From: a virus | Taxonomy: Duplodnaviria > Caudoviricetes | DNA: 64,000 nt | Virus record (IMG/VR): IMGVR_UViG_3300031555_004294 | Span: 64,001-128,000 of that record | Direction: 5' to 3' (one strand) | Part shown: positions 1-64,000 of the stretch, piece after piece | Numbering within the stretch: position 1 is the stretch's first letter | Layout of the letters: each line of letters opens with the position of its first letter | Notes under the pieces: generated by a model | Seen by the model: the letters and a program-made list of their open reading frames with translations, nothing else | The model's database searches: none | What the model was told of the DNA's origin: nothing | Program-made: the position numbers and the translations under genes

Positions 1-555
1 ATGTCAATCATCTACTCTAATGACAAATTACAAATGATACACTGTTTACAGAATAAAGATACCTACTTGCTAACATCTAGCTTTGGAAATGTTAATTTGT
101 ATTCACAAATGGACTTAGTAGAACTTTACAACAATAAAGAGAACTACGAAATTAACCCACAGTTACTTCCTTATATGTTCGCATTTAGTGGAAATAAGAA
201 ATATTCAGTAGAAGGCTGTAAGGGATATGCAGAATTAAAAACTTGCAAATTTTTTAAGAAATTGCTAGACCAAAATGTTATTTCTAACATAAATTACAAG
301 GAACCTTCTATCTTCCTTAATGAAATAAAGAATTCTATCAGTCCAGAACAATATCATATACTAGAACGAAATATTTCTCTCTTCCATTTTCCGTCTATGT
401 ATATGGAACTAACTGATAAGGAAATTCTATCTACCTTTACCGTAAAGGATCTACAAGATATGAAATCGTTAGTAGAAATAAATGCAGAACGCTATGAAAA
501 ATATCCTTTACATTTAGAGGAGCTAATGATAGGAGAAGATTATGAATCGATCTAG
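1..555 (+). CDS. hypothetical protein (may be 5'-truncated by window edge)
   Basis: 184-aa ORF starting at base 1, followed by a hairpin and T-run. Confidence 0.6.
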   Translation: MSIIYSNDKLQMIHCLQNKDTYLLTSSFGNVNLYSQMDLVELYNNKENYEINPQLLPYMFAFSGNKKYSVEGCKGYAELKTCKFFKKLLDQNVISNINYKEPSIFLNEIKNSISPEQYHILERNISLFHFPSMYMELTDKEILSTFTVKDLQDMKSLVEINAERYEKYPLHLEELMIGEDYESI

Positions 556-580
556 TGTAATGCTAGATCGATTTTTTTTT
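546..580 (+). terminator. intrinsic terminator
   Basis: AATCGATCTAG-loop-CTAGATCGATT followed by a T-run. Confidence 0.7.
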
Positions 581-2195
581 GATGAAAGGCGGTGTATTTC
601 ATTTGGCATTAAATTCTTTAGAAAATATAAAATCTACAGCATATCCTACATTTTTACAAAATATGAAAAAGTATTTTCATAAAATTTCTTTTTCAGCAAT
701 CATAACTAATGATGATGGAACCACAACAGTTATAGATTTATCAGACGTTCTTTTTGATTTTAAAACTTTTAAGCTTTACAATGCATTTGTATTTCCAGTA
801 GTTGCAGTATCTGTAAATTTAACGCCAAAACAACATAAGACTTTTGCAAATAACTTAGACAGGTTGCAATTTAGATTAAATCTAGAAAAATTTCAAGAAA
901 CAGATATTTCAACAAATAACAACAGAATGTTTGATAAAACTACAGACAGTGTGTATAAAAATTTGATACTAGAATTATCAGACTACGAAAAACAACGTTT
1001 TATTGATGAAACTGAACGAAATAATAATGGATTTGAAGAGAGTATAAAGATTCCAGTTTACATGGAACTATTTAAGGCAGAACATTTAGCTATCAATAAA
1101 AATCCTATAAACGGAATTTTTAATGATGTAGATATGGACAGTTTACTAATACATCTCTTGAAAAAATCTAAACAAAAAATGTTAGTACAAAAATCTAATA
1201 GAAAAGAAAAACTAAAGCAAGTTGTATTACCAGGCAAGAATTTAGCACAAACTATTGAGTATTTACAAGAAGTTTATGGTATCTATAGATCTGGTTTACG
1301 ACTCTTTTTTGATTTTGATAGAGGGTACTGTTTATCGCATGATATCACAGAAAATGAGCCTGTATCTGAAAAAGAACCTATAGAGTATAAAAATGTAGTT
1401 TGCTATATAGATAGACAATCTGAAAGATCAACTAGTTCTTCTGGATGCTGGATGGATGATACAACTAAAACATATTATCTGCTGGCACCTAATTCAAATC
1501 AATTAGAAACCATGGATAAGTCATCCAAAAATATTTATGGGAATAAATTAGTCATCCAGTCATCAACTCAAGATAAAAAACAAGTTGATCAAAAAATTTT
1601 AGACAATAATTACAAAATAGAAAATAGTACAAATACCAAAACAGTACTTGAATCAAGAACTGTAACAAGAAATCAAGATTATACTGTAGCGAAAAATGAT
1701 ACATTGTCATCTATTGCTAGAAAATTTAATATCTCCGTGTCTGAAATTATCGCAAATAACAAAAATATTGTAAATGAAGACTCGATATATGTTAAACAGA
1801 CTATAAAAATACCAATTACAACTGTTGAGATTATTGAAGTTGACAAAATCCTATCTGAAGTTGAAAGTACTGTTAAACCAGATGAAAAAGAAGAAAAAGT
1901 TAAGTACTATTACAACACATCATCCAATTCATATGCTGAAGACGAGTTATTATCTAGGATAAATCGCAATGAGTTAAAGTATATAGGAAATTTTAAAGAT
2001 GTAGATGAAACATTTTTATCTATGAACAAAGCTATATATCTATCTTTCTTAGATGAGTCTTACACCAATTATAACGGTATGTATGAAATAGAAGGTATGG
2101 GTACAATTTATACAAAAATAGGAAAAAATATTTATGAAACGGATACTATAGTAACATTTACTAGATTAACAAAAGGATTTTTAGCATTCTCATAA
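579..2195 (+). CDS. LysM-containing virion protein, probably baseplate hub/tail (start may be TTG at 603)
   Basis: Clear LysM (YTVAKNDTLSSIARKFNISVSEIIANN...IYVKQTIKIP) inside a 538-aa ORF; the structural role is inferred. Confidence 0.6.
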   Translation: MMKGGVFHLALNSLENIKSTAYPTFLQNMKKYFHKISFSAIITNDDGTTTVIDLSDVLFDFKTFKLYNAFVFPVVAVSVNLTPKQHKTFANNLDRLQFRLNLEKFQETDISTNNNRMFDKTTDSVYKNLILELSDYEKQRFIDETERNNNGFEESIKIPVYMELFKAEHLAINKNPINGIFNDVDMDSLLIHLLKKSKQKMLVQKSNRKEKLKQVVLPGKNLAQTIEYLQEVYGIYRSGLRLFFDFDRGYCLSHDITENEPVSEKEPIEYKNVVCYIDRQSERSTSSSGCWMDDTTKTYYLLAPNSNQLETMDKSSKNIYGNKLVIQSSTQDKKQVDQKILDNNYKIENSTNTKTVLESRTVTRNQDYTVAKNDTLSSIARKFNISVSEIIANNKNIVNEDSIYVKQTIKIPITTVEIIEVDKILSEVESTVKPDEKEEKVKYYYNTSSNSYAEDELLSRINRNELKYIGNFKDVDETFLSMNKAIYLSFLDESYTNYNGMYEIEGMGTIYTKIGKNIYETDTIVTFTRLTKGFLAFS

Positions 2196-2219
2196 AATTA
2201 GAAAGGAGAAGTTTGTAAG

Positions 2220-2846
2220 ATGAAGAAATATAAATTTGAAAGTACAATGCATTCACAAAGAATGTTTCTTGGAATTATTTGTGGTTTATTACCTATTTGC
2301 TGTGTTTTATTTGGTTTATTAGGTACAGGTACAAATCCTACTGGCTGGTGGAATTCAATATCTGCTACATATTATGCAAACTCTAAAATGTGGCTAATTG
2401 GTTCTCTAACACTTGCATCGTTCTTTTTCTTTACTTATAAAGGATATGACTTAGGTGACCGAGTATTTACAACAATTAGTGGCATTGCATCAATTTGTAT
2501 TGTAATTTTCCCATGTAATATAAATTCTGTTACTGATACACACGTTGGTCTCTTAATGTTGCCAATTAATGTTTCTCATATCATACATTGTATTGCAGCA
2601 TCAGTATTATTTATTGGATTTGCGTTGATGATACTGATACAGTTTACAAAAGGTAATAACAAGAAACGAAACATCTTATATATAGTTTGTGGAAGTATAA
2701 TTGCAGTTTTTATGCTTAACCAAATCCTATCAGTAGTTTTAAATTATCCTGGTTACTGGACTATGATTAACGAGTTTTTTATGCTTGAAGCTTTTGCAGT
2801 TGCTTGGATTGTAAAGGGTGCGTCTATACAAAAAATAGAAGAATAA
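2220..2846 (+). CDS. multi-pass membrane protein (DUF998-like)
   Basis: About six hydrophobic segments, SISATYY and H..AA..F motifs, AGGAG RBS. Confidence 0.6.
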   Translation: MKKYKFESTMHSQRMFLGIICGLLPICCVLFGLLGTGTNPTGWWNSISATYYANSKMWLIGSLTLASFFFFTYKGYDLGDRVFTTISGIASICIVIFPCNINSVTDTHVGLLMLPINVSHIIHCIAASVLFIGFALMILIQFTKGNNKKRNILYIVCGSIIAVFMLNQILSVVLNYPGYWTMINEFFMLEAFAVAWIVKGASIQKIEE

Positions 2847-2852
2847 AATTTA

Positions 2853-2896
2853 AAGAGGAAAGTGATTAAGTATCACTTTCCTCTTGTTTTTTTTTT
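2853..2896 (+). terminator. intrinsic terminator between convergent genes
   Basis: AAGAGGAAAGTGAT-loop-ATCACTTTCCTCTT followed by a T-run. Confidence 0.75.
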
Positions 2897-2897
2897 G

Positions 2898-3802
2898 TTA
2901 AGACTCCCAGATTTCTTTCATCTTACGCTTCATCTCAATGATGAGCTTATTTGTGTATAGCATCGAATAACTATCTGTAGTCATACGTGATACTATAGAC
3001 ATGGGTGAGTAGATTGCTAAAATATTCTCATCAGGATATCTTTCAGAGAAAGGCTCTTCGCCTTTAGGTAATACGTCACTAACAATTGTCTTAACAGCAG
3101 TACCATAAACAACCTTATCGCCTGTCTTCAATCTGTCTCTATGTTTTACATAGAATTCGATAATGATACCTTCAAAGTCAATACCCTTAATCTTCTCGTC
3201 TTTGATCTGATCAACTCTTGGGAAAATTGTAGATTTGTTATTGGTATTCTCTACTATCTTCTTTCTAGTATTAACTTCTTTAGCATAGCTATCGATTAGC
3301 TTTTGAATGGACTCAGAACAAATTTCTTTAGGTACATTGTAGTAAACCTTAATGTCGATTATCTCACCAGAATACTTAGCTTTGATTGAGTCTTTACCCA
3401 TATCTTCTACAAACTCAGCAAAATCATCACCCATGCTATCAAGAATTCTATTTGCATCAGCATCTTCAAAAGTATGCTCGAAGGAAATTAAACTTTCACT
3501 AGTTTTAACATGTTGATGTTTTTTAACCATTTGTAGAATGTTTGTATTAGGTGCTAGCTTCACAGTAGTTGCCATAGTTACATAAGACGACATATTTTCC
3601 GAAACCTCATTTGTAATAACAGATGAGTCCTCTAATGTATAGTCACCCTGTGCTATAGCTACTTTTGCTAGTAAACCTTGAGAGAATGTAACTTTATCAG
3701 TTTTATTACCTAAGAAGAAATCACTATTCTTTGCTAGAATGTCATTCTTCTTAAATTTTTGACCTTCTTCGAAAAGTAGGTCTTTTTTGTTGGAAATGTA
3801 AA
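2898..3802 (-). CDS. multisubunit RNA polymerase beta subunit, exon 2
   Basis: The frame is open upstream of the called ATG (3593) to 3802: (F)YISNKKD...GDYTLEDS (beta GYNFEDS motif), then LKTGDKV..KTIVS and YSPMSIVSRM (beta GDK..KGVVS and NPLGVPSRM motifs). Confidence 0.9.
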
Positions 3803-3954
3803 CATTAATATTTGCATAGAGACATTAATTCTATGACTGCTAGGCTTTTAAACCTAGATTAGACTATATCTTCTTGTACTTTCCTATTATACAATCATTT
3901 GACTGCAATATAGTCGTTGAACTTATCTTAAAAAATGTAATTTTGAAAAATTTG

Positions 3955-3966
3955 AATATATATTCT
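3955..3966 (+). promoter_or_regulatory. putative phage early promoter motif driving the intron cargo operon
   Basis: AATATATATTCT; the same motif precedes other non-structural units (36046 +, 44483 -, 49633 -, 55739 -). Confidence 0.6.
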
Positions 3967-4137
3967 AAATGTAGATAAAAGGTGCTACGAATTAGATAGT
4001 AATTCTATCCTTTAACAGAATTGGCAAATGCAGATTTGAACTCTGTGTAAAGTCCCTGTTATAGCAGTAGTTAAATGGAATTTGAGAAACAGCCTTTAAA
4101 AATTTTTATACTTTTACTAAAAGGAGTTAACTACAAA

Positions 4138-5019
4138 ATGGAAAAAACTATCTACAACGGAATGGAATTTAATTACTATCAGATCGCTGAAATCCTGCTT
4201 GGTAATATGGAAGGTATTGATACATCTAACTACACTGATCCTAAAATTTCTTATCAAGAAATGCAAAAAATTAGATTGCGACTGGTTGAAGATAAGAAAA
4301 TTAAAGATAGTTGGTATGAAAATTTTGGTTTAAAACAGATTAACGGAAAATGGATGTCTGTTAGAAATATTAAACCTTGTCCTATTTCAGAAGGAAATTG
4401 CGATAAAGGAATTCAAATTCTGTTAGGTCTTAAAAAAGGGTTAGACGTATCTATTTACGCAAAACCTGAGTTTAGCGGTTTACAGATGCAGGAAATTAGA
4501 TTAGGTCTTGAAAAAGGGTTAGACGTATCTATTTACGCAAAACCTGAATATAGTCACCATCAGATGGACAAAATTCTATTTGGTCTTGAAAGAGGGTTAG
4601 ATGTGTCTATTTACGCAAAACCTGAGTTTGACAGTTGCCAAATGAATCAAATCATATGTTTTCTTGTAAGAGGATTTGACATAAATAAATATCTTGATGC
4701 AGGAATTACTAGTTCAGATATGTTATATGAAGCTGGACGTGGTCTTAATGAAGGTATAGACTTATTCGATTATGCTAAGCAGTTAAATGATTCAACTCAG
4801 CTTTATGAGATTTTAATGGGTATTCGAAAAGGAATAGATGTATCTGTATATGCTAAACCTGAGTTTAGCACCGATCAGATGTGTCAAATCAGAATAGGCC
4901 TTGAAAGGGGATTAGACGTATCTGCATATGCAAAACCTGAACTTAAAGCTAGTGTGATGAAACAGATCAGATTCTGTCTTCAAAAAGGACTAGATATGAC
5001 CGTACATCTTAAAACTTAA
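4138..5019 (+). CDS. tandem 26-aa repeat protein (intron cargo gene 1)
   Basis: Repeats of KGLDVSIYAKPEF..QM.EIRLGLE with 78-nt DNA periodicity; AAGGAG RBS before ATG 4138. Confidence 0.8.
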   Translation: MEKTIYNGMEFNYYQIAEILLGNMEGIDTSNYTDPKISYQEMQKIRLRLVEDKKIKDSWYENFGLKQINGKWMSVRNIKPCPISEGNCDKGIQILLGLKKGLDVSIYAKPEFSGLQMQEIRLGLEKGLDVSIYAKPEYSHHQMDKILFGLERGLDVSIYAKPEFDSCQMNQIICFLVRGFDINKYLDAGITSSDMLYEAGRGLNEGIDLFDYAKQLNDSTQLYEILMGIRKGIDVSVYAKPEFSTDQMCQIRIGLERGLDVSAYAKPELKASVMKQIRFCLQKGLDMTVHLKT

Positions 5020-5050
5020 TTTTACTTGAACAAAAGGAGAACTAATAAAA

Positions 5051-5482
5051 ATGAATGTAACAACTTCAATCATTAACGAACACGGAAACCAACTCAAATT
5101 CACATCTATTCCTCGAAGATACACATCAGGAAATACAGAATATTGGAAGGAATATGATAAGAACGGTAATCTTATCTATGAAAGATTTTCCAATGACGTT
5201 GTAAGGACTCATCTCTATGATGCACAGGGTAAGTTTATCCTTACATACGATCCTTCAGAAATGGGAGCTATAGTAGCTATCCGTCTTTTCTATGATGAGT
5301 ATCGTAGTGTAATGGCAGAACTTGCTTTTGCATATGGAAGTACTCATACTATCGAATGGACTGATATAGCTCAGAGAAGAGCATTCCAGATCGGTATCAA
5401 TGGATATACTTTCATCTTTGATGAGAGAGATGTAGCTAAAGAAAAAACCTTCCAAGATTTTGTAAAAACAAAGGAGAACTAA
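5051..5482 (+). CDS. hypothetical protein, paralog of 5713-6150 (intron cargo)
   Basis: AAGGAG RBS; shares WxEYDxNGNLIxERFS and IGINxYTFIFDERD with 5713-6150. Confidence 0.8.
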   Translation: MNVTTSIINEHGNQLKFTSIPRRYTSGNTEYWKEYDKNGNLIYERFSNDVVRTHLYDAQGKFILTYDPSEMGAIVAIRLFYDEYRSVMAELAFAYGSTHTIEWTDIAQRRAFQIGINGYTFIFDERDVAKEKTFQDFVKTKEN

Positions 5483-5486
5483 CAAA

Positions 5487-5681
5487 ATGAAACTTCGTGA
5501 TGTACTCAATGTTATTAGTGGTGGCACTAATATCAGAATCTCTGTCAACTGCAATACTATCTTTTCTGGTCGAATGGCCGATGTAAAGGTAACTGATTGG
5601 ACCAATACTGTCGGTCCTTATCTGGATAATGAAGTCTACAGACTCAATACTTTCAATGGTTACATAACTATCGCTTGCTAA
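5487..5681 (+). CDS. small hypothetical protein (intron cargo)
   Basis: AAGGAG RBS, tight operon packing. Confidence 0.7.
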   Translation: MKLRDVLNVISGGTNIRISVNCNTIFSGRMADVKVTDWTNTVGPYLDNEVYRLNTFNGYITIAC

Positions 5682-5712
5682 AAATCACACAAGCAAAGGA
5701 GAATTAAACAAA

Positions 5713-6150
5713 ATGCTTGAATCTAAAACTATCATCGAAACTGAAAATGGCAATCGTCTTGAGTTTACGAATTTCACTCCTGACCAAATTAAATCCTATG
5801 GTAAGATCTGGAGGGAATATGATACCAATGGTAATCTTATTCATGAAAGATTTTCTACTGGAGTTATGAAAAACTATCTTTATGATGAGGATAATAAACT
5901 CATCGAAGAATATGATCCTATGGTAAAAGGAGCCATCAATGAAATTCGCATTTTCTATGACGAAGGTCATAAAATCAAGGCAGAACTTACTTTTGCCTTT
6001 GGTGGTACTACAATCATCGATTGGACTGATGTAACTCAAAGAGGACTCTATGAAATTGGTATCAACGCATATACTTTTATCTTTGATGAAAGAGATGCCG
6101 TTAGAGAAAGATTTTTCCAAGATTTTATAGTAACAAAGGAGACAAAATAA
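5713..6150 (+). CDS. hypothetical protein, paralog of 5051-5482 (intron cargo)
   Basis: AAGGAG RBS; similar to 5051-5482 along its length. Confidence 0.8.
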   Translation: MLESKTIIETENGNRLEFTNFTPDQIKSYGKIWREYDTNGNLIHERFSTGVMKNYLYDEDNKLIEEYDPMVKGAINEIRIFYDEGHKIKAELTFAFGGTTIIDWTDVTQRGLYEIGINAYTFIFDERDAVRERFFQDFIVTKETK

Positions 6151-6151
6151 A

Positions 6152-6595
6152 ATGTCATCTACTAATGCAGAATTCGAAATTGGAGAATTTGTAATAACAA
6201 CAGAAAAAATCCAAAATCACCATGGTTCTCTTGAAAAAGACATGGTTGTAGAAATAGTCGGTATAAACAAATCAAATCATACATACGATGTCTGTTTTGA
6301 TAGTGACGCTGGAAAGATTCTTGGAGTTCTTCGTGAAGTTAGTCATACAAGTCTCAAGAGATCTCCTATTCTTAACAGTTCTTATAGATTCACAGAATGT
6401 ACTAGAACTGCAGTAGAAAAAATAGAGCAAGCTATTTCCGTTATTTACGATCAAGATGCAAATGAAGAATGTATTAATGATCTTAAAAATGTCATTGAAC
6501 TTCTTTTTAAGGCTAGACACAATGTTCGTTTTACATTAACACCTGAGATGATCAAGAAATATGAAACACTCAACAAAGGAGAAATAACAAAATGA
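6152..6595 (+). CDS. hypothetical protein (intron cargo)
   Basis: RBS; C-terminal helix pair resembles 6592-6825. Confidence 0.7.
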   Translation: MSSTNAEFEIGEFVITTEKIQNHHGSLEKDMVVEIVGINKSNHTYDVCFDSDAGKILGVLREVSHTSLKRSPILNSSYRFTECTRTAVEKIEQAISVIYDQDANEECINDLKNVIELLFKARHNVRFTLTPEMIKKYETLNKGEITK

Positions 6596-6825
6596 AAATC
6601 AAAACAACAAATATCAATCAAGACAGCAATAAAATTGAAATCGATAACAACACCCAAAAATACATGGGTCATATCACATCTGCTATTGACAAGGCAGAAC
6701 AAGCTCTTTCGAGTATAACTTATACAAGTCATTCAGATGTAAACGAAGAGCCTATCAAGCTTATCAATAAAGCCATCGAACTTCTTGAAAAAGCTCAGGA
6801 TAGTACCATCTACAAACCTGTATAA
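6592..6825 (+). CDS. small hypothetical protein (intron cargo)
   Basis: ATGA overlap with the upstream gene, AAGGAG RBS. Confidence 0.7.
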   Translation: MKIKTTNINQDSNKIEIDNNTQKYMGHITSAIDKAEQALSSITYTSHSDVNEEPIKLINKAIELLEKAQDSTIYKPV

Positions 6826-6842
6826 AGGAGATACCACAACAT

Positions 6843-7061
6843 ATGGAAACTTTTATAATTTGCTTTAAACTTGACAATGCTTATAGGATTTTAGATCAAG
6901 TTGCCATTGTCTATGCAAGAAATCAAGACCATGCAATAAGCCTTCTTAATGCAATGTATGAGAAGTGTCAGTATGAATCAATAAAGTCCATTTACAGTGT
7001 TAGCAAATTAAGTGAAGATGGTAATCCTACTATTTTCACATATACCCCAGCTTTATATTAA
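6843..7061 (+). CDS. small hypothetical protein (intron cargo)
   Basis: AAGGAG RBS. Confidence 0.7.
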   Translation: METFIICFKLDNAYRILDQVAIVYARNQDHAISLLNAMYEKCQYESIKSIYSVSKLSEDGNPTIFTYTPALY

Positions 7062-7072
7062 GGAGAACGACT

Positions 7073-7813
7073 ATGGTTACAAAATACAATGTCATTAATT
7101 TCTTTGAAAAAAGAAAAGGTGACCCAACTGTTCCTCATACAATAGATGAGAAACATGAAAACATCATCTACAAAGATACAGGTAAAGTCCTTGCTACAAT
7201 CGATGAGTACATGGCTGCTATGAAAAAAGTACTTCATTGTGACTTTGAACTCATCTATGATGAACATCCTTCCTGTTTCTCAGTCATCCGTTGTAAGGAA
7301 TGTGGAACTGTAATCTTTGAACGTTATGATGAAGATTATGATCCAAATCTTTGCTGTCCTACTTGTGGGGGCTATAAAACTTACTTTGATTTCTGGACGA
7401 AGGAAGAAATTGATAGTGATGAGGAAAAACAAAAAGCTATCAAAAACTACGAAGAAATGCAACGTGAGTTGGATGAGTCCTATGCAAGACGACAGAAAAG
7501 AGGAGGTCTTTATGATTGGGAGATTTGGAAAAAGAGAATTGAGTTCAAGAAAACCCTTTGGAATATCTCTCTTGAATGTGATAATCTTTTCTATAGCAAA
7601 CCAAAACTTAAAGGTCTAAAACTCATTATCAAAATGAGTAAAAGAGATCCTGAATATGACGACATGTTTGTCTGGAAGAAGTCTACAAGAATTCCTCTAT
7701 CTTGGTATGCTTTCTACATACATTGTATTCTCCCATACTCTAAAACATGTCCAGAAGAATTACGCAAGTACCATTTCTGGCAGAAGAAACCTAAAGATCA
7801 GGAGGAAGGATAA
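7073..7813 (+). CDS. zinc-ribbon protein (intron cargo)
   Basis: CKECG and CPTCG pairs; AAGGAG RBS. Confidence 0.7.
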   Translation: MVTKYNVINFFEKRKGDPTVPHTIDEKHENIIYKDTGKVLATIDEYMAAMKKVLHCDFELIYDEHPSCFSVIRCKECGTVIFERYDEDYDPNLCCPTCGGYKTYFDFWTKEEIDSDEEKQKAIKNYEEMQRELDESYARRQKRGGLYDWEIWKKRIEFKKTLWNISLECDNLFYSKPKLKGLKLIIKMSKRDPEYDDMFVWKKSTRIPLSWYAFYIHCILPYSKTCPEELRKYHFWQKKPKDQEEG

Positions 7814-7816
7814 TTT

Positions 7817-8275
7817 ATGCACAACATCACTACAAGATACAAAGAGATTAAAGTTTGGTCTGCAAGTAAATTTAATCTCATCATCGCTATCGTTTTCATC
7901 GTTCTTACTGTACTGCTTGAAGCAGGAATTTTACACTGTATATTTACAGATAAAATTGGAAGTGCTGTTTTATTACAGTTTATGGTATCACCAATAACAA
8001 TTGTAGTTGCATCATGTGGAATTGGTACTTATAAACGAAGAAAAGAATTTACATTATACTTCAGCCAAATTGATGACGTTATTGATATCTCAAGACTTAA
8101 ATCTGAATATCATCTTTGCATGATTGATGGGTATGGTGTATTATTTATCAAAAACGATGATATACCTTCATATTCTGATTGGACTACTTTTGGTAGCTAT
8201 AATTCTACTTATAGAATTGAAGAAAAGTTTTTTAAAAATAGCACAATTTCTTTCATTACTAAAAAGGAGGACTAG
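7817..8275 (+). CDS. membrane protein with two TM segments (intron cargo)
   Basis: Two N-terminal hydrophobic stretches; GGAGG upstream. Confidence 0.7.
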   Translation: MHNITTRYKEIKVWSASKFNLIIAIVFIVLTVLLEAGILHCIFTDKIGSAVLLQFMVSPITIVVASCGIGTYKRRKEFTLYFSQIDDVIDISRLKSEYHLCMIDGYGVLFIKNDDIPSYSDWTTFGSYNSTYRIEEKFFKNSTISFITKKED

Positions 8276-8279
8276 AATA

Positions 8280-8450
8280 ATGAAAACCTATAGTGTAAGT
8301 ATACTTCATAAAACTGGTAGGGTTGTAAGACCTTATATCTTCAACGTTGAAGCATCAAATGAAAAAGATGCAGAGAATGAAGTCATGAGTAAAGTTAAAG
8401 CTCTTAATCTTAAAGGATCTTTAAGCGTTGATTTCGTTGAAGAAATTTAA
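8280..8450 (+). CDS. small hypothetical protein, 56 aa (intron cargo)
   Basis: AAGGAGG RBS before ATG 8280 (MKTYSV...), in frame with track ORF 8124-8450. Confidence 0.65.
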   Translation: MKTYSVSILHKTGRVVRPYIFNVEASNEKDAENEVMSKVKALNLKGSLSVDFVEEI

Positions 8451-8473
8451 CAAACAGAAAGGAAAATATCGCC

Positions 8474-8734
8474 ATGATGACTAAAACCCAATTTGCAAAA
8501 AAGATCGTTGAAGGATTTTGCAAAGATGTTGACTACAGAACTATTACTGATTGGTCTCCTTATATCTGTATGAGTAGTAGACTCGCAGTTGCATTAGAAT
8601 TCCTTGGATTGATTCCGAAGGATTCTTATACAGAATCTAGAGGAGGAATTGAAATGGTTTACTATGACAAGGAGAATAATGAGTCTGCAATTCTTTCAAC
8701 CAGAGAACTTCTTTCGTTGCTTCCTGATGAATAA
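8474..8734 (+). CDS. hypothetical protein (intron cargo)
   Basis: AAGGA RBS, 86 aa. Confidence 0.7.
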   Translation: MMTKTQFAKKIVEGFCKDVDYRTITDWSPYICMSSRLAVALEFLGLIPKDSYTESRGGIEMVYYDKENNESAILSTRELLSLLPDE

Positions 8735-8748
8735 TTAAAGTTCAAGAA

Positions 8749-8780
8749 AGTGTTAAGGGATCACTTTAAATATCCCTTCT
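8749..8780 (+). repeat. hairpin direct repeat copy 1 (copy 2 at 9159-9190)
   Basis: AGTGTTAAGGGATCACTTTAAATATCCCTTCT matches copy 2 at 30 of 32 positions. Confidence 0.85.
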
Positions 8781-8806
8781 CTAATTTATAAAACTAGAAA
8801 GGAAAT

Positions 8807-9145
8807 ATGTTAACCATGAAACGTGAATATATTGACAACGAAGAAATCATGAGTAACGATACTATTGAAATGGAGCATATCGTCACTGCAAAAAGGATTG
8901 AAAATAATATTGTGCTTTTTCAAAACGTAATTGCTAGTTTTTCAGGTGTAAAACTTACCGATGGTAAAGGCCCAAATGATCCAGATGAAGATGCATTTTG
9001 TGAGTTCAAATACAAAGATGATAAATTTTACTATAGAGATAGTCTCACAAAAGAGTTTGAAGAAGTTACATATGCTTTTTGGACGAATACTCTCTTATAC
9101 TATGTTTCTGAAGGACATAGTATTCATTATTTCAATGAAGACTAA
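8807..9145 (+). CDS. hypothetical protein (last intron cargo gene)
   Basis: AAGGA RBS; flanked by the duplicated hairpin. Confidence 0.7.
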   Translation: MLTMKREYIDNEEIMSNDTIEMEHIVTAKRIENNIVLFQNVIASFSGVKLTDGKGPNDPDEDAFCEFKYKDDKFYYRDSLTKEFEEVTYAFWTNTLLYYVSEGHSIHYFNED

Positions 9146-9158
9146 TTCATCTACATAC

Positions 9159-9196
9159 AGTGTTAAGGGATCACTATAAATGTCCCTTCTTTTTTT
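9159..9196 (+). terminator. terminator of the cargo operon, just inside the P6 arm
   Basis: AAGGGA...TCCCTT stem followed by CTTTTTTT. Confidence 0.7.
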
Positions 9197-9286
9197 ATAA
9201 TTTTTTAAGATAAGCTGCTGATTATACAAAATTTTGTATGTTCCAGCAATTAAGGAAGTTTATCAAGGTGATCAATAATAAATTTC

Positions 9287-12200
9287 AACCACCATTAGAG
9301 TTTTTACTAATACGTTCAGATATATCAATTACATCTGTCGTACCATCTTTGTAACGAATTATTACTAACTCGTTCTTTGTATCTACCTTTTCTACTACAC
9401 CATCTTGTTCTGCAATAGATACAAAGTCAGAGGATAAAGTATAAGGTAGAGTTCTTTCTATACCAGAGCCATATAAAGGTCTGGATTGTTTTTCAGTGGG
9501 AACTGAGTGTTTCGCTTGTTGCGTCTGCATTCCAATTCTCGGAGGATCCGCATGAAGTGAGGTATAGCAAGACAATAGTTCACCAGCTGTTAGCATATTA
9601 GTTGCTGCTAAGTCTTGAACGTTAGTATTTGTATCGATGAAACCAAAATTGTTAGTTACTTTAGGATTATAACTGAGCTGACGAGTTACGCCAACCTTAT
9701 TACTATCAGGTGAACTTATTCCAAGTAGACCAACCATACTTTGGTCGTAAGATCTCATTTGAGGTGTAAAGGCATCATCTAAATTAGTACCTCCGATACC
9801 CTTATAAGTTGTTGATCCAAGTCTTTCAATTTCAAGCACAGGACTAAGTGTCGAATATGCTTCAACAATAGGACTTTCAACCAACTTCTTAATTACAGCA
9901 TCAGGACTGTGTAATGAAATCTTTCTATCAGTATAACCTGACTTATAAGCATCTTTATATTCCCTAACAGCTTCAGATAACACATCATACAATGTTGCAT
10001 TAACAGTTTCTATACTACGTAGACGATAGTTTTTCATATCATTTACAGGTACATAACTGTTATCAGACAATAAAGTATTACAATGTAACAAAACTCCTAA
10101 AAGGTCATTAGGAAGTTTCATGTAATCTAAAATTTCTTTAGTCTTAGGGTCTAAAAGGAAGTTCAAAGTATTTTGGAAACCTTTAGCTAAGTTTCTCTTA
10201 CCATAACGTAAATCAAAATACTCGATGTAAATACCTTTTTCATTCATAGCTGCAAATTCAGTTTCCTTCAAGAAAGGAATGTCATTCAATCCATTCATGA
10301 GTAAACTGTTTCTTAATGGAGTAGACTTATAGTTCAGATAACCATCAGCAAATCTTATAGATGACCATAATGAAACATCGTCATCATCTAATTGCTTCTT
10401 TTTTTCTGAGAACTCGTATTCTATTCCATATCTAAGCATTACATTTTCTAAACCAAAATAGAAACCTGTAAGAATAATTAACGGAATCATAGTTCCAGTT
10501 ACTTTAGTTCTTACATACATGAACTTAGAAGAAACTTTTTGATTTAGCAGCTTCTTATAAAGTTCTGTCTCTTCATGTTGTTTAAAAATACTTAGGACTA
10601 GATTGAAAATTGAAGTATAAGTTGTACTAGCTTGAAGTTTCAAAGCTTCATTCAAGTTAGAATTGTAGGAATGAATTAAACCATCTTCTACGTTGATAGT
10701 ATAAATGATACCATTTACTTTGTTAACTCCTAGCAAGTACTCTCCTTCTGGAATTGAATCATCAATACTTCTATCTAAGAATTCTGAAATCTCAGCATTT
10801 ACTTTATCTCGGTTAAAACATAACATAACGTTTCTGTTATAGTCAAACGAGAGCATATATCTAGAAACTTCGTCATACTCCATTAGAGTTGAATATTTAG
10901 AGTTAACTTGGACGCAATTTCCTAACTTTACAGAAATCTTTCCTTTATGACTAGGTGCATCTTTCAAAATAAAATTCTTCAATTTGTCAGAGTTAGATGA
11001 AAGTTTGGAATTAAATCTCCAGAAAAACATCTTACCCTTGTCAGTAGAAATTGAAACTTCGTTTGGCTTATTTTTAGTAATTGGTAGCTTCATTAACTGT
11101 TTACCAATACTAACTTTGTGATCATTAAGATACATGAACGAATTATCATAAATGATAGGCATCTCGATGTTAACGATATGTCTATTACCCCAACCATCTT
11201 CGTAATTGACCTTAATGAGTTCTTTCTTGTTAATTTCATCTGAGATATCTTCTCTTGAGAGGTCAGTTATATAAATAGGACATTCTGGATCATTATTAAA
11301 CGCAGAAAGGACTTTAATCAAGTCTTTATCTTTTTGATTCTTAACGTAGTTTCTATCTAATTCTTTAAGAGTACAAGTTTTTACTTCCTCATTCAGTGTG
11401 TTAATGTTTATCGTTTCTGTATTAATAGAATGAACTTCATGGTCATGCAAAATGTTATCAATATTGAGTGGCTTGTTACTCACTTTAATATTGACATCAA
11501 CTTTATTTTGCTTTTCCTTAAGTCGTTCTAACTTATTTTCAGGAACTGTAGTCTGATTATTTTTCAAATTGACGAGATAATTCAAAAATCTCTCATCATT
11601 ATTAAGTTCATCTTCTAGTTCATCAACATTGTTAAAGGAAGTTGCTTTATTATCAATGGTTTTTTCAATTCTATCTAGAAGTTCTAAATCATCCGTGTTT
11701 AAAGCAATTTTGTCTGTCAGTTTTAGTCCTTTTACAATCTTATTTTTAATGGGTTTTGCTATATCAGCTTTAACCTGTTTTGATTGTAAATTCTTAATTT
11801 TTTCTGAAGATTGTTTATTTGTTACAGATAAAACTTTACTACTGGATTGAACTATTTGATTATCAGAATTCTGAATTTCTGCTTCTTCTTCCTTATCCAA
11901 CTCTATTCCATTAGAAATTTTATACAAGATGTTTGAAAGTTTCTTGAATTTAGCTAATGAAAATTTTGGATCAGAAAAGTCTACTAAAAACATTCTCGTA
12001 TTGTTTTTATCAGAAAATACGAACTTGTATTTTTTAAAGAACTCGTAATCAAAAGTTCCCTGTTTAAGCATGAAATACAAGATATTTTCAAAACTAAATA
12101 TACGTCCAGTAGTAATTAGCTCTTTAGGAATTACTTGAATGAAAACTTCAGAATAACTATTAGTTTTACCTAAAATTTCTTTTAAAAATGGTATGAATGG

Positions 12201-12617
12201 TTTTAATTTACTTTCAAAACTTTTATAAGATTTATACGTCTCTTCAAATACTTTATAATATCCATAGGTATCAAAATAAGTATTGTATCCTCCATATAAA
12301 TCTAATTTGATTCGCTTAAAAGTAATATTTGGACTTTTAACATCCATTTCTTTGTACTTTACATCTTGTAAAGTATCTACTTTTCTACCCCTACAAGAAG
12401 CTAATTTTTCTGTTTTATAAGGATAGAAGTAACCTTTTACAAATTGTTTGATAAACAGATTGGAGTTAATGATGTCATAAACATCTGATGAAGATGTATT
12501 CAACGAAAATATTAATCGACCTTTTTGTTTATTAGTATTTTCATCATTACTTAGATAGAGGTTATAATTTTTATAAAGATACAAATTTTTATCTAAATCG
12601 TAGTAATTAACCCTCAT
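9287..12617 (-). CDS. multisubunit RNA polymerase beta subunit, exon 1 (probably virion RNAP; spliced product 1411 aa)
   Basis: Beta motifs SPVLEIERLGSTTYKGIGG, SSPDSNKVGVTRQLS and HADPPRIGMQTQQAKHSVP (cf. HDDANRALMGSNMQRQAVP). The ORF stops at the intron boundary. Virion assignment is inferred from the late-type motif. Confidence 0.9.
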
Positions 12618-12648
12618 ATAAGCTTTTCTCCTCCTTTCACTTTTTAGT

Positions 12649-12660
12649 TAGTATTTTGTT
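12649..12660 (-). promoter_or_regulatory. putative late promoter AACA-N6-TA
   Basis: AACA-AAATAC-TA just upstream of the RNAP beta RBS; matches the AR9 late consensus. Confidence 0.6.
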
Positions 12661-12727
12661 TGTATAACATAATCTATATCAGATCATATAATTATTTGGT
12701 AGTAATTTTTATTTTTTATAAATTTTT

Positions 12728-12761
12728 AATTCTATTAGATTTTTAAAAATCTAATAGAATT
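12728..12761. repeat. perfect 34-bp palindrome in an AT-rich divergent intergenic region
   Basis: AATTCTATTAGATTTTT/AAAAATCTAATAGAATT. Confidence 0.9.
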
Positions 12762-13117
12762 TTTTATTTAATTTATATTAAAAATTTTATAATTTATAAA
12801 AACCCCCTCTAAATCTCCCCCATAAGGAAAAATTAGGAAATTTTGTAGCTGTAATTTTATGTTACGATGAACTAGATTTTTAAATTTTTAAAAATACGAG
12901 TAATAATTCATTACTAAAACTAGGTATATACTAAATTAGGAAAAACAACATTTTATCGTTTAAAATTTAATCCAATTTTTAAGTATATATTTTTGTTTTA
13001 GAAATAGTATTATGTGAGGTATGAAATAGTATCTTCTTCCTATTTCTTATTTTCTCATAGTATTATTTTGTACAAAATAATACTCAAAAAAAATTATTAA
13101 AAGGAGGACTAACAAAC

Positions 13118-13837
13118 ATGGCAGTTGTTAGCAAGAAAAAGCCCGTTGCGTCAAACACACCCGCAACTACTAAGACCACCAATACTGTAGAAAAGAAGGC
13201 AGTAGCACCCGTTAAGAAGACTGAAACTAAGCAGGCTCCTGTTAAGAAGGCAGAGACCAATAAGAAACTAACTCTTAAGGGTGAACCCAAGGCTCCTAAG
13301 TCCTTTGAGATTAGAGAAGGCAGCCAGGCTACTCAGGACGCTTTTATTGACCGCTTCTATAAGAAGTTCCTTGATCTTGGTTATGATGTAACTAAGGAAC
13401 AGGTTAAGGCTGTTAAGAAGGCATATAGTGAAACCCTTAGAGAAGTAACTGACATTGCTTCCTATCAGGATGTTGATGCTGGTATTTACTATGCTCGTCG
13501 CTATATCAAGGCACGTGTAACTGCACCCCCTAAGGCTGGTAATGGTCTTAAGACCCTTATGAATGGTCACTATGAACTCAAGGTACGTAAGCTCCTTGGT
13601 AATGAAGAAGAATTTAAGTTCTTTGGTGATGTAAATGAAGATGGCACTATCTTCATTACTGAAGATGGAACTGAAATTCCTCTTACTGAAGAAGAAGTTG
13701 AAGTAAAGCCTGCAACTAAGAAGACCGTTACTAAGAAGGCTCCTGTTGTTGTAGAAGAGGAAGAAGAATTTGAAGAAGAGGAAATCGAAGAGGATGAAGA
13801 ATACGATGATTTCCTTGATGACGAGGATGAAGAGTAA
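13118..13837 (+). CDS. putative HU/IHF-like DNA-binding protein with basic N-tail and acidic C-tail
   Basis: Core TKEQVKAVKKAYSETL...RRYIKARVTAPP resembles the HU helix and arm; K/A/P/T-rich N-terminus, E/D C-terminus; AGGAGG RBS. Confidence 0.5.
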   Translation: MAVVSKKKPVASNTPATTKTTNTVEKKAVAPVKKTETKQAPVKKAETNKKLTLKGEPKAPKSFEIREGSQATQDAFIDRFYKKFLDLGYDVTKEQVKAVKKAYSETLREVTDIASYQDVDAGIYYARRYIKARVTAPPKAGNGLKTLMNGHYELKVRKLLGNEEEFKFFGDVNEDGTIFITEDGTEIPLTEEEVEVKPATKKTVTKKAPVVVEEEEEFEEEEIEEDEEYDDFLDDEDEE

Positions 13838-13883
13838 TTCTTTCATCGTTTAAAAATAACATAGAGAACTAATTAAATAAAAT

Positions 13884-13922
13884 TGGTGAGAGTAGATAGA
13901 AATATTTACTCTCACCTTTTTA
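13884..13922 (+). terminator. intrinsic terminator
   Basis: GGTGAGAGTA...TACTCTCACC followed by a T-run. Confidence 0.75.
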
Positions 13923-13956
13923 CTAATTTTTTTGATGGAAAGGAGAAATTTAAGTT

Positions 13957-14676
13957 ATGTATAACCCTGCTACTGATAGTAATCCTTTATTTCAAGTAGA
14001 CTTTGATTGGAATAAGAAACCAATTATTTGCATTAACATATCTGAGATGGTAAAACAAAAGTATAAGATACCAATGCAATATGAAACTATTAATATTGGC
14101 GGCAACTCAGACGACATGCATTTTCTATGTCGAAAAATTGACAGATACTTACTTCATATAGTTGAAGAAATTGCTGAATTTTTGAAAGAATTTAATGATA
14201 TAAATACAAAATTTCCTGATTTAAAAAATTACACAGAACATAAAGAATGTCTTATGGAGCTTATTGATGTAACAGCTTATATTACAAGTCTCCTAAGTCT
14301 ATTCTATATAGATCTCAATGGTTTAGAAAATACGAAAAACTTAGAAAATAGTTTTGAAAGAATTTTTAATGACGAAATTAGCAGTCTTAAAAATGAAGAT
14401 GTGAAAAATGTAGTAAATGAAAAGTTACTTAACATAGAAAGCATACTAATAAATGGAATTAGAAGAAATTTTCCAGAAAGAAAATGGCATAAAGATACTG
14501 ATAGAATTCTTTCAGTAAAAGAACTTTATGATCTTTATAAGAGTTGTATTCGTGAATGTACAAAAGCTCTTTATGTTGCAGTATTATTGTTTTTATACTT
14601 GACTGATATGAATGTTGACCTTTTTACACAGATGTTTCTTGACAAAAATGAAGAAGTATATTCTTTAAAAAAATAA
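13957..14676 (+). CDS. all-alpha NTP pyrophosphatase (dimeric dUTPase/MazG superfamily)
   Basis: EEIAE ... ELIDV acidic motif pair and a KWHK motif. Confidence 0.55.
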   Translation: MYNPATDSNPLFQVDFDWNKKPIICINISEMVKQKYKIPMQYETINIGGNSDDMHFLCRKIDRYLLHIVEEIAEFLKEFNDINTKFPDLKNYTEHKECLMELIDVTAYITSLLSLFYIDLNGLENTKNLENSFERIFNDEISSLKNEDVKNVVNEKLLNIESILINGIRRNFPERKWHKDTDRILSVKELYDLYKSCIRECTKALYVAVLLFLYLTDMNVDLFTQMFLDKNEEVYSLKK

Positions 14677-14764
14677 AAAAGAGAACAACTATATTATACG
14701 ATTGAAAAATTTAATAACTCAATCGTGTAGTATAGTTCGTTCAGTTTTTACAAATTATTTTTAT

Positions 14765-14841
14765 TGGGGTGTAGCCAAGTGGCCTAAGGCACGAGACTTT
14801 GACTCTCGCATTCGAATGTTCAAATCATTCCACCCCAGCCA
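14765..14841 (+). tRNA. tRNA-Gln(TTG)
   Basis: Cloverleaf, anticodon loop CT-TTG-AC, encoded CCA. Confidence 0.9.
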
Positions 14842-15055
14842 ACGGTATATTTGTTAGAAGCATCGACAAGGATATGAGTTGTTGGAGTACTATGAAGAGT
14901 AAATGCGAGATTATCGCAGTTAGCCACCTAAGCAATGCGTGCATGTAATGGATATTAGTTTCAAATATTGAGTTCTCCGCCAATTCCAGAGTATGACTGA
15001 CCTTCAACAGAAAACTGTAAAACAAAGAGGGAAATAAGACATATGAAAGAGGTTT

Positions 15056-15610
15056 ATGAAAATGAGCAAATCAATGCTATTTAATTGGGCATTCAAGCGA
15101 ATTTTAGGGTTAAGAGATGTTGGTGTATTCTTTAAGGTAATGAAGGAGCGCAAAGAAATTAAAACACAAGTTAATCTTAAAGGAGCCATAAGTTCTCCTA
15201 ATCATCTTAGCGAAATCATTGTTGGTCATGATGAACAGATTGATAAATGGATTGAGCCTATGGCTGCTGGAACTGAAAGTTGCCCTTATTGGGATTGTAC
15301 AAGACTGTTCTACGGCAAGGAGGCTAACTTTGACTGGGGCGAAAAGAATATGGAATATTGGCTTGGTATGAGACAAACAGTTCTAGCTCCTATCATCCCT
15401 ATTCCGATTTGTGCTTATGAGGAAGTCTATATTCTTGGTGAATCGGATAAGGCTTTTAGAGATTGCATGAAGAAGTATGGTAAAGCTCGTGCTTTCCATG
15501 ATCACGCTGAAGAGTTTGGTGCAAAGAAGATAATTGATAAAACAAATGTCTACTTTATGCAATGTGACATTTCTTATATGAAAGACCCTGTGTGGTCTAC
15601 TTGTGAGTGA
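15056..15610 (+). CDS. hypothetical protein inside the tRNA cluster
   Basis: 184 aa, GAGG RBS. Confidence 0.65.
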   Translation: MKMSKSMLFNWAFKRILGLRDVGVFFKVMKERKEIKTQVNLKGAISSPNHLSEIIVGHDEQIDKWIEPMAAGTESCPYWDCTRLFYGKEANFDWGEKNMEYWLGMRQTVLAPIIPIPICAYEEVYILGESDKAFRDCMKKYGKARAFHDHAEEFGAKKIIDKTNVYFMQCDISYMKDPVWSTCE

Positions 15611-15746
15611 TGTAGTCGCTATACAAATGACTATCTTTTTGTGAAATTATATTTCACACAAGTGAGCCTCTGTTGTGAACAGACTCCAAGGCTACGGCGA
15701 TTGGCCTCTCGAAAGAGTTAAAAATCGCCATTTATTTCAAATAATT

Positions 15747-15837
15747 GGAGAGATACCCAAGAGGTCGAAGGGGGCGGTCTACTAAACCGCTAGGGCATGT
15801 AAATGTTGCAAGAGTTCAAATCTCTTTCTCTCCGCCA
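15747..15837 (+). tRNA. tRNA-Ser(ACT)
   Basis: Long variable arm, G discriminator, stem GCGGT/ACCGC with loop CT-ACT-AA, CCA end. Confidence 0.85.
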
Positions 15838-15888
15838 AATATTTATTAAAGTTCTCAGTAGTTTTAACCTGTTGGGAACTTTATCTAT

Positions 15889-15963
15889 GCTGGTGTGGCT
15901 CAATGGCAGAGCAGCTGATTTGTAATCAGCAGGTTGATGGTTCGAATCCGTTCACCAGCTCCA
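15889..15963 (+). tRNA. tRNA-Thr(TGT)
   Basis: Cloverleaf, loop TT-TGT-AA, CCA end. Confidence 0.93.
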
Positions 15964-15966
15964 TTT

Positions 15967-16041
15967 CGGGATGTAGCGTATTGGTTACGCACTAGTTTTG
16001 GGAACTAGATCAAGTAGGTTCGATTCCTATCATTCCGACCA
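15967..16041 (+). tRNA. tRNA-Pro(TGG)
   Basis: CGGGATG acceptor, loop TT-TGG-GA, CCA end. Confidence 0.88.
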
Positions 16042-16129
16042 GAAATATTGATTAAAGTCTTGATATTTTAAATTACTAGACTTTAAATTTTTAAAAATCT
16101 GAGTAATAAATAATTATTCAGATTTTTAT

Positions 16130-16205
16130 TCCTCCTTAGCTCAGTCGGCAGAGCACCTGACTGTTAATCAGGGTGTCGCTGGTTCAAGCCCAGCAGGGGG
16201 AGCCA
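16130..16205 (+). tRNA. tRNA-Asn(GTT)
   Basis: Cloverleaf, loop CT-GTT-AA, GCCA end. Confidence 0.93.
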
Positions 16206-16247
16206 TATTAAAGTCTTGATAAATTAAATCATCAAGACTTTACATTT

Positions 16248-16323
16248 GCAGTAGTAACTCAATTGGTAGAGTGCTAGCCTTCCAAGCTGGATGTCGCGAG
16301 TTCGAGCCTCGTCTACTGCTCCA
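16248..16323 (+). tRNA. tRNA-Gly(TCC)
   Basis: Cloverleaf, loop CT-TCC-AA, TCCA end. Confidence 0.93.
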
Positions 16324-16467
16324 ACAAAAAATTTAAATCAAGTTTTAAATACATATTTTAAACTTGAAAAAAAAGGAAACGTATTAAAGTAAATTTTAAA
16401 TACATATTCTTATTCTGTAAAAAGAAAATGAATTACATGACAAATGTTAACACTTTCCTTTACATAT

Positions 16468-16554
16468 GGGGGTATGGCGGAACAGGTAGACGCAAGGGAC
16501 TTAAAATCCCTCGGTAGAGATACTGTGAGGATTCGAATTCCTCTACCCCCACCA
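16468..16554 (+). tRNA. tRNA-Leu(TAA)
   Basis: Long variable arm, loop CT-TAA-AA, ACCA end. Confidence 0.93.
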
Positions 16555-16607
16555 CTCGTTTAGGTAATTCTATCCTATAATAGAATTACCTAAACATTTT
16601 TATTTAT

Positions 16608-16684
16608 GGGACATTAGCTCAGTTGGTCAGAGCATTCGGCTCATAACCGAACGGTCCAAGGTTCGAGACCTTGATGTCCCACCA
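16608..16684 (+). tRNA. tRNA-CAT (probably Ile2, possibly elongator Met)
   Basis: Loop CT-CAT-AA; CGG/CCG anticodon stem resembles Firmicute tRNA-Ile2. Confidence 0.85.
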
Positions 16685-16689
16685 TATAT

Positions 16690-16765
16690 GATCCATTAGC
16701 TCAGATGGCAGAGCACATGACTTTTAATCATGGTGTCCGGAGTTCGACTCTCCGATGGATCACCA
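16690..16765 (+). tRNA. tRNA-Lys(TTT)
   Basis: Cloverleaf, loop CT-TTT-AA, ACCA end. Confidence 0.93.
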
Positions 16766-16925
16766 AAGGCAATTGTAACTATTTCTATAGCTTCAATTGT
16801 TTTCAATTTTTTACAACCCTATAAGTAGCATTCAAAGTTACTTATAGGGTGAAAATTTTATTTTTTTTTTTGCATTCTATACAATCTTTCCTATTTTTAT
16901 CATTTTAGTAGTTTAACCTTCTTAG

Positions 16926-16937
16926 AACAAAGTATTA
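16926..16937 (+). promoter_or_regulatory. putative late promoter AACA-N6-TA
   Basis: AACA-AAGTAT-TA upstream of the large tail gene. Confidence 0.55.
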
Positions 16938-17023
16938 ATACAACTCTTGTATTGACAAACAATAAAAATTTCTTACAAAAACATCAGAAAATATATTACA
17001 TGAAAGGAGGGAAATTTGTAAAA

Positions 17024-20000
17024 ATGCCTAAAAATTTTGGTAAAAATTTAGCTAAATCTTTTAAGTATGGTGTTGTAGATACATTTTTAGAAAAGACTGC
17101 CCCAGATATAGCAGAACAATTAAAATCTGGTAAAGAAGATATTAAGTCTGCTTTAGAGAAAGCTAGTGCTTCTAACAATGGTAATATTAAGAAAAATCAA
17201 TCATCCAGTACTAAAAATGGTTTAGGTGATATGCGTAAAAACATACTAGCTGATATTAAATCTGGTAACTGGTTTGGTAATAAAGACCGAGCTGCACAGT
17301 CTATGATGAGTAGTATGGGCTTAGATGAAATGCTTGGTGATGATGATTTTTTAGATGGTTTAGACTTTAAAGAAGGTACTACAACTATTACTAAAGATCA
17401 AAAGACTGGAGATATTGATTTTTCATTTGAAACTACAAATGAAACTCATGTTACCGATAATCGTACTAACGTTCGTAATATCACTCAAATCCAAAATAAT
17501 AAAGTAGATGGCAAATTATTGGCTACTGTAACTTCACAGATGGTCGGTAATATGTCCACTATTTCTACACAAATTAAACAAATTTCTCAATTTCATCTAG
17601 ATGAAACTAGACGTTACTATAGTGATAGCTTGCGTCTGTTGACAGATATAAATGAAACTTTAAAGAAGTCTTATACCTTACAGACTCCTAAAGGTCAAAC
17701 TAGTGTGTTGAATGAGGTATTCAATGGTGGTAGTTTAAGTTTAGAAGCTTATGGAAAAGCTTTAACTAAGGGTATGATGGGTGGTATGCTGGATAAAGAT
17801 ACCATGGAAATGGGTAAAATGATGGTATCCAACCTGTTTGCTGACCCTATGAAAACTGCTATTGGTTTGGCTATGGATGCTGCTATACCTAAAGCTGTTA
17901 AGAAGGGTATGGGAGATTTAAATGAAAACTTCACTAAAACTATGAAGACATTGGTTTTACAGTTAAGTGAAGGTAAAAAAGGTAAAGGTAGTCCTTTACA
18001 AAAATTTTTAGGTAGTATTCTAGGTTTAGATTTAGGAACTGCTAAAGTTAAATTTGAAAACAAAGTTGTACCATTTGATAGTGAAACTAAACGTAGTATA
18101 GTTAATACTATCCCTGAATTATTACTTAAAATCCATGGTGCTATTACTAAGCTAGGCGGAACTGGAAATGGTACTGGTAGTGTAAAAGAACTTAAAATTG
18201 ATCCTGAAACAGGTCTACCAACTTATAAAGAAATAAAAAAAGAAAGAAAAGCAGATAGACAATTTGCTAGTAAATTAGTTGGTGATAAGTACGATTATAG
18301 TAGTGCTGGGTTATCTGAAGAAGGAATAAAAGCACAACAGACTATAGACAGACTAGAAAAGAAAATTAAAGAACTGCAAGATAAAAAGCTAGGTGTTCTT
18401 GATACAAGTCAAGATGGTAATATTTCTACTGCTAGAAAATTACTTCACAGACAGCAAATGTCTTTGTCTAGTGCTGATAGGGAAAAAATTAAAAAAGCTC
18501 AACTTTCTCGTGATGAAAATTTTGAGGAGTATTCTGAATTACTTTACAAACTTTATAGTACTTCAGATCGTGGACTAAATAGTTCTGTTTTAAAAACAAT
18601 TCAAGCTAAAGAATTTGATAGACGAGCTAATGGCGGAACAGTATCAGATAAATCTTTCGATCAAATGATAAAAGAATTATCACCTGAACAGCAAAAAGTA
18701 TTAGGTAAAATGATACGAGATATAGAAACTACACCAGGTAATAAAAAGTCTACTAAAAATACTAATAAAAAAGCTGGTGAAATTTGGTCAGAAGCTAAAG
18801 AAGGTAATAAAGGTTTTAAAGGCTTTTTTAGAACATTGGCTACTTTTACCAATGAATATTCCAAACAACTTTTTGACAATTTAAATAAAGGTCTGTCAAA
18901 CATAATGTTTGGTAATGAAAAAGGTCTTAAACATAATTTATCTAAAAAAGTTGGTTCATGGGCAGATAAACATGCGGATGACAAAGGACCACTTGGTTGG
19001 GTTGCAAAAAGAACTAAAGGATTTTTGGATAAACGTAAACAAGAAGAAGAGTTACGTCAAAAACAAATGGCTGACGATCAAAATGCAACTCGTATTGCTG
19101 TTGAAACTTTATTACAAGAAGCACAAAGTGATAACTGTATTTCTGTCAAAGTTCAACGTATTGGTGATAAAGCTAAAGAAACTTTTGAAAACATTCAAAA
19201 TAACGTAGCTGAAAAAATGGGTGTTGAAACTGATGGTAAAACTGGTAAAGAAATCAGAAAAGGCATCTTTGCATCTGCAAAACGCAAGTTTAAGAGTAAT
19301 TTTATCACAGATAAAATGAAAGAAGCAGGAATGTCTGAAGATGATAAGCTAACCACACTTTTACATCATCGTATGAAAGAATTTATGGAACCAATCACTG
19401 CTACTTTTAAAGAACAGTTCTTTGGTGATGATGAAGATTCTGTAAAAAACCAAATCAGATTCTTCTTAACTGGTAAGAAGAAAAAAGGTGATGAAAAGAC
19501 TGGTAAAAGTTTGTTAGATAGACTTTCTGGCGATTTTCTTAGCTATCTTAGAAATCCTGATGGAAAGAAAGAGATAAATAATCCAAATAGTTTCTTAAAT
19601 CAATGGAAAGAAATCGGTTTAACATTCTTTGAAGAGTTTAAGTATCTTACCAAGAATTTTATTAAGATGGCATTTAATGGTCTTAAGAGATACTATAAGT
19701 TTTTACTTGTTGATATTCCTAAGAAAGTTTTAGGTATGTTTGGTAGAACTAAAACTGGTGAAAAATTTAAATCTTTCGGACGTGAAATGGGCGAAAGAGT
19801 TATGGGTGTTACTAATGTTTTTAGAAGAATGTCAACTTCTTTACAAGAAGATCAAATCTCTAGAATAAACAAAAACTTTTTATCAGATGAAACAGAAGAA
19901 TACGATCTCAATAATGGTAAAAAAGGCAAACGTAGAAAGTTAAATGTTGATGCCATTAGCAGTGCATCTAACGAGGAAAAGGCACAACTTCTTAAGAACA

Positions 20001-23000
20001 AAGGTTTGATGGCCAGACTTAAAAAAGAAAATCCTGACTTAATTAAAGACCTTAAGATGTCTGTCGGCGAACGAACTATTGCAGACAAAATTAGTTCTTT
20101 ACAGTCTGCTTTAGTAGATGGTCCAAAGAGAATGGCAGCTCAATTTGTTGAAGGTCTTAGAGACTTTGAACGTTCTAAAGGTAAACATAGAGAAGAGATT
20201 AAAACCTATGAACACGAAGCTAAAAAAGAAGCTAAAAGTCGTGGTTTAAAAGGTAAGTCTAAAAAATCATTCATTCAAGATTATTCTAAGACTAAATTTG
20301 ACTTAGCACATGAAAGTGAATTTGGTGCTACTAAATATACTAAAGCAGCTGCAACCGATAAAGACGGTGTATTTGCTGCAGCTAAAGGTTCTTTTGATGC
20401 AGATGTTGCTAAGAAAGCTGAAGAAGAAAAAGCTAAACAAACTGCCGACCAACAAACTGCCGAAGCAACTAGTAAATTAGTTGAACAGAATGAAGAAGGT
20501 AAAGTAGAACGTAGTTCAAGATTTAAGAAAATCATAAGCTATGTGACTATGGGATTCTTACTCATGAAGGGTGGAACTAAAACTATTTCTACTGCTATCA
20601 AAGGTGTTGTTGGTGCTGTTAAAGTAGTAGCTAAGGTTATCAAAGGTGTAATTAAAATTTTAGCCGTTCCGCTTAAAATATTGAACGGTTTAACTAAGGG
20701 TGCTGCTGGTAAGTTAATAAGCAGTGGTCTATTAGTTACCATGCTTTATACGTATCTAGCTTCAAAAGTAATAACAGCTGGTAAGAAAGCTATAGAAGTT
20801 TTTAAAACTACTGGCAGAGGTATTGGAAAAGCAGCTAAATTTGTTGGTGGTGTTGGTAAAGGTATTGGTGGTGGTGTTTCTGGCTTTAGAAAATCTGAAT
20901 CCAAAGGCTTTATGGGAAAAATGAGTGACGGACTCAAAGGATTTAAATCTGGTTCTGGATTATTTAAGAACAAAGCAAATGTATCAGCTAATTCAGCATT
21001 AAACATCGATCAAGAAAAGATGCAAAATGATCCAGTATATCAAGCTAAAGTCTATGAAGCAGAAAAAATAAGAGATGCTGCTGATATAAGATATCAGGCT
21101 ACAATAGACCAAATTCAAGGTACTAATGAAACTGAAAAACTTATAGCAGAACAAAAGCTGAAAAATAATGCAGCTAATTTAGCTGAAGAACAAAAAGGCT
21201 TTAAGGGTTTCTTGGCAAAAATGTTTGCTAAAAGAACTGCTAATGAAGCAACCATAGAAGGTATGAAAACAGCAGCCGCTACAACTATTACAACATCTGA
21301 AATAACTGGAGAATCCACGAGTTTAATGCAACGACTGAAAATGAAGCTTACGGGTGCTCAAACAGATGTTGCTATAAAATCTACTGCTGCTACTGGTACA
21401 GCTGTAACTGATAGTGTTTCAAGTCCTCTTTCTTCTGCTGTTGAAGCACTTGCCAATGTAGCAAGTGGTATACCAGTAATAGGTCCTGCTGTAAGTGCTG
21501 CAATTGCTGCTTTTGGTGGACCTATTGTTAGTGCGTTACCACTCTTAGCCCCTGCAATACTTATTCCTATTATTGGGAGTATAGCTGCTAGTGGTAAAGT
21601 CAAAGATATAGGTAAAACTATTGGAAGTAAAATTGGTGGTCTTGCTAAGAAGTTTAATATTAAATCTATCTTCAAAAAAGCTATGGCTGGTTCTAAGATG
21701 AAAAAGGCAAAAAATGCGTCCAAAAGAGAGAAAGAAAAAGAACGTCTTAAAGCAATTATGTCTAGTAAACTCTTTAAATTTGCTCCACTTCCAGTAAAAC
21801 TCCCAATTTTTGCAAGAGCAAAAATGCTTGGTATAACAAAAGAAGAAATGGATGAATATAAAGAGCAGAAAAAAGAAGATAAACGTAACAAGATGAAAGA
21901 AAGAATTAAGGCTGTCATAACTAGTGAAGAGTTTACTAAGATGAGTAAGCCTAAACAAATTTTCTGGAAATTCTTAGCTAAAAAGTATGGTGTATCTACA
22001 AATGCAAGTCAAACTAATGCTACAGCTTCAGCTATAGGTAGCTTAAATGACCTGAATAAGAATGCATCTCCTTCTGTTCTTGCTTCTGCTATGACACCAG
22101 TTGTTGGTCAAGAACAAGATGGAATGATCTGGACTGGCGGTAAGTGGGAAAGTAAGGCTAACTTAAAAGTTGGTCGTTCCATTGGTAATTCAGTCTGGGA
22201 TGGTGAAAAGTTAGTAGCTAAATCCAAAGACGAAGAAAATAAGAATGAAAAGGCTTTCAATGAAAAAGTCTTATCAACTGGTTTATTAGGTGAAACAATG
22301 GATAGCAAGACTACTAGTTCAAGTTCACTAGGTAGCAAGTTGAAAAAACTTGTTGGTAACTCTTTAGCATCTATTAAAGATGGTATATCTAATATCCTTG
22401 GACTTAACAAAGATACAAATAGTTCTTCTTCAACTAGTTCTATTGGTAGTTCATCTTATGCTCCATCATCTGGTTTAGCTGGTAAAGCATCTAATTCTCC
22501 CACTGTAATGCAAGGTGCATCTTCTTCAATGAAAGCTTCTACAGAAGCAGAAGGAGCTGCTAAAGTAAATACAAGTTACGCTTCTGGTTCTGAGTTAGTA
22601 AATGGTTTCCCATATTTTAGACAAGGTGATGACCGTTGGGGTAATGTTATGTACTCTGCTACTGGTGATTCAAGTCAGACTATTCGTTCTTCTGCTTGTG
22701 GACCTACTAGTGCTGCAATGGTACTACGTTCATTCGGTGTAAATGTTACTCCTGTAGAAACTTCTGCTTGGAGTGTAGCTAATGGATACCGAACTGCAAA
22801 TAATGGTACGTCTCATGCATTTATGACTGCTATTGGTAAGAAATATGGATTAACTGTAGACTCTATTGGTAATAATATTGAAGCTGCTGAAAGTTATTTA
22901 GCTAAAGGTCTTCCTATTATTTCTACTGGTAAGGGTTCTGCTCCATTTACTACTGGAGGACACTTTATTGTACTTAGCGGTACTGACGGTAAGGGTAACT

Positions 23001-23617
23001 TCTTTGTTAACGACCCAGTTAGTAAAGAACGTTCTAAAAAGTACTCTAAAGCTGATCTCAAGTCTAAAATCCGTGGTATGTGGGTATTCTCTAAGAATGG
23101 TAAGGGTTCTATTGGTAATATTCCAACTACAGTTGAATCCTCTAGTACTAGTACATTACCTTCTGTAGTACCTAGTATACCTGCAAGTACAGCTATCAGT
23201 AATGTAGATACAACAACTGCTATACCTACTAGTTATGATACGACTTCAAGTAATGTAGCTGCTGCTGTTACAAATAACGCAGTCACGAAGGCAACTTCTA
23301 CAGGTTCTTCTGGTTACACAGAAGTATTGACAAAACTAACCACTATTAGTACCATTTTGGCTAATATTGCTTCTTATGATCAGACTACTGCTGAAAGTAT
23401 TAAGAAGTTTTTAGAGGAATCTTCTAATGAAAATGGAACTAATAATGAAACAGTTACAAACAATGATACAAAAACAGTAATTTCTAATGGAGGAAATAAT
23501 AACTTCTTCACATCTTCAAATTCAAGCTATATCAATTCTAGATTTGGACAAAATCCCAATTCGATTTATGCTAGGTTCTTAAGACCATCTACAATAGAAA
23601 TAGCAAAAGGTAATTAA
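17024..23617 (+). CDS. tape-measure-like large tail protein with C-terminal C39-like peptidase domain
   Basis: About 2200 aa, helical and K/G/A-rich; C39-like motifs YFRQGDDRWG, SACGPTSAAMV, GHFIVL and VNDP; AGGAGG RBS before ATG 17024. Confidence 0.75.
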   Translation: MPKNFGKNLAKSFKYGVVDTFLEKTAPDIAEQLKSGKEDIKSALEKASASNNGNIKKNQSSSTKNGLGDMRKNILADIKSGNWFGNKDRAAQSMMSSMGLDEMLGDDDFLDGLDFKEGTTTITKDQKTGDIDFSFETTNETHVTDNRTNVRNITQIQNNKVDGKLLATVTSQMVGNMSTISTQIKQISQFHLDETRRYYSDSLRLLTDINETLKKSYTLQTPKGQTSVLNEVFNGGSLSLEAYGKALTKGMMGGMLDKDTMEMGKMMVSNLFADPMKTAIGLAMDAAIPKAVKKGMGDLNENFTKTMKTLVLQLSEGKKGKGSPLQKFLGSILGLDLGTAKVKFENKVVPFDSETKRSIVNTIPELLLKIHGAITKLGGTGNGTGSVKELKIDPETGLPTYKEIKKERKADRQFASKLVGDKYDYSSAGLSEEGIKAQQTIDRLEKKIKELQDKKLGVLDTSQDGNISTARKLLHRQQMSLSSADREKIKKAQLSRDENFEEYSELLYKLYSTSDRGLNSSVLKTIQAKEFDRRANGGTVSDKSFDQMIKELSPEQQKVLGKMIRDIETTPGNKKSTKNTNKKAGEIWSEAKEGNKGFKGFFRTLATFTNEYSKQLFDNLNKGLSNIMFGNEKGLKHNLSKKVGSWADKHADDKGPLGWVAKRTKGFLDKRKQEEELRQKQMADDQNATRIAVETLLQEAQSDNCISVKVQRIGDKAKETFENIQNNVAEKMGVETDGKTGKEIRKGIFASAKRKFKSNFITDKMKEAGMSEDDKLTTLLHHRMKEFMEPITATFKEQFFGDDEDSVKNQIRFFLTGKKKKGDEKTGKSLLDRLSGDFLSYLRNPDGKKEINNPNSFLNQWKEIGLTFFEEFKYLTKNFIKMAFNGLKRYYKFLLVDIPKKVLGMFGRTKTGEKFKSFGREMGERVMGVTNVFRRMSTSLQEDQISRINKNFLSDETEEYDLNNGKKGKRRKLNVDAISSASNEEKAQLLKNKGLMARLKKENPDLIKDLKMSVGERTIADKISSLQSALVDGPKRMAAQFVEGLRDFERSKGKHREEIKTYEHEAKKEAKSRGLKGKSKKSFIQDYSKTKFDLAHESEFGATKYTKAAATDKDGVFAAAKGSFDADVAKKAEEEKAKQTADQQTAEATSKLVEQNEEGKVERSSRFKKIISYVTMGFLLMKGGTKTISTAIKGVVGAVKVVAKVIKGVIKILAVPLKILNGLTKGAAGKLISSGLLVTMLYTYLASKVITAGKKAIEVFKTTGRGIGKAAKFVGGVGKGIGGGVSGFRKSESKGFMGKMSDGLKGFKSGSGLFKNKANVSANSALNIDQEKMQNDPVYQAKVYEAEKIRDAADIRYQATIDQIQGTNETEKLIAEQKLKNNAANLAEEQKGFKGFLAKMFAKRTANEATIEGMKTAAATTITTSEITGESTSLMQRLKMKLTGAQTDVAIKSTAATGTAVTDSVSSPLSSAVEALANVASGIPVIGPAVSAAIAAFGGPIVSALPLLAPAILIPIIGSIAASGKVKDIGKTIGSKIGGLAKKFNIKSIFKKAMAGSKMKKAKNASKREKEKERLKAIMSSKLFKFAPLPVKLPIFARAKMLGITKEEMDEYKEQKKEDKRNKMKERIKAVITSEEFTKMSKPKQIFWKFLAKKYGVSTNASQTNATASAIGSLNDLNKNASPSVLASAMTPVVGQEQDGMIWTGGKWESKANLKVGRSIGNSVWDGEKLVAKSKDEENKNEKAFNEKVLSTGLLGETMDSKTTSSSSLGSKLKKLVGNSLASIKDGISNILGLNKDTNSSSSTSSIGSSSYAPSSGLAGKASNSPTVMQGASSSMKASTEAEGAAKVNTSYASGSELVNGFPYFRQGDDRWGNVMYSATGDSSQTIRSSACGPTSAAMVLRSFGVNVTPVETSAWSVANGYRTANNGTSHAFMTAIGKKYGLTVDSIGNNIEAAESYLAKGLPIISTGKGSAPFTTGGHFIVLSGTDGKGNFFVNDPVSKERSKKYSKADLKSKIRGMWVFSKNGKGSIGNIPTTVESSSTSTLPSVVPSIPASTAISNVDTTTAIPTSYDTTSSNVAAAVTNNAVTKATSTGSSGYTEVLTKLTTISTILANIASYDQTTAESIKKFLEESSNENGTNNETVTNNDTKTVISNGGNNNFFTSSNSSYINSRFGQNPNSIYARFLRPSTIEIAKGN

Positions 23618-23742
23618 GAAATTACAGTTTTCTGACAAAATAAAAAAGTTACTCTAATGACATCATGAAGAAATTTTATTTCATAAAGTTGTCATTAGAG
23701 TAACTAAAAATTATAAAAGAAAGTTGAGGTGAAGAATTAAAA

Positions 23743-25611
23743 ATGGCATATAATATTCCAAACAGTATTGAGTATATAACATACGAAGTACAAGACGGTG
23801 ATACTTATGAATCTATTGCAAAGAAATTTAATATAACTATGGCTGAAATTGTCACCTTGAATAATCTTGATGCTACTGATTTTGATACACTTTACATTGG
23901 TTCAACTTTAAAAGTAGGTCTGCGAGATAAAACTACTGGAAATTTAGTTTCTACTGGTATTACTACTGATGACAACATAGAAAAGACTCTTAGAGAAGCC
24001 TCCTTACAAACTATAAGTGTTGATAGCGTAACACAAGAAACATTAAACAGAATAAAGGAAGAGTATAATAAAGGTGGATTACCATCAATAGTAAATGAGT
24101 TAGTTTATTTAGGTGAACTCGGTTATACTAAAGATGAAGTACTTTTATTGCTAAACGATTATTCCGTAAATCTTGATTTATCGAATGTTAATATATTTGA
24201 ACTATCAAATGCTGTAATTAATGCACTTAAAGAATCAGAAAAAAGAAATTCTACTTATGATGACTCAGATTTAAGTAAAGATACTATACTTGGATTACCA
24301 TTTAGATATAATACTTACACTGATCCTAGACGTAGAGTTTATAATAGTACATTTATGGCTGATGCAAGTATTGTTTCTATAATTCCTGGCAGACCTCTAT
24401 TTAGAGGATCAGACGATGATGATAGTGTAGAACCTATAAAAACTATAAGAGAACTTTTTGAATACAGTGATGATGAAGATGATATTTTAAGTACGACTCA
24501 GGAAGCACTGTTAAATACTGATGAGGCTATTTTAAGTTTCCTTCAAAGAAGTCAGAAAAATAATATAGAAAATGGTGACTTGCGATATTACAGATTTAAG
24601 GATGACTACATGGAATTTTTGAAATACTTAGATCTAAACATTTCAACATTAGCTGTTAAAATGGGTGTAGGTGATTTAATAACAGCCAGTTACACTGACT
24701 TTATGAAAAATATAGAAAGTGACTCTATATTTAACATTAGCCATGCCTTTAAATTTTTCTGTACTAAGAGTGGCTCTAGTACCAATGAGTCAATTAGTAA
24801 TGAGTTTGGTGACTCGCAACTTGCAGGCACAATGAATGGCGTTTCGGATACAGCAAATGAATTAATGTATCTTTTAGGAGAAGCTGGTACAGGAGTAAGT
24901 AAATACGCATCAGATCTAGCTAGTACTTTAACTGAAACTATGGATAGTTTAATTAGTGGTATTTTTGATAAAGCATCTGGTTCTGTAAAACAATTAGGTG
25001 GTTCTATTGGAGCTGCTGTAAGCGGAAATAAGGTTATCTGGCCACAAATATGGAAAAACTCCTCTTTCCAAAGATCGTATAATTTTTCTTTTGAGTTTGT
25101 TTCTCCATATGGTTCTCCTGAAGCTATTTTCCGTTATGTATATTTACCTTTCTTGACATTATTAACATTAGCTTCTCCAAAGCAATATGGTACTAATGGC
25201 TATGGTAGTCCTTTTTTAATTAGAATAGATATGCCTGGTTTCTGTACAAGTGATTTATCTGTCATTCAGAATATGTCATGGAAAAAAGGTGGTAATGATG
25301 GTTTATTTACTAACGATGGACTTCCTTTAGCTATGACTGTCGATATTACCGTTCAAGATCTTTATCCAAACATGGCTATGTCAAGAACATATGCACATTT
25401 ACGACATAATACTGGAATGCATGGATTCCTTGACAATCTTGCAGGTTTAACTGTACAGAGATTTTCTCCATTTGAGAATATAAAGAACAGCTTAGTTACT
25501 AGAGCAGCTAATATCCTTGGTGGTGTTGACCGTTCTCTTGGTGAAGGTTTAAAATCTAAAGTTTATTCTATTTCTGCTAATAGTATCTTTGGTTCCATTT
25601 ATAACGATTAA
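23743..25611 (+). CDS. LysM-containing tail/baseplate protein
   Basis: N-terminal LysM (YEVQDGDTYESIAKKFNITMAEIVTLNNL); tube/hub-like C-terminus (RSYNFSFEF...PLAMTVDITVQDL). Confidence 0.65.
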   Translation: MAYNIPNSIEYITYEVQDGDTYESIAKKFNITMAEIVTLNNLDATDFDTLYIGSTLKVGLRDKTTGNLVSTGITTDDNIEKTLREASLQTISVDSVTQETLNRIKEEYNKGGLPSIVNELVYLGELGYTKDEVLLLLNDYSVNLDLSNVNIFELSNAVINALKESEKRNSTYDDSDLSKDTILGLPFRYNTYTDPRRRVYNSTFMADASIVSIIPGRPLFRGSDDDDSVEPIKTIRELFEYSDDEDDILSTTQEALLNTDEAILSFLQRSQKNNIENGDLRYYRFKDDYMEFLKYLDLNISTLAVKMGVGDLITASYTDFMKNIESDSIFNISHAFKFFCTKSGSSTNESISNEFGDSQLAGTMNGVSDTANELMYLLGEAGTGVSKYASDLASTLTETMDSLISGIFDKASGSVKQLGGSIGAAVSGNKVIWPQIWKNSSFQRSYNFSFEFVSPYGSPEAIFRYVYLPFLTLLTLASPKQYGTNGYGSPFLIRIDMPGFCTSDLSVIQNMSWKKGGNDGLFTNDGLPLAMTVDITVQDLYPNMAMSRTYAHLRHNTGMHGFLDNLAGLTVQRFSPFENIKNSLVTRAANILGGVDRSLGEGLKSKVYSISANSIFGSIYND

Positions 25612-25679
25612 CAATTTTGTATTTTTTATAAAAAATTTGAAACTATCAATTCATTAATAAGATTTGCGAAAGAATTGAG

Positions 25680-26234
25680 GTGAATTATAGTTTGGGTGAT
25701 TTATCTGAAAAGGAAATACAAAAATATGAAAAGCTAAAAGCTAAGATAGAACTTAACAATCCTTGGCATAGTATTGAATTTTTTTTAAACATAGAGCCAG
25801 AGCCTTATGCTCGACCTAGAAAATCTAGAAAGTTGGAACAACTAGGAAAAAATAATGTTTTCTACAATCCTAGATCTAGTTATCATAAGAAACTGAGAAA
25901 AGAAATAGAGCGTCAGATAACTGAGCGGATTAGAGGTTTTCAGCTTGTAGATGGAGAAGTTCATTTATATGCTGAATTTGGTCTTGTACCACCTAAAGCA
26001 TATACTAAAAGCAAAAATAAGTGGCAATTACTTACAGACAGGATTATAACACCTACAGTTAGACCTGATATAGATAACTGGATTAAACCAATTATGGACG
26101 TTTTAAACAAATTAGTTTATACTGATGACGGACAAATTACCAGACTATGTGTTGATAAAGTTTATTCAGTTCTAGAACATCCATATGTAAAAATACGCAT
26201 AAATTATAGACAAGATCCTATAAAATTAAGGTGA
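25680..26234 (+). CDS. rusA: RusA-like Holliday junction resolvase
   Basis: P.PYARPR, RPDIDNWIKPIMDVL and YTDDGQI motifs. Confidence 0.85.
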   Translation: MNYSLGDLSEKEIQKYEKLKAKIELNNPWHSIEFFLNIEPEPYARPRKSRKLEQLGKNNVFYNPRSSYHKKLRKEIERQITERIRGFQLVDGEVHLYAEFGLVPPKAYTKSKNKWQLLTDRIITPTVRPDIDNWIKPIMDVLNKLVYTDDGQITRLCVDKVYSVLEHPYVKIRINYRQDPIKLR

Positions 26235-26803
26235 AAAGGAGGAAACAAAGACAAATTATGCACACTAATACTGATTTTTTAGACAGTTCTGAGATTTTAA
26301 CAGAGCAAGATTACTCTGATTTAAGAGACATACAAGACATTAAGAAACAAGTACTTTCTTACATTGACATGTCAATTTTAGTTAATTACATTTCTAAACT
26401 TATAGATGACTCTCCTTTTCTTTCTTTTAAAAATGAGAGATCAAAGAAGTATATTGATAAGCGTAGACCAATTTTCTATATAAAGGTTGACAAAGAAAAG
26501 ACTTTAGCTTCAAAAGTTTATAACGATAGAAACGTTAAGTTTAACAGTCAAGATGATGAAGTAAAATTTTTCTTTAACGTGGTTTACATGGAAGTAATAT
26601 CCAATGTTACTAGCTACATTACTGCGTCTCTAAAACAAAATCCTGATTTAGAAAACTATATTGCTGAAAAAGACATTTTTAAAGATATCAAAAAAGAAAA
26701 TCGTAAAACTATAGCAGACCAAACTGCAGTTTTATCTACTATGTTTGGTGTTCGCTTTTCTCAAGATGACTCTACTGTAATCACATTAGAGATGCTTCTA
26801 TAA
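26231..26803 (+). CDS. hypothetical protein
   Basis: 190-aa ORF coupled to rusA. Confidence 0.65.
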   Translation: MKRRKQRQIMHTNTDFLDSSEILTEQDYSDLRDIQDIKKQVLSYIDMSILVNYISKLIDDSPFLSFKNERSKKYIDKRRPIFYIKVDKEKTLASKVYNDRNVKFNSQDDEVKFFFNVVYMEVISNVTSYITASLKQNPDLENYIAEKDIFKDIKKENRKTIADQTAVLSTMFGVRFSQDDSTVITLEMLL

Positions 26804-26807
26804 AAAC

Positions 26808-26838
26808 TCCCCTTAAAGACTTTATGTCTTTAAGGGGA
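26808..26838. terminator. hairpin terminator between convergent genes
   Basis: TCCCCTTAAAGAC-loop-GTCTTTAAGGGGA. Confidence 0.7.
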
Positions 26839-26850
26839 AAATTTTTATTT

Positions 26851-28152
26851 TTAGTCACGATTAAAATTAATGGTTTTTACCAAAGATTTTAATTGAGAAG
26901 GAGTAAGATTGAAAATCTTGCTTGTAAACATAGTTTCTAACAGAGTATACTCAGTGATACTTTCAGCTAGAACTAAGTCCATTTTAACACCATTTTCATC
27001 ATTACTTTCAACTAGAATGCTTGATGCATAAGCAATGTTACCTTCAAGAAGGTTTCTAAAGAGAGATTTAGAATTGCGTTCTTGATAACGAGACTTACCA
27101 AAAATGTTTAGAAATTCAGTTGACTCAGACTGGTTTGCATTAACACTAACATTTTTACCGTCAGTCTTAATTGTAATCTGCATAGTGCTATCAGAAGTTT
27201 GTGTAGCATCAGCTTCTACTTCAGGTTCTTCACCTTCAACAGGAGGGACACTGTCAGCAGTAGCATCAGCTTCTACTTCTTCATCAGATGTTTCAAGTTC
27301 ATCAAGTTCGTCATCACCTAAATCATCTTCGTCTAAATCCTCATCGTCAACTTCTAATTCTTCACCTTCGGTTTCCTTTTCCATAGCTTCTAATTCTTCA
27401 TCAGAAAGATCGTCTTCATCTTCGATATCTTCATCAACATCTTCATCTTCGATATCTTCATCTAAAGAATCTGCAGCATCAGCCATTTCTTTTTCGTCTT
27501 CTTTTTCTTCTTCTTTCTGCTTAGAAATCTTCTTCTCTTCTTTAATTGTATCGGTTACCTTCTTTTTAACCTCACCAGCAATTTCATCAGAAAGATCTTT
27601 AGATTTTCTAGCTTCAGAAAGAATACTATCAACAACAGACTCACTGAATACATCAACAGTATCTCTATTTCTAATCTTTTCTTTTACTAAGCCTACTAAC
27701 TCATAGTAAGCGGATTCCATCATTAGGTTTCCATTATTAGTAAAGTTGGATTCAGAAATTACACCGTTTGCAAACATACCTTCAATATAGGTAGTAACCT
27801 TCTCTGATAAGCCTTTCTGCTTTTCAATGTAACTCTCATCAAATACTAAACCAGAGATAACCATCTCTGCTAAATATCTAGACAGAATTTTTGTTGTAAG
27901 TGTTTTCTCTAATCTAATGTCTTCTTGCAATCTTCTACGTCTATTGATCGTATTACTGTTGACAAGATTCTTAGCATTTTGTTCTTTTAAAAGCTCTGCT
28001 TGTGCTTGCTCTCTATAAGCTTCAATCTGCTTTTCATTTTTCATGGTTTCATTGAGATTTTTCAAATTTTCAGAAATTCTTGCATCTCTTTTAGCTGCAT
28101 TAGTTTTGCTATATGGTAAAATCTCAGTTTGGTTGAAATCAAAAAAATTCAT
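26851..28152 (-). CDS. putative virion/head protein with a long acidic tract
   Basis: 433 aa, D/E-rich centre, in an operon with baseplate genes. Confidence 0.65.
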   Translation of the reverse strand: MNFFDFNQTEILPYSKTNAAKRDARISENLKNLNETMKNEKQIEAYREQAQAELLKEQNAKNLVNSNTINRRRRLQEDIRLEKTLTTKILSRYLAEMVISGLVFDESYIEKQKGLSEKVTTYIEGMFANGVISESNFTNNGNLMMESAYYELVGLVKEKIRNRDTVDVFSESVVDSILSEARKSKDLSDEIAGEVKKKVTDTIKEEKKISKQKEEEKEDEKEMADAADSLDEDIEDEDVDEDIEDEDDLSDEELEAMEKETEGEELEVDDEDLDEDDLGDDELDELETSDEEVEADATADSVPPVEGEEPEVEADATQTSDSTMQITIKTDGKNVSVNANQSESTEFLNIFGKSRYQERNSKSLFRNLLEGNIAYASSILVESNDENGVKMDLVLAESITEYTLLETMFTSKIFNLTPSQLKSLVKTINFNRD

Positions 28153-28178
28153 ATTTTAATTTACCAATCCTTTCTTCA

Positions 28179-31100
28179 TTATTTGTAAGTTATAACTATT
28201 CCAACTTGGAAGTTTTCAGAACCCTGAGTATATGCTTCCTTATATACATGGACATTAAGATATTCGGGTACATAATTAATAAGTTGTTTCTTAGACATAT
28301 CTTTAACTGAAGGAAAGTCATGATAGATAATTTGGTTTCCATTAGATTTGATTAACTGACCGTTAAGTTCTTCAAACTCAATGTAGTTTATATCCTCAAA
28401 GTTCTTTTCTAATTCACGAATTAGGTTAGAAATTGCAAACGTATTAGAAGGTTTTTCATTGACTTTTTCTACAAAATCTAGTATAAAGTTTTTGATCTTA
28501 AAGTCTAAATCTTGAGTGTAACTATCAATCAGAGTAATAGACAGTTTCATAGTAATGTTAGTGTTAATATCTGCGCCATTCTTATTATGGAAATGCTTAG
28601 AAGGTCCATAAGTATTGTAGAACTTTAGATTGATGTTTGTATTATTTTCTAACTTGTTAAAGCTATCCTTTAAGATACTGTAGTAAACGTCAAATGTATT
28701 AAAGAAGTCTTTAAACACAGTATAGTTGTATAGATAATGCTTTCCTACAACTGGTAGATCTTTGATTATAATAGCACCGCTCTCAGATGTAATATCTAAT
28801 GTAGGATTGATGATATCACTGGTTATCTTGAAGAAGTTAAATGGAGCATTAGATTCCATTTTAACAGCACAAGAATATTCTATTTCATTTCCATCTGAGT
28901 CTCTATCAATTATAAGATTTAGAGGTTCAGACATAGCTAACGAATTGGAATAATATAGGTTTCCATCTGGATCTCTAAGAGTCTTTACTAAGAAACAGAG
29001 TTCAATGATAACATCTTCAGGTATATACAAGCTTTCTAATACATCACCAATATCTCCATGGTCAGGATCAATATTCTTTACACAATTAACTAGGTTCAGT
29101 CTATTGTCATGTAGTTTGTTATCTGTAGTGAGTGTATATTTGAATTCCAAATTTGAAAAATTATCATTCTCAAAATCAAAGTAACCAAGATATCTTCCAG
29201 TTGTTGTTTTTAACAAACATCTAGCTACTAATATCTTTTCATCCTTACAGTATTTGTAATACTCATTATCATCATCAAAATGATAAACTCTAACTTTTTC
29301 TTCTTTAGCTTTAATGTCCTCTATCGTTGAACGAATATTTGCAAACAACGTAGTATTTAGGTTAAAGCTTAGGAAATATTTATTGATGTCATTTACAACT
29401 TTGTAAGAATACTTAGGAATAGCTTCAATTGCATTTCCATTTTCATCTTTTACCACATACTCGTCTAGTAATTCTTCTGTAGTAGTATCGTACTCCATCA
29501 ATACACTAGTTTCGATGAATCCATTAGTCATAACAGTATTACGTTTAGTTATATTATTTTCATCATCAACATCTAACTCATCTGAAAGTAATCTATCATA
29601 AGTGATAGAACTACGTTTAACATTGACGTTGTTTAATACAAATTCAGATGAAATATTACCATTTATCTCACTGTAATTGAAATAGATATTTTTGTCCAAT
29701 GTATTCGTTACAGTTAGTATATTGGGAAATACATTTCCATCACGTTCTACCAAAGTATAATGAATTGCAAAAGGAATACGATAGACTATATCATTTTCAT
29801 TTACAGATTCATCTTTTAATTTGTAGTCAGATATTAGTAAGTATCCATCACCATTATAAAATCTGAAACCTTCATCAGAAAGTTCATCTTTATACTTACT
29901 GTAGTAGTGCTGGTAATCTTCCTTGTAAGGAATATATATTTTACCATCACTTAAAGTGTATATGTCAGTCTTCTCATCATATTTGATTTCACCTGCAAGT
30001 TTTAAATGTTCAACATCAGACGTAAGTTCAATGTATCTAGGGAACTCATTTGGAATGAAATTAGTAAGCTTTGATTCATCATCACCAACTACTACTCTCA
30101 TTCTACTATCATTTTCATTGTAGACTGTATATTCTTCACCATTATAAGTATAGAAGACATACTCGTCTTCTTCATATGTGTAATTTAACAAGTCCTTCTT
30201 AATGAAAGTTAGATTTTTCATAGAAATGCAATTAGTAGTCTTATCTGTAAAGAGTACATCAGGTCTGTCTCTAAAATCGATTAGCTTATCGTTTGGTAGA
30301 TACTGAATGATCTTCAAAACTTTCATGTCATTTTCATTGATACTATTCCAAGTATCAAAGTCTAAATTATTGTAACCACAAAGTTCATCCAAACCAAACT
30401 TATCAGACAGAGTATATAATGTATCATCTTGTTTGGTGATATAGTAGAATTCTCTATTGTCTTTTGCAAACAATACAGTTTTGTATTCTACAGGAATTAC
30501 ACATTCATTGTCATTATTCCAACACCAAAGGTCTTCAACAGTATCACTTACATTGTTAATGCAAGTCTTGATGAGTGTACTTACTGTTTGTAGCGAATAA
30601 TCCTCTACATCTTCACTAGAATAAACGTGATCAAAATTGTTAATGAGAAGAATGTCTAAAACTGTAGTATTATGGCTTTCTGCAATTGTTTTTAAGGTAT
30701 CATTTAATTGTACCTCATACTCATCATACTGTGTTTTAGAAATTTCTTTTTCAATTTTTGCAATCTTTACAATCTCATCAAATATAAAGTCTTTGTTGTC
30801 ATCATAATCGTTAATCCGTCTTATTTCATCGACAGTCATATTGAACGCAGACGCAACAAACTCTATTTCAACAGTACCTTCAATCTCACAGTAGTTGTAT
30901 CTAGTAACGGTTTCTACTGTTTTTTCTTTATTATTAGGAACTTTTATCGTATAGCTATTTGGAATCACAGTTTCTGTCGTATAGTCAAGAATAATTTCAA
31001 GACCTACTTCTAAGACTTGATCTATTGGAACTGTTTTAAGTGACTCATTATAGTTATAGATTTTCTCTGCTCTTTCAACAACATTTTCAGAAATAGAACC

Positions 31101-34100
31101 AATTGTATCATTTTCCTTAGTTGTATAAGTAACAGGAATTGTGTTTACAATTTCTTTTAGAAGTGGTTCATTTTCTACAGCATTTATATGACCAATTACA
31201 GATTCAATGTAAGCATTGTACTTTTCCTCAACATTTTCATTTCTTTCTGCTAAAGTATTGTAAACGTTTTTAAATTTAGACTGTTCTTCGCCACCAACAG
31301 TTAGAGTTTTACCTAACTTATAAAGATCTTCGAAAGTTAAATTATAGAAGTCTAAAATATCTTGAACAGAAGTAGTTTTAGGATCAAAGATGTCAGAAAT
31401 TACAGCATTTCCATTAAAGCTAGTTGGATCCTTTACAATTAAAACCTTGTCAGTATCAAAGGAATGGTCGCTTATGTTATTTGTAGAAGTTAGATTTTCA
31501 AATGTTATGTTATACTGGTTGCAAATACTTGTAATAGTATCGGTTTCAGTAGTTAAATGATGCTGAATATTTTCAATAGTAGTACTACCAGTAGGTACAT
31601 AATTCTCGTCATATTCTTCTCTATATCTTACAAAAATTCTAGGCGGTTCATAGTCATAGGAAATATAAAGTTCTTCTAAATCAGATTCACCAACTTTATA
31701 GCCTCCGATGCTATTAATCATATCCTTAAACTCAGAATCCTTCAACCAAATATAGAGTTTCTTATACATGTAAATTGCATCCAACTCTTGTTCGTACTCA
31801 CTATAATATTTACCATGTACGGGAGATTCAGAAATGATGTAATTTCTAAGTTTTCCAGTAACGATATTCTTATTCGAGTCAAAGTTGTAAATTGGAATTT
31901 TCTCAAATGCATACGCATTTAAAAATGCTCTTAAACTGTCATTGTACTCCAATAAAAGATCTTCTGTTTCATAGTAATAGAAATTTAAGGATTTTTCATT
32001 TGAAATAAATCTGTCATCCTCAATGAAAGGAATATAAAAATGTCCATCATCCATCTTTATTGGATGAACAACATTTTCATCATGAATTCCTAAGAAAGCT
32101 CTCAAATCATCATCGTCGATATTAATGAAGGGGATTTCATTATATGCACCAGTTTCTGAATTTATATCTGGAGAATACTTTATAACTCTTTCAATTGAAT
32201 CTTTAAACTCAAAACCATCAAATCCATATTTCTTAGCAACATCTTCTCGTATATATTTTTTATAGCCTTCATTGTATACTGGAGACATAAGTTTGCTGTT
32301 ATTTTGGAAAGTATAGACTACAAATAGATGCTCAGCTAATTGTTGATCTTTAATAGAAACTTCCAATTTTTCAGCAATATCATTAGTTAGTCTAATATAC
32401 TTAGCTACATCAAGTCCATTCGATTTTTTAACAAAGTCAAATGAAGTAATACTACTTTCAACATTGTCGGAAGGTCCAACATGTACACTACTATTATCAT
32501 ATGTGTTATTAGCATTTTTTACGTATCTTAAGTAGTGATTCCTAAATCTAATATGACTAGGTATTTTAGTTTCTAAGTCTTTGTAAAGGATAAATTTCTT
32601 CTTACCATCTTCAAATAACATATTTTCAAGATGGTTAGCTACATTACCTTGAACTTCCATAAAGACAAAACTGTCATTTCTAAAATACGTAGGAACACCT
32701 TCGTAATACTTAAAGTTTCCATCATTTAGTGAAATTTCATCGTCAACTAATTGATACTTTCCATTTTTATAGACAACTAGACTACCACTAGGAATATAAA
32801 ATTCCTCGTTGATATTAAAGTTGTCGCATTGTAAGTTAATTGTATTGGAAGGAATAACCAAACCAGTTTGATCTCGTAATAGAGCATAACCAACATAAGT
32901 ACGCTTTAAGATATCATCTCTTTTTTTAATGAAAAGCATTTTACTTGCATTGATAATTTCATCGTTGACGATGTTATTAAAATAAGTGTTTAGGTCAAAC
33001 TCAGTAATAAGGTTTTCTCTATTTAAAAACTCATAAATCAAAGCTTGCTTTACTTCACTTCTAGTTGGCATATCAGTACCACCAGATGGATCATTAAGCT
33101 TGACAATAGTTTTATCTGTTACAAAACGATTTAGAGTTTCATTACTGAATGAATGCTGTAACTCATTGTTGTTATACTTAAAGTTACCAGCTGAACCTAG
33201 AGTAGTATAAATATTCAGATACAGTTTAGAATTGATAACAGGTTTAAAGTTACCAGCTAATCCAGAGAAAAAGATAGTTAAATCAGTATTAGAGAAATTG
33301 TAGAAGCAATAATAAGATTCATCTGGAGTAAAGGTATCATTAAAGTACGGTTTTAGATATTCGTCTACTGTCTGAGTTTTATATCTTACAGTAAAATTCG
33401 CTAAATTATTAGCAAATTCTTGTTCAAAATATAAATTGTCTGATAAGTCACTTGAAAAATTTTCAAATATTTTTTCAGTTTTAGTTACCTGATAAATAGT
33501 ATACTGGATTGTAATAACATCAGTATCGATTGTCGTTGTAGCTCTATTAACCCAAACTGGAATATATGGATTTGTAGAATTACTAAACATACCTTTATTG
33601 TCTTTAGTATTACTTCTGTCATACTGTGCTGTATAAGAATATGATCCATCTATCATTCTAGAAGCTTTTATAACGATATCGTTTTCAGCCATAAATGGAA
33701 TTGTACCACAGTAATATTTATCATTTGTGCTTAATGTAAATGAATATGCATAACTATTTCCATCTGGGATTTTTTTACCATACGTCATGATATCTTTTTG
33801 TGTAATTGTAAAAGTAATATCCATAGACGCTGGTTTTGCCATAGGAATTTCATAGTTATATGATTTTGCTTTGTTATAGATACTCTTAGTTAAAGAAGCA
33901 GTATTTAAGAAACTTTCATCATATAAGAAGTTACGGTGAGCTGTTGCATTACGTAAAGACGTAGCCATAACTTCATTGATGTAACCATATAAACCTATCT
34001 TAAGATGATTTAGATTGTTTACATCTAGGTATTTTGGAGCAATTCTTTCCAACCAATTCTTTTCAAGATCATATTTATCTATAGCAATTTCAGTTAAATT

Positions 34101-34124
34101 TTTATCAGCCAAAATTACTCTCAC
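28179..34124 (-). CDS. baseplate wedge protein (gp6/baseplate J-like) with internal LysM repeats
   Basis: Wedge-like N-terminus (ESFLNTA...SIYNKAK.YNY; TTLGSAGN; SGGTD; NLITEFD) and several LysM-like units. Confidence 0.7.
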   Translation of the reverse strand: MRVILADKNLTEIAIDKYDLEKNWLERIAPKYLDVNNLNHLKIGLYGYINEVMATSLRNATAHRNFLYDESFLNTASLTKSIYNKAKSYNYEIPMAKPASMDITFTITQKDIMTYGKKIPDGNSYAYSFTLSTNDKYYCGTIPFMAENDIVIKASRMIDGSYSYTAQYDRSNTKDNKGMFSNSTNPYIPVWVNRATTTIDTDVITIQYTIYQVTKTEKIFENFSSDLSDNLYFEQEFANNLANFTVRYKTQTVDEYLKPYFNDTFTPDESYYCFYNFSNTDLTIFFSGLAGNFKPVINSKLYLNIYTTLGSAGNFKYNNNELQHSFSNETLNRFVTDKTIVKLNDPSGGTDMPTRSEVKQALIYEFLNRENLITEFDLNTYFNNIVNDEIINASKMLFIKKRDDILKRTYVGYALLRDQTGLVIPSNTINLQCDNFNINEEFYIPSGSLVVYKNGKYQLVDDEISLNDGNFKYYEGVPTYFRNDSFVFMEVQGNVANHLENMLFEDGKKKFILYKDLETKIPSHIRFRNHYLRYVKNANNTYDNSSVHVGPSDNVESSITSFDFVKKSNGLDVAKYIRLTNDIAEKLEVSIKDQQLAEHLFVVYTFQNNSKLMSPVYNEGYKKYIREDVAKKYGFDGFEFKDSIERVIKYSPDINSETGAYNEIPFINIDDDDLRAFLGIHDENVVHPIKMDDGHFYIPFIEDDRFISNEKSLNFYYYETEDLLLEYNDSLRAFLNAYAFEKIPIYNFDSNKNIVTGKLRNYIISESPVHGKYYSEYEQELDAIYMYKKLYIWLKDSEFKDMINSIGGYKVGESDLEELYISYDYEPPRIFVRYREEYDENYVPTGSTTIENIQHHLTTETDTITSICNQYNITFENLTSTNNISDHSFDTDKVLIVKDPTSFNGNAVISDIFDPKTTSVQDILDFYNLTFEDLYKLGKTLTVGGEEQSKFKNVYNTLAERNENVEEKYNAYIESVIGHINAVENEPLLKEIVNTIPVTYTTKENDTIGSISENVVERAEKIYNYNESLKTVPIDQVLEVGLEIILDYTTETVIPNSYTIKVPNNKEKTVETVTRYNYCEIEGTVEIEFVASAFNMTVDEIRRINDYDDNKDFIFDEIVKIAKIEKEISKTQYDEYEVQLNDTLKTIAESHNTTVLDILLINNFDHVYSSEDVEDYSLQTVSTLIKTCINNVSDTVEDLWCWNNDNECVIPVEYKTVLFAKDNREFYYITKQDDTLYTLSDKFGLDELCGYNNLDFDTWNSINENDMKVLKIIQYLPNDKLIDFRDRPDVLFTDKTTNCISMKNLTFIKKDLLNYTYEEDEYVFYTYNGEEYTVYNENDSRMRVVVGDDESKLTNFIPNEFPRYIELTSDVEHLKLAGEIKYDEKTDIYTLSDGKIYIPYKEDYQHYYSKYKDELSDEGFRFYNGDGYLLISDYKLKDESVNENDIVYRIPFAIHYTLVERDGNVFPNILTVTNTLDKNIYFNYSEINGNISSEFVLNNVNVKRSSITYDRLLSDELDVDDENNITKRNTVMTNGFIETSVLMEYDTTTEELLDEYVVKDENGNAIEAIPKYSYKVVNDINKYFLSFNLNTTLFANIRSTIEDIKAKEEKVRVYHFDDDNEYYKYCKDEKILVARCLLKTTTGRYLGYFDFENDNFSNLEFKYTLTTDNKLHDNRLNLVNCVKNIDPDHGDIGDVLESLYIPEDVIIELCFLVKTLRDPDGNLYYSNSLAMSEPLNLIIDRDSDGNEIEYSCAVKMESNAPFNFFKITSDIINPTLDITSESGAIIIKDLPVVGKHYLYNYTVFKDFFNTFDVYYSILKDSFNKLENNTNINLKFYNTYGPSKHFHNKNGADINTNITMKLSITLIDSYTQDLDFKIKNFILDFVEKVNEKPSNTFAISNLIRELEKNFEDINYIEFEELNGQLIKSNGNQIIYHDFPSVKDMSKKQLINYVPEYLNVHVYKEAYTQGSENFQVGIVITYK

Positions 34125-34129
34125 CTCAC

Positions 34130-35965
34130 TTAATTATAAAATAGTAGCTTGTATTTTTCATCTTTTTTAAAGACACCCACATTTTTAAATGAACGTTTTT
34201 CAAGGTTACTGCCAGATTTCTGATAAATGTATGAACTTCTTGTATCGGACATTGTTCGTAATCCTATACTATGTTTAGAACCTGGGTCATAACTTGCACC
34301 ATTAGTCATATTGATAAGTTTACTTTGGAATTCATCCATATCATCTACAGATAAAATATCTCCCTTGTAATGTGCTTGAGCTGTCATAATATCAGAAGAG
34401 TTCATAAATGTATCATTAAAATCAATTAGTATAGCTGGATCTAAAAATTCCTTAAAATTGTACACATAAGAAACTTGCAATTGTATTAAGTTTCTGCTAG
34501 TTATATCACCAGAACTAAATGACGAATAAGGAACATTCTGAGGGAATATACCAGTGTATTTTGCCCAGAAATCAATAGTTTCTCCATCTGGTGCCATCAA
34601 GAAATAATACAGAGAACTAGTATAGTCGAGTTCTCTACGATTTATTGTATCCATAGAAGGAGTCATAGTATTAAACTTTACACCTTCCATGTATTCGAAC
34701 CATACTTTGTGCAGAAAAGTAACCAATGCAGGTCTAATCTCATCATATGTGATTGATAAACTTCCACCACTAAAAGATGCAGCAGCAGTAGTAGGTAATT
34801 TTTGATTGTATCCTCTAAATGTTTCACTATATGTTCCTTCAGCAAGGCTATGATCTTCTAATGTCATTCCTCTAAAGTAGTTAAACAGTAAAGGGATAAA
34901 ACTTTGCTTGTTTGAATCATTACAAGTAAGGCTATCAATAATGTCTGGATAATTTCTTGCTACATATTCGATAAACCCATTTTGTAAAGTATTGTATAAA
35001 GCAGAATTCCCATCTGAAGATATTTTAGAATTTCTTTCTGCAACTGTGTAATTTTCAGCTTTTAAGTTTTTAGTAAGGTTTAGATCAGGCTTTGTTATAA
35101 ACGCATAACAGATGCCAGTTTCTGCATAATCAACGCCTGTTTCCACCCCTGTTCTAGTTTTTTGGAAGGTAGATAATAGATCAATTCCACCAGCTTCTTC
35201 TTCATTTCCATAACCTTTACTAGCATAAGTCATGAAAGTTTTATTATCAACTGACTTTCTAATATGAGGCAGATTGTCAAATACCTCATCATTTAATCCT
35301 TCAATTTTAGGTTTTGTATTTGGTAGGTTATTTGTTTTATTTTCAACTCTCTTTTGTTCTAAAAGTTTATCACCTATATTTACTGAACCCTTAGTTAGAC
35401 TATTATTACCACCATTTATATTTTTAAGAATACCATTTCCAATTTCTGCAATAACATCAATTGCTCCATTAACAATTGTCTTACCAAGACTAAAAACAGC
35501 CTTTGCACCATTTGCTATTTTATTTAAAGCTTCTCTTGGTTTTTCTGTAACTTTATTAAATGCGTCAACTGCATAATTTTGTAAATCTTCTGCCTTTTTA
35601 GCAATGTTATTTGCAACATTTTGTACTTTCTTTACGTCATCTTCTATGGCATTACAAGTTCTTTCAATTGCATTTCTCGCTACATCAGAGATTTTTTCAT
35701 CTATAGAATCGGTAAAATTTTTAACATTTGAAATTGCCGAATTTATATTTTTAACTGTATTTTCAGCTTTTCCAATATCTGATAGAATATCATTTGCTTT
35801 ATTCTTAACTCCATCACTAATAAAACTAGGCAGATTAGGATCATCCGCCGCAGTTAAAACATCTTCAGTAACTTTTTTAGCAGTTTCTAGCACATTAGAA
35901 ACATTATTGTTTACAGTTTCAGAAATTTTATTAAGTTTATCTTTTAGCTTCTTACCTAGTGACAT
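34130..35965 (-). CDS. tail tube-like/baseplate protein with helical N-terminal extension
   Basis: C-terminal TKPDLNL and WAKYTGIFPQNVPYS motifs resemble tube-fold proteins; lies next to the wedge gene. Confidence 0.55.
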   Translation of the reverse strand: MSLGKKLKDKLNKISETVNNNVSNVLETAKKVTEDVLTAADDPNLPSFISDGVKNKANDILSDIGKAENTVKNINSAISNVKNFTDSIDEKISDVARNAIERTCNAIEDDVKKVQNVANNIAKKAEDLQNYAVDAFNKVTEKPREALNKIANGAKAVFSLGKTIVNGAIDVIAEIGNGILKNINGGNNSLTKGSVNIGDKLLEQKRVENKTNNLPNTKPKIEGLNDEVFDNLPHIRKSVDNKTFMTYASKGYGNEEEAGGIDLLSTFQKTRTGVETGVDYAETGICYAFITKPDLNLTKNLKAENYTVAERNSKISSDGNSALYNTLQNGFIEYVARNYPDIIDSLTCNDSNKQSFIPLLFNYFRGMTLEDHSLAEGTYSETFRGYNQKLPTTAAASFSGGSLSITYDEIRPALVTFLHKVWFEYMEGVKFNTMTPSMDTINRRELDYTSSLYYFLMAPDGETIDFWAKYTGIFPQNVPYSSFSSGDITSRNLIQLQVSYVYNFKEFLDPAILIDFNDTFMNSSDIMTAQAHYKGDILSVDDMDEFQSKLINMTNGASYDPGSKHSIGLRTMSDTRSSYIYQKSGSNLEKRSFKNVGVFKKDEKYKLLFYN

Positions 35966-36006
35966 AACTCTCGTATCTCCTTTCTGTAAGTTCTGTATTT
36001 TATTCT

Positions 36007-36057
36007 TATAAACTTGTTTTCAAACAATTTTTTAATGAAATTATAAACATATATTCT
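36007..36057. promoter_or_regulatory. divergent late (minus, 36007-36018) and early (plus, 36046-36057) promoter motifs
   Basis: AACA-AGTTTA-TA on minus; AACATATATTCT on plus. Confidence 0.55.
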
Positions 36058-36192
36058 AAGAGTGATGGATAGTCATATATTCATTATGTGGTTTCCTTCT
36101 AAGTATAAACAGTTTAGTCCTCTGTGACCAAGCACATGCTAAACGAATGAATATATCAAATCCTCACTTCTTTATAAGATGGGAGGTTTGGT

Positions 36193-36543
36193 ATGGAAAA
36201 ACATGTTACAAAACAAAGTTTATCTAAAGATAAAAATCATTCAGAAAAATTAAATTCTGAGTGTAAAAAAGAAAAAGATAAAGAAGAAACAAATGACAAA
36301 ATTTACTGGGAGTACATTCAAGGATACCCCAATCCTTACGGTAAAGAATTTTATGATTATGTGAAACAACATAAAAACATAAAATTCAGCAAAAATCCTA
36401 AAACTGCACGTATTGAAATGAGGGAATTAGCTTATAAGATTCATGCATGTCCTACAGAAAAGGATTTACCTACAACCCTTTGCGAGAAATCTTTAGGACG
36501 ATTGCTTATTGAATTTTTACTTGATCTTCCAGATATACTTTAA
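36193..36543 (+). CDS. hypothetical protein
   Basis: GGAGG RBS, 116 aa. Confidence 0.65.
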   Translation: MEKHVTKQSLSKDKNHSEKLNSECKKEKDKEETNDKIYWEYIQGYPNPYGKEFYDYVKQHKNIKFSKNPKTARIEMRELAYKIHACPTEKDLPTTLCEKSLGRLLIEFLLDLPDIL

Positions 36544-36682
36544 AACTTAGAGGAAAACTACAAGGGCAAGGACAGAAAAATCTTCCTTGCCCTCTTGGTT
36601 CTTTTTTTGGCTATAGAGTAACAAATTATTATAAGTCTCAGGAAAATTTAATATCCTAGTGAAAGGAGTGCAAAAAATAAAA

Positions 36683-38368
36683 ATGTCAAATAAACTCACT
36701 GTATTTGATTCGATTATAGCTTTTGTAAAGTATTTAGGAGCTGAAAAATCATCTGCTTCTGCTGTTAAAAATATGGTCAAAGCATCTGCAATTTCTAATG
36801 CTTCATTAGCATCTAGAGCTAGATTGAATGTTTGTCAATTTCCTTTATTAACTTCTTCTACAGTTTCTGTAAGTACCTATCAAAAAACTGCAGAAATTTT
36901 AGAGCAACTTTACGCTCAGTATTTAAAGTTGGTAATTGTCAACCAATTAGAAGTTATTAACTTAGAAAAAGACAATAAGTTGTCTATAGTTGCTAAAGTA
37001 CATCAAAATGATAATGCAATGGCATCTAATACTGATATTGCTAGAGATAATGCATTAAGAGCAGACGTTGCAGGACGTTTTTCAGAAGATATGGAATTTC
37101 TAAATGAACTTAGAGAAGCTTTATCATTTTTAGAAGTAACCGATTTTCCAGAACATGCCCTTAAAGAAGCAAATAAGCAACTGTTAAAGGAATACTCTGA
37201 AAACTTCAATTATACAAATCTCAATACTTGTCAATTATCCGAGTCTACTAAAACTGTAGATGAAGAAATAAATTCCAAGTACAACCATCTAAAGAATTTA
37301 GAAGCGGAAGAAAGAAGTATACGTAGTCATATTAGATATTGGCAGAATAAGCTAGATGCTTCGTCTAGTGATAATGAAAAAGAACGTGCAAAGTTTGCTA
37401 TAAAAAATCTTGAAACTCGACTTGAAAGAGTAAAAGATGAAATGGCTTCTATTATGAGAATCATCAAGACCCTTTCTGATAAGAAAACTTTAGATGATAG
37501 AGAACGTGCATATGCTAAAGAAAAAGAAAAAGAGCATGAAGCACATGAAAGAGAGTTAGCTAAAGAAGAAAGAGAAAAGAGAAGATTTGAATTTGAAATG
37601 GAGAAAGCTCAAAATAAAGAAGCTAGAGACCAAGAAAAATTTGAACTTGAGAAACGTGAAAAAGAAAGAGAACAAAGAGAGAAAGAAGAAAAAGCAAAAT
37701 TTAGAAAAGCTTTTGGTTCTGTTACCGACTTTGACAATGCTCTTATTCGTAAAAATAATCAATTAGAGCCTAGTATTTTATCTTTCACTATGAAGTATCA
37801 TACTAAGAGTGGCAGCTTTGAAGATACTAAGGTTGCTTTAGCTGTTAAAACAATCACTCACTTAATACAGTCTGATGAACTAGCTTATTATATCAATGAA
37901 ACTTTAACAAAAGATAGAAAAGTATTCAGAGCAATTCAGCTATTAACTGGTGAAAGAGATTTCTCTTGGCGTTTCTTATTCCACTTAGATAAAGCTAAGA
38001 GAGATGCTAGAGCTGATAATTCTGCCGTTAAATGGTGGAGACATCTTAAAGACAGAAGAGCTGCTAGCTGGTTAAATGCCGCTAGAGGTAATGATCCTTT
38101 TGTTCCCAATGCAACAATTGTTATGTCTTACGAGGATTATGAATGTCTTAAGCTAATGTACAAGAAAGATATCGTTAAAGATACTAAGCTAGCTTGGAAA
38201 TTAACTGACCATCTTTTTTTAATGCATCTTGTTATCGTTAATGATGTTAACAATGAGCTTATGATTTTCAATAAGGACGATCGTAACTGGGAAACTTATA
38301 CTCTTGATAAGCTACAAACTGAGATCAATACTATAAACAAAATGTCCAATCAAAAGACATTAAGATAA
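36683..38368 (+). CDS. putative virion structural protein with coiled coil
   Basis: AAGGAG RBS; AACA-N6-TA at 36620-36631; E/K/R-rich centre. Confidence 0.6.
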   Translation: MSNKLTVFDSIIAFVKYLGAEKSSASAVKNMVKASAISNASLASRARLNVCQFPLLTSSTVSVSTYQKTAEILEQLYAQYLKLVIVNQLEVINLEKDNKLSIVAKVHQNDNAMASNTDIARDNALRADVAGRFSEDMEFLNELREALSFLEVTDFPEHALKEANKQLLKEYSENFNYTNLNTCQLSESTKTVDEEINSKYNHLKNLEAEERSIRSHIRYWQNKLDASSSDNEKERAKFAIKNLETRLERVKDEMASIMRIIKTLSDKKTLDDRERAYAKEKEKEHEAHERELAKEEREKRRFEFEMEKAQNKEARDQEKFELEKREKEREQREKEEKAKFRKAFGSVTDFDNALIRKNNQLEPSILSFTMKYHTKSGSFEDTKVALAVKTITHLIQSDELAYYINETLTKDRKVFRAIQLLTGERDFSWRFLFHLDKAKRDARADNSAVKWWRHLKDRRAASWLNAARGNDPFVPNATIVMSYEDYECLKLMYKKDIVKDTKLAWKLTDHLFLMHLVIVNDVNNELMIFNKDDRNWETYTLDKLQTEINTINKMSNQKTLR

Positions 38369-38389
38369 TGGAAAGGAGATAAGAATAAA

Positions 38390-39463
38390 ATGGCAAATGT
38401 TGAAACTTTACTGGAGTCTTATCTATTTCCAGACGGTAAGGCTTATCTCAATTATAAATCTTTAACTGAAGCTGAAAAAGTTTCCTTTACTAAGAACATG
38501 GTAACTAAACTTTTCAGTACTGTTAAAAATAAATCTCTAAAAGTCAATTACGCAGGTTTAGAAAAAACTAGAGGAGACATTACCAAGTATCCTAAGTATG
38601 ACGACATTGAAAATTCTATCAAGATCTTAGAAAACATGTATAAGTCTAATCCTGATGACGCTCCTATTGAAATTCTTAGTTGTGTCAGAGTTTTAGAAAT
38701 TCTAAAGAAAAATAAAGCTGGTTTTGTTAATGCCTACAATAAAGAAAATGATGCAGTTGAGTTACTTTATGTCAATACTGCTGCAGCTCTTGTTGTTGGT
38801 ACTAGTAAACTAATTGCAGTTACAATTGAATACATTAAGCAACCTACTGGTGGGTTTAAGGCAGTTTTCAAAGAAAATAGTAAAACTTTGATGAAGGATG
38901 ATACTTATTTTCTTAGTTTAAGCCGTTTCATTACTATGGATAAAAATGGACAATTAAAGCAGTTATTAGATATGCCTAGTAAGCTTAATGAAGAATATGA
39001 CTTTGTGATGAATGAAGGTTTTATAGAAGATTTAGCTAATCTTTATGATAAAGGTAAAGAAGTTGGAAAGAATCCTCTTGTCTTAGTTAAAGATATGTGG
39101 AATAAACCTATGGGTAAAGTTGCTATAATTGTAGGTGCTGTTGCTTTAGTTATTTGGGCTGTTTCTTTTTTACCTTATCAATTCTATCGTCTAAGAAAAT
39201 CTATCTCTGATCATTTACTTAATCTTTCTTATTTCTTAGAGGAACATGCTTATGAGCTTGATACTACTAAAGGTAATGGACAAAAAGTTCAAGATAGACA
39301 ATTACGTGTAGTTGAAAAATTAAAGGCACTTGGTAATATGCTTTCTTTGGATGATAAGCAAGCTAAGAAAACTGCTGAAAAAGATAAGAAAGAAGATGAA
39401 GAAGAATCTAGAAAAGAGAATAATCCTTCTAATCATTCTTCTGATGATGATATTTTACTATAA
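38390..39463 (+). CDS. putative virion protein with one TM segment
   Basis: Hydrophobic VAIIVGAVALVIWAVSFL; in a late operon. Confidence 0.6.
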   Translation: MANVETLLESYLFPDGKAYLNYKSLTEAEKVSFTKNMVTKLFSTVKNKSLKVNYAGLEKTRGDITKYPKYDDIENSIKILENMYKSNPDDAPIEILSCVRVLEILKKNKAGFVNAYNKENDAVELLYVNTAAALVVGTSKLIAVTIEYIKQPTGGFKAVFKENSKTLMKDDTYFLSLSRFITMDKNGQLKQLLDMPSKLNEEYDFVMNEGFIEDLANLYDKGKEVGKNPLVLVKDMWNKPMGKVAIIVGAVALVIWAVSFLPYQFYRLRKSISDHLLNLSYFLEEHAYELDTTKGNGQKVQDRQLRVVEKLKALGNMLSLDDKQAKKTAEKDKKEDEEESRKENNPSNHSSDDDILL

Positions 39464-39544
39464 AAGTAAAACAACAATTATATAAAAGAGACTTGTTATC
39501 TTTAAAAATAAAAAATGTAACTTTTGAAAGGAGTTAAGTGTAAT

Positions 39545-40780
39545 ATGTTTTTAACTGAAACTGTAAATAATAAAACAGTAAAGTATGATGAAGCTAAGAT
39601 TGAGCCTGGTTTCTTATATGAAGCTGTTTTAGAAGCTAATGAGCAATACCATGATATTTGCATGAAGATGATTAAATGCGAACATCACTGTATTGTCACT
39701 GAAGATGCTAAAATGTTATCTGAAGCTGAAGAAGAAGCTAAGAGATCTTTTAAGGAAGTCATTGTTAACTTACTGAAGAAGATTAAGGAAGCTTTAGTTA
39801 ACTTTAAGAATTTCATGGTAGCACAACTAGCTAAGCTTGGCAAGATGGTTGCAAGAGTTGTTAGTGCTCCTGTACGTGGCGTTATTGCTATTGTTGGTGG
39901 TATTCGTACTTTAAGACAGGCTAGAAAAGATATTGAGGCAATCATTAGTTGGAATGGTGATAATCCTGATGATTGGGTTATTGAGGGAGAATATTATGAA
40001 GAGGCAGAAGATGTAGCTGGTGAGGCAGTTGATGCTAAGCAGGCTGTTAATGAAGCTAAGGGTATTTTTGAAAAACTCAAGGTTGCTGTTTCTAAGTTAA
40101 ACTTCCTTAAATCTTCTGCAGAAAAAGCAGCTAACGAAGGTGATGAACATCAGGCTAAGGCAAAATTAGCTGCTATTTCTTCTAAGATTTCCAAGGCATT
40201 TGCTAAAGTTCGTAACGCCTTTAAGGTTGCTACTATGGCTGTTTGGAATGCTATGAAGACTGCTGGCAAGGCTGTTGCTGATACTTCTAAGAAGGCAGCT
40301 GGTGCTGTTAAGGCTAAGGTTGGTAAGAAGGCTCCTGAAGCAGTTGCTGAGTCTGTAGAAACTAATGAAGTTGAAGCTCCTGAGATTTTCTTAGAGGATA
40401 TGCTGTATTTCTTTTCTGCAAATGACTCTTTAACTGAGTCAACTAATGTAATGACCCCTGTTTACCTTCTTTACCAGAGCTACACTGGTCACTCTATGAG
40501 AAGATACGCTCAGTTAGAGGATTCCTTTAACAAGATGAAGAATGAGGGTGATCGTAGACGTCTTAAGGGTAGAATTAGACGTTCTATTGCTTCTGCAGAA
40601 AAGGCATTAGATACTTCTAACTTAGGACAGGTTGAAAAATTATTAAAGCCTACTGCAATACCTGGTGCTGGCATTGTAAAGGTTGTTGCTAAGAACCTAC
40701 CTGCTTGTAAGAGAAAGACTAACGAATACTTAGAAAAGTTACGTTCTCTCTTAAAGAAGGTTGAAGAAAAGAAATTTTGA
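39545..40780 (+). CDS. putative internal head protein
   Basis: AACA-N6-TA at 39473-39484; N-terminus (KMIKCEH...ED..ML..AEEE) shared with 41734-43248. Confidence 0.55.
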   Translation: MFLTETVNNKTVKYDEAKIEPGFLYEAVLEANEQYHDICMKMIKCEHHCIVTEDAKMLSEAEEEAKRSFKEVIVNLLKKIKEALVNFKNFMVAQLAKLGKMVARVVSAPVRGVIAIVGGIRTLRQARKDIEAIISWNGDNPDDWVIEGEYYEEAEDVAGEAVDAKQAVNEAKGIFEKLKVAVSKLNFLKSSAEKAANEGDEHQAKAKLAAISSKISKAFAKVRNAFKVATMAVWNAMKTAGKAVADTSKKAAGAVKAKVGKKAPEAVAESVETNEVEAPEIFLEDMLYFFSANDSLTESTNVMTPVYLLYQSYTGHSMRRYAQLEDSFNKMKNEGDRRRLKGRIRRSIASAEKALDTSNLGQVEKLLKPTAIPGAGIVKVVAKNLPACKRKTNEYLEKLRSLLKKVEEKKF

Positions 40781-40802
40781 TAAGTAATTTCTCATAAAAA
40801 AT

Positions 40803-40832
40803 AGGAAGTAAGGTTTTATAACCTTACTTCCT
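40803..40832. terminator. hairpin terminator
   Basis: AGGAAGTAAGGTT-loop-AACCTTACTTCCT. Confidence 0.65.
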
Positions 40833-40895
40833 GCTTAATTAAAAAAAAATAGATAGAGATATGGACAGTGTATGCTCCATATCTCACTTTAAAAT

Positions 40896-41567
40896 TTATT
40901 CTGTTACTTCCTCTTCATCACTGAAGCAGAACTTTATTATAACATCTTGTTCCTCACTATCAAATAATTCTACATTTTTCTTTAGTATTTCCAAAATACT
41001 ATTTTTCTCATTTTTCATTTTTTCATTTACTGCTTCTAAATGACTATTTCTAGCATCGTACTTTTTATTAGTAGTCTCTTGTTCTACTATTTTGGTCATT
41101 AACTTGTCATTTGTTTTTTGTAATTTAGAAATACTATTTTTTAGTTTTGATACTTTAGTTTCCAATTCTTCTACATTTTTAGCTTTTTGTTCATCATTTT
41201 TCTTTTTTAGAGTTTCTAAATCATCTGACATTACTTCATATATTTTGTCAGCAATATTTAAAGCAGACTCTAGTGTAGGTTCTTCATTAAGCGTGACAAC
41301 ATCGTTACCACTTTCAGTAGTTGTAAAAGGAATAACATTATTTGCATCATCAGGAATATCACTGTTTTCAGTAATAACTTCTTGTTCACTAGTCTCTATT
41401 GCTTTAGTGTCTTTCTTTTTCTTAGACCAGAAGAACTTAAATGGCTTATCCTCCTTTACTATAAAAACTACTTCCTCTGGTAATTGATATTTATTAGCTA
41501 CAACTATGAAGTCAATAATTTCTTCCATTTCTTTTGCACTACATTTTGCTTTGAATGATTTAATCAT
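40896..41567 (-). CDS. coiled-coil hypothetical protein
   Basis: AAGGAG RBS before ATG 41567; heptad-rich C-terminal half. Confidence 0.65.
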   Translation of the reverse strand: MIKSFKAKCSAKEMEEIIDFIVVANKYQLPEEVVFIVKEDKPFKFFWSKKKKDTKAIETSEQEVITENSDIPDDANNVIPFTTTESGNDVVTLNEEPTLESALNIADKIYEVMSDDLETLKKKNDEQKAKNVEELETKVSKLKNSISKLQKTNDKLMTKIVEQETTNKKYDARNSHLEAVNEKMKNEKNSILEILKKNVELFDSEEQDVIIKFCFSDEEEVTE

Positions 41568-41733
41568 AATTTTATTTCTCCTTTTTTTTTTATTATGTGG
41601 AGATGAAGATACCACTATGTATGCTATAAAGATATATAGATATAATGGGGTATTATACGTTTTTCATAAATAACCCCAAAAAACAATAAAATAATGAACC
41701 AATAGGAAATACGTTAGAAAGGAAATATAGATT

Positions 41734-43248
41734 ATGTTAGACACTTTAGTAATAGATTCGTATGAGAGTTTATTAGAATATCAGGCTCTTATTCATGATC
41801 TTGATATAAAGATGATAAAATGTGAGCATGCTGCTATAATGAATGAAGACAGTACTATGTTAGCATTAGCTGAAGAAGAATATAATTCCAAACTTAAAGA
41901 AATACTCAAAACTATTTGGAATAAGATTATAGAAAAAATTGAAGAATTTATAATTCTTATGAGAAAGTTGATAAATAAATTTAGAACTGCATTTTTATTG
42001 AGCAAAGAATTTAAAACTCAACTTGATAACATAGTCAATCATGATGGAGAAATTAAGAATCTCAATGACATAATTTTTAAAACTAACAAAGCAAAGACAT
42101 ATCACCATCCAATTGAGGGAGACGCAGTACATATCAAATCCTTAGAAAAGACAAATGTTGCCTTTCAAGATTCATATGAAATTTTAAGTGATCCTAAAGC
42201 ATTTGATGAAAAGTTAAGGTCATCATTTGATAAAGTAATTTTCATTAATAAATTTGATGAAAATATGGCTAAAGTTGTCTTAGAGAATTTTTCTAAATTT
42301 AGAAAAGATAGTGGAAATATAAAACATTCTATGCTTGAAAAGAATGACATTATAAATGCTTATCATGTCTTAGTTAAATTTGGACCAGAATGGATTAAAC
42401 TATTTGAAAATGCTCGTAGGAAGGCTAAAGAACAGTCTAGAATGGTATTTAGTCCTAATCCAGATAGACATGCTGCTTTACAGGCTAGTATCTTCCAGAG
42501 AATGATTAATAAAGGTATCATGTATATTCAGTCAGTTATGACGGCTTGTTTTAAAATTTGTTATGCTATTAAAAGGATAAATCTACCAAATAGTAACATC
42601 AATATTTCAGAAGAAAAAAAGAAAATTTTAATAGAAATTGAAAAATTGGAACGAAAACCAAATAAACAAAAGGCAATTAAACTTTTAAATTGGATTGAAA
42701 AATTGAAAAAGTTATTTGATAATAGAAAACTAAATGAGGGATTTTCTGATGAATTAACTCTAGAAAATTTGGCTGAAAGAGTTATAAAGACAATGTTAAT
42801 TAAACAGGTGCATATAAATAAATTACTTCAAATTTTAGACAATGATAATAACTTTGAACTTGATCTTAAAGTAATTGAGAGGTTGTATAAGAATAAAAAA
42901 CTTAAAGACCCTATAAGCAGAAAGTTTTGTTATTATACAGCTCTAATTTCATCGATGGTATTATTCAAAAATGGAATTAAACATAAAATTTCATTTGGTA
43001 GTTCAATTGATATTAAAAAGATTGCGGCTTCAAATACAATATACATCATACATGGTTGGGTTAAGGATTCAGACGGTAATATATATGAATCAAATATGAA
43101 TGAATATGCATTGGGAGAATTGATTGGTGATAGATATATTAGATTGCCAGCAATTTCTGTGACAATAGATGATTTTACTTTATCAAAAGATGAATATAAA
43201 AATTTGATAAGAAAAGAATTAATTGAAAAAGTACAAGAATTAATTTAA
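41734..43248 (+). CDS. putative internal head protein with C-terminal transglutaminase/papain-like domain
   Basis: N-terminus shared with 39545-40780; C-terminal CYYTAL...HGWV..DG pattern; AACA-N6-TA at 41682-41693. Confidence 0.5.
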   Translation: MLDTLVIDSYESLLEYQALIHDLDIKMIKCEHAAIMNEDSTMLALAEEEYNSKLKEILKTIWNKIIEKIEEFIILMRKLINKFRTAFLLSKEFKTQLDNIVNHDGEIKNLNDIIFKTNKAKTYHHPIEGDAVHIKSLEKTNVAFQDSYEILSDPKAFDEKLRSSFDKVIFINKFDENMAKVVLENFSKFRKDSGNIKHSMLEKNDIINAYHVLVKFGPEWIKLFENARRKAKEQSRMVFSPNPDRHAALQASIFQRMINKGIMYIQSVMTACFKICYAIKRINLPNSNINISEEKKKILIEIEKLERKPNKQKAIKLLNWIEKLKKLFDNRKLNEGFSDELTLENLAERVIKTMLIKQVHINKLLQILDNDNNFELDLKVIERLYKNKKLKDPISRKFCYYTALISSMVLFKNGIKHKISFGSSIDIKKIAASNTIYIIHGWVKDSDGNIYESNMNEYALGELIGDRYIRLPAISVTIDDFTLSKDEYKNLIRKELIEKVQELI

Positions 43249-43358
43249 TTTTTAGAGTATAACCTCATAAACGGTTATACTCTAACTTTCTTAACCTTTA
43301 AAACACCCTTCCAACATTCCATTATAAAATAACAAAGGAAAGGAGGAAATAACATTTT

Positions 43359-43982
43359 ATGACTGTAAACAATAGTTACATCATAGATACTCAAACCACC
43401 AATAAATCATTCAAACGAATGTATAAGATACTCAAAACTATTGGAGTTAAGAATAATAAATTCTTCTTAAAACTTTATGATACTAGTTTGCAAGGAGTAA
43501 ATCCTAGAGATGAAGCCAATTTAACTAAAGAACAGAAGATGCGTATACTAGCAGAATGTAAACGTAATCCTTGGTATTTCTTTAGAGAAGTGGTCATTCT
43601 GAATGTTGCTGGTGGTAAAAAAAGATTTGAACTACATCGTGGTAACTTAGCTATTCTATGGTGTATGTTAAACAACTACAACTCAATTACTTTATTGCCT
43701 CGTCAGCATGGTAAAACGGTTTCTACAGTATGTGGTTTTGTTTGGTTATATACCTTTGGTACAGAAAACTCAAACATACTCTTTATGAATAAAGACTTTG
43801 GTGGTTCAAAGAACAACCTAAAGCTATTCAAAGATATCTATGACAATTTACCTTCCTATCTTAAAAATAGAAACAAAAATGACAAAGACAATGTAGAATT
43901 CATTGTCAATGCAACTACTGGTAACACTATTCGTGCAATTTCATCGGCTATTAGTGCAGCTGAAGCAGATAAGCGAGGACGT
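43359..43982 (+). CDS. terL: terminase large subunit, exon 1
   Basis: ECKRNPWYFFREV and Walker A LPRQHGKT; ends DKRGR at the intron boundary; AACA-N6-TA at 43313-43324. Confidence 0.9.
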
Positions 43983-44669
43983 AAATTTAACTGCGTTTCA
44001 ATAGCATAAACTATTGTCAAAAATTTCTTAATTGCTGGGAACATACAAAAAATTTGTACTATCAGCAGTCATTTATAAAAAAAAAAAGAAAGCCTTATAG
44101 AGACTTTCTTTTTTGTATGGAAATACTTTATTCTGTAACTTCCTCAACAGTTGTTTCTTCTGTAAGAGTATCAGGTTTAATTTCTACCAACTCTTCTTCA
44201 GAAGTAACTTCCTCAGTTACAGTTCCTTCATCGTTATTTTCAGTTTCAGCATTTGCTACATCAGATTGGATTTCCTCCAAGATGTTAGCAACCTGTTCCT
44301 TGAGCTTTGCCTTCTTCTTCTTTCTGATGTGGCAAACAGTACCTACTGCTCCTGCAACCAAAGCAACAGCTCCTACTCCAATAGCGATTACACCAATAGT
44401 CTTTCCGTTCATTTTTTAGTTCTCCTTTTTAAATAAAAATTTTTGTTAGAATAATTTATGTATTTCCTTCTAACTCACAATAAGAATATATATTTGAAAA
44501 GTTGAACTTTACGATTTTTATAAATGATTCAACGACTATATATTACATTCAGAATTTGAATGGAAATTGAAATGATCCTTAACACTAGGATTTTGATATA
44601 GTCTCAACTTCTATGGAAACATAGAGAATATTTTACATGAACTAATGACTCATGTATCAAGATTTTTTG
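43983..44669 (+). mobile_element. group I intron (687 nt) in terminase, with an antisense gene in the P6 loop
   Basis: Exon end GGACGU pairs with IGS GCGUUU. P AAUUGCUGGGAA (44030-44041), Q AUCAGCAG (44061-44068), R UUCAACGACUAUA (44528-44540), S GAUAUAGUCU (44595-44604), P9 CUAUG-GAAA-CAUAG, terminal G 44669. Join restores RGR-GLTSPLIYYDE. Confidence 0.93.
44128..44412 (-). CDS. small single-pass membrane protein (terminase intron cargo)
   Basis: AAGGAG RBS, N-terminal TM, basic patch, acidic tail; early-type motif at 44483-44494 and hairpin at about 44082-44114. Confidence 0.8.
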   Translation of the reverse strand: MNGKTIGVIAIGVGAVALVAGAVGTVCHIRKKKKAKLKEQVANILEEIQSDVANAETENNDEGTVTEEVTSEEELVEIKPDTLTEETTVEEVTE

Positions 44670-46109
44670 GGTTTAACCTCACCTCTTATCTACTACGATG
44701 AATTTGCTTTCTTAAAGTTTAACAAAATCCTTTGGCAAGCAGCTGCACCTGCACAGGGTCAGGCAAGAGAAGAAGCTCGTCGAAATAAATCATTCTACTC
44801 AGCAACTATAACTACTACACCAAACAATATAGATAACAATCCTGAATCAGAAGGAACTTGGTGTAAGTCAGAAATGGTTGATAAAGCATGTCGCTTTGAT
44901 GAAGCCATGTATGACTGGACTAGAGAAGAAGTTCTTGAATGTCTGGCTAAGAAATCTGATAACGACTTTTTATACATTGAGTTTTCTTACAAACAACTTG
45001 GTCGTGATGAAGTATGGTATAAAGAAAACTGTCGTGCATTAAATAACGACCTTCTTAAAATCAAACGTGAAATTCTTCTTGAATGGACAAAAGCATCTGA
45101 CGTATCAGTATTCTCTGAGGAACAGTTAGTTGCAATAGAAAAGCATTTGAAAGAACCAGTATCTAAATTAGTCATTGACAGATATTGGTCTATTGATCTT
45201 TATAGAACAGACTTTGATTATCTTAAACCTTGGGTAATTTCTTGTGACGTTGGTACTGGCCTTTCGCAAGACGCTTCTGCTATAACTATCTTCCATCCTA
45301 TAACATTTGAAATCATAGGTGAATTTAGAGAGAATAAAATAGATACAGAAGACTACAAGCATTTACTTGAGAAGTTGGTTGGCTTCTGGTTCCGTAATTC
45401 ATTGCTTACCATAGAGAACAACTCTATTGGTATAACGATCATACAGTACTTAATGCGAACAGTTGTAGCTAAGAACTTGTACTATGAATACAAGGATCGA
45501 AAAGGTACTAAGATAGAGAAATCTAAGACTGAGTTAACACATGTTAGTAAAAAAGAAAAGGTACAAGTTTATGGTATTTCAACTACAAGTAATTCCTCTG
45601 GTAGTGGTAGCCGTGACTTAATGTTAGAAATTTTGAACGATACTATAAACACACAACCTGAATTATTAGCAACACCCAACCTATTCTCGGATATTAAGGG
45701 ATTAGAGAGAGATAATAAAGGAAAGATCGGCCATGGTCTTGGTCTCCACGACGACTCTCTCTTTTCTTATTTAGTTGGACGTTACACTCTAGCTTATGGT
45801 ACTAACTTAGCTCGTTTCCAAATGCCAGTAGATGGTAAAGAACCTGCAGATAGAAAGGCTAGTATGGCACGTATGTCACATAATTTACAAGAAGCCAATA
45901 GACTATCAGTTAGACCTGGTGCTACTAAAGCATTCGGTTATAATGGATTAGCAAATCAAGAAATTGAACAAGCTAGCTACTTAGAATTAAGAAAACAAAT
46001 AGATGCTGGTGGTAGAATTGGTGTTTATACTAGTATAAGTCAAATTGAGGAATTAGATAAGAAAAGTAAATACCGACTATTAAGTTCTGACATTTGGGAT
46101 AACAAATAA
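44670..46109 (+). CDS. terL: terminase large subunit, exon 2 (spliced product 687 aa)
   Basis: Walker B IYYDEFAF, motif III TTTP, nuclease motifs CDVGTG..QDAS, IENNSIG and HDDSL. Confidence 0.9.
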   Translation, partial: GLTSPLIYYDEFAFLKFNKILWQAAAPAQGQAREEARRNKSFYSATITTTPNNIDNNPESEGTWCKSEMVDKACRFDEAMYDWTREEVLECLAKKSDNDFLYIEFSYKQLGRDEVWYKENCRALNNDLLKIKREILLEWTKASDVSVFSEEQLVAIEKHLKEPVSKLVIDRYWSIDLYRTDFDYLKPWVISCDVGTGLSQDASAITIFHPITFEIIGEFRENKIDTEDYKHLLEKLVGFWFRNSLLTIENNSIGITIIQYLMRTVVAKNLYYEYKDRKGTKIEKSKTELTHVSKKEKVQVYGISTTSNSSGSGSRDLMLEILNDTINTQPELLATPNLFSDIKGLERDNKGKIGHGLGLHDDSLFSYLVGRYTLAYGTNLARFQMPVDGKEPADRKASMARMSHNLQEANRLSVRPGATKAFGYNGLANQEIEQASYLELRKQIDAGGRIGVYTSISQIEELDKKSKYRLLSSDIWDNK

Positions 46110-46208
46110 CAAACATACTTCTGGATTTAACCAAATCTTTTATAGGTTAAATCCAGAAGTTTAATCTCAACAAAAAATTATAGAATACAAATTTCATACA
46201 AGATTGGA

Positions 46209-46940
46209 GTGTTTATATACGTTATGAGCAAAAAACATACTTTTGTAGATGAAAATGAATACCGTAAAAATCCACCTAAAACTTTAGATGAACATCTTTT
46301 TTATGGTTTGATGTTGGATGAAAGTCAGAAAAAGTTTAGAGATGCTATTTGGAACCCTGAAAAGCTTATAGTGTTTGCTAATTGCAAAGCTGGTACTGGT
46401 AAATCAACAATTGCAGTTGCAACTGCTAACTTGCTAGTCGAGTATGGTTTGTACAAGGGAATAGTCTACATAACAGCTCCAACGCAGGAACAAAAGTTAG
46501 GATATCTTCCTGGTAGTATTGAGGATAAAACTGAACCTTACTTTGAGCCTTTATATGAAGCTCTGGTAAAATTGAACTTAAATCCCTTCAATATTGTTAA
46601 CCAAACGTCTATAATGCTTCAAAAAACTGGAAATGGTTACATTGATGCATTAACGCATGTATATCTACGTGGTTGTAACCTTGAAAATAAGGTCATTATC
46701 TTGGATGAAGCACAGAACTTATACTTTGACGAAATGAAGAAAGTTTTAACTCGTATTCATGATAACTGTAAAGTCATAGTAATAGGACATTGTGGTCAGA
46801 TAGATTTGTATCATAATCCTGAACGTAGTGGTTTTGCTAAATATATTAATTGGTTTAAAGACGATCCTAGAACTGAAGTATGTGAACTTAATAAGAATTA
46901 TCGTGGTTGGATTAGTACTCATGCAGATGATCTAGAATGA
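46209..46940 (+). CDS. phoH: PhoH-like ATPase
   Basis: AGTGKST, LGYLPG, YLRG, IILDEAQN and GHCGQID motifs. Confidence 0.9.
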   Translation: MFIYVMSKKHTFVDENEYRKNPPKTLDEHLFYGLMLDESQKKFRDAIWNPEKLIVFANCKAGTGKSTIAVATANLLVEYGLYKGIVYITAPTQEQKLGYLPGSIEDKTEPYFEPLYEALVKLNLNPFNIVNQTSIMLQKTGNGYIDALTHVYLRGCNLENKVIILDEAQNLYFDEMKKVLTRIHDNCKVIVIGHCGQIDLYHNPERSGFAKYINWFKDDPRTEVCELNKNYRGWISTHADDLE

Positions 46941-46986
46941 TGATAAAAAAAAAGAACTAAAGGAAGTAAATTTCCTTTAGTTCTTT

Positions 46987-47511
46987 TTATAACTCTGTTC
47001 TCTTAACTTCTACTACGTCATACTTGCATTTTATGCTATCAAGTATAGACTTTACATCTCTGCTCTCATTCTTAGTCTTAGCAAAGATTTCTAGTTTACC
47101 ACCTTTTTTCATCTTACTATAATAGACACTAGTATATGTGTAAGCTATGTTTCTCTTATCTAAGATATCAACAGTCTCATACAATACTTGAATGTCCTTT
47201 ATAGTTACTGAAATTTTCCATACTTTATCTTTCTTTAGAACATCTAATAACCAAAGTGCAAAATATACACCGATCAAGTTAGTAAAGAAAGTTACTAAAG
47301 CAGCAATCCAAGTATCACATTCAGTGATCTGTTTTATAATTACTGTGTTGATTGTATAGTTGATACAATTGATTAAAGTTGCTACATTTTTACTAGCTTT
47401 GACAGTCAGAACTGTCTTTAAAGTAGAAATAACGACATTTAGCAAACTTGAAAGGAAGAAAACTAAAACAGTTACAGAAAAAAGCTCTTTTACGATTGGT
47501 TCCAAATTCAT
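46987..47511 (-). CDS. membrane protein (DUF5698/DUF2179-like)
   Basis: Three TM segments followed by a small soluble domain. Confidence 0.6.
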   Translation of the reverse strand: MNLEPIVKELFSVTVLVFFLSSLLNVVISTLKTVLTVKASKNVATLINCINYTINTVIIKQITECDTWIAALVTFFTNLIGVYFALWLLDVLKKDKVWKISVTIKDIQVLYETVDILDKRNIAYTYTSVYYSKMKKGGKLEIFAKTKNESRDVKSILDSIKCKYDVVEVKRTEL

Positions 47512-47815
47512 ATGTTACTCCTTTCCTTTTAAATTTCATCGGAATGGGTTGTTCCTTAAATTTTGTCAGTAAAAAATTAAAAACCTTATCACTAACTAGA
47601 TTCCATTTTACAAATTCGTAATATGCCCTAAAGAAATCAATTTCTGCGTCACTCTCAAAATAATATTCTGGCATTACTGATAAGAGATCTATAAAATTGC
47701 AAAAACCTCGTTCGCTTAAAAGATCCTGCGAATTATAGAACAATTGAGCTGTCTTAGATTTTGGGTAATACTTAAATGCTAAGTCAAATATCTGTTTTTT
47801 AGTTGGTTGTGGCAT
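47393..47815 (-). CDS. hypothetical protein of the TKxQxFDL family
   Basis: AGGAG RBS before ATG 47815; N-terminal TKKQIFDL; 3' end overlaps the next gene. Confidence 0.5.
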   Translation of the reverse strand: MPQPTKKQIFDLAFKYYPKSKTAQLFYNSQDLLSERGFCNFIDLLSVMPEYYFESDAEIDFFRAYYEFVKWNLVSDKVFNFLLTKFKEQPIPMKFKRKGVTYEFGTNRKRAFFCNCFSFLPFKFAKCRYFYFKDSSDCQS

Positions 47816-47875
47816 ATAATATACTCCTGTAAAATATCCCTTCTTAGAAATCATTCTAAGAAGGGATTAGTATCT

Positions 47876-48004
47876 TTAGTGTTTCTTAACACTTTCATTT
47901 AGCTTTTCTTTAGCTTCTTTTACTTTTTGTTTCTTAGTTTTTGGTAGGACTTTCTTAATCTTTTCTTTAAGACTTACTTTTTCAATTCGTTTAGGATTTA
48001 TCAT
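47876..48004 (-). CDS. 42-aa lysine-rich protein (not in ORF track)
   Basis: GGAG RBS; MINPKRIEKVSLKEKIKKVLPKTKKQKVKEAKEKLNESVKKH; followed by a hairpin. Confidence 0.55.
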   Translation of the reverse strand: MINPKRIEKVSLKEKIKKVLPKTKKQKVKEAKEKLNESVKKH

Positions 48005-48008
48005 AACT

Positions 48009-48479
48009 TTACTCCATACTGTTTATTAGTGATGTTTTAATGTTATCAGAAATCTTTTGATTCCTAAATACATTGCTCCAATTTAGTTTCCATCTGTTTC
48101 TTAATAAAAAACTTCTAGACAAATCTTGATATTGAGATATCATTTCCCAATCTACTTCATCTTCATGTTTTTCTATAAAAGTCTCTTGTAATTCTTGTAC
48201 CATACAAATATCGTGCCAGTCTACTCTATCTTTAAACTTTTCTATTAGTGCCTCTGATAGATTTTGTGTAGATGACATTAATTGGAAATCTAGGTAAGGT
48301 GCAAATCTTACTATGAACTTCTCAGTTAACTTATGTCTGACTTGTATATCCTTCCAGTACTCTTTACGATTGTACCAGGTTTCATACTTATCTTGTATTG
48401 GACTATTATAGTTACTCTTCTTTAGCAATTGGATTTCCGTCTCCATCAAGTTCATCTTTATTCTCACTTTCTGACACAT
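48009..48479 (-). CDS. tryptophan-repeat protein
   Basis: Repeats of the form LSE.FIEK.kD.VDW..I...Q. Confidence 0.7.
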   Translation of the reverse strand: MCQKVRIKMNLMETEIQLLKKSNYNSPIQDKYETWYNRKEYWKDIQVRHKLTEKFIVRFAPYLDFQLMSSTQNLSEALIEKFKDRVDWHDICMVQELQETFIEKHEDEVDWEMISQYQDLSRSFLLRNRWKLNWSNVFRNQKISDNIKTSLINSME

Positions 48480-49053
48480 TTTTAGTTGGTTTATAGGTTA
48501 GAACTTCTTCTAAATGGTCTTTTGTATAAAGGAACATCTTTGACAACACTATTGGATCCACATATGACTTCTTAAAATACACGTCGAAATCTATATAATC
48601 CTTCATCTTTAAGATAAAACCAATTGAGAAACGTTTATTTTTGCTTACCATTTGCCAATTAACTTCATCTTTGTATTTTTCAAGGAGTTTGTCATCATCA
48701 TAGAAATCTGATAATCGTGAAATATGTTTCCAATGTTTAGGTGTTAATCGACTATCATATTTCTCTAAAAATTTTTTTATTAACTGTCGTCCACTGTACT
48801 TTTCGTCATGACTCCAAAGTCCATTATTACAAACAAGTTTATCCCAATCTATAACATTTTCAAATTCTTCTACAAACTTATATTTCTTATCAATGTCACC
48901 TAGGATGTACATACGCTCTGTTATGACATCTATAGTTTCAAATGGTCTTCCTTTGTTAAGATCTTTATATTTTAGATGGTATTCTGCAAGTGGAAGATAC
49001 GTCATCAATAAATCAAATTTTTGTTTCTTTGTTAATTGTCTTCTATTTTTCAT
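48412..49053 (-). CDS. tryptophan-repeat protein
   Basis: EKYKDEVNWQMVS repeat; N-terminal LTKKQKFDL. Confidence 0.7.
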   Translation of the reverse strand: MKNRRQLTKKQKFDLLMTYLPLAEYHLKYKDLNKGRPFETIDVITERMYILGDIDKKYKFVEEFENVIDWDKLVCNNGLWSHDEKYSGRQLIKKFLEKYDSRLTPKHWKHISRLSDFYDDDKLLEKYKDEVNWQMVSKNKRFSIGFILKMKDYIDFDVYFKKSYVDPIVLSKMFLYTKDHLEEVLTYKPTKNVSESENKDELDGDGNPIAKEE

Positions 49054-49594
49054 CTGTAATTAAATCTCCATGTGACTTTAAAAAATCTTTTAATTGAATC
49101 ATAAAATCATGACGATAATAATTTTCATTTGCAAATGTAATTTCATTAACACTATCAATAAATTCTACAAATTCTTGTAGATTAAATTTTTTAGACTTGC
49201 TTATCAAATACCAATCAAGTTTATCTTTGTATTTTCTCAGAAACTTATTAAATTTCAGATATCTCTGATTTTCAGAAAAGTATTTCCAAATCTTTATTGT
49301 AAAATGTTCATGAAACAGACCTACAAATTCTATAAGTGTATCTTCATTCATCCATAAACAACATCCACCATCTAAAATTGTAGTATACCAGAGTATATTG
49401 TTCTCATATCCAGCTAAGAAATCTATTAAGCCGTCTTTGTCATTCTCAAAAATACGTCCTAATTTCAAACAAAACTGCCTTTTCAGAAAATAATCCATGT
49501 CACTGTTTATTGTAATTTCTGGATACATCTTCTGAAACATTGGTTTATAAACCATTTCCAAATCAAATATTTGTTGTTTGGTTAACTTTTTCAT
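49043..49594 (-). CDS. tryptophan-repeat protein
   Basis: RKYKDKLDWYLIS repeat; N-terminal LTKQQIFDL; AGGAG RBS. Confidence 0.7.
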   Translation of the reverse strand: MKKLTKQQIFDLEMVYKPMFQKMYPEITINSDMDYFLKRQFCLKLGRIFENDKDGLIDFLAGYENNILWYTTILDGGCCLWMNEDTLIEFVGLFHEHFTIKIWKYFSENQRYLKFNKFLRKYKDKLDWYLISKSKKFNLQEFVEFIDSVNEITFANENYYRHDFMIQLKDFLKSHGDLITDEK

Positions 49595-49632
49595 TTGTAT
49601 ATAATCTCTCCTTTTCTCTTTCTATTCAAACA

Positions 49633-49658
49633 AGAATATATATTTAAACAATAAATTA
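49633..49658. promoter_or_regulatory. back-to-back early (minus, 49633-49644) and late (plus, 49647-49658) promoter motifs
   Basis: AATATATATTCT on minus; AACA-ATAAAT-TA on plus. Confidence 0.6.
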
Positions 49659-49712
49659 AGTATGTCTATATATGTATAATTTGAATGAAGAAAGGTGGTG
49701 ACTTATAGATAT

Positions 49713-51071
49713 ATGGCAAGATTAGTCGAACAAAAAATCATACATGAAAATATCTTAAGACACTTACAGAATTCTTATACCTATCAATCTAAGCGTTTAC
49801 AAGGAACACCTGTCTTTACCACATACTATAATCGTAACATTAGTGCTTCAGATCAAGATCAAATTCTTGAAACTGTTAAAGATTTATTAGGCACTGAAGG
49901 ACCAGTAAAGTATAATAAAGTAAACGATTTTCCATTGTATTTGGCTGGCGAGGTTAACCCAAATTTAGAGTTTGATGAATCTTTTGGTTTAAATACTGAG
50001 GGAACTGGTGAAGCAGTAATATTACCCAACACCATTAAACCTTTTGTAGATGATTTTTTCCATGTTGACTATATGGATGAAAATGTTATATTCCGTATCA
50101 CTAAAGTTGAGATGGATAAGATCAACGGACAAAAATTCTACAAAATTGAATATGAACTTTCTCATCATCTTGTAGAAGAAACTGAGGAAAAGGTAGAAAC
50201 AGAATATTCTGTAGAGTATGACAATATAGGAACTAAGAACAATCCTATTATAGAACAAACCAAATTTTTAACCATAGAAGCAATTAACGAGCTTTTAGTA
50301 AAGTTAAGAACTTTCTATGTCAATTCTTTCCTAAATCGTAAGTACAATGTATTTATATATCGTTACAACGATAAGAACATTTACAATGAGTTTCTAATTC
50401 GTTTTCTTATCGATAACAAAATTCTTGAAAATACTCAAAGAAAATTTTTAGGAAGTTACTACGTTCAAGATATTTTTGTAGATTCACCTACTTTCTATGA
50501 AGTTTACGAAAAGACTCTTTACAAAGCGTTGGAAGAAGATGATATAAGTTACTTTAAGTTTGAAGATATGGTAACAATGGAAATTGTCAAGAATGATAAA
50601 TCTAATCCATTTAGTTTAGACTATAATGAGTATTATAGAGTTTGTTATGTACCTTCATCTGTAAGTACTCAACATCAAACTGTAAGTAACCTTGATCGGA
50701 CTTACGAAAACTATAAAAATAATGTAACCATTTCATTATCATATGACGACGTTTTTGGTAGATTAGGAAATACAAATTATGGTTTCATTGAGAAAGCTGA
50801 TCCTGAACATTTAGTGAGACACAACTACATTATGCCAGAAAACTCTCAATTTGTTATCAACTGCAATAGTGGAATTTTATTCGATGATAACAGAGAATAT
50901 TTTCTTGAGAATTTACTGATAAAATATTTTAACAAAACATTAGTAATCGATAATGAATTGATAGAACAACTTAGTAAACATAATTTCTATCCAACGTTTA
51001 GAGAATTTCTTTTAGTACCATGTTTGATTTTTATCTTGAAAAAAGAAATAACTCTTTTAACAAATTCATAA
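49713..51071 (+). CDS. putative virion structural protein (neck/head-closure-like N-terminus)
   Basis: Late-type motif; beta-rich N-terminal domain (IKPFVDDFF...FRITKV). Confidence 0.5.
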   Translation: MARLVEQKIIHENILRHLQNSYTYQSKRLQGTPVFTTYYNRNISASDQDQILETVKDLLGTEGPVKYNKVNDFPLYLAGEVNPNLEFDESFGLNTEGTGEAVILPNTIKPFVDDFFHVDYMDENVIFRITKVEMDKINGQKFYKIEYELSHHLVEETEEKVETEYSVEYDNIGTKNNPIIEQTKFLTIEAINELLVKLRTFYVNSFLNRKYNVFIYRYNDKNIYNEFLIRFLIDNKILENTQRKFLGSYYVQDIFVDSPTFYEVYEKTLYKALEEDDISYFKFEDMVTMEIVKNDKSNPFSLDYNEYYRVCYVPSSVSTQHQTVSNLDRTYENYKNNVTISLSYDDVFGRLGNTNYGFIEKADPEHLVRHNYIMPENSQFVINCNSGILFDDNREYFLENLLIKYFNKTLVIDNELIEQLSKHNFYPTFREFLLVPCLIFILKKEITLLTNS

Positions 51072-51122
51072 AATTAACAGAAAAAAATTGAATTTTCTTT
51101 TGAAAGGAGGAACTTTGTTCCA

Positions 51123-52034
51123 ATGTTAGACAATATTTCTAAACAAATCAATACAGAACTTCAGAAAGAACAAGATCATAAAGATTTTTACGAGCTTATT
51201 CATGAAGATGTCGAGTTTGATAATTTTATTGATGATAAATTTTTAAATCTTAACGAGAATGGAGTGAGTAACAAAATGCTTAAAAATGAAATGCCCTTTT
51301 TATTCATTGAGGATACCGTAGTTGATGATGAACTAGTCACCAATCTCCAAAATGAAGTAGAGTATGAAGACAATTACGAGAAGAAGCCCATTACTGATAA
51401 TGACACTACCACTAAGCTGCAGGATCCTGCTGACTATAAGGATGAGTTTACTGCAAAGTATGCTAGTGACGTTGAAGTAAATACTAAGCTTGACAAGGAA
51501 GTCGAGTATAATGACACTCAGAAGACTCCTGTTAACATTGATGAGTTTAGTAACGAAGCTGCAGAGCTTTTATTTGAAATGGGTGACCTTTTAGGTGCTC
51601 TTGAACTACTAGAAGAAGCTGAGTGTGATATGACTGTCCCTAATCAGGTTAAGTGTCCCGATGAAGGTGAAACTATTCCTCAAGCAGATGAAGCTAAAGT
51701 AGGTGACACTGAAGATCCTGATATGCCCGAAGGTGTAGTCATGGAAGCTGAAGAGACTCAGGCTGCTGATGATGGTGCAGAAGATGTAGAGTCCGATACT
51801 GATGTAGAGGCTGCTGATGATGAAGCTTCTCTTGATGAAGATTTCTTTGCTTTATTTGAGTCTTCCGATGAAGATTGTGAAGATGAAGATAATGATGATG
51901 AAGACGAGGATGAAGAAGAAAAGGATTCTGATTCTGAAGGTAAAGAAGAAGATGAAGATAAGGATGATGAAGACGAGGATGAAGAAGATGGTAAGAAGTC
52001 TGAGTCCTTTAGCATTCTGGATTTATTTGCATAA
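51123..52034 (+). CDS. highly acidic putative scaffold/head protein
   Basis: AGGAGG RBS; D/E-rich; repeated hydrophobic-x-E motifs. Confidence 0.6.
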   Translation: MLDNISKQINTELQKEQDHKDFYELIHEDVEFDNFIDDKFLNLNENGVSNKMLKNEMPFLFIEDTVVDDELVTNLQNEVEYEDNYEKKPITDNDTTTKLQDPADYKDEFTAKYASDVEVNTKLDKEVEYNDTQKTPVNIDEFSNEAAELLFEMGDLLGALELLEEAECDMTVPNQVKCPDEGETIPQADEAKVGDTEDPDMPEGVVMEAEETQAADDGAEDVESDTDVEAADDEASLDEDFFALFESSDEDCEDEDNDDEDEDEEEKDSDSEGKEEDEDKDDEDEDEEDGKKSESFSILDLFA

Positions 52035-52187
52035 TTTTTTATAAACTTTTACAAATTTTTAACATTGTATTAAAATTTTCTAAAACATAATTAGTAGACG
52101 AATTATATTTTTTGAAAAAGAAATATAAGTAAAAATTGCAATAAAAGTGAATATAAAATTTAGTAAGAAAGTGCAGGTGTAAAGAAC

Positions 52188-52688
52188 TTGTCTAGAGTTA
52201 AAGTAACTATTAACAAGAGAGGTAATATTCCTAGTCTTGGTCCTGGTCCTATCAGAAGACCTATTCTTATTACAGAGGAATTATATCAACACCTAGTAGC
52301 CTTAGGCTATCCAGTTACAGTTATAAATCCTCCAATTAAACCTGTTATTAAGAATGCTCCTGTTACTAAACATGACGATGAGGTTACAGAAACCGTTGCA
52401 GAAGTTCAAATAGAACCTGCTGTAGAAGCTGTTGCAGAAGCTGTAACTGAAGAAGTTGTGGAAGACACAGTAATGGAGGAAGAGGAAATTACCGAGTCTG
52501 AAGAAGTTGTTGAAATTGTAGAAAATGATCCAGATCTTAGTGCTGGTAGTTTTTATACTGAAGATTTTCTAACTTCTAAAGCATTATGTAAAAAAATTTT
52601 AGCTAGCCGTGAAGTTCAATACGACAGTAACGCATCTTGGGCATTACTAAAACAGTTAGTTTTAGATTCTAATCCTGTAGTTGAGTGA
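52188..52688 (+). CDS. hypothetical late protein
   Basis: TTG start after GCAGGTG; AACA-N6-TA at 52061-52072. Confidence 0.6.
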   Translation: MSRVKVTINKRGNIPSLGPGPIRRPILITEELYQHLVALGYPVTVINPPIKPVIKNAPVTKHDDEVTETVAEVQIEPAVEAVAEAVTEEVVEDTVMEEEEITESEEVVEIVENDPDLSAGSFYTEDFLTSKALCKKILASREVQYDSNASWALLKQLVLDSNPVVE

Positions 52689-52719
52689 TTTTTGTATTGA
52701 AAGCTAATAGTGTGAAGAA

Positions 52720-52766
52720 AAAAAAAGACTATATACCAAAAAGGTATATAGTCTTTTTTCTTTTTT
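52720..52766. terminator. bidirectional terminator
   Basis: A-run-GACTATATACC-loop-GGTATATAGTC-T-run between convergent genes. Confidence 0.8.
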
Positions 52767-53391
52767 AATCCTTATCTCTAATAGTAAGGTCTGGTTCTAC
52801 ATTAAGTATATTGCACCAAGATTCAAAAGTCTTCCAGTTCATATTAGGTCTAGTAGATAGACCGTAGAATAAATTATACCCTGCATTATCATTTTCTACA
52901 GCATCATAAATGTCAGCCATAGTTAAGGAGATTGAATTGATTTTTTCCTTGATAATTCTTACCATTGGGTCATCATCTGTATAAATTGTAAAGTTTAGTA
53001 CTTCATCACGCTTAATGCGCTTGTTATTATCTAATTTTCTTTTTTCTTTAGTCGCAGGTTTCTTAACAGTTTCTTTTTTCTTTTCTTTACTAGGAACATC
53101 CATTTTTCGAATGTTGCTAAGTAAAGAAGACAATGAGTTATTTTCATTGTTCTTTACAATGTTATCTTTTGTTAATTCTGATTTTCCTACAGTTACAAAT
53201 GTTCCTTCTTCTTTTAAATATAAACCAGGTAATTTAGGTTGTTTAGTCTTTAGATACTTGCCACGATAAATGTAAATTTGGTCGTTAACCATATATGCAT
53301 CATTCTTAACTACCGAATACTCATCAAATTCGGTATGTAGTTTTATAAACTTATCATTGACCTTGATGTATTGAATTTGTTGCATAAACAA
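52765..53391 (-). CDS. hypothetical protein, possible C-terminal HTH
   Basis: 208 aa; C-terminus MNWKTFESWCNILNVE resembles XRE-type ends. Confidence 0.5.
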   Translation of the reverse strand: MFMQQIQYIKVNDKFIKLHTEFDEYSVVKNDAYMVNDQIYIYRGKYLKTKQPKLPGLYLKEEGTFVTVGKSELTKDNIVKNNENNSLSSLLSNIRKMDVPSKEKKKETVKKPATKEKRKLDNNKRIKRDEVLNFTIYTDDDPMVRIIKEKINSISLTMADIYDAVENDNAGYNLFYGLSTRPNMNWKTFESWCNILNVEPDLTIRDKD

Positions 53392-53412
53392 TTATACCCT
53401 TTCTTATAAATT

Positions 53413-54174
53413 TTATTCCTCGTCATTTTCTTCTTCATTGTTTCTGTTAATTCTCTTAAAATTTCTTTTTGGTTTGCTATTAAGTTTTCCACCACTACCA
53501 GTAGTGTATTCTGTGGGTAACATTTCTTGGTTTTCTAATTCTAAAGCATAAGCAATTTGTTGCATATATGCCATTTGCTTTAGATGTTGTGAAGATGACA
53601 GTAAGTTAAAATTATTCAAAAAGTAAGTTATACCTTGCAAGTTTTCGTCAGTTATAGTTGTATAAAAAGCTTCATCATTGAAAACTATGGTAACTGCTTT
53701 TTCATATTTATGACTTACTGCATCTTCATCATAATTGACATTATAAATCATCTTTATTGAATGGTTATTCACCAATCCATTGATATCTACAACAAAGGTT
53801 TCATATTCTGGTTTTAAAGTGATGATACCTTCTTCTTTGTCTTCATAAAAAGCTTCATCTAGATGTTCTAACATAGTGTTAAAACCATTTCTGATTTTCT
53901 GTATGTGTTGATAAGAACTATAGATTTCTACAGAACTATTATTCTCATCATTCTTACAGTTAAATACTAGAAAATCTGAACTTTCCATATAAAGGCTCCC
54001 AAGATACTTATAATTGTCATACTTGTTGCTTTTATAAACGTTTTCTTTAAAACAATCTATACGAAACCCATTCTTAGAATTTCTTCGTCCTAAAACAACT
54101 GTGTTTTTGATAATAAAATTTTTTGCTGGTCGTAAAATCAATTCTTCTATCTTCTCTAGATTACCGAAATTCAT
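53413..54174 (-). CDS. hypothetical protein
   Basis: 253 aa, AAGGA RBS. Confidence 0.65.
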   Translation of the reverse strand: MNFGNLEKIEELILRPAKNFIIKNTVVLGRRNSKNGFRIDCFKENVYKSNKYDNYKYLGSLYMESSDFLVFNCKNDENNSSVEIYSSYQHIQKIRNGFNTMLEHLDEAFYEDKEEGIITLKPEYETFVVDINGLVNNHSIKMIYNVNYDEDAVSHKYEKAVTIVFNDEAFYTTITDENLQGITYFLNNFNLLSSSQHLKQMAYMQQIAYALELENQEMLPTEYTTGSGGKLNSKPKRNFKRINRNNEEENDEE

Positions 54175-54216
54175 AACTATTTCCTTTCTTTACATGCACT
54201 TTCGTAATACTTTGTT

Positions 54217-55734
54217 TTATTTTTTGTCGTTTAAAACAAAGCATTTTTTAGCAACTTTTTGCATAAATCTGTTACGTATTTTACTATGATTTCGGCATTG
54301 CTTGAAACCGTTATCTGTTAGCTGAATGAAGTACTTTTTAAGTCCTTCTTCATTTCTTAATCTACCAGATAATTGTTCCATGATAACTGTAGACGATGCA
54401 CTGACAGTGTTAATTACGATACACAAACCAACAACGTCTACACCTTTACCAAATCCTTTTAAAGTAGTTAGGATTAATTGATTGTCCAATTCTTTATCTC
54501 TAGTAGATTTTGGAACTAAACCACAGAATCTACCAACTTTTACTTTCTTAGCTTTCTTAGTTTCACTGTTTACAAATACTGATTTTGAAAAATCTTCATA
54601 CAATTTTTCTATCATGTTGTTACAGTTTACTACGATTGCTACTTTTTGTTCTGGATCTTTAGTCCATAGGTCATTTAGCAACGCTTTCAACATCTTGAAA
54701 TACTGACTGTATTTTGTCGGTGTTAATAGATAGTCGTTATAGGCATTGCTATCAAATCCATGAGCATTTGACATAGTAAGTTCTTGATATTCTGTTGGAT
54801 GAGAATTCCACAAATACTCAATATATCGAATGTATTTCTCATTTCTAGATTCTGTAAGTCCAAATGTAATTACACCATCGAATAAGTTACTGTAAACTTC
54901 TTGTTCAGCATAATTACTTCTAGCAGGTGTAGCGGTTAGGTAAATGGTATTCTTGACATCCGTGTTAATGTCAATGTAGAAAATATTTCTCCACTCTATA
55001 TGAGCTTCGTCAAATATTTTATCACCTATACCTAATTTTTGGAAAAGATCATTTAGTAGACTCCAATTTCCATTGCAATAAGCATCTAAAGTTCTATGAC
55101 TTGCTAAGTAAACTTTATAAGGATTGTTAGTCTGTTTCATTAACTTTCTGATAGTAGAGCTACCAGAGATTGTAAACATTTCTTCATCTTTGATATTGGT
55201 AAACTTCTTAAAAGAGTCCTTCCATTGTTGAAGGATTTTATCGTTATCAACTATAACAATTGGAATTCTACCTGACTTGGTGACATAATTGATCGCAGTA
55301 TAGGTTTTGCCATCACCTGGCTTTAAACATAAGAATCTTTGGGTTTCATTTTTTAACTCTTTAAAATTACCTTTACTGGTAAGATAGTCGATACTTTCTC
55401 GCTGGATATCACTTCTAGGATCCACTGTTAGTTCTAACTTCATATACTTACATGGTTTACCAGAAGTATCATACTCTAAAGTATGATTAGGAAAGTAATA
55501 CATTAACGTACTAAGCTTGATACCTTTATGGATGTAAAGAATTTCATTTTCTTCATCTTCTTCATAAGCAGACCAAGTAATATAGTTACCACCATTTTTA
55601 GTTTTTTGCCATACGGAAAGCTTATTTTTAAGTTTGACATGATTGCCATTCTTGTAGTTATGAATTGCTATACTAGATGTTAGTACTTTTATGACATCCA
55701 AAATTTTTCCCTCTCTTTCTGATAGATTTTTCAT
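54217..55734 (-). CDS. superfamily 2 (UvsW-like) DEAH helicase
   Basis: PGDGKT, IFDEAH, LTATP, GKGVDV and EQLSGRLR motifs. Confidence 0.9.
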   Translation of the reverse strand: MKNLSEREGKILDVIKVLTSSIAIHNYKNGNHVKLKNKLSVWQKTKNGGNYITWSAYEEDEENEILYIHKGIKLSTLMYYFPNHTLEYDTSGKPCKYMKLELTVDPRSDIQRESIDYLTSKGNFKELKNETQRFLCLKPGDGKTYTAINYVTKSGRIPIVIVDNDKILQQWKDSFKKFTNIKDEEMFTISGSSTIRKLMKQTNNPYKVYLASHRTLDAYCNGNWSLLNDLFQKLGIGDKIFDEAHIEWRNIFYIDINTDVKNTIYLTATPARSNYAEQEVYSNLFDGVITFGLTESRNEKYIRYIEYLWNSHPTEYQELTMSNAHGFDSNAYNDYLLTPTKYSQYFKMLKALLNDLWTKDPEQKVAIVVNCNNMIEKLYEDFSKSVFVNSETKKAKKVKVGRFCGLVPKSTRDKELDNQLILTTLKGFGKGVDVVGLCIVINTVSASSTVIMEQLSGRLRNEEGLKKYFIQLTDNGFKQCRNHSKIRNRFMQKVAKKCFVLNDKK

Positions 55735-55771
55735 GTGTATAATATATATTTCAAGTTTTTTTTAATAAAAA

Positions 55772-55819
55772 AAAAGTTCGAGCCTATGGAAATAATATCC
55801 ATAGGCTCGTTAAGTTTTA
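55772..55819 (-). repeat. terminator-hairpin direct repeat copy 1 (copy 2 at 56402-56450)
   Basis: AAAAGTTYGAGCCTATGGAAATAATATCC(C)ATAGGCTCGTTAAGTTTTA occurs twice. Confidence 0.9.
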
Positions 55820-55870
55820 ATTACTTGTCGTACTTATATTTTCTATGAAAAATTTTTATTTTTAATAAAA

Positions 55871-56380
55871 TTAGTCATCTTGTTTAAATTCTATTAAAAT
55901 TCTAGACCTATTATTAAAAAACTCTTCATCTTTAAAAATATCTTTTATAACTTCTGGTTTTATAAGTCCAAACATGTCGTCTGTTAAGTCATGGTCGCGG
56001 CCAAAAAAGATAAATTTCCCACAATCAGATATTTTATTGAATGTATCATATAATTTCTCATATAATTTCTGTTTATCATCATCAGTTCCATGAAAATAAG
56101 GAAATGTAACATATAATATTGAACCCACCCAAGTGTCATAATTTATATTGACTATTTTAAAACCAATTTTTCTTTTTGTCTTTTTATAAAATTCTCTGAA
56201 GTACGGAATAGATTCTCTACATGTAGTGATGTATGAAAATGGATTACTATGCATGGCTGTGACATTTTCATTTATAGTTTCCCCAAGGTAATATTCGGGA
56301 AAAATATTACATATTTTTTCAATTTTTTGGTCATCATTTAAAGTCGTATCTCTCAATATTTCTTTTAAATAAGTTTTCAT
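55871..56380 (-). CDS. hypothetical protein flanked by direct repeats
   Basis: 169 aa, AAGGA RBS. Confidence 0.65.
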   Translation of the reverse strand: MKTYLKEILRDTTLNDDQKIEKICNIFPEYYLGETINENVTAMHSNPFSYITTCRESIPYFREFYKKTKRKIGFKIVNINYDTWVGSILYVTFPYFHGTDDDKQKLYEKLYDTFNKISDCGKFIFFGRDHDLTDDMFGLIKPEVIKDIFKDEEFFNNRSRILIEFKQDD

Positions 56381-56447
56381 TTCAATATTCCATCCTTTTA
56401 TAAAAGTTTGAGCCTATGGAAATAATATCCCATAGGCTCGTTAAGTT

Positions 56448-56789
56448 TTATATCCATACTTTATGTTCTTTAAAGATTAGGGTTTTCCTATAATGGTCTG
56501 GTAGTAAACCATTACAAAGAGGACAATAGTATCTGTAACCCTGTTTTGTTTTGGTTTTATCAGGTTCAGTAGAAATAGAAAGTCCATATGTATTCCATGT
56601 TTCAAATTTTTCTTCTGCTTCACCTATGTAAAAGAATTTATAACAGCAACCACATTGATAGAGATTTTCTTTTACTTGTTTTCCTAGAAAATTACTCAAA
56701 TCATAGACTTTATTACGGATCTTGATTTTATCTTCAACAGATGCTTCGTCATATAATTTTTTAATTTCTTCAATTTTCTTACTTATCAT
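56448..56789 (-). CDS. zinc-binding hypothetical protein
   Basis: CGCC and CPLC motifs. Confidence 0.6.
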   Translation of the reverse strand: MISKKIEEIKKLYDEASVEDKIKIRNKVYDLSNFLGKQVKENLYQCGCCYKFFYIGEAEEKFETWNTYGLSISTEPDKTKTKQGYRYYCPLCNGLLPDHYRKTLIFKEHKVWI

Positions 56790-56959
56790 CAGTTAGCCTT
56801 TCTATTTGTCTTCTTTGGCTTAAACTTCTCACAAGCAGGTGTATCTTCATAGCATAAGAAACCAAAAGGATATCCATCATGTTCTTCCTTGCAACAAAGA
56901 TTCCAATCACCACAACCTATGAAATTTTCACAATCTTTACAAGTTTTCTGTTTATCCAT
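56789..56959 (-). CDS. 56-aa cysteine-rich protein (not in ORF track)
   Basis: MDKQKTCKDCENFIGCGDWNLCC...; TAATG and TGATG coupling to both neighbours. Confidence 0.65.
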   Translation of the reverse strand: MDKQKTCKDCENFIGCGDWNLCCKEEHDGYPFGFLCYEDTPACEKFKPKKTNRKAN

Positions 56960-57309
56960 TATTTTCGTTCCCTCACTATGTAAATCTTTCCATCTCGATC
57001 TATGATTTCATAATGTTCTTGAAACTCATTAAAGTTTACTTCATCTGAAATTGTAACTTTATACTGTGTTTCATACTCTGAAGGATTTGGTGCTACCTCA
57101 TAGCCAAATAAAAATCCAAAGGCAATGCCAACTAAAATTGATATTCCAATGAAAACAAGTAAAAATGGACCATAATCAAATTGAACTACAGAACTCATAA
57201 TGGCGAATAATACGATAGATACGAGAATAGATGTTAACCAGAACATAAACCATGAAAAAGTATATTCACTTACTACTTCAAATTGTGATAAAATTTCTAC
57301 GCCTTCCAT
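56959..57309 (-). CDS. two-TM membrane protein, paralog of 58112-58483
   Basis: Shared C-terminus VTI.D.VNFNEF.E.YEII..DG. Confidence 0.7.
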   Translation of the reverse strand: MEGVEILSQFEVVSEYTFSWFMFWLTSILVSIVLFAIMSSVVQFDYGPFLLVFIGISILVGIAFGFLFGYEVAPNPSEYETQYKVTISDEVNFNEFQEHYEIIDRDGKIYIVRERK

Positions 57310-57314
57310 TATTT

Positions 57315-57716
57315 TTATCCTTTCTTAATACTTTCTAAGATTTCTACAGCTTTCTTTAAATCAGAACAATCAAGCATTCTCTTTGTCCATTTTTCAGTTG
57401 CTTCTGTCTTTGATCTAAAGAATTCAGTACCATAGTCATCAGCTTGATAAGTTATTGTAACATTAGTTTGTAGTAGCTTAATTCTTACTTGATAGTTGCC
57501 TATAAATGTTATTTTTCCTTCATAGACCTTATCAGTAAAAATAACGTATACGTTATCATTAACTGCTAAAGGTATTCTAATCCAACCATCTTCAAGAATT
57601 CTATTAGCTAAATGTTCTGCAGTAAGTCTAACTGTTAGTTCATAATCAGGTGTATATGTGTTACAACTCATGATTAAGTCAACTAATCTTTCTTTTTCTT
57701 TATGGTTCTTACTCAT
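57315..57716 (-). CDS. hypothetical protein
   Basis: GAGG RBS, operon packing. Confidence 0.65.
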   Translation of the reverse strand: MSKNHKEKERLVDLIMSCNTYTPDYELTVRLTAEHLANRILEDGWIRIPLAVNDNVYVIFTDKVYEGKITFIGNYQVRIKLLQTNVTITYQADDYGTEFFRSKTEATEKWTKRMLDCSDLKKAVEILESIKKG

Positions 57717-57731
57717 TTAAAATACCTCTGT

Positions 57732-57968
57732 TTAGCTAAAATAGTCTCTGGTGAATCTATGTACTGTAGGATCTAAAAGATCACGGAGTCTTTTTAAACG
57801 TTCTTCTTGTTCCTTCTTTTCTTTTTCAAGAAATGCGTTTCTCTCGTCTTCAGAAAGAGATGCAAGATACTCTTCACGTTCTTTTGCTTTTCTTTCTTGT
57901 TCTTCTCTATAAGCTTTTTCTTTTTCTCTTTTTCTGTACTGTTTTACTTGCTTTCCTAATGCTTTCAT
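57732..57968 (-). CDS. small charged helical protein
   Basis: GGAG RBS, E/K/R-rich. Confidence 0.6.
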   Translation of the reverse strand: MKALGKQVKQYRKREKEKAYREEQERKAKEREEYLASLSEDERNAFLEKEKKEQEERLKRLRDLLDPTVHRFTRDYFS

Positions 57969-58119
57969 TATTAGTTTCTCCTAGTAATATTTTCATACAG
58001 TGGTCACAAATATAAGCGTCTAGTTGACACGAATAATAAACATCTACATGAGGTTTGTCACAATAATCACATGATTTATCATGTAAGACAACTTTCTTTA
58101 CAAAGCAAAGATTATTCAT
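57907..58119 (-). CDS. small zinc-finger protein
   Basis: CDYC and CDHC motifs. Confidence 0.55.
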   Translation of the reverse strand: MNNLCFVKKVVLHDKSCDYCDKPHVDVYYSCQLDAYICDHCMKILLGETNNESIRKASKTVQKKRKRKSL

Positions 58120-58483
58120 TTCGTTCTTTTACCTTAAAAAGTGATCCATCTTGCTCAATGATTTCATACTTTTCTATGAACTCATTAAAGTTAACAGTAT
58201 CATCTATAGTTACTTGATGGTACGTTGCTTTAATGTCGTTGTAATCTTGTCCAATTTTAAATTGTTCACATCCAACTGCAAATAGCATAACTGCTGCAAA
58301 TCCTATAATTAATCCAATTAAAGTTGATTCAAGAATATTTGGTGATGCCCAATTTTTACGATTAACGATTCCTATGATCAAACCAGCTAAAATACTTCCA
58401 AAGGGAAGTATATAACAGACAATGTCAGTCCATACCAAGTAACCATATTCATAGGTTGTATTAAGTATCGTTACGCCATCCAT
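58112..58483 (-). CDS. two-TM membrane protein, paralog of 56959-57309
   Basis: Shared M.GV.IL start and C-terminus. Confidence 0.7.
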   Translation of the reverse strand: MDGVTILNTTYEYGYLVWTDIVCYILPFGSILAGLIIGIVNRKNWASPNILESTLIGLIIGFAAVMLFAVGCEQFKIGQDYNDIKATYHQVTIDDTVNFNEFIEKYEIIEQDGSLFKVKERNE

Positions 58484-58484
58484 A

Positions 58485-58886
58485 TTAGTTTACCTCGTTT
58501 TCTTTAGTTTTCATTTCAATTCCGCATTCTGAACAAAACTTACAATCATTCCAGTCCCAATGTCCACATTCTGAACAATTTGCATTTCCATCTTTTTCAG
58601 AACATTCTGCTAAAATCCAAGTTCCATATTTCTTATTACTATTTGTAGGTAAAGAAATATAGTCCTCATATCTCCATTTAAAATGAACATATGCTAAACC
58701 ACAAGATGCATAGTATGGACAATCTGTAAATTTCCCATTTTCAGGTAAGTTTTTACAAATAGGACACTTGCCATTGACTTTTAAATCATCAATGGCAAGG
58801 TTCATTATAGTTTTTGCTTTTTCAAGTTCATCTGTCAGTTTCTTAATCGTATCTTTACGATTTTCAACATCATTTATTTTTGTCAT
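58485..58886 (-). CDS. zinc-ribbon protein
   Basis: CPIC, CSECG and CKFCSECG motifs. Confidence 0.65.
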   Translation of the reverse strand: MTKINDVENRKDTIKKLTDELEKAKTIMNLAIDDLKVNGKCPICKNLPENGKFTDCPYYASCGLAYVHFKWRYEDYISLPTNSNKKYGTWILAECSEKDGNANCSECGHWDWNDCKFCSECGIEMKTKENEVN

Positions 58887-58900
58887 AAGATTTCACCAAT

Positions 58901-59146
58901 TTACCACATATCATTGTCAGAGTAAGCGTTAAGATGAATAAATTCATCGTTCTCAGTAATATCTAAGAAGCTCTCATCATTGATGATTTCAATAGCTCTT
59001 TCTTTAGAAATCAGCTTCTTATTTGTCGTAGGATTACGAAAACTAAATCCATAAGTATAGCGTAGAGGTTTCTCTGTAGTTTCGATAACCTTTTTTGCCT
59101 TTTCTCTATCAAGTGTTCCATCATAAAATGACATCTTCAACAACAT
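58901..59146 (-). CDS. small hypothetical protein
   Basis: AAGGAG RBS, 81 aa. Confidence 0.65.
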   Translation of the reverse strand: MLLKMSFYDGTLDREKAKKVIETTEKPLRYTYGFSFRNPTTNKKLISKERAIEIINDESFLDITENDEFIHLNAYSDNDMW

Positions 59147-59152
59147 TTTTTT

Positions 59153-59740
59153 TTACACTCCTTTACTAATTCCTTTTAAGGTTTTTCCAATATGATTAGC
59201 ATAACCCCAGTTCATTGTTTCTGTATGAGGGTTCTTAAAAACTTTGTATGCAAAGTGCATATACTCAGCTATCGCTTTTTTATTAACTTTGCCAGTACAT
59301 CCACCAAATGCAGGGATTACCAAGTTTTTAACTTTACAATTTTCTGCCATTTTCAAGCAAGATAACATACAGTCAAAAATAACACGATCATCAATAATAG
59401 ATTCAGGTGTTCTCATTGTAGGTGTATGTATGAGTCTATACTTTCCAAAGGGAATTGCAGCAGCAGTTCCTACTACTTGATATCCAGTAAAGTAGATGTC
59501 TAACATGTTCAAAACATGAGTTTGTGCATTCTCACCTAAATAGTCAATGATAGCTTTGTCATAACCACCATCCATCAAACCAAAACTATTTGCAGGTGAT
59601 ACAATTCCGTCAATTTCTGGATGAGTGTCCATGAAATGTTTAAAATCATCATGATAAATTTCTACATCAGGTTCAAATTGAAAGACTCTAACCCACGCAT
59701 TTATCATTTCTTCATTTCTGTCAAGCAAGTAAATGTTCAT
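59153..59740 (-). CDS. macrodomain protein (ADP-ribose binding/hydrolase)
   Basis: IVSPANSFGLMDGGYDKAI, HTPTMR and IPAFGGCTG motifs. Confidence 0.88.
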   Translation of the reverse strand: MNIYLLDRNEEMINAWVRVFQFEPDVEIYHDDFKHFMDTHPEIDGIVSPANSFGLMDGGYDKAIIDYLGENAQTHVLNMLDIYFTGYQVVGTAAAIPFGKYRLIHTPTMRTPESIIDDRVIFDCMLSCLKMAENCKVKNLVIPAFGGCTGKVNKKAIAEYMHFAYKVFKNPHTETMNWGYANHIGKTLKGISKGV

Positions 59741-60204
59741 TTTAAAGTTACTCCTTCAAATGTGACCATGATATAGCATTCATTACCAAACTGTGTAATT
59801 GCTACGATATTCAGTTTGTTCTCTCTTGCAAAAGTATTTATTTCAGTTTCAATTTCTTCAAAAGATTTATTCTTACTCTTGAAAAACTTAACCATGCTAG
59901 TTTTTGGATTAGTTCTTATTTCTTCTAATTTCCTTAAAAGATCAAAATAGTCTTCATAAACTTGAACACCACCTGGATAGGAAAGTTTGTCTTTTCCATT
60001 TCTTTTTCTCCACTCATTGATATACTTTTTTCTATAAGGATTGTTGTCTAGTAACTTATTACCATATATGAATGTATCAATTGTATTTTGCTGATCTTCT
60101 ATTCTGTCAATTGCGTCTTGAATGATATCAATGTGCATTTGTGACGATAAAAATGTTTTAAGGATTCTTAGTTCTTTTAATAGTTTAGCATTAGTATTGC
60201 TCAT
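59737..60204 (-). CDS. hypothetical protein
   Basis: AAGGAG RBS, 155 aa. Confidence 0.65.
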   Translation of the reverse strand: MSNTNAKLLKELRILKTFLSSQMHIDIIQDAIDRIEDQQNTIDTFIYGNKLLDNNPYRKKYINEWRKRNGKDKLSYPGGVQVYEDYFDLLRKLEEIRTNPKTSMVKFFKSKNKSFEEIETEINTFARENKLNIVAITQFGNECYIMVTFEGVTLK

Positions 60205-60295
60205 GTTAGTTCTCCTTAGTTATTTTAATCCGTACCCATTTTCATAATTTTAAAAGGTGTATCCTCCATTTAAGAAGATACACCTTTCATATTTT

Positions 60296-61366
60296 TTATT
60301 GCTCTTCCTGAGCTTCTTCAGTAGTTATAGTAGCAGGAATACTAAAGCTCAACAAAGTGTTTATCTGTTCTCTATCAAGACTTTTGTTAACAAATGTGTT
60401 GAACGCCTTCTCATTCAATACACAACCAGCAGACTTAGGATGACCTCCGCCACCGTACATAGTAGCGATTTGAGCTAGGTTAGGACTATCAAAGATAGTT
60501 CTAAAGTTGACAGTCTTGTGAACCATATCAACAATTGCAATGAAAGAAAGATGCTTGTTTAAAATATTGAGTCGATTACCAATTTCAGAGAAATCCTTAT
60601 CAGCATAAGTGACACCAACATTCATTACTTCACCTTCAAAAGGAAACTGAATTACTTCAAGGTTCTTATTTCTGTCGTTAATTGTTCTACGAAGATTTCT
60701 TTTGACCAATCTGATATTTGAAACCTCCATATTGCTGAAAATGTTATCGAACTTACATGTGATGTAATTGTCAACTTTTTCAAAAGTTCTTTCAAAGCCA
60801 AATTCCTTAAAGTAAATGCTAAGATCTCTAGCACCTTCATTGACAATCTCATAAGTTTCAGGATCTTGGAACTTAAATGTATCCCATGAATCAATTAAAT
60901 CGACAATTTCTCTGTATCTTTCAAAGTCAATATCATTGGTTCTCGGTGCAAATTGATTCTCAGTAAAGTAGTTAAACATGAGTTTTGTTGCACTAAACTC
61001 GTCATTAACAACACTGAAGATTTTAGACTTCTTTAAAAATTCAATTTGTTCATCGGATTTATGGTGATGATCAAAATACACAACAGGATAGCCATTATTG
61101 GCAAGACTATTAAGCTTCTGAAGCTTTTTCAAATCTAGATTAACGTCTGCGACAATCAGACCATTGTAGTTTTTGTAATTTCCATTGTAGAAGGAATCAA
61201 GTACACTATTGACTGTACCATATGAATTATAAGTTGCTTCCTTTACATTGAAAAATGTTGATGCTACTTTTCCACATCCGTAGCCATCGAGATCGTTATG
61301 GAAAATTCCATAGATTTTTCCATGCTTCATTTGATTAAACATAGTTTTGATAGTTGATTGAGTCAT
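60296..61366 (-). CDS. DHH/DHHA1 phosphoesterase (NrnB-like)
   Basis: HNDLDG, ADV, FDHH and GGGHPKSAG motifs. Confidence 0.88.
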   Translation of the reverse strand: MTQSTIKTMFNQMKHGKIYGIFHNDLDGYGCGKVASTFFNVKEATYNSYGTVNSVLDSFYNGNYKNYNGLIVADVNLDLKKLQKLNSLANNGYPVVYFDHHHKSDEQIEFLKKSKIFSVVNDEFSATKLMFNYFTENQFAPRTNDIDFERYREIVDLIDSWDTFKFQDPETYEIVNEGARDLSIYFKEFGFERTFEKVDNYITCKFDNIFSNMEVSNIRLVKRNLRRTINDRNKNLEVIQFPFEGEVMNVGVTYADKDFSEIGNRLNILNKHLSFIAIVDMVHKTVNFRTIFDSPNLAQIATMYGGGGHPKSAGCVLNEKAFNTFVNKSLDREQINTLLSFSIPATITTEEAQEEQ

Positions 61367-61465
61367 AAAATTTCTTCTCCTTAAAATAAAAATACTTTCT
61401 GTACAATGGTAATTAAATTTTGCAATACCATTGTACAGAAAAATTATATATAGACAAAAAACTCT

Positions 61466-62161
61466 TTAATTCACATTTAGCAATCTATTGAAAGCAGCTT
61501 TCTTAATTAGTGTTAGTAGTTTAGTACTGTTTATGTAGAAAGTACTATTGTAGTACAGGAAAATATCTGGTAGTAAATCTTTTGAGTTATCTAATGAAAA
61601 TGATGTACTATCACCTACAAAGTTTATATGAATTTCATCAAGGGCGATATCTTTGTTAAAAGTTGCTTTACATTCTTTTTTAGTCTCATTTGTTACGTAA
61701 ATTGAAACTAAATCTTCAAATTCTTGCTGGGTGAGTTCTCTGTCATATGTGTCTCTGTTATTAGAAAAGAAGAAAAACTTAAGCTGGTTTTCTAAAACAG
61801 ATATTTGTCTTTCCATAGTTTTATTAGTTGTAACAATACTATCATCTATGGTAACCCAATTGTTAGCATAAGTACCAATACTAGCAATACCATAATTGTA
61901 ATTGTTTGTGTCTACATTTAAGACATTGCTATTGATAGATGTAAGTGAGTCTGATGAAATGGAACTAATGGAAGTAGCTAATTCTGCTTCATCAATATTT
62001 ACATCATCAATGGTAGTATGGACGTTATCTACACTTTCTAAAACAGAACAAATAGAAAGGTCTGCACAAATATTAGATTCGGTTTCTATGGTTTTAGTTG
62101 CATCAACATCTGTAGCTGCATTTGAGTTCAACCAAGCACATATTACATTTTCGTTTGTCAT
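61466..62161 (-). CDS. hypothetical protein, C-terminus similar to 62179-62727
   Basis: LKFFFFSNNRDTY...FYINSTKLLTLIKKAAFN versus LNFYYLDHKETY...YHVNTNELCHFLRKIIFN. Confidence 0.6.
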   Translation of the reverse strand: MTNENVICAWLNSNAATDVDATKTIETESNICADLSICSVLESVDNVHTTIDDVNIDEAELATSISSISSDSLTSINSNVLNVDTNNYNYGIASIGTYANNWVTIDDSIVTTNKTMERQISVLENQLKFFFFSNNRDTYDRELTQQEFEDLVSIYVTNETKKECKATFNKDIALDEIHINFVGDSTSFSLDNSKDLLPDIFLYYNSTFYINSTKLLTLIKKAAFNRLLNVN

Positions 62162-62178
62162 ATTTACTTTCTCCTTCT

Positions 62179-62727
62179 TTAAATTTTGAGTTCTTCATTG
62201 AAAATGATTTTTCTTAGGAAATGGCAAAGTTCATTTGTGTTCACATGATATTCTTTGCACTGTATACTACTAATTTCGATAGAAGTTCTGATTAGAAGAT
62301 CCCTTACTTCAAAATTTGAAAAATTATAAGAACCCTTTATGTTATCTATATGGAATGTATAGTTATCAGAGCGTTCTTCTATATACTTTATGCGATAAGA
62401 CCAACCAGTATTATTGTTGATGTCATCAACCAAATCACCAAGTTCAACATAATGATTCTTGTAAGTTTCTTTGTGATCTAAGTAGTAAAAGTTTAGACTA
62501 TTTTGTCTTTGAGCTTCATTAATTTTAGTTTCCAATTCGCTAGCACACATTAAATCAGCCTTAGAATTTATACAGCTCCTAAGAGACTCTAAATCTGAAG
62601 AATAACCATACAGATTAAAATTTTGTAAATTGTCTATAGTACTAGCTTGAGAATATACGTTACTTTGAAGGTCATAAAGTTTATATTCTAGTTCTCTAAT
62701 TTTACTTAACAATTCTTCATTTTCCAT
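62179..62727 (-). CDS. hypothetical protein with coiled-coil N-terminus
   Basis: GAGG RBS; likely paralog of 61466-62161. Confidence 0.6.
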   Translation of the reverse strand: MENEELLSKIRELEYKLYDLQSNVYSQASTIDNLQNFNLYGYSSDLESLRSCINSKADLMCASELETKINEAQRQNSLNFYYLDHKETYKNHYVELGDLVDDINNNTGWSYRIKYIEERSDNYTFHIDNIKGSYNFSNFEVRDLLIRTSIEISSIQCKEYHVNTNELCHFLRKIIFNEELKI

Positions 62728-62756
62728 TTTAGTTCCTCTTCTCTCAAAAAAAATTA

Positions 62757-62795
62757 TCGTGTAACCACATACAGTTTAAGTATATGGTTACACGA
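62757..62795 (-). terminator. intrinsic terminator after the beta-prime gene
   Basis: TCGTGTAACCA...TGGTTACACGA with a downstream T-run on minus. Confidence 0.65.
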
Positions 62796-62802
62796 ATTTT
62801 TG

Positions 62803-64000
62803 TCAGTTAAAATACAAATCGTCTAAAATTGACTTTCCATCCTTGAAATACAATTCGGGAGACTGAATCTGCTTCTTTAAGTGTTCGAAGCTCAAAGAGA
62901 CTGCAGAAGAAGGAGAATTAAAGATACCATCAGATACTTTAAGAATTACATATCCTTCATCATCATCATATCTTTCAGGTTTCTTAGTTAAGTCATCTGC
63001 ATCTCTACAAAGTTCTCTTAAAATAAGTTCTGCATGAACTGCGTTCAAACCAATATCACCTTCATTAAGCAACTCAATGAATTTATTCGTCATGTCATCA
63101 ATATTTGTAACACCTAAATGGTCTGAACTTTCAATCAGGTCAATAATTGCTTGCAGAGAAGTTGAAAGCTCATTATTTTCAAGATTGAAAGTAAATACTG
63201 CATCGTTAATTGCACATAAAGATTTAACACCTAACACAATTTTGTTGTTACTATCACGAACTGGATTAGTCTGAATCAAGTCTGAAATTGTATTAGAAAA
63301 TACTAATTTCATGGGAGGTTCAATTTCAATTTCATGACCTAAACGTCCTTTAATGACGAACTTTGATATTGTAAGGTTGTTTTCATCGTCAGTCTCAATG
63401 TACTCATCATCAATGATGATATTTGCACCAGACTTTTCTTTTTCTGTGTCAATATAAATTGAACCCTTGTCTATGATGAAATACTCTAACATTTCTTTAG
63501 GCCAATCTATAACATCTGATGAAGTAGTCTGTAAGTGCTTAGCACTCAGAAGCTTCTGAGTTAACTGTTCGGTAAGTTCTAGTACTGCTAAAATACCAAT
63601 ATGGATGTTACTATTTACATGTGCTAGATCACCATAACAAGTTTTACAAACTTTACCATCATGACATTTACATTTAACTGGTGTTCTAAACTTAAGAGTT
63701 TGTCCAATCAAATTCTTGTGTATCTTATTGTCAAATCTCTCTAATGTTTCGTCTTCTTCATTCAAGAAATATCTAAGGTTAAATCTCTTAGCAGTATTTT
63801 CAGAGTCAATTAATACTTCGCTGTACTCGTCGGTACCACAATCATCTTCCTCAGATAAGAAAGTATCCATTAAGAGTAGTGACAATTTTCTTGTTAGGTA
63901 GCCCGATTCCTTGACCCTTTTATGGCTCGTTATGAGTGCCTTACGAGCTAGTATCGCTACTATGAAGAAGTCAGTAATATTCTTAAGTCCTTTTAGGTAA
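62803..64000 (-). CDS. multisubunit RNA polymerase beta-prime C-terminal part (5'-truncated by window)
   Basis: The frame is open to the window end: bridge helix ARKALITSHKRVKESGYLTRKL, zinc site CKCHDGKVCKTCYG, trigger loop EQLTQKLLSAKH. Confidence 0.92.
   Translation of the reverse strand, partial: YLKGLKNITDFFIVAILARKALITSHKRVKESGYLTRKLSLLLMDTFLSEEDDCGTDEYSEVLIDSENTAKRFNLRYFLNEEDETLERFDNKIHKNLIGQTLKFRTPVKCKCHDGKVCKTCYGDLAHVNSNIHIGILAVLELTEQLTQKLLSAKHLQTTSSDVIDWPKEMLEYFIIDKGSIYIDTEKEKSGANIIIDDEYIETDDENNLTISKFVIKGRLGHEIEIEPPMKLVFSNTISDLIQTNPVRDSNNKIVLGVKSLCAINDAVFTFNLENNELSTSLQAIIDLIESSDHLGVTNIDDMTNKFIELLNEGDIGLNAVHAELILRELCRDADDLTKKPERYDDDEGYVILKVSDGIFNSPSSAVSLSFEHLKKQIQSPELYFKDGKSILDDLYFN

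Follow-up and report, generated by a model that had tools for sequence, protein, structure and literature searches.

A predicted group I intron in the virion RNA polymerase beta gene of a jumbo phage with twelve antisense genes in its P6 loop

Group I introns of the T4 td/nrdB type belong to subgroup IA2 and carry one homing endonuclease gene of about 0.7 kb on the sense strand, which is located in the P6 loop. Like the intron described here, they reside in an essential phage gene, possess an additional hairpin of the P7.1 type, between P7 and P3', and have a P6-region ORF with its own promoter and a stop codon near the 5' splice site; however, P2 and P8 are present in these introns and absent from the core described here. 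Among the closest described systems are the g189 introns of phages AR9 and PBS1, especially the g190-bearing one, which lie in the same host gene of the same phage group (PMC5312081; GenBank KU878088) and are recognised by Rfam as group I introns. In the AR9 intron, the only gene encodes an HNH homing endonuclease and lies on the strand of the host gene. In AR9, early promoters, which are used by the virion RNA polymerase (RNAP), follow the consensus AAATATATATTAT-N6-G, late promoters contain the motif AACA-N6-TA, and a late gene contains an intron with an early gene that has its own early promoter of the AAATATATATTAT type, an arrangement resembling the one reported here (PMC5312081). The mitochondrial ND5-717 group I intron of hexacorals holds many ordinary genes in a peripheral loop, reaches 18-19 kb and is still removed, thereby restoring the essential gene (PMC6545197). 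IStrons consist of a group I intron fused to an IS605/IS607 transposon and are found, for example, in Clostridioides (bioRxiv 10.1101/2023.11.20.567912).

The window, a stretch of 64,000 nucleotides, stems from an uncultured giant gut phage of the AR9-like jumbo phage group, and its intron adds a 12-gene antisense cargo to the already known gene-bearing group I introns. In contrast to the AR9 introns, its 12 genes encode no endonuclease, run opposite to the host gene and have their own terminator, its loop is about five times longer, and its core lacks P2 and P8. The ND5-717 intron differs in that its host is an organelle and its cargo sits in P8 rather than P6, and the gene-bearing introns of coral mitochondria are much larger than that of the window (PMC6545197). 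IStrons are likewise group I introns of the bacterial world with a non-endonuclease cargo, whose insertion is made harmless by splicing; however, their cargo, a transposase/TnpB module, serves to mobilise the element, whereas the window cargo is antisense, is framed by an early promoter motif and a terminator and encodes no detectable transposase or TnpB domain in any of its proteins. A sister intron is present in the terminase gene of the same phage (window positions around 43,983-44,669). It shares a nearly identical P4-P5, an extended P6, the same frame of early promoter motif and hairpin and an antisense cargo in the P6 loop, but this cargo is one small membrane-protein gene in a loop of about 0.45 kb, and P2 and P8 are present.

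The beta-N gene is encoded on the minus strand in two pieces (Table 1). Exon 1 matches the "RNA polymerase beta subunit" of AR9-like and Staphylococcus jumbo phages in tblastn searches; exon 2 is 47% identical to that of AR9/PBS1 and has a weak Pfam match to RNA_pol_Rpb2_6. In AR9, the orthologous gene g189 bears the annotation of a virion RNAP subunit. Exon 1 ends with ...AAT GGT GGT T at 9287, followed by an in-frame stop (T|GA), which in unspliced RNA lies directly at the 5' splice site. The frame of exon 2 is open from 3824, and its first ATG, GTG or TTG occurs only at 3593. The initial annotation had placed the two fragments 5.5 kb apart and had claimed an in-frame fusion upon removal of 3803-9286, and these coordinates proved exact. 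Joining 9287 to 3802 indeed reproduces ...SKNSNGG-F-YISNKK... and a protein of 1110 + 1 + 300 = 1411 aa. Alignment with intronless homologues, which had been proposed as a check, gives the same picture: in Staphylococcus phages SA1, S6 and UFV_DC4, Listeria phage LPJP1, Yersinia phage phiR1-37 and two metagenome loci (L006 and L008), the sequence is continuous, the two tblastn pieces are separated by exactly one codon, and the junction phenylalanine after glycine is kept (AGFF, GGFC, GGFY). A late-promoter motif match, followed by the RBS GAAAGGAGGAG, precedes the beta gene; it is only a lead to a possible late promoter, because this short motif is not enriched across the window (125 found, 138 expected).

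Table 1. Features of the split beta-N gene, the predicted intron core and the P6-loop cargo
Feature	Position in window	Strand	Remarks
Late-promoter motif match AACA-N6-TA (AACAAAATACTA)	12649..12660	-	32 nt upstream of beta start codon
Exon 1, RNAP beta-N gene	9287..12617	-	1110 codons and base 1 of junction codon
Intron	9286-3803	-	5,484 nt, between beta-N exons
Exon 2, beta-N gene	2898..3802	-	bases 2-3 of junction codon, 300 codons, stop
5' intron half	9200..9286	-	guide, P3 5' strand, P4, P5, P6 5' arm
P1	exon GGUGGUU 9293-9287 / internal guide GAUCACC 9273-9267	-	7/7 positions pair
P3	9257-9254 / 3884-3881	-	
P4	9248-9244 / 9220-9216	-	
P5 hairpin	9239-9224	-	
P6	9214-9200 / 3936-3922	-	15 bp
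3' intron half	3803..3936	-	P6 3' arm to terminal G
J6/7 UUCAAC	3' half, after P6 3' arm	-	
P7	3915-3910 / 3867-3862	-	
P7.1 hairpin	3907-3890	-	
J8/7 AAGAUAU	3' half	-	
P9	3857-3840	-	
P9.1	3835-3815	-	
Terminal (omega) G	3803	-	precedes exon 2; same in L003
AR9-type early promoter motif GAATATATATTCT-N6-A	3954-3974	+	18 nt inside P6 3' arm, towards cargo
Cargo gene 1	4138-5019	+	293 aa, 26-aa repeats
Cargo gene 2	5051-5482	+	
Cargo gene 3	5487-5681	+	
Cargo gene 4	5713-6150	+	paralogue of cargo gene 2
Cargo gene 5	6152-6595	+	
Cargo gene 6	6592-6825	+	
Cargo gene 7	6843-7061	+	
Cargo gene 8	7073-7813	+	zinc ribbon
Cargo gene 9	7817-8275	+	membrane-like
Cargo gene 10	8281-8450	+	
Cargo gene 11	8474-8734	+	
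Cargo gene 12	8807-9145	+	
Intrinsic-terminator-like hairpin and T-rich run	9159..9206	+	stem 9165-9170/9183-9188, just inside P6 arm

The claim that the two halves of a group I core adjoin their respective exons is borne out by the mapped helices, by matches to complementary parts of the Rfam model RF00028 and by folding. The core helices P3 to P7 are in their canonical relative positions, including the pseudoknot order of P3 and P7, and the splice-site pair in P1 is U9287.G9273, with a P1 pairing identical to that of L003, a close relative (exon 2 protein 85% identical) that was the sole close one compared, next to a few distant ones. Apart from the P6 arms, 3700-9400 contains no perfectly complementary inverted repeat of at least 14 nt, and UUCAACGACUA and AAGAUAUAGUC, with which J6/7 and J8/7 were tested, agree with the RF00028 consensus. 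In truncated mode, the 3' half matches model positions 122-253 (29.7 bits, E 2.6e-6) and the 5' half positions 1-113 (13.5 bits, E 0.13); neither half alone reaches the gathering threshold of 50 bits, and the whole intron is unscorable with its 5.3-kb insert, so that no match at this threshold was obtained. Compact sister introns on the same contig, in locus L005, likewise gave no RF00028 match at E <= 0.01. After deletion of the cargo, the minimum free energy fold reproduces P1, P4-P5, P6, P7/P7.1, P9 and P9.1, and its z-score relative to dinucleotide-shuffled sequences is -5.3. The evidence supports a putative group I intron at 9286-3803, IA-like with P7.1, in the virion RNAP beta-N gene. 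P8 belongs to the canonical catalytic domain of group I introns and is present in every other aligned member of the intron family; in the window and L003, only UACAAG (6 nt) lies between P3' and J8/7, leaving no P8, and P2 is absent from both cores. Because P2 and P8 are missing, self-splicing of this core without helpers is not assured.

Comparison with L003 revealed that the 5' and 3' intron halves are 91.9% and 88.9% identical, respectively, with 79 of 80 positions identical from P6' to P7'. Adjacent third codon positions are 71.4% identical, and codon positions 1 and 2 of the exons reach 92-96%. The differences within the intron halves sit in loops or are compensatory (A-U to U-A in P6, G-C to A-U in P9 and C-G to U-A in P9.1), and P3 covaries across eight members of the intron family. 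These patterns support purifying selection on the intron core and both exons in two diverged phages.

The P6 loop comprises 5,263 nt. The initial annotation had described 12 RBS-bearing genes opposite to the beta gene, with a promoter motif at one end and a terminator at the other, and all of these elements were recovered. The ORFs span 4138-9145 on the plus strand and have the RBS context AACAAAGGAGAA..AAAATG in common (repeats D3/D4). A scan of the 12 proteins against Pfam, PHROGs and NCBIfam yielded no family at its cutoff and no homing endonuclease (HNH, GIY-YIG, LAGLIDADG or other). Cargo gene 1 has 568 homologues, mainly hypothetical proteins of Clostridia. The motif at 3954-3974 agrees with the AR9-type early promoter consensus and is predicted to act as an early promoter; a search for the motif returned 13 matches where 5.2 were expected, the element is one of seven members of an aaATATATATT(C/A)T-N6-G/A family on the 157-kb contig, and it is found at the same place in L003. 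The terminator-like hairpin (9165-9206) has its T-run in the cargo direction only and folds as an extension of P6 in the cargo-deleted fold; a 94% identical copy of the element lies at 8749-8780 (repeat D6).

From the anatomy, conservation, covariation and cargo turnover, all of which were directly observed, we infer late expression of the beta-N gene, splicing, the timing of both units and a role of P6. The reading that we consider probable is that of a predicted group I intron whose P6 loop is filled by a self-contained early unit that runs opposite to the beta gene. The injected virion polymerase would transcribe the cargo early in infection, starting at the cargo's own promoter and halting at the terminator. 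Late in infection, the non-virion polymerase would read the beta gene through the whole intron, in which the cargo would be antisense and untranslated. The unusually long P6 (15-16 bp, compared to 5-7 bp in cargo-free sister introns), together with P3 and P7, would then draw together the two core halves of 90-130 nt, and the ribozyme would join U9287 to U3802, thereby restoring the conserved GG-F-Y motif and the 1,411-aa subunit. Because whatever sits in the loop would be spliced out, the loop would offer accessory genes a tolerated place within a gene that is essential and highly conserved; its content differs between related phages. Transcription through 5.3 kb of antisense, untranslated sequence, followed by the folding of a split core, makes high demands, and sense-antisense pairing with leftover cargo mRNA could interfere.

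A different arrangement, in which the intron halves reside on separate RNAs, assemble via the long P6 together with P3 and P7 and are trans-spliced, is unlikely. The separation could arise through independent transcription, termination in the loop or cleavage of the loop, for example in a duplex with cargo mRNA. An unusually long P6 in all cargo-bearing family members (11-17 bp, compared to 5-7 bp in compact ones) would be expected of a helix holding two pieces, and organelles have natural trans-spliced group I introns (PMC4779616). Furthermore, the hairpins next to the 5' half in the terminase sister and in the distant phage L007 have A-runs before and T-runs after them, so that they could also stop sense transcription. 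The window hairpin, however, lacks a U-run in the beta direction, and the only exact minus-strand late-promoter motif in 3937-9200 (8743-8754) is far from the 3' half. The stretch between the early promoter motif and cargo gene 1 is only 58% conserved with L003 and thus does not point to a promoter dedicated to the 3' half.

It is quite improbable that the gene is left unspliced and the cassette has split or killed beta-N, resulting in two polypeptides or in a pseudogene of a defective or complemented phage. Such a scenario would fit the stop codon exactly at the junction, the lack of P8, the annotation of beta and beta' as separate genes in phiKZ/AR9-like phages, and a contig that is about 61% complete and leaves room for a second beta-N copy. 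However, exon 2 has no RBS, and none of its first 70 conserved codons is an ATG, GTG or TTG; the conserved motif interrupted by the break is unbroken in every homologue without the intron, purifying selection acts on both exons and the ribozyme core in two diverged phages, and the contig holds no second copy of exon 2. A cassette misjoined into the beta gene, for instance via the repeated hairpin element, is scarcely credible. In its favour, this element occurs twice (8749-8780 and 9159-9190), short contigs from other runs end in its vicinity, and a contig of run X1 connects 3934 directly with 9159, leaving the cassette out. Against it, the independent, diverged L003 contig shows this layout around different cargo, the arrangement is tiled by 100% matching contigs from four further sequencing runs, which cross both loop borders (3905-4462, 8759-9188, 9171-9309), and the intron halves, each abutting its own exon, need each other for P3, P6 and P7.

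The antisense intron cargo, preferred here as an early unit in a spliced intron, had not been recognised as a described arrangement; it is not unique, since the same design recurs in the terminase sister intron, L003, BpSp and L007. The proposal of a harbour for accessory genes fared better: the frame of promoter, P6 and terminator is conserved in the sequences, whereas the cargo turns over between relatives, and the "neutral" character is inferred. Relatives have different genes in the same loop, and these introns therefore seem to be slots for accessory genes. We see an even chance that one lineage among the group I introns of AR9-like jumbo phages has evolved into gene-cassette platforms, in which the P6-loop frame takes up and exchanges one to about 12 accessory genes (up to 7.7 kb) and the P6 clamp assembles the split core. 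If so, cargo placed within those essential genes that are most conserved (virion RNA polymerase, terminase) would gain flanking homology, which would permit its transfer between co-infecting phages, and viruses would have a new way to carry and trade accessory genes. The extended clamp could even serve two RNA pieces when the long loop is cut, and this would be the largest type of group I intron that we found described for phages or bacteria. The introns of relatives hold antisense cargo of four genes, one to two genes or about 12 genes. L003 has the four at the same intron site, one of them shared with the window cargo (a homologue of cargo gene 6, 38% identical), and a Myb-repeat gene, also antisense, in a second intron. 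The 7.7-kb intron of L007 has a canonical P8 and contains about 12 ORFs in antisense orientation. In the published phage BpSp, gp247 lies antisense in the P6 loop, and gp246 follows the 5' strand of P7, where the P7.1 loop is its probable location.

The gene for the N-terminal part of the virion RNA polymerase beta subunit is split into exon 1 (12617-9287) and exon 2 (3802-2898, both minus strand) by a predicted group I intron of 5,484 nt, which carries 12 genes on the opposite strand in its P6 loop. The window belongs to a 156,854-bp IMG/VR viral contig with an estimated completeness of about 61% and a G+C content of about 30%. DNA of the stretch is present in several animal faeces metagenomes, no RNA run was listed as containing it, and a megablast search against cultured phages found no match for it. 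According to tblastn, the polymerase gene is most similar to the 'RNA polymerase beta subunit' genes found in AR9/PBS1-like Bacillus phages and in jumbo phages that infect Staphylococcus, Listeria and Yersinia. In AR9, the orthologue g189 is joined from six pieces, and its annotation gives it as the N-terminal portion of the beta subunit of the virion RNA polymerase. A cluster of eight tRNA genes (14765-16762, plus strand) is located a few kb from the polymerase gene.

The open reading frame of exon 1 comprises 1110 codons (12617-9288), ends with ...NSNGG and is closed by a stop codon formed by T9287 and the GA that follows. The frame of exon 2 is open from 3824 to 2898, and its first ATG, GTG or TTG codon is found at 3593. 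When 9287 is joined to 3802, a TTT codon arises and the frame runs on without a break for 1411 aa (...SKNSNGG-F-YISNKK...), so that the boundaries set in the initial annotation are exact; the predicted splice junction is AATGGTGGTT joined to TTTACATTTCC, with NSNGGFYISNK as the junction peptide. An alignment with intronless homologues, which had been proposed as a check, agrees with these boundaries. The two tblastn pieces lie exactly one codon apart in the intronless phages SA1, S6, UFV_DC4, LPJP1 and phiR1-37 and in two intronless metagenome loci (L006 and L008), and the junction reads AGFF or GGFC in intronless homologues; the predicted splice thus recreates a conserved motif with residue precision.

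The two halves of a group I core that had been proposed to abut the exons are well supported, with the core elements located in canonical order within the 87 nt that follow exon 1 and the 134 nt that precede exon 2.

Elements of the group I intron core, minus strand, in window coordinates
Element	Position	Remark
P1	9293-9287 / 9273-9267	U.G at splice site
P3	9257-9254 / 3884-3881	
P4	9248-9244 / 9220-9216	
P5	9239-9224	hairpin
P6	9214-9200 / 3936-3922	15 perfect pairs
J6/7		UUCAAC
P7	3915-3910 / 3867-3862	
P7.1	3907-3890	
J8/7		AAGAUAU
P9	3857-3840	
P9.1	3835-3815	
Terminal G	3803	

Within 3700-9400, no inverted repeat of 14 nt or more other than the P6 arms is perfectly complementary. At the gathering threshold, an Rfam search of the whole window retrieved tRNAs only and no match to RF00028, for which an intron with a 5.3-kb insert is not scorable. 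First Rfam scans by E-value that included extra loop sequence gave weak partial matches, and cutting at the P6 arms led to usable truncated matches: in truncated-alignment mode, the 3' half matches model positions 122-253 (29.7 bits, E 2.6e-6) and the 5' half positions 1-113 (13.5 bits, E 0.13). The minimum-energy fold of the cargo-deleted intron gives P1, P4-P5, P6, P7 with P7.1, P9 and P9.1, and its energy of -65.2 kcal/mol compares with -42.9 +/- 4.2 kcal/mol for dinucleotide shuffles (z = -5.3).

P2 and P8 are absent from the core in the window (9266-9258 and 3881-3867) and in its close relative L003, which has an intron at the same site. In both, P3' and J8/7 are separated by six nt, and a P8 hairpin is found in all other relatives examined. 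Reading through the sister introns revealed a P2 hairpin also in the one at 43,983-44,669 and in the compact intron c. P2 and P8 touch each other in many group I introns, and their absence may reflect a joint loss; with both missing, autonomous self-splicing is not assured. An alternative P3 (UUGAU/GUCAA) was rejected, since a G-to-U change in L003 breaks this pairing and improves CUUCC/GGAAAG. An alternative P8 (UUGUAU/GUACAA) was also rejected, as it competes with P7.1 and would put P3' in its own loop. Judged by its sequence, the element is a group I intron, in which all defining features tested are present except P8.

Further support comes from L003, a 319,626-bp IMG/VR contig with an exon 2 protein identity of 85% and both intron halves at the same site. 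The intron halves are 91.9% and 88.9% identical between the two, and 79 of the 80 positions from P6' to P7' agree, while in the adjacent exon the third codon positions are 71.4% identical and positions 1 and 2 are 92-96% identical. All differences within the intron are located in loops, in joining regions or are compensatory (A-U to U-A in P6, G-C to A-U in P9 and C-G to U-A in P9.1). In addition, the P3 strands covary among eight family members (CUUCC/GGAAAG, AUUCC/GGAAU, AUUUC/GAAAU, UUUCUU/GAGAAA, AUUCUUU/AAAGAAU and UCUCUU/AAGAGA). The identity of the halves above that of third codon positions, the compensatory changes and the covariation of P3 are strong evidence for a functional ribozyme core. 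An exact search of IMG/VR with the conserved 3' core returned the L003 contig only, and a metagenome scan yielded three distant relatives.

The P6 loop spans 5,263 nt between the arms, and the 12 plus-strand genes occupy 4138-9145. The initial annotation had described them as bearing ribosome-binding sites, and most indeed share the start context AACAAAGGAGAA...AAAATG. None of the cargo proteins matches a Pfam, PHROG or NCBIfam family at its cutoff, and no homing endonuclease or transposase was found among the 12 with these databases; homology to the intron ORFs of BpSp or AR9 is likewise absent. Cargo gene 1 (4138-5019) encodes 26-aa repeats (GLDVSIYAKPEF...) and belongs to a large uncharacterised family. 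Its 568 homologues are for the most part hypothetical proteins from Clostridia, and some are fused to FapA-like domains. Cargo genes 2 and 4 are paralogues (repeat D2), and cargo gene 8 encodes a zinc ribbon; the ESM Atlas look-alikes of the gene 8 protein all fall under meaningful scores. A tblastn search of cultured phages with genes 2 and 8 found nothing.

Both the promoter motif and the terminator expected at the ends of the cargo were recovered. The sequence GAATATATATTCT-N6-A is located at 3954-3974, 18 nt inside the P6 3' arm, and belongs to a family of seven motifs on the contig (aaATATATATT(C/A)T-N6-G/A), which matches the AR9 early promoter AAATATATATTAT-N6-G. The latter has been experimentally defined, and the injected virion polymerase uses it (PMC5312081). 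At the opposite border of the loop, a hairpin immediately inside the P6 5' arm is followed by a T-run only when read in the direction of the cargo (9165-9206). This hairpin element is doubled (8749-8780 and 9159-9190, 94% identical), flanks the last cargo gene and is also found in the L003 introns. The copy ahead of the last gene suggests that the cargo genes were gained module by module, with the hairpin as the module boundary. An AACA-N6-TA motif resembling a late promoter precedes the beta start codon by 32 nt and is too short to carry weight.

In the best-supported reading of these features, the late pre-mRNA would run through the antisense cargo and then be spliced in cis, and the cargo would be expressed earlier from its own promoter. 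The orthologous gene of AR9, the late gene g189, provides a precedent: one of its introns contains the early gene g190, which has its own promoter (PMC5312081). Alternatively, the core may work as two RNA pieces; however, the hairpin in the window is not a terminator in the sense direction, and the 3' half has no conserved promoter ahead of it. The AR9 late-promoter motif is not enriched in the window and therefore does not decide between cis- and trans-splicing. A split gene that is not spliced is unlikely, as exon 2 lacks a start codon and the core is under selection. A misassembly is also unlikely given that L003 is independent and that both borders of the loop are tiled, with 100% identity, by contigs from four other runs. 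A contig of the DNA metagenome run X1 seems to join 3934 to 9159, with a short side of 30 nt and the letters in between not known; tentatively, it could derive from an intron with the hairpin alone in its P6 loop, i.e., a cargo-free allele or a close relative. A search of IMG/VR for this junction found nothing.

The proposal that the intron serves as a harbour for accessory genes gains from the relatives, in which the cargo differs and the ribozyme and the promoter/terminator frame are kept. The same-site intron of L003 carries four antisense genes, only one of which is homologous to a gene in the window. A second intron about 80 codons upstream (L003:6015-7565) has a 16-bp P6, the same hairpin element and a gene for an antisense 397-aa protein with about eight Myb/SANT-like repeats. 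The sister intron within the window (43,983-44,669, plus strand) has a P4-P5 nearly identical to that of the beta intron, a P6 of 11-13 bp and one antisense gene for a small membrane protein, which lies between a hairpin with A- and T-runs at its sides and the early promoter motif already described (here at 44483-44494, minus strand). In the published, cultured Bacillus phage vB_BpuM-BpSp (L001:1660-3300, KT895374), an intron at the same codon has antisense genes inserted at two distinct places: gp247 occupies the P6 loop, and gp246 is located downstream of the 5' strand of P7, probably within the P7.1 loop. The exon that ends at this junction is gp248, and the BpSp record treats the exons as individual ORFs, labelled 'RNA-polymerase beta-subunit' or hypothetical. 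In the distant jumbo phage locus L007 (RCUE01000010.1, a 258,624-bp contig), a group I intron of 7.7 kb (L007:1195-8925) interrupts the same polymerase gene at a different position and is followed by at least three further introns in this gene. Its core is canonical and includes P8, and its P6 loop of 7,401 nt contains about 12 antisense ORFs. The intron also has two small sense ORFs, an early-promoter-like motif adjoining the P6 3' arm and, at 1496-1529, a terminator that looks bidirectional.

In textbooks, phage group I introns figure as 'parasites within parasites' with at most one homing endonuclease gene. The intron described here would work like the P6-loop ORF-bearing introns of T4 and AR9, but its cargo consists of multiple genes, is not an endonuclease and is antisense with its own terminator, and its loop is about five times longer. 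IStrons, in turn, carry transposon genes. The sole known place of much larger gene-bearing group I introns is hexacoral mitochondria, where the cargo is located in P8 and removal occurs by back-splicing (PMC6545197). Full-text literature searches yielded no account of antisense multi-gene cargo in a phage group I intron, and recent reviews mention only those with endonucleases. The arrangement, which had not been recognised as described, thus appears to be new as an antisense multi-gene phage intron, but not as a large gene-bearing intron, nor is it unique to the window, as the same design recurs in L003, BpSp and L007. The intron is real at the level of the sequence, and its splicing is predicted.

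With its dozen genes on the other strand, none of them an endonuclease, the P6 loop appears to hold a complete early operon under separate regulation. If splicing occurs as predicted, a ribozyme of a bacterial virus would be able to assemble over a distance of more than 5 kb (in L007, 7.4 kb), and introns would provide slots within essential genes that tolerate the insertion of accessory genes. In jumbo phage genomes, genes of this kind would then be systematically missed or mis-annotated as 'split polymerase genes', of which the BpSp annotation is an example. The intron also offers a natural system for long-range or bimolecular ribozyme folding and for a P8-less core, and BpSp would be a ready experimental system.

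Three compact, cargo-free introns of the same family are located outside the window on the same contig (locus L005; C1:113250-113600, 117350-117680 and 118860-119180), where a match to RF00028 with an E-value of 0.01 or better was not obtained from Rfam. P6 comprises only 5-7 bp in these three introns, whereas it reaches 11-17 bp in the cargo-bearing ones; in this small sample, the difference fits a role of P6 as a clamp.

Follow-up and report, generated by a model that had tools for sequence, protein, structure and literature searches.

Two phage group I introns, probably spliced in cis, carry opposite-strand gene cassettes in their P6 loops

Introduction

How are the two halves of a group I ribozyme brought together when 5.3 kb of other genes lie between them? 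The question is raised by a 64,000-nucleotide stretch of viral DNA (positions 64,001 to 128,000 of IMG/VR record IMGVR_UViG_3300031555_004294; the window), in which a 15-bp perfect inverted repeat bounds a cluster of genes and a 13-bp repeat of different sequence occupies the equivalent place in the large terminase gene. The virus that hosts both is a giant gut phage. A preliminary description read the repeats as long P6 clamps that could allow splicing across the loop in cis or, between two separate transcripts, in trans. Our analysis indicates that both repeats are probably the P6 of cis-splicing, subgroup-IA-like group I introns, which interrupt two late genes of an AR9/PBS1-like jumbo phage and hold opposite-strand cassettes in their loops.

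Results

Both repeats are as first described: CTTATCTTAAAAAAT at 3922-3936 and TCATTTATAAAAA at 44069-44081 are exact reverse complements of 9200-9214 and 44515-44527, respectively. The 15-bp match is the longest perfect inverted repeat in 3700-9400; taken unanchored it is only marginal, as at least 15 bp was reached in 5.5% of 200 dinucleotide shuffles. Its arms start directly after the conserved segment Q (ATCAGCAG) and stop directly before R (TTCAACGACTA). Anchored between Q and R, the 15-bp repeat is far beyond chance (p ~5e-9 for 15 pairs, with ~6e-8 for 13, at a per-position pairing probability of 0.28). Because the arms sit exactly between Q and R, the repeats are the P6 helices of two paralogous group I introns.

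The first intron (minus strand, 3803..9286, 5484 nt) interrupts a gene for an RNA polymerase (RNAP) beta-like subunit and far exceeds in length every other intron retrieved in our survey. Exon 1 (minus strand, 9287..12617) has PHROG RNAP beta matches with E values of 1e-118 to 4e-94, and the best AR9 match of the gene is g189, the virion RNAP beta subunit. This exon closes with ...KNSNGG and the T that begins a Phe codon, and exon 2 (minus strand, 2898..3802, stop codon included) begins TT TAC ATT. Since the codon is split T/TT across the intron, RNA ligation is needed. P1 (GGTGGTT/GATCACC) places a U.G pair at the 5′ splice site, and the terminal G lies at 3803. Predicted splicing yields KNSNGG-F-YISNK, which is collinear with the homologues in phages S6, LPJP1, and phiR1-37, where the gene has no intron. 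Within the intron, P (AATTGCTGG), the P5 hairpin, and Q form P4-P5 at 9215..9251 in the minimum-energy fold of the cargo-deleted sequence. The P6 5′ arm (9200..9214, CTTATCTTAAAAAAT in intron sense) pairs with the 3′ arm (3922..3936), which is followed by R (the P7 5′ strand), one hairpin, P3′ (AGGAAAG), and S (GATATAGTC, the P7 3′ strand) at 3862..3921, all on the minus strand.

The second intron (plus strand, 43983..44669, 687 nt), identified from a partial Rfam match, its fold, and its junction, lies between large terminase exons at 43359..43982 (ending ...DKRGR) and 44670..46109 (beginning GLTSPLIYYDE), both on the plus strand. P1 is GGACGT/GCGTTT, the terminal G is at 44669, and the junction GR/GLTSP is collinear with the intron-less TerL of phiKZ and Desertfox. 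By folding and inspection, P2, P3, P4-P5, P6 (arms at 44069..44081 and 44515..44527, plus strand), P7, P7.1, P8, P9, and P9.1 are all identifiable. Both introns thus have P, Q, R, and S in canonical order, a U.G pair in P1, a terminal G, and collinear, frame-restoring junctions, and minimum-energy folds of the cargo-deleted introns form P1, P4-P5, P6, P7, and P9.

Neither intron reaches the gathering score of Rfam RF00028 (50 bits): the partial matches score 30.3 bits (E 1.5e-5, 3′ part of the terminase intron) and 18.3 bits (3842-3873, RNAP intron). The same model gave nothing at E<=0.01 for a compact paralogue in L002 or for either intron of L184, and 27.8 bits for L183. Because it misses or scores low on these related introns, RF00028 is insensitive to this subgroup.

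For the RNAP intron and its orthologue alike, neither inspection nor folding shows an evident P8 hairpin, so this intron may not be competent to splice itself. Together with the Rfam score of only 18.3 bits, this could mean that the intron no longer self-splices, leaving the gene inactive, expressed as two polypeptides, or dependent on a protein cofactor. A further point in favor of this reading is that in jumbo phages an RNAP subunit is often divided among separate polypeptides. We nevertheless judge loss of self-splicing improbable. The junction falls inside a conserved motif and splits a codon, and alignment with homologues shows no gap there. In exon 2, the open frame extends 74 codons ahead of the first ATG; near the junction, the alternative start considered was an out-of-frame ATG. 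Compared with an orthologous intron in another phage, the ribozyme halves show 88-92% identity and the flanking exons 80-86%, so conservation is no lower in the halves than in the exons; almost none of the cargo is alike between the two. Virion RNAP beta is also required for early transcription in this phage group.

We compared P6 across related introns. The arms of the cassette-bearing introns, each perfectly paired, are CTTATCTTAAAAAAT, CTTATCTTAAAAAT, TCATTTATAAAAA, CTTATTAAAAATC, CTATTAAAAACGTA(T), and CTATAAAAATGTAAA, and they are identical or near-identical solely between close orthologues. Five further introns of like build in related viral contigs have 13-15 perfect anchored pairs, and in P6 of the Bacillus phage BpSp intron a mismatch separates 11 perfect pairs from 2 more. 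Orthologues at the RNAP site differ in cargo yet retain the arms, apart from a one-base change that is matched in the opposite arm. This covariation, with the anchoring, bears out the part of the preliminary description that took the repeats as P6 of two related group I introns closing a cargo loop.

Alternatively, the repeats might not be a selected RNA helix but belong to the DNA of a mobile cassette, for example as its terminal inverted repeats or as footprints left when it inserted into a hairpin. Terminase-site orthologues with near-identical cores do differ in arms and cassettes together (the window versus L241), one terminator module is common to the cassettes of different introns, and an unanchored 15-bp repeat is not rare in DNA this rich in AT. 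We regard this explanation as very unlikely, however, as the arms lie exactly at the P6 position in every case, a P6 hairpin of 5-7 bp occupies the corresponding position in compact paralogues from the same genome, the RNAP-site arms carry their compensating change although the cargo differs, and cassettes with the common terminator module have different arms.

The other part of the earlier reading, a specially long clamp for a 5.3-kb loop, did not hold. Ordinary introns of the same core class that contain homing-endonuclease ORFs of 130-260 aa in the sense orientation have P6/P6a helices that span 10-17 bp, with energies of -13 to -23 kcal/mol; the stems of the cassette introns, assessed in the same way, have -12 to -18 kcal/mol and are no stronger. 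Within the lineage, neither stem length (13-15 bp; rho 0.42, p 0.35) nor stem energy (rho 0.11, p 0.82) rises with loop size, which ranges from 277 to 5263 nt. P6 therefore acts here as P6/P6a does in any ORF-bearing phage intron, with no special lengthening for large cargo.

The unusual feature is not the stems but the cargo: antisense, terminator-bounded cassettes with a putative AR9-type early promoter. The RNAP intron holds 12 tightly packed ORFs (plus strand, 4138..9145), among them a 293-aa repeat protein, a zinc-ribbon-like 246-aa protein, a membrane protein, and a pair of paralogues (5051-5482 and 5713-6150). The terminase intron holds one antisense ORF of 94 aa (minus strand, 44128..44412) with an N-terminal transmembrane helix, an acidic tail, and an AAGGAG ribosome-binding site; similar antisense ORFs occur in L183 and L215. 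No nuclease-family match was found for this ORF or for the RNAP-intron ORFs scanned, ten each in Pfam and PHROGs (11 of the 12 overall; ORF 8313-8450 was scanned against Pfam only). In contrast, the loop ORF of L184 matches LAGLIDADG; that of L004 intron A shows only DNA-binding modules.

Eight putative AR9-type early promoter motifs occur in the contig, including one for each cassette. The RNAP-intron motif, GAATATATATTCT-N6-A (plus strand, 3954..3973), resembles the AR9 early consensus AAATATATATTAT-N6-G (PMC5312081) and contains GAATATATATTC (3954-3965), which is a perfect 12-nt palindrome, as had been noted. For the 94-aa ORF the motif is AAATATATATTCT-N6-G (minus strand, 44495-44476), also an AR9-type match. 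At the other end of the RNAP-intron cargo is a terminator (plus strand, 9159..9199) in which a hairpin precedes a T-run. Its hairpin module recurs without a T-run at 8749-8780 and is also found in the L004 intron A cargo. RNAP-intron terminators have the T-run in the cargo direction alone. The terminator of the 94-aa gene, an A-run, hairpin, and T-run at 44082..44114, is terminator-like in the intron-sense direction too, in agreement with the hairpin and T-run reported for that strand.

Motifs of the form AACA-N6-TA, which fit the AR9 late promoter consensus (PMC5312081), lie upstream of both host genes, at 12649..12660 (minus strand, ~34 nt before the start of the beta gene) and 43313..43324 (plus strand). 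The consensus is borrowed from AR9, and in this contig enrichment of the motif ahead of genes is only ~2-fold. In the RNAP-intron cargo, the strand in intron sense has a single such motif, 4.8 kb upstream of the 3′ half.

From this arrangement we infer the timing of expression, the read-through, and the self-splicing of both introns; the listed runs that contain this DNA number eight, and each is a DNA run. Each P6 loop would be a self-contained transcription unit on the opposite strand: its putative early promoter lies ~17 nt inward of the P6 3′ arm, one to twelve genes come next, and a terminator abuts the P6 5′ arm. Early in infection, the injected virion RNA polymerase would transcribe the cassette and stop at its terminator, so that no antisense RNA would extend into exon 1. 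Late in infection, a non-virion polymerase would start at AACA-N6-TA upstream of the host gene and read through the cassette, the RNAP-intron hairpin presenting no U-tract in that direction. Once the 3′ half had been made, the 13-15-bp P6 would close the loop, the core would fold, and the exons would be ligated. A cost of this route is that the 5′ half would wait while ~5.3 kb is transcribed.

Alternatively, exon 1 with the 5′ half and the 3′ half with exon 2 could be separate RNAs joined by P6. Two RNAs might arise if the late transcript ended at the cassette hairpin, if the loop were cut (as an RNase specific for double strands might do where sense RNA has paired with leftover antisense early mRNA), or if the palindromic early promoter also fired towards the 3′ half. 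Two RNAs could stay joined through 13-15 uninterrupted base pairs with an energy of -10 to -15 kcal/mol. The terminase-intron hairpin, flanked by A-run and T-run, looks bidirectional in four orthologues, with a conserved intron-sense T-run of 4-6 that could stop part of the late transcripts and thereby provide a two-piece route. Read in intron sense, GAATATATATTC would start an RNA ~10 nt before the P6 3′ arm. In addition, when divided within L6a, the T4 td intron reportedly splices in trans (Galloway Salvo and colleagues, 1990).

We consider bimolecular splicing unlikely nonetheless. The intron halves are collinear on one strand in 8/8 cases, and the stem does not differ from those of cis-splicing, endonuclease-bearing introns. 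In intron sense, the palindromic promoter motif mismatches the consensus of this contig at two places, position 13 and the start base, and AR9 early promoters do not tolerate single changes (PMC5312081); any early 3′-half RNA would also lack its late 5′ partner. For the RNAP intron, nothing points to halves encoded in separate transcription units: they are collinear on the same strand, no late-promoter-like motif lies within 4.8 kb of the 3′ half, and the hairpins have no downstream T-run in intron sense. The specific version in which a late precursor is broken within the cargo loop, by termination at the hairpin or cleavage of the sense/antisense duplex, and P6 acts as an intermolecular clamp for splicing of the pieces in trans, appears less likely still; if true, a virus would for the first time provide a natural case of bimolecular group I splicing. 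The suggestion of trans-splicing thus finds no positive support in halves that lie collinear on one strand behind a late-promoter-like motif, and we favor splicing in cis.

Discussion

The introns described here share their P/Q/R/S core with phage introns that carry an ORF in the P6/P6a loop, such as T4 td with I-TevI and many in IMG/VR. In endonuclease-bearing phage introns, too, an extended helix closes the P6-loop insertion and is as stable as here or more so; in a relative's contig, for example, L184 has a sense LAGLIDADG gene in a loop that a 10-14-bp P6 closes. Unlike in td-type introns, the cargo here is on the opposite strand, has its own putative early promoter and terminator, reaches 12 genes and 5.3 kb, and includes no recognizable homing endonuclease.

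Parts of this arrangement have precedents. In Bacillus phage AR9, an early promoter and gene (g190) within an intron of late gene g189 were mapped by dRNA-seq (PMC5312081). The host gene (virion RNAP beta) and the early promoter consensus are the same as here, but g190 is a single HNH homing endonuclease gene on the same strand as its host. The capsid intron of mycobacteriophage LittleE contains a bottom-strand endonuclease gene and is spliced efficiently late in infection by RT-PCR (PMC3706429). It resembles our introns in its antisense ORF, but belongs to another intron lineage and carries one gene, a homing endonuclease, with no early-promoter/terminator cassette described. Many unrelated genes also lie in a peripheral loop of the giant hexacoral mitochondrial group I intron ND5-717 (PMC6545197), in that case in P8 rather than P6, with a cargo of 18-19 kb that is almost the whole mitochondrial genome and with removal by back-splicing from a small permuted transcript.

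The closest cultured counterpart is Bacillus phage vB_BpuM-BpSp (gp249, GenBank KT895374). The first intron of its virion RNAP beta gene, closed by the 11 + 2-bp P6, contains an antisense 106-aa ORF, an AR9-like early motif, and a terminator adjoining the P6 5′ arm; it differs from the window in having a single small cargo gene. We found no paper describing this ORF as intron cargo. BpSp is a direct experimental system for ribozyme folding across kilobases of antisense RNA.

By themselves, the P6 stems add little, as nothing in their behavior sets them apart from the stems that close the loops of ORF-bearing phage introns in general. More informative is the recurrence in late-gene introns of a slot with fixed polarity, in which an early promoter, genes, and a terminator all run backward, and which in this contig has grown to 12 genes and a 5.5-kb intron. 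If the proposed timing holds, such loops would be insulated landing pads for early accessory genes, and phages would swap cargo while the ribozyme stays constant. Where the intron goes unrecognized, essential genes such as those for virion RNAP beta and terminase are annotated as fragments.

Core structure and position of the inverted repeats

Both inverted repeats named in the preliminary description, 3922-3936 with 9200-9214 and 44069-44081 with 44515-44527, consist of exact reverse complements, and each lies within a group I intron. Intron 1 (3803-9286, minus strand) interrupts the orthologue of g189 of the Bacillus jumbo phage AR9, which encodes the virion RNA polymerase (RNAP) beta subunit, while intron 2 (43983-44669) interrupts the large terminase (TerL) gene. 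The two regions are paralogous, as their 5′ parts and their 3′ parts each align at 73-77% mean column identity, and in each of them the four classical elements of a group I core follow one another in order: P (AATTGCTGG), Q (ATCAGCAG), R (TTCAACGACTA), and S (GATATAGTC). P6 is located between Q and R in every group I intron. Judged by these sequence elements, the repeat between Q and R occupies the P6 position.

Taken without regard to position, the 15-mer of intron 1 is unremarkable; a perfect inverted repeat of at least 15 bp occurred in 5.5% of dinucleotide shuffles of 3700-9400. Its arms start directly 3′ of Q and stop directly 5′ of R. Since 15 pairs anchored in this way have a probability of ~5e-9 (each position pairing with probability 0.28), it is the position of the arms between Q and R, not the length of the repeat, that matters. 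An unanchored search for distant stems returned mostly chance matches, and a Q/R-anchored measure was used instead.

When the insert was swapped for a tetraloop, folding of both introns gave P1, P4-P5, P6, P7, an inner hairpin, P9, and P9.1, and in intron 2 P2 and P8 also formed. The P3 pseudoknot, assigned by eye, is CTTCCT/AGGAAAG in intron 1 and AATTTC/GAAATT in intron 2. No P8 was recognizable in the RNAP intron or in its orthologue in L004, a related IMG/VR viral contig. Between the P7 strands, the RNAP-beta intron has a single hairpin followed by P3′ (window 3862-3921, minus strand; L004 15139-15200); the terminase intron and the compact paralogues have an ~17-nt P8 hairpin that the RNAP-beta intron and its orthologue lack. 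Permissive scans with RF00028 gave only partial group I matches, all below threshold, in both introns. Since the compact paralogue in L002 was missed too, these scores reflect low sensitivity of the model for this subgroup.

Host genes and predicted splice junctions

Two features set the bounds of intron 1: P1 (GGTGGTT/GATCACC), in which a U.G pair marks the cleavage site, and a terminal G at position 3803. The predicted exon-exon junction joins GGTGGTT to TTTACATT, splitting a Phe codon after its first nucleotide (T and TT), and the predicted product reads ...KNSNGG-F-YISNK. The spliced RNAP beta aligns without gaps with KNSNGGFY and KNSGGGF(F/Y) in phages S6, LPJP1, and phiR1-37, whose genes are uninterrupted. 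For intron 2, P1 is GGACGT/GCGTTT. Setting the terminase splice sites by analogy with intron 1 proved wrong. Among 22 in-frame candidate junctions, only the one that joins GGACGT to GGTTTAAC, with the intron ending in G, yields ...DKRGR followed by GLTSP, collinear with the TerL proteins of phiKZ and Desertfox, and this junction was adopted. Both junctions fall within conserved motifs, and RNA ligation would therefore be required for mature proteins.

Organization of the antisense cargo

In both introns, the insert is encoded on the opposite strand. In intron 1, read in the cargo direction, a promoter motif (GAATATATATTCT-N6-A) comes first, 17 nt inward of the P6 3′ arm. This is followed by a leader of ~165 nt (window 3973-4137, from the predicted early start to the first cargo start codon), twelve close-packed ORFs (4138-9145), and a hairpin plus T-run that adjoins the P6 5′ arm. 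Intron 2 has the same layout, with a single 94-aa membrane protein. The cargo motif agrees with the consensus for early promoters of AR9, AAATATATATTAT-(6N)-G, which is recognized by the virion polymerase (PMC5312081). Eight early-type motifs occur in the contig, with the common form AAATATATATT[AC]T-N6-G. The AR9 late consensus, AACA-N6-TA, lies 30-45 nt upstream of both host-gene start codons and is ~2-fold more frequent upstream of genes than elsewhere in the contig. We infer the early and late promoter classes in the window from those of AR9.

Eleven cargo ORFs had no convincing match to a nuclease or other family in Pfam or PHROGs, and the twelfth (8313-8450), compared with Pfam only, had none there. 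Pfam, PHROGs, and ESM Atlas gave no reliable assignment of cargo function. A 32-nt hairpin module occurs twice in the intron 1 cargo (8749-8780 and 9159-9190), one copy with a T-run and the other without, and in L004 it serves as the terminator for the cassette of another intron (11340-11375). This common module suggests that cassettes may grow or be exchanged through recombination at terminators. The P6 arms (e.g., 9200-9214 and 3922-3936) are A/U-rich in all cassette-bearing introns, and in the 5′ arm the end facing the loop is an A-run. Read on the cargo strand, this A-run lengthens the T-tract of the terminator, and the early promoter follows closely after the other arm. The P6 arms may be under a double constraint.

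Conservation of P6 in related introns

An orthologous RNAP intron occupies this site in L004, a contig of 319 kb that comes from a different metagenome (best matched segment, 82% protein identity). Compared with the window, its P6 lacks one A:T pair, on both arms, and its ~2-kb cargo differs, with only one small ORF in common. L004 has an extra intron (11270-12820; P6 CTATAAAAATGTAAA) in the same RNAP beta gene, 80 codons further upstream, that carries, in antisense, a 397-aa DNA-binding protein with repeated Myb/HTH-like DNA-binding modules and no recognizable nuclease domain. At this site the window lacks the intron and its reading frame is uninterrupted, revealing a presence/absence polymorphism. 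At the terminase site, the P6 arms of the orthologues in three other related contigs (CTATTAAAAACGTA in L183, CTATTAAAAACGTAT in L215, and CTTATTAAAAATC in L241) are all perfectly paired, and the backward promoter and terminator are as in the window's terminase intron. The 277-nt loop of L241 (IMGVR_UViG_3300029305_008869, ~2812-3230) contains no ORF of at least 25 codons; it has an additional early-type motif in the sense direction.

The same build surrounds gp249 in the virion RNAP beta gene of a cultured Bacillus phage, vB_BpuM-BpSp (KT895374). Within 2 kb (3225-5150 of this record), that gene contains four introns in tandem, all of the core class described here; the first contains antisense gp249 and an AR9-like early motif, and the exons are annotated as separate genes. 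The window's own genome contains three compact cargo-free paralogues with P6 hairpins of only 5-7 bp, all outside the window (contig positions ~113270-113540, minus strand; 117380-117640 and 118870-119140, plus strand). A sixth candidate intron copy, at ~91.1 kb of the genome, was rejected as coding sequence.

Since pairing is kept through different sequences, these comparisons support a selected P6 helix. Moreover, because cassettes with a common terminator module differ in their arms, and because RNAP-site orthologues retain their arms despite changed cargo, they favor a helix that is the intron's rather than the cargo's. Pattern scans of IMG/VR for R...S and P...Q returned the whole broad intron class. 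A scan of IMG/VR for the promoter core next to R added one new member only, L241, and thus the cassette architecture is rare in that database.

Closure of the P6 loop

The preliminary description took the repeats to be long perfect P6 clamps. For each Q/R-paired intron that the IMG/VR searches returned, closure was measured on the duplex between two 25-nt segments, one immediately 3′ of Q and the other immediately 5′ of R. Ordinary introns with sense endonucleases (loops of 500-850 nt) have a short P6 plus a 10-17-bp P6a and mostly gave -13 to -17 kcal/mol, the strongest reaching -22.8. By the same duplex measure, the window introns and their cassette-bearing relatives gave -12.4 to -18.0 kcal/mol. 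As these closure energies are like those of ordinary endonuclease-bearing introns, a special clamp was not borne out. A long closing helix accompanies the presence of a loop insert, irrespective of its size or polarity. Scaling of stem length with loop size was also rejected: in the cassette lineage, loops of 277, 416, 432, 433, 1308, 1960, and 5263 nt have stems of 13, 15, 14, 13, 15, 14, and 15 bp, respectively, with no significant trend.

Splicing from one precursor or two

The helix had been proposed to reunite the ribozyme halves either within one long pre-mRNA or between separate transcripts. Judged by signals in the sequence, splicing in cis from one precursor is probable, while a two-piece route, with the halves on separate RNAs, appears unlikely. 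Each of the eight cassette-bearing introns (the window's two and six relatives) has its halves collinear on a single strand, which argues against two pieces. The 5.26-kb cargo, moreover, has a single late-type motif in the intron sense, 4.8 kb away from the 3′ half; late-type motifs have a density of 0.19 per kb in the intron 1 cargo versus 0.94 genome-wide.

Terminators and promoters bear on both routes. The A-run, hairpin, and T-run described at 44082-44114 are present, and in four orthologues the terminase-intron hairpins are flanked by both runs, which counts against a purely cis route. In the three RNAP-gene introns, read in the intron sense, an A-run precedes the hairpin and no T-run follows; since this T-run is lacking, these hairpins should stop cargo transcription only. 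The promoter core of the RNAP intron (3954-3965, GAATATATATTC) is palindromic as described, a point for the two-piece route, but, read in the intron sense, it deviates from the contig consensus both at position 13 and at the start base. Splicing in cis also has published precedents, in which inserted genes occur alongside late splicing: in AR9, an early gene inside an intron of late g189 coexists with normal late splicing (PMC5312081), and in LittleE, late splicing is normal with a bottom-strand gene within the capsid intron (PMC3706429).

Source contig and independent assemblies

The window corresponds to reverse-strand sequence of an IMG/VR viral contig that measures 156.9 kb and has an estimated completeness of ~61%. 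Distant kin of its terminase and RNAP genes are found in the Bacillus phages AR9 and PBS1 and in Staphylococcus jumbo phages; megablast of 2800-10500 against GenBank phages gave no match. Phage DNA was found in 8 listed runs, all of them DNA metagenomes from feces, several from 2018. In four metagenome runs compared with 2800-10000, which gave short contigs, exact contigs confirmed 3905-4462 (P6 3′ arm into cargo) and 8759-9188 (cargo to terminator), and no independent contig among those listed bridged 9189-9279. L004 shows the orthologous architecture, and the arms match; both points speak against a chimeric assembly across this segment. One run (X1) contained two single-contig joints, from 3934 to 9159 and from 9205 back to 2905, with sides of 30-35 nt at 85% likeness. 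Both joints have short sides and low stringency, and neither was used as evidence. The former would join the P6 3′ arm straight to the terminator and might represent a strain with other or no cargo. At gathering threshold, an Rfam scan of the window returned tRNAs only, and eight tRNA genes are clustered at 14765-16762 on the plus strand.

What the first reader, a model, noticed from the sequence alone, without database searches (positions are those of the whole stretch)
3955..12660. Possible time-sharing of DNA: late-promoter host genes, early-promoter antisense cargo
Seen: both intron host genes have AACA-N6-TA upstream (12649-12660 and 43313-43324), while both cargo units have AATATATATTCT about 20 nt inside the 3' P6 arm (3955-3966 and 44483-44494). 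Known: AR9-like phages use a virion RNAP for early genes and a non-virion RNAP for late genes. Inference: temporal separation avoids polymerase collision and double-stranded RNA; alternatively early antisense RNA may suppress premature splicing or expression of the late genes.
Basis: inference. Interest (0 to 1): 0.75.

Follow-up and report, generated by a model that had tools for sequence, protein, structure and literature searches.

The report
Early antisense genes inside late-gene introns
Two self-splicing introns in late genes of an uncultured gut phage related to AR9 each carry, on the opposite strand, a complete early-type transcription unit, so the same DNA appears to serve as early genes on one strand and as a spliced-out intron on the other.

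Summary
The early-type motif is far from chance. The 13-mer AAATATATATTMT occurs 6 times in the 157-kb contig against 0.05 expected, always intergenic and pointing at a gene. It matches the mapped AR9 early promoter (AAATATATATTAT-N6-G).

AACA-N6-TA is not enriched overall (72 against 85 expected). It is enriched 20-59 nt upstream of start codons in sense (27 against about 5), and both host genes fit that pattern.

The host genes are the virion RNA polymerase beta gene (ortholog of late AR9 g189) and the terminase large subunit gene. Each is split by a group I intron whose removal restores conserved protein sequence.

Each P6 loop holds a self-contained antisense unit of promoter, ORFs and terminator. 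The predicted transcript does not reach the ribozyme core or the exons.

New here: the early promoter belongs to the conserved intron backbone, next to the 3' P6 arm. It recurs in at least eight introns at four insertion sites, with interchangeable cargo.

Temporal separation is a reasonable inference with sense-strand precedents in AR9 and T4, but no RNA data exist. This is a new variant of a known kind.

The parts
12649..12660 (-). AR9-type late promoter motif AACA-N6-TA of the vRNAP beta gene. Predicted +1 is A12649, giving a 32-nt leader.
9287..12617 (-). Exon 1 of the virion-RNAP beta-like gene. It ends in the U of a U.G pair in P1: exon 9293->9287 pairs with the guide sequence 9273->9267.
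3803..9286 (-). Group I intron 1, 5484 nt. P6 arms 9214->9200 and 3936->3922 form 15 perfect pairs and close a 5263-nt loop. The R and S elements lie at about 3921 and 3870. The terminal G is 3803.
3954..3973 (+). AR9-type early promoter, antisense to the intron: GAATATATATTCT-N6-A. It lies 17 nt inside the 3' P6 arm.
4138..9145 (+). Cargo: 12 tightly packed ORFs with ribosome-binding sites. None has a Pfam or PHROG function and none is a recognisable endonuclease.
9165..9197 (+). Intrinsic terminator of the cargo unit: a hairpin plus a T-run on the + strand only. It abuts the 5' P6 arm.
2898..3802 (-). Exon 2 of the beta gene. The first 69 codons have no start codon, yet are conserved against relative G001 (23 synonymous and 12 non-synonymous codon differences).
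43313..43324 (+). Late promoter motif AACA-N6-TA of the terminase large subunit gene, giving a 35-nt leader. Conserved in relative G001.
43359..43982 (+). Terminase large subunit, exon 1.
43983..44669 (+). Group I intron 2, 687 nt, a paralog of intron 1. P6 arms 44070-44081 and 44515-44526 form 12 perfect pairs.
44476..44495 (-). Early promoter, antisense to the intron: AAATATATATTCT-N6-G, an exact consensus match. It lies 19 nt inside the 3' P6 arm.
44128..44412 (-). Cargo: a single 94-aa ORF with a ribosome-binding site and an N-terminal hydrophobic segment read by eye as a transmembrane helix. No family match.
44075..44114 (.). Terminator hairpin of the cargo unit. A T11 run follows on the - strand and a T6 run on the + (host-gene) strand.
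44670..46109 (+). Terminase large subunit, exon 2. The junction ADKRGR|GLTSPL matches an uninterrupted homolog.

Best explanation
The virion-RNAP beta gene and the terminase large subunit gene are late genes. They are probably read by the non-virion phage RNA polymerase from AACA-N6-TA promoters.

Each gene is interrupted by a cis-splicing group I intron of one family, of IA type by inspection. The P6 loop of each intron contains a complete transcription unit on the opposite strand. The unit consists of:
- an AR9-type early promoter (AAATATATATTMT-N6-R) 17-19 nt (13-mer edge; about 20 nt) inside the 3' P6 arm;
- ORFs with ribosome-binding sites;
- an intrinsic terminator that abuts the 5' P6 arm.

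Early in infection the injected virion RNA polymerase would transcribe only this loop-internal unit. Later, the other polymerase would read through the same DNA in the opposite direction as intron RNA. The P6 arms would then pair across the loop and the intron would be spliced out.

The early promoter is part of the conserved intron backbone, whereas the cargo behind it is interchangeable. The intron therefore acts as a portable early-expression slot inside essential late genes.

Antisense orientation lets the unit carry its own terminator and translated ORFs without truncating or unfolding the host pre-mRNA. Temporal separation follows from the promoter classes and is probably partial rather than absolute.

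Shown here: motifs, positions, statistics, exon junctions, RNA pairings, and conservation in relatives. Inferred: which polymerase uses which motif, the timing, splicing in vivo, and the reason for the antisense orientation.
For: Promoter identity:
- The AR9 early consensus AAATATATATTAT-N6-G and late consensus AACA-N6-TA/G were mapped by dRNA-seq and primer extension (PMC5312081).
- Here the 13-mer occurs 6 times against 0.05 expected. All copies are intergenic and oriented toward genes. They precede a DNA polymerase operon, a helicase operon and an HNH endonuclease gene.
- The late motif is enriched 27 against 5-6 in the 20-59 nt upstream of starts. It precedes a portal-like virion structural gene, the terminase gene and the vRNAP beta gene.
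- No late motif precedes any cargo ORF, and no exact AACA-N6-TA lies on the host strand inside intron 1.

Host genes are late-class:
- The beta gene's AR9 match is g189, the virion RNAP beta, annotated as six joined pieces and a late gene.

Introns are real:
- The spliced junctions NGG-F-YISNKKD and ADKRGR-GLTSPL match uninterrupted homologs.
- P1 has a U.G pair at the splice site.
- R/S elements and P7 are invariant, and P9 shows compensatory changes.
- By inspection, P3 and P6 differ in sequence but stay paired across eight family members.
- Two compensatory double changes separate the orthologous introns, and 23 synonymous against 12 non-synonymous changes fall in exon-2 codons that can be translated only after splicing.
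- No host-strand terminator lies in the cargo of intron 1.

Recurrence of the module:
- Relative G001 (85% amino-acid identity in exon 2) has two beta introns with antisense promoter, cargo and terminator. Its cargo is unrelated to the window's: only 1 of 12 ORFs has a homolog.
- The same layout occurs in L018, the L025 group (8 contigs with identical intron-cargo sequence), L056 and L069.
- An alignment of six promoter-to-P6 regions shows the promoter is backbone sequence.

Two beta-type genes are present in the complete relative.
Against: - No expression data exist for this uncultured phage.
- The intron-1 promoter deviates from consensus (G at position 1, A at +1) and sits 184 nt (13-mer start 3954 to the ATG at 4138; about 165 nt of leader from the predicted +1) before the first ORF. 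In AR9 a single mismatch, at another position, silenced a predicted early promoter.
- G001 has only AACC-N7-TA upstream of its beta gene.
- No homolog of AR9 gp226, the subunit that reads the late promoter, was found by tblastn. The contig is only 61% complete.
- By inspection, intron 1 and its G001 ortholog lack the P8 hairpin present in the other family members (alignment).
- The intron-2 terminator hairpin is followed by T6 in the host-gene direction, and intrinsic terminators are efficient in AR9.
- In AR9, 21 of 80 early transcripts still rise at late times, so the two RNAs may coexist.
Confidence: 0.6

Rival explanations
1. The antisense early unit is regulatory. Early transcription across the intron, or the resulting antisense RNA, delays or dampens expression or splicing of the late host gene, through transcriptional interference or double-stranded RNA.
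For: The head-on arrangement is conserved in at least eight introns. Some cargos are about 250-290 nt with no convincing ORF, as expected of a regulatory RNA.
Against: The predicted transcripts are confined to the P6 loop by a terminator next to the 5' arm. They do not cover the core, the splice sites or the exons. Late genes already depend on a polymerase that is absent early. Cargo content is not conserved.
Confidence: 0.12
2. The intron-1 promoter copy is a decayed relic. The 12-gene cargo is silent or is expressed some other way. Only intron 2 and other exact-consensus copies are active.
For: There is a mismatch at position 1 and A at +1, with an unusually long distance to the first ORF. 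AR9 vRNAP is sensitive to single mismatches.
Against: The orthologous G001 site also has G at position 1, with a consensus G at +1. AR9 leaders range from 26 to 491 nt. The cargo ORFs are intact, packed and have ribosome-binding sites, and they end at a proper terminator. No alternative promoter motif lies upstream.
Confidence: 0.15
3. The late transcript does not traverse the 5.3-kb loop. The two intron halves are made separately and joined in trans, or the beta gene is expressed as two polypeptides.
For: The loop is 5263 nt long. Split beta and beta' genes are common in this phage group (PMC5312081, AR9 nvRNAP subunits).
Against: No exact late motif lies on the host strand within the intron, and no start codon precedes the first 69 conserved codons of exon 2. 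No host-strand terminator lies in the cargo. The 15-bp P6 is kept perfect.
Confidence: 0.05
4. The motifs are chance AT-rich matches with no promoter function.
For: The genome is 32% G+C. AACA-N6-TA is not enriched overall.
Against: The 13-mer occurs 6 times against 0.05 expected, always intergenic and oriented. The late motif is enriched by position. The early motif is conserved at the same intron position in other phages, and the TerL late motif is conserved in G001.
Confidence: 0.03

Closest known systems
Bacillus phage AR9 g189/g190: early-promoter HNH gene inside an intron of the late virion-RNAP beta gene (PMC5312081; KU878088)
   Same: The host gene is orthologous. The intron family is the same (R element TTCAACGACTA, S element GATATAGTC). 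The early promoter consensus is the same and also lies in the P6 loop. It is an early gene inside a late gene.
   Different: In AR9 the cargo is on the same strand as the host gene. It is a single homing endonuclease with no terminator before the 3' ribozyme half. Here the cargo is antisense, has its own terminator, has no recognisable endonuclease, and runs up to 12 genes.
[quoted passage not shown]
   Same: The intron cargo has a promoter of a different temporal class from the host gene.
   Different: Sense orientation. The timing is reversed (late cargo in early or middle genes). The cargo is always a homing endonuclease. Host RNA polymerase with phage factors does the transcription.
Nuclear rDNA group I introns with antisense homing endonuclease genes, e.g. 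position L2066 (PMC9548176)
   Same: A protein gene sits on the strand opposite to a group I intron.
   Different: Eukaryotic nuclear setting, endonuclease cargo, single gene. No early/late polymerase switch.
Giant mitochondrial group I intron ND5-717 of hexacorals (PMC6545197)
   Same: A multi-kilobase group I intron whose loop holds ordinary, non-endonuclease genes.
   Different: The cargo is on the same strand (from my own knowledge, not checked in the paper). It is an organelle genome. No separate promoter classes are described.

Membership tests
AR9-type early (virion RNAP) promoter | 13-mer AAATATATATTAT | tested here: met
   Intron 2 has AAATATATATTCT, matching the contig's own consensus exactly. 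Intron 1 has GAATATATATTCT, with 1 mismatch.
AR9-type early (virion RNAP) promoter | Start at a G six nt downstream of the 13-mer | tested here: inconclusive
   G is at the right place in intron 2 and in 5 of the 6 exact-consensus copies in the contig. Intron 1 has A followed by G. No 5'-end data exist.
AR9-type early (virion RNAP) promoter | Over-represented, intergenic, and upstream of early-type genes | tested here: met
   6 copies against 0.05 expected. They precede DNA polymerase and helicase operons.
AR9-type early (virion RNAP) promoter | Active without new protein synthesis, transcribed by the injected polymerase | not testable with these tools
   Uncultured phage; no RNA run was listed.
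AR9-type late (non-virion RNAP) promoter | AACA-N6-T followed by A or G at +1, upstream of late genes | tested here: met
   Both host genes carry it, 32 and 35 nt before the ATG. Positional enrichment is 27 against 5-6. The TerL copy is conserved in G001. The beta copy is only approximate in G001.
AR9-type late (non-virion RNAP) promoter | Phage encodes a gp226-like promoter-recognition subunit and has uracil-containing DNA | tested here: inconclusive
   tblastn with AR9 gp226 gave no significant hit. The contig is 61% complete. Base modification cannot be read from sequence.
Group I intron | P1 with a U.G pair at the 5' splice site, a terminal G, and exact restoration of the host reading frame | tested here: met
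Group I intron | Conserved core: P3, P4-P6, P7 and the R/S elements, with covariation | tested here: met
   P7 is invariant and P9 covaries. P3 and P6 covary across family members by inspection. Compensatory changes separate the orthologs.
Group I intron | P8 hairpin | tested here: not met
   In the 3'-half alignment, by inspection, intron 1 and its G001 ortholog have only about 7 nt where the other members have a hairpin. Intron 2 has the hairpin.
Group I intron | Rfam Intron_gpI (RF00028) score above the gathering threshold | tested here: not met
   18.3 bits for the 3' end of intron 1, and no hit for intron 2. The split by cargo lowers the score. The relative L025 gives two half-matches of 27 bits each.
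Mobile intron with homing endonuclease | Endonuclease gene inside the intron | tested here: not met
   No Pfam or PHROG endonuclease family matched the 11 window cargo ORFs scanned (the 56-aa ORF 8280-8450 was not scanned). Sister introns elsewhere do carry HNH-type or other endonuclease-like ORFs.

The most novel reading that the evidence does not exclude
The P6 loop of this intron family is a portable early-expression platform. An intron-borne virion-RNAP promoter and a loop-internal terminator drive interchangeable antisense cargo, ranging from an RNA of about 290 nt with no convincing ORF to a 12-gene operon. The platform sits inside essential late genes, so one stretch of DNA is early mRNA on one strand and spliced-out intron on the other. 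Accessory early genes can then hitch-hike on introns between phages.
Probability: 0.45. Interest if true: 0.8.

Novelty: new variant of a known kind. Interest (0 to 1): 0.65.

Why it matters
Intron cargo in phages has been treated as homing endonucleases on the host-gene strand. Here ordinary early genes, up to a 5-kb operon, sit antisense inside a ribozyme loop, and the promoter travels with the intron.

If confirmed, this would be:
- to my knowledge, an unusually large group I intron for a phage;
- an antisense operon inside a phage group I intron, for which my literature searches found no precedent;
- a new route by which introns carry accessory genes.

It also gives a natural test case for head-on transcription by two different phage RNA polymerases. 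A second question it makes testable is whether a group I ribozyme can fold across a 5.3-kb loop.

Tried and rejected
- Rfam at gathering threshold found only tRNAs. E-value mode gave only a weak 3'-end intron hit and nothing for intron 2.
- megablast against phage records found no match.
- Pfam, PHROGs and the protein atlas gave no function for the cargo proteins tested.
- One cargo protein has only three database relatives. One of these lies in a non-intron array of small genes, L086.
- tblastn with AR9 gp226 gave no hit.
- phrog_3148 and PF00562 found no second beta gene in the 61%-complete contig, only in relative G001.
- Sequencing runs: no RNA holder was listed for the intron region or for the first two cargo genes. 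All holders are DNA contigs from faeces metagenomes.
- Laying DNA contigs gave one low-confidence joint, 3934->9159 in run X1. Divergent contigs also stop matching at 3934. This is compatible with cargo replacement at the P6 arm, but too weak to count.
- Most other collection hits of the pattern AATATATATT...TTCAACGACTA were coincidental. The AT-rich word lay in the 3' end of sense endonuclease ORFs or in P5 loops.
- Sigma-70-like promoters are not enriched (44 against 49).
- The near-palindromic core allows a reverse reading at 3965 (-) with 2 mismatches. I rejected it as a promoter because it lacks the invariant T at position 13 and the G at +1.


Full report
**Observation.** All four motif instances are at the stated coordinates.
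- AACAAAATACTA lies at 12660->12649 on the minus strand. Its last A is 32 nt before the ATG of a 1110-aa ORF.
- AACATTCCATTA lies at 43313-43324, 35 nt before the ATG at 43359.
- AATATATATTCT lies at 3955-3966 (+) and 44494->44483 (-).

**Genome context.** The window is the reverse complement of G000:C1:14162-78161. That is a 156,854-bp virus contig with 32% G+C, rated 61% complete. It was found only in faeces metagenomes. Its RNA polymerase beta protein is 30-38% identical to those of AR9, PBS1 and related large phages of Bacillus, Staphylococcus and Listeria.

**Are the motifs more than chance?** AR9 promoters were mapped experimentally: early AAATATATATTAT-N6-G and late AACA-N6-TA/G (PMC5312081).
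- In this contig the 13-mer AAATATATATTMT occurs 6 times against 0.05 expected from first-order Markov (dinucleotide-frequency-preserving) simulated sequences.
- All six copies are intergenic and point at a start codon 44-83 nt away.
- The units they head include a DNA polymerase operon, a helicase operon and an HNH endonuclease gene.
- The intron-1 copy is a one-mismatch variant (G at position 1) with A rather than G at the predicted start. It sits 184 nt before the first ORF. AR9 leaders range from 26 to 491 nt.
- AACA-N6-TA is not enriched overall (72 against 85 expected).
- AACA-N6-T[AG] is enriched 20-59 nt upstream of predicted starts in sense: 27 hits against about 6 expected and 5 in the antisense control.
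- Both host genes fall in the main mode of 31-36 nt.
- The TerL copy is conserved in the relative G001 as AACATTCAATTA. G001's beta gene has only AACC-N7-TA.

**Host genes and introns.**
- The 1110-aa ORF and the 231-aa ORF at 2898-3593 match consecutive parts of phage RNAP beta profiles. The AR9 match is g189, the virion RNAP beta: a late gene annotated as six joined pieces.
- The exon-2 frame is open up to 3824 with no start codon. Joining 9287 to 3802 gives NGG-F-YISNKKD, which matches GGGFFLAQSKD in the uninterrupted Listeria phage LPJP1 protein.
- The exon end GGUGGUU pairs with GAUCACC in the intron, with U.G at the splice site.
- The second host gene is the terminase large subunit. Joining 43982 to 44670 gives ADKRGR-GLTSPL, which matches an uninterrupted homolog.
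- The two introns are paralogs and share their P, Q, R and S elements.
- A 3'-half alignment of seven family members gives an invariant P7 and a P9 with compensatory changes.
- By inspection, P3 and P6 differ in sequence but stay paired in every member.
- P6 is 15 perfect pairs in intron 1 (9214->9200 with 3936->3922) and 12 in intron 2.
- Against the orthologous intron in G001, the ribozyme halves are 88-91% identical with two compensatory double changes.
- The 69 exon-2 codons that lack a start codon show 23 synonymous against 12 non-synonymous differences. That is selection for a spliced product.
- Caveats: Rfam scores are below threshold. By inspection, intron 1 and its ortholog lack the P8 hairpin that the others have.

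**The antisense units.**
- In intron 1 the loop holds twelve packed ORFs with ribosome-binding sites, from 4138 to 9145.
- A hairpin plus T-run follows at 9165-9197 and is a terminator only on the plus strand.
- In intron 2 the loop holds a 94-aa ORF with a hydrophobic N-terminus (44412->44128). Its hairpin is followed by T11 in the cargo direction and T6 in the host-gene direction.
- The predicted early transcripts are about 3973-9197 and 44476->44075. Both lie wholly inside the P6 loops.
- No cargo ORF scanned has a recognisable function or endonuclease domain.
- No late motif precedes a cargo ORF. No exact late motif and no convincing terminator lie on the host strand inside intron 1.

**Relatives.**
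- G001, a 319.6-kb record rated complete, is 85% identical in exon 2. Its beta gene has two introns, one at the window's site and one about 80 codons upstream.
- Both G001 introns carry an antisense early-type promoter about 20 nt inside the 3' P6 arm, antisense ORFs, and a terminator next to the 5' arm.
- Only one of the window's twelve cargo ORFs has a homolog there.
- L018 has an intron at the window's TerL site, with the same promoter layout and about 250 nt of cargo with no clear ORF.
- Eight IMG/VR contigs that are identical across the intron cargo region (the L025 group) have another TerL intron with a perfect antisense consensus and a unit of about 290 nt.
- Two metagenome contigs, L056 and L069, repeat the layout. 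L056 has a sense ORF as well.
- An alignment of six promoter-to-P6 regions shows that the promoter and its spacing to the arm are conserved backbone sequence, while everything behind the start diverges.
- In contrast, the G001 TerL intron and AR9 g190 carry sense endonuclease ORFs. In AR9 no terminator precedes the 3' half.
- G001 has 11 exact early motifs and at least 14 introns of this family. Only two of those introns carry antisense units. The module is therefore recurrent but in a minority.
- G001 also has a second beta-type gene, consistent with two polymerases.

**Interpretation.**
- Precedents exist for intron cargo with a promoter of another temporal class: AR9 g190 and the T4 intron endonucleases (PMC2988022). 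Both are on the host-gene strand and both are endonucleases.
- What is new is the antisense orientation, the self-contained terminator, the non-endonuclease and multi-gene cargo, and the finding that the promoter is intron-borne.
- I infer that antisense orientation is what allows a terminator and translated ORFs inside an intron without truncating or unfolding the host pre-mRNA.
- Avoiding polymerase collision through promoter class is plausible but probably incomplete, because many AR9 early RNAs persist late.
- No RNA data could be found, so timing and splicing remain untested.

Noticed in passing
L007:13969-15330 (- strand of the locus; about -35330 to -33968 in window coordinates): The major head protein gene runs at its 3' end into a compact group I-like core. 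A terminator-like hairpin follows, then an exact early promoter (AAATATATATTAT-N6-G) and a sense-strand HNH endonuclease gene of 331 aa. This is a third early promoter associated with an intron in this contig. The downstream exon was not identified.
   Followed up: partly
L025:4073-4392 (and the identical region in L020, L022, L027, L028, L032, L033, L038): The P6 loop of a terminase intron holds an antisense unit of about 290 nt. It has a perfect early promoter and a strong terminator, but no convincing ORF and no Rfam match. It may be an early non-coding RNA.
   Followed up: partly
window 3873-3900 (- strand) and L004:9900-9935: By inspection of the 3'-half alignment, intron 1 and its G001 ortholog have about 7 nt where the six other family members have a P8 hairpin. 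Both are nevertheless under structural and coding selection.
   Followed up: partly
window 8755-8790 and 9165-9188; 5051-5482 and 5713-6150; 4138-5019: The terminator hairpin occurs twice, flanking the last cargo gene. Two cargo ORFs are 53% identical paralogs. The first cargo protein is built of about eight 26-aa repeats. This suggests stepwise growth of the cargo.
   Followed up: partly
window 44075-44114: The intron-2 cargo terminator also looks like a terminator in the terminase direction (hairpin followed by T6). It could attenuate the late gene.
   Followed up: no
L007:18996-19686 and L008:2-950: A head maturation protease gene is split by at least two introns of the same family. One is compact. 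The other carries a sense HNH endonuclease gene preceded by a late-type motif.
   Followed up: partly
L056:9300-11700: A beta-gene intron in a metagenome contig has both a sense 327-aa ORF and an antisense 78-aa ORF driven by an exact early promoter, all in one P6 loop.
   Followed up: no
window 12725-12765 and L004:2800-2840: A long perfect palindrome (AATTCTATTAGATTT...AAATCTAATAGAATT) upstream of the beta gene is conserved in the relative G001. It is probably a bidirectional terminator or a regulatory site.
   Followed up: no
window 3934 / 9159: One metagenome contig in run X1 joins 3934 to 9159. Divergent contigs stop matching at 3934, the edge of the 3' P6 arm. This may reflect strain variants with other cargo.
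   Followed up: no
window 14765-16765: A cluster of nine tRNA genes, with one-mismatch early-like motifs at 16398 and 36045.
   Followed up: no

Follow-up and report, generated by a model that had tools for sequence, protein, structure and literature searches.

Phage group I introns are usually viewed as selfish elements that carry nothing but the homing nuclease responsible for their spread. The large terminase gene of a tailed virus in IMG/VR is interrupted by an intron whose P6 loop appears to hold an early-type gene on the opposite strand, raising the question of how an independently timed gene can be nested in an essential late gene, and whether such an arrangement is an accident or one member of a family. 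We analysed positions 64,001 to 128,000 of record IMGVR_UViG_3300031555_004294, a 64,000-nt stretch of DNA that we call the window. We consider it probable that the terminase intron self-splices within a late gene and carries, at the tip of P6, an independent early unit on the opposite strand whose cargo is exchangeable. The case is built in silico, from the anatomy of the intron, the exon junction, the covariation of a stem, the homology of the frame around the insert, the turnover of its content and its coding-like codon usage; from these we infer splicing, early transcription, the timing of the two genes and the role of the protein. The design joins known kinds of element, namely intron-borne genes, morons and antisense ORFs in introns.

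The intron interrupts the large terminase gene just 5′ of Walker B

The viral contig that carries the locus is 156,854 bp long and has a G+C content of 32%; the window corresponds to its minus strand at 14162–78161. By tblastn, its terminase puts it among giant phages of the AR9/PBS1 group (BpSp, 44%; Goe21, 43%; AR9, 43%), phages that encode two multisubunit RNA polymerases. A terminator scan shows that the terminator of the upstream gene precedes the terminase gene. The word found 5′ of the terminase start codon (Table 1) fits the AR9 late promoter consensus, AACA-(6N)-TA/G (PMC5312081), and the late-promoter-like word CAACATT.CATTA also stands 5′ of two genes other than the terminase.

Both exons are recognizable as terminase. 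Exon 1 matches PHROG 32359, terminase large subunit, across the entire 210-position profile (E 6e-69) and corresponds in BLASTP to residues 2–203 of the uninterrupted TerL of Bacillus phage BpSp. Exon 2 aligns with the same protein from residue 204 on (BLASTP, E 7e-101) and matches AR9-group terminases in tblastn. As judged from these alignments, the intron splits the gene exactly between Arg208 and Gly209: the BLASTP exon limits fall at residues 203 and 204, the BpSp terminase reads ADKLGRGLTIPIIWYDELAFL across the junction site, and the terminase of an IMG/VR relative (L130, 49% identical) is likewise uninterrupted there. In comparison with both, removal of the intron restores the conserved terminase reading frame. 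A reading made from the sequence alone had predicted the junction ...CGAGGACGT|GGTTTAACC, and this proves correct, since residues 203 and 204 of BpSp TerL meet at that point. The intron is placed between two codons, and its position is a conserved site of the kind favoured by mobile introns.

Table 1. Features of the terminase-intron locus, in order along the plus strand of the window
Feature	Position	Strand	Basis and remarks
Late-promoter-like word AACA-6N-TA	43313–43324	+	35 nt 5′ of terminase start codon; weak, motif short
Large terminase exon 1	43359–43982	+	208 codons; Walker A LPRQHGKT; ends ...ADKRGR
Group I intron	43983–44669	+	687 nt; terminal G 44669; phage IA-like type
Internal guide	43989–43998	+	Read from sequence; P1 also in folds
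P2 hairpin CAATAG / CTATTG	43999–44016	+	Fold
P3	44022–44027 / 44563–44568	+	Hand pairing
P4	44033–44038 / 44062–44067	+	Fold; J3/4 between P3 5′ strand and P4
P5	44044–44049 / 44053–44058	+	Fold
P6 5′ strand TCATTTATAAAAA	44069–44081	+	Exact reverse complement of 44515–44527
Terminator hairpin, 14 pairs, then 11 T	44114–44082, T-run to 44071	−	Terminator scan; T-run overlaps P6 strand
ORF, 94 codons	44412–44128	−	ATG 44412; stop ends 44128
Shine–Dalgarno GGAG	44425–44422	−	9 nt before ATG; read from sequence
Early-promoter word AAATATATATTCT	44495–44483	−	AR9-type; six bases TATTGT, then predicted start G 44476
P6 3′ strand TTTTTATAAATGA	44515–44527	+	Pairs with 44069–44081
R element / J6-7 and P7 5′ strand	44528 on; P7 5′ strand 44534–44541	+	Rfam match, fold
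P7.1 hairpin	44546–44562	+	Fold
P8 hairpin	44574–44592	+	Fold
J8/7 and P7 3′ strand	P7 3′ strand 44596–44603	+	Rfam match, fold
P9, GAAA loop	44609–44626	+	Rfam match, fold
P9.1	44634–44656	+	Rfam match, fold
Large terminase exon 2	44670–46109	+	479 codons; begins GLTSPLIYYDEFAFL (Walker B)

A conserved group I core flanks the P6 insert

Folded to minimum free energy, the entire 706 nt (z = −7.6) give P1, P2, P4, P5, P6, P7, P7.1, P8, P9 and P9.1. The fold lacks P3, a helix that forms a pseudoknot with P7 and that was paired by hand, with six Watson–Crick pairs. In P1, GCGTTT (43993–43998) pairs with the exon end GGACGT (43977–43982) and leaves a U–G pair at the splice site, while AACT (43989–43992) could form P10 with the first exon-2 bases, GGTT. 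The G that ends the intron is placed by alignment with intron-less terminases. The features expected of a group I intron are found together here: the U–G pair in P1, the terminal G, and a catalytic core running from P3 to P9 that includes P7 and J8/7.

In Rfam, the intron gives a partial match to RF00028, confined to its 3′ half (44530–44626; 30.3 bits, E 1e-5). At the gathering score of 50 bits only tRNAs are matched; the terminase intron, taken by itself, falls below threshold, because the RF00028 model is unable to bridge the 433-nt insert in P6. Two compact paralogous introns in the same genome reach 55–57 bits. The word AATTGCTGG...ATCAGCAG of the P4/P5 region is conserved in more than 100 IMG/VR introns of the same type, and over the 34 nt from P7 to P9 (44595–44628) the intron shares 100% identity with cores from phages of Enterococcus and Staphylococcus and from AR9/PBS1 phages; some of the cultured-phage cores identical over this segment are annotated Intron_gpI.

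The same genome has a second intron with a large P6 insert, in the RNA polymerase beta gene. PHROGs recognize both exons (E 1e-118 upstream and 1e-53 downstream), which Pfam does not, and the two halves of the intron lie 5.3 kb apart with 11–12 plus-strand ORFs between them (counted here as 12 genes). The sequence-only reading had described the two introns as nearly matching in the P4/P5 region and in the R element, and the comparison bears this out. Specifically, the P4/P5 string that it quoted occurs once, at 44030–44068, and is one deleted G and a few substitutions away from its counterpart in the RNAP intron (~9252–9213, minus strand), while the R element TTCAACGACTATA at 44528–44540 has an identical copy at 3921–3909 on the minus strand, within the RNAP-beta intron.

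The P6 loop holds a predicted opposite-strand early unit

P6 is a perfect 13-bp stem with a duplex energy of −9.7 kcal/mol, formed by an inverted repeat that lies exactly between P4′ and R, and it closes a 433-nt insert (44082–44514). Just inside its 3′ strand, on the minus strand, AAATATATATTCT agrees at 12 of 13 positions with the early consensus of the AR9 virion RNA polymerase, AAATATATATTAT-(6N)-G, which was defined experimentally (PMC5312081), and the 6N-G spacing is kept. By this likeness, 44495–44476 is a predicted AR9-type early promoter. The early word occurs four times in the 64-kb window against 0.46 expected, and two of the four copies are within the P6 loops of the two introns. 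The placement of the P6 repeat, the fold z-score and the enrichment of the early word together indicate that the intron architecture is more than chance.

Downstream of the candidate promoter, the elements of a gene follow in order on one strand: a Shine–Dalgarno sequence, an ATG, a stop codon and a hairpin followed by T11. The insert is thus predicted from its sequence to be a moron-like unit. The terminator scan calls a terminator in the insert on the minus strand only; the hairpin has −13.6 kcal/mol on that strand, compared with −10.5 kcal/mol in the sense direction, where it is followed by only U6. The antisense unit that had been proposed for this loop (early-type word, ribosome binding site, 94-aa membrane protein ORF and terminator) is confirmed at the positions listed in Table 1, and so is the proposed absence of an endonuclease, in that the insert has no nuclease match in Pfam or PHROG.

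The U6 that follows the hairpin in the sense direction too could hinder terminase transcription, which bears on whether the two exons are made as one RNA. If late transcription stopped at the hairpin as a bidirectional terminator, exon 1 with the 5′ half of the intron and the 3′ half with exon 2 might be made apart and joined in trans through the P6 stem. Alternatively, terminase might be made as two polypeptides, of 216 aa and, from ATG 44652, of 485 aa. A split T4 td intron trans-splices, and group I introns tolerate being split within the P6 loop; moreover, ATG 44652 is in frame and lies 18 nt before exon 2. Against this, neither ATG 44652 nor the 3′ half is preceded by a late-promoter word or a Shine–Dalgarno sequence, a two-polypeptide split would part Walker A from Walker B, the complete and conserved ribozyme core favours splicing in cis, and the 433-nt insert is shorter than the ORF inserts of well-studied phage introns that splice in cis. 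We consider a split of either kind extremely improbable and retain cis splicing of a single terminase transcript.

The cargo is a predicted single-pass membrane protein

The product of the 94-codon ORF is predicted from its sequence to be a single-pass membrane protein. A transmembrane helix is predicted at about residues 5–27, where the hydropathy in a window of 19 residues reaches 2.38; after it come the basic stretch RKKKKAKLK and an acidic tail rich in Thr and Glu. The codon log-odds of the ORF are +0.81 bits per codon, where coding sequence of the same genome scores 0.54 ± 0.21 and antisense chunks score −0.29 ± 0.15. The plus-strand ORFs opposite it have codon log-odds of −0.01 and −0.46 and were rejected as shadows.

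The protein stands apart from known families. It matches no Pfam or PHROG family, nuclease or other, it has no homologue in phage records and no paralogue in its own genome, and among 5.8 billion proteins only itself is retrieved, as identical copies; its production is thus beyond an evolutionary test. The ESM Atlas returns nothing informative (pLDDT 0.43), and the similarity to the membrane proteins of the G001/L159 terminase introns is not significant. From its form and its early-type promoter, one may guess that it perhaps serves a host-envelope or exclusion function.

An orphan protein in AT-rich sequence, where promoter-like words arise easily, invites another account, in which the insert is functionless, either the decaying remnant of an ancestral homing-endonuclease unit in P6 or a random insertion, with a chance ORF and AT-rich sequence resembling a promoter and a terminator. 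The empty frames of some relatives, described below, would suit this account as well. It is nevertheless very unlikely, because in at least eight independent P6 elements the promoter word, the 6N-G spacing, leader, Shine–Dalgarno sequence, ATG, stop and terminator stand in order on the right strand, the codon log-odds of the ORF exceed the genome's coding mean, and neither strand of the insert bears a trace of a nuclease motif in Pfam or PHROG. We therefore treat the insert as a unit with a gene of its own.

Related introns share the frame and vary in cargo

Relatives were found by searching IMG/VR for the shared P4/P5 word, and a second IMG/VR scan looked for an antisense early word adjoining R. 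In at least eight introns, from the phage itself and from its IMG/VR relatives, P6 contains a homologous promoter-side and terminator-side frame, and the cargo within it ranges from no ORF up to 12 genes. Eight antisense elements were tabulated and aligned. Each has a perfect P6 stem of 11–15 bp whose sequence differs every time, which amounts to covariation. The stem is followed by a spacer of 12–19 nt and then by NNNTATATATT(A/C)T, six bases and a purine; the opposite end consists of a hairpin and T6–T11 that adjoin or overlap the P6 5′ strand. Both ends align in all eight: they have TAAAAA-CGTAA in common, and their terminators are nearly identical although the cargo differs, indicating that the frame is homologous and the contents are variable.

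In another IMG/VR contig (L131), an orthologous terminase intron occupies this splice site. The exons are 76–80% identical and the cores 84–85%, whereas the P6 element is only ~50% identical and thus unrelated. Its P6 stem, again perfect and of 13 bp, has a different sequence. The 303-nt insert has a consensus early word and a hairpin/T10 terminator, and its ORFs all fall short of 30 codons; searches of it for tRNAs and Rfam families gave no match, and its fold signal is weak.

A larger relative (G001, 319,626 bp) contains at least 16 group I cores. Its RNAP intron has a 2.0-kb insert with five antisense genes, compared with 12 in the RNAP intron of the window, and one of the five appears, by eye, homologous to a gene in the 12-gene insert. 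Two further introns carry one antisense Myb-repeat protein each, of 348 aa (Pfam Myb_DNA-binding, 4e-25) and 397 aa (judged a paralogue by eye), and an intron at a different site in terminase carries, in antisense, a membrane protein of 105 aa whose tail is acidic. The same genome also has an ORF-less antisense unit (L147b), an ORF-less sense unit (L145), ordinary compact introns, and introns with nuclease genes on the sense strand. Other contigs, of uncultured AR9-like phages and recovered by the second scan, add a 96-aa cargo protein 53% identical to the 105-aa protein of G001, a 51-aa ORF, an ORF-less unit common to five contigs (the L177 group), and ORFs of 116–118 aa in AR9-type introns of contigs of ~250 kb.

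About 28 other sampled introns with the same core and an insert in P6 hold sense-strand ORFs of nuclease size or no clear ORF. What looked like antisense ORFs inside P6 of L021 and L026 was dismissed as parsing artefacts or shadows of sense nuclease genes. A cassette-borne stem was rejected too: at ~1705–2125 of L003, an intergenic early cassette is flanked by a 13-bp inverted repeat, which is accounted for by a late-promoter-like word present in two divergent copies.

The sequence-only reading had proposed, from two occurrences in one genome, a family of cargo-carrying introns rather than an accident. L131, G001 and the frame shared by the eight elements support that proposal, and the tabulated P6 contents show that homologous introns do vary in cargo. 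The difference in cargo size on which it drew, one gene against 12, also holds, with the 94-codon ORF in one intron and 11–12 ORFs in the other. Its claim of identical polarity stands for the eight antisense elements and is not universal: the L145 unit and the nuclease genes of related introns lie on the sense strand.

The frames that hold no ORF, in L131, in L147b of G001 and in the L177 group, suggest that what is conserved may be transcription or a small RNA and not a protein. A regulatory antisense transcription unit, with the ORF incidental, could act in two ways: the excised intron could silence the early gene late in infection, or the early RNA, by affecting how the terminase pre-mRNA folds, splices or is cut by RNase III, could time the production of terminase. 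By geometry, the early RNA has full complementarity, over ~400 nt, to the late pre-mRNA or the excised intron; promoter and terminator persist in these frames although the ORF is missing, and the ends of the frame are kept while the contents are not. Yet most frames hold ORFs that are preceded by a ribosome binding site and have coding-like statistics, one cargo family is 53% identical between phages, contents of as many as 12 genes do not readily fit a purely regulatory role, and the predicted antisense RNA stops short of the catalytic core and the exons. Regulation as the conserved function seems to us distinctly unlikely, and a frame that carries protein-coding cargo remains the reading that we follow below.

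A rough tree of intron cores divides the cassette-bearing introns into two groups, one terminase-like and one RNAP-like. In short alignments, the two groups share their 5′ halves more than their 3′ halves, which would fit if introns had exchanged their P6 regions by way of the conserved core words that flank them. A stronger form of this idea makes the P6 frame an exchange platform, with the conserved core words ATCAGCAG and TTCAACGACTA on its two sides as homology arms between introns and the conserved exons as arms between co-infecting phages, and has the excised intron, perfectly antisense to the cargo mRNA, shut the early gene off late. We think this form unlikely, if worth stating: were it true, the intron would be a gene-shuttling device with a built-in temporal switch.

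Proposed sequence of events

In the mechanism that we propose, the two genes in one stretch of DNA would be separated both in time and by strand. Early in infection, the injected virion RNA polymerase would start at the AR9-type promoter in the P6 loop, at the predicted start 44476, and transcribe the minus strand. An mRNA of ~400 nt for the 94-aa single-pass membrane protein would be made, and transcription would stop at the hairpin/T11, just short of the intron core. Late in infection, terminase transcription, driven by its own late promoter, would run through the intron, whose insert would be non-coding on the plus strand. The 13–14-bp P6 stem would close over the insert, the core would fold, and the intron would excise itself, joining ...KRGR to GLTSPLIYYDE... 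in a 687-aa terminase.

The backwards orientation of the unit would keep its ribosome site, its ORF and its strong terminator off the terminase pre-mRNA. The sense unit L145 of G001, which bears a strong sense terminator, weakens the case that the orientation is set by avoidance of the terminator. Since the ends of the frame are conserved and the genes inside it are exchangeable, the intron would be a safe harbour for accessory early, moron-like genes within an essential gene, and probably a vehicle for them too.

On this mechanism, the passenger slot in P6 is a reusable frame for early genes on the opposite strand, set within essential late genes (terminase and virion RNA polymerase), and its passengers include membrane proteins, DNA-binding repeat proteins and whole gene arrays. 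If the mechanism is true, giant phages would use introns to take up, shelter and pass on accessory genes, and standard annotation would miss the design, reporting instead a gene in two fragments and a small gene unrelated to it. The locus would also show how, in nature, one gene can be nested in another and timed independently while leaving the host gene undisturbed.

Comparison with known systems

A close precedent is in AR9, where the intron of g189, a late gene for virion RNA polymerase beta, carries g190 in its P6 loop with an experimentally mapped early promoter, AAATATATATTAT-6N-purine (PMC5312081). The two cases have in common a related phage group, the same intron type, a late gene and an early promoter adjoining the P6 strand, and AR9 shows that a late gene's intron can hold a functional early promoter in P6 (PMC5312081), which makes the early half of the proposed mechanism plausible. 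The AR9 unit, however, is in sense orientation, its product is an HNH homing endonuclease, and it lacks its own terminator, whereas the unit in the terminase intron is antisense, encodes a non-nuclease membrane protein and ends in a strong terminator.

Parts of the design are found elsewhere. In T4, the peripheral loops of group I introns (P6 in td and nrdB) accommodate ORFs hundreds of nucleotides long, with promoters of their own. These ORFs are homing endonucleases on the sense strand, in contrast to the antisense, non-nuclease cargo of the terminase intron. The intron-encoded endonucleases of td, nrdB and nrdD (sunY) are reviewed in PMC2988022. Antisense ORFs are known from the capsid-gene intron of mycobacteriophage LittleE, which bears gp14 on the bottom strand and splices efficiently by RT-PCR (PMC3706429). 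LittleE thus resembles our locus in joining a structural-gene intron and an antisense ORF compatible with efficient splicing, and it lends plausibility to the late half of the proposed mechanism, but gp14 is a putative homing endonuclease, and neither a frame of early promoter and terminator nor variable non-nuclease contents are described. Similarly, nuclear rDNA L2066 group I introns contain homing endonuclease genes in sense and in antisense (PMC9548176); the inserted gene may lie on either strand within one intron family, as among our relatives, although the setting is eukaryotic rDNA with eukaryotic expression machinery and the cargo is always a nuclease.

Non-nuclease cargo and autonomous units have precedents as well. 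The mitochondrial ND5-717 intron of hexacorals holds several ordinary mitochondrial genes. This giant group I intron (PMC6545197) is like the introns studied here in that a peripheral loop takes in ordinary non-nuclease genes, from few to many; it differs in residing in an organelle, in having its genes on the sense strand in P8 and in lacking a dedicated frame of promoter and terminator. Morons and the single-gene units embedded on the opposite strand in phiKZ (PMC10914365) are autonomous units of promoter, gene and terminator that run opposite to the surrounding late genes. Morons sit between genes, however, while the unit described here lies in a ribozyme loop within an essential gene and is bounded by a frame common to several introns. 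In IStrons, a group I intron is fused to an IS605-family element (bioRxiv 10.1101/2023.11.20.567912), and here too splicing renders mobile cargo of a non-endonuclease type harmless; that cargo is a transposon at the intron's 3′ end, unlike the phage early-gene unit in P6. Our literature search found no published antisense, non-nuclease unit running from promoter to terminator in phage introns.

Variation at the locus in metagenomes

Near-identical copies of the terminase-intron locus are present in several metagenome assemblies of faeces type, and we read its carrier as an AR9/PBS1-related giant phage of animal faeces. Four DNA sequencing runs were compared to the locus, and no intron variant with other cargo was found among them. 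In two of the four, a low-confidence joint links 43945 to 44703 with 85% likeness, which hints at intron-less relatives.

Terminase introns in a close relative

Locus L141 covers the terminase of the 320-kb relative G001 (G001:C1:2200-7000, minus strand). In this gene, the site that is occupied by the intron in the window carries no intron, and the two introns that are present both lie at other sites, indicating that intron positions within a single gene vary among close relatives. The ORF in one of these introns has a homologue in locus L003 (Table). Both homologues are located in the 5′ part of their introns, outside P6, and their two host genes differ; these ORFs probably represent the mobile nuclease of this group of phages.

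Features of the introns and their surroundings
Feature	Position	Orientation	Remarks
Homologous ORFs, 322–335 aa	L003:2921-3928 and L141:2052-3020	sense	zinc-ribbon-like CxxC pairs
G001 terminase intron, 322-aa ORF	L141:2052-3020	sense	directly 3′ of DEFAFL
G001 terminase intron, 105-aa membrane protein	L141:458-775	antisense	3′ of GLERDNKG
P6 element	L145 (G001:C1:169500-174400), ~200 nt upstream of R element at ~4500	sense	ORF-less
Early cassette	L003 ~1705-2125 (G000:C1 ~116705-117125)		intergenic
RNAP-beta intron	window 3803-9286	minus strand	
Antisense cargo protein, paralogues of 348 aa and 397 aa	L132:790-1836 and L149 (G001:C1, intron at ~282219)	antisense	
tRNA gene cluster (n = 8)	window 14765-16762	plus strand	

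P6 units without an ORF

In the P6 unit of L145, an early-promoter-like word is followed, after ~130 nt, by a strong hairpin/T9 terminator immediately 5′ of R. This unit possibly encodes a small RNA. A terminator in the sense direction within an intron is unexpected. The orthologous terminase intron on contig L131 has an ORF-less P6 insert (L131:2860-3100) with two early-promoter-like words and a TGTAGCT/AGCTACA stem that closes a region of ~100 nt. Searches of this insert for tRNAs and against Rfam gave no match, and its fold z-score is only −2.0.

Recurrent modules and cargo

Many unrelated metagenome contigs match the window exclusively at the terminator hairpin (44079-44115) or exclusively at the P7–P9 core (44594-44628), so that both short modules recur elsewhere among the phage DNA in these samples. 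The intergenic cassette of L003 comprises an early word, a 71-aa ORF (L003:1808-2023) and a hairpin/T11, and is flanked by two identical, divergent late-promoter-like words, CAACATTACATTA.

The P8 hairpin is apparently missing from the RNAP-beta intron and from several compact relatives (L133 and L149 are concerned), because the gap from P3′ to J8/7 is only ~7 nt. The RNAP-beta intron shares a nearly identical terminator with another intron, one of G001 that bears a Myb-repeat gene. Both paralogous cargo proteins are arrays of Myb/SANT-like DNA-binding repeats, an assignment made with Pfam for the 348-aa protein and by eye for the 397-aa protein. Such a repeat array is a protein type unusual among phage early genes.
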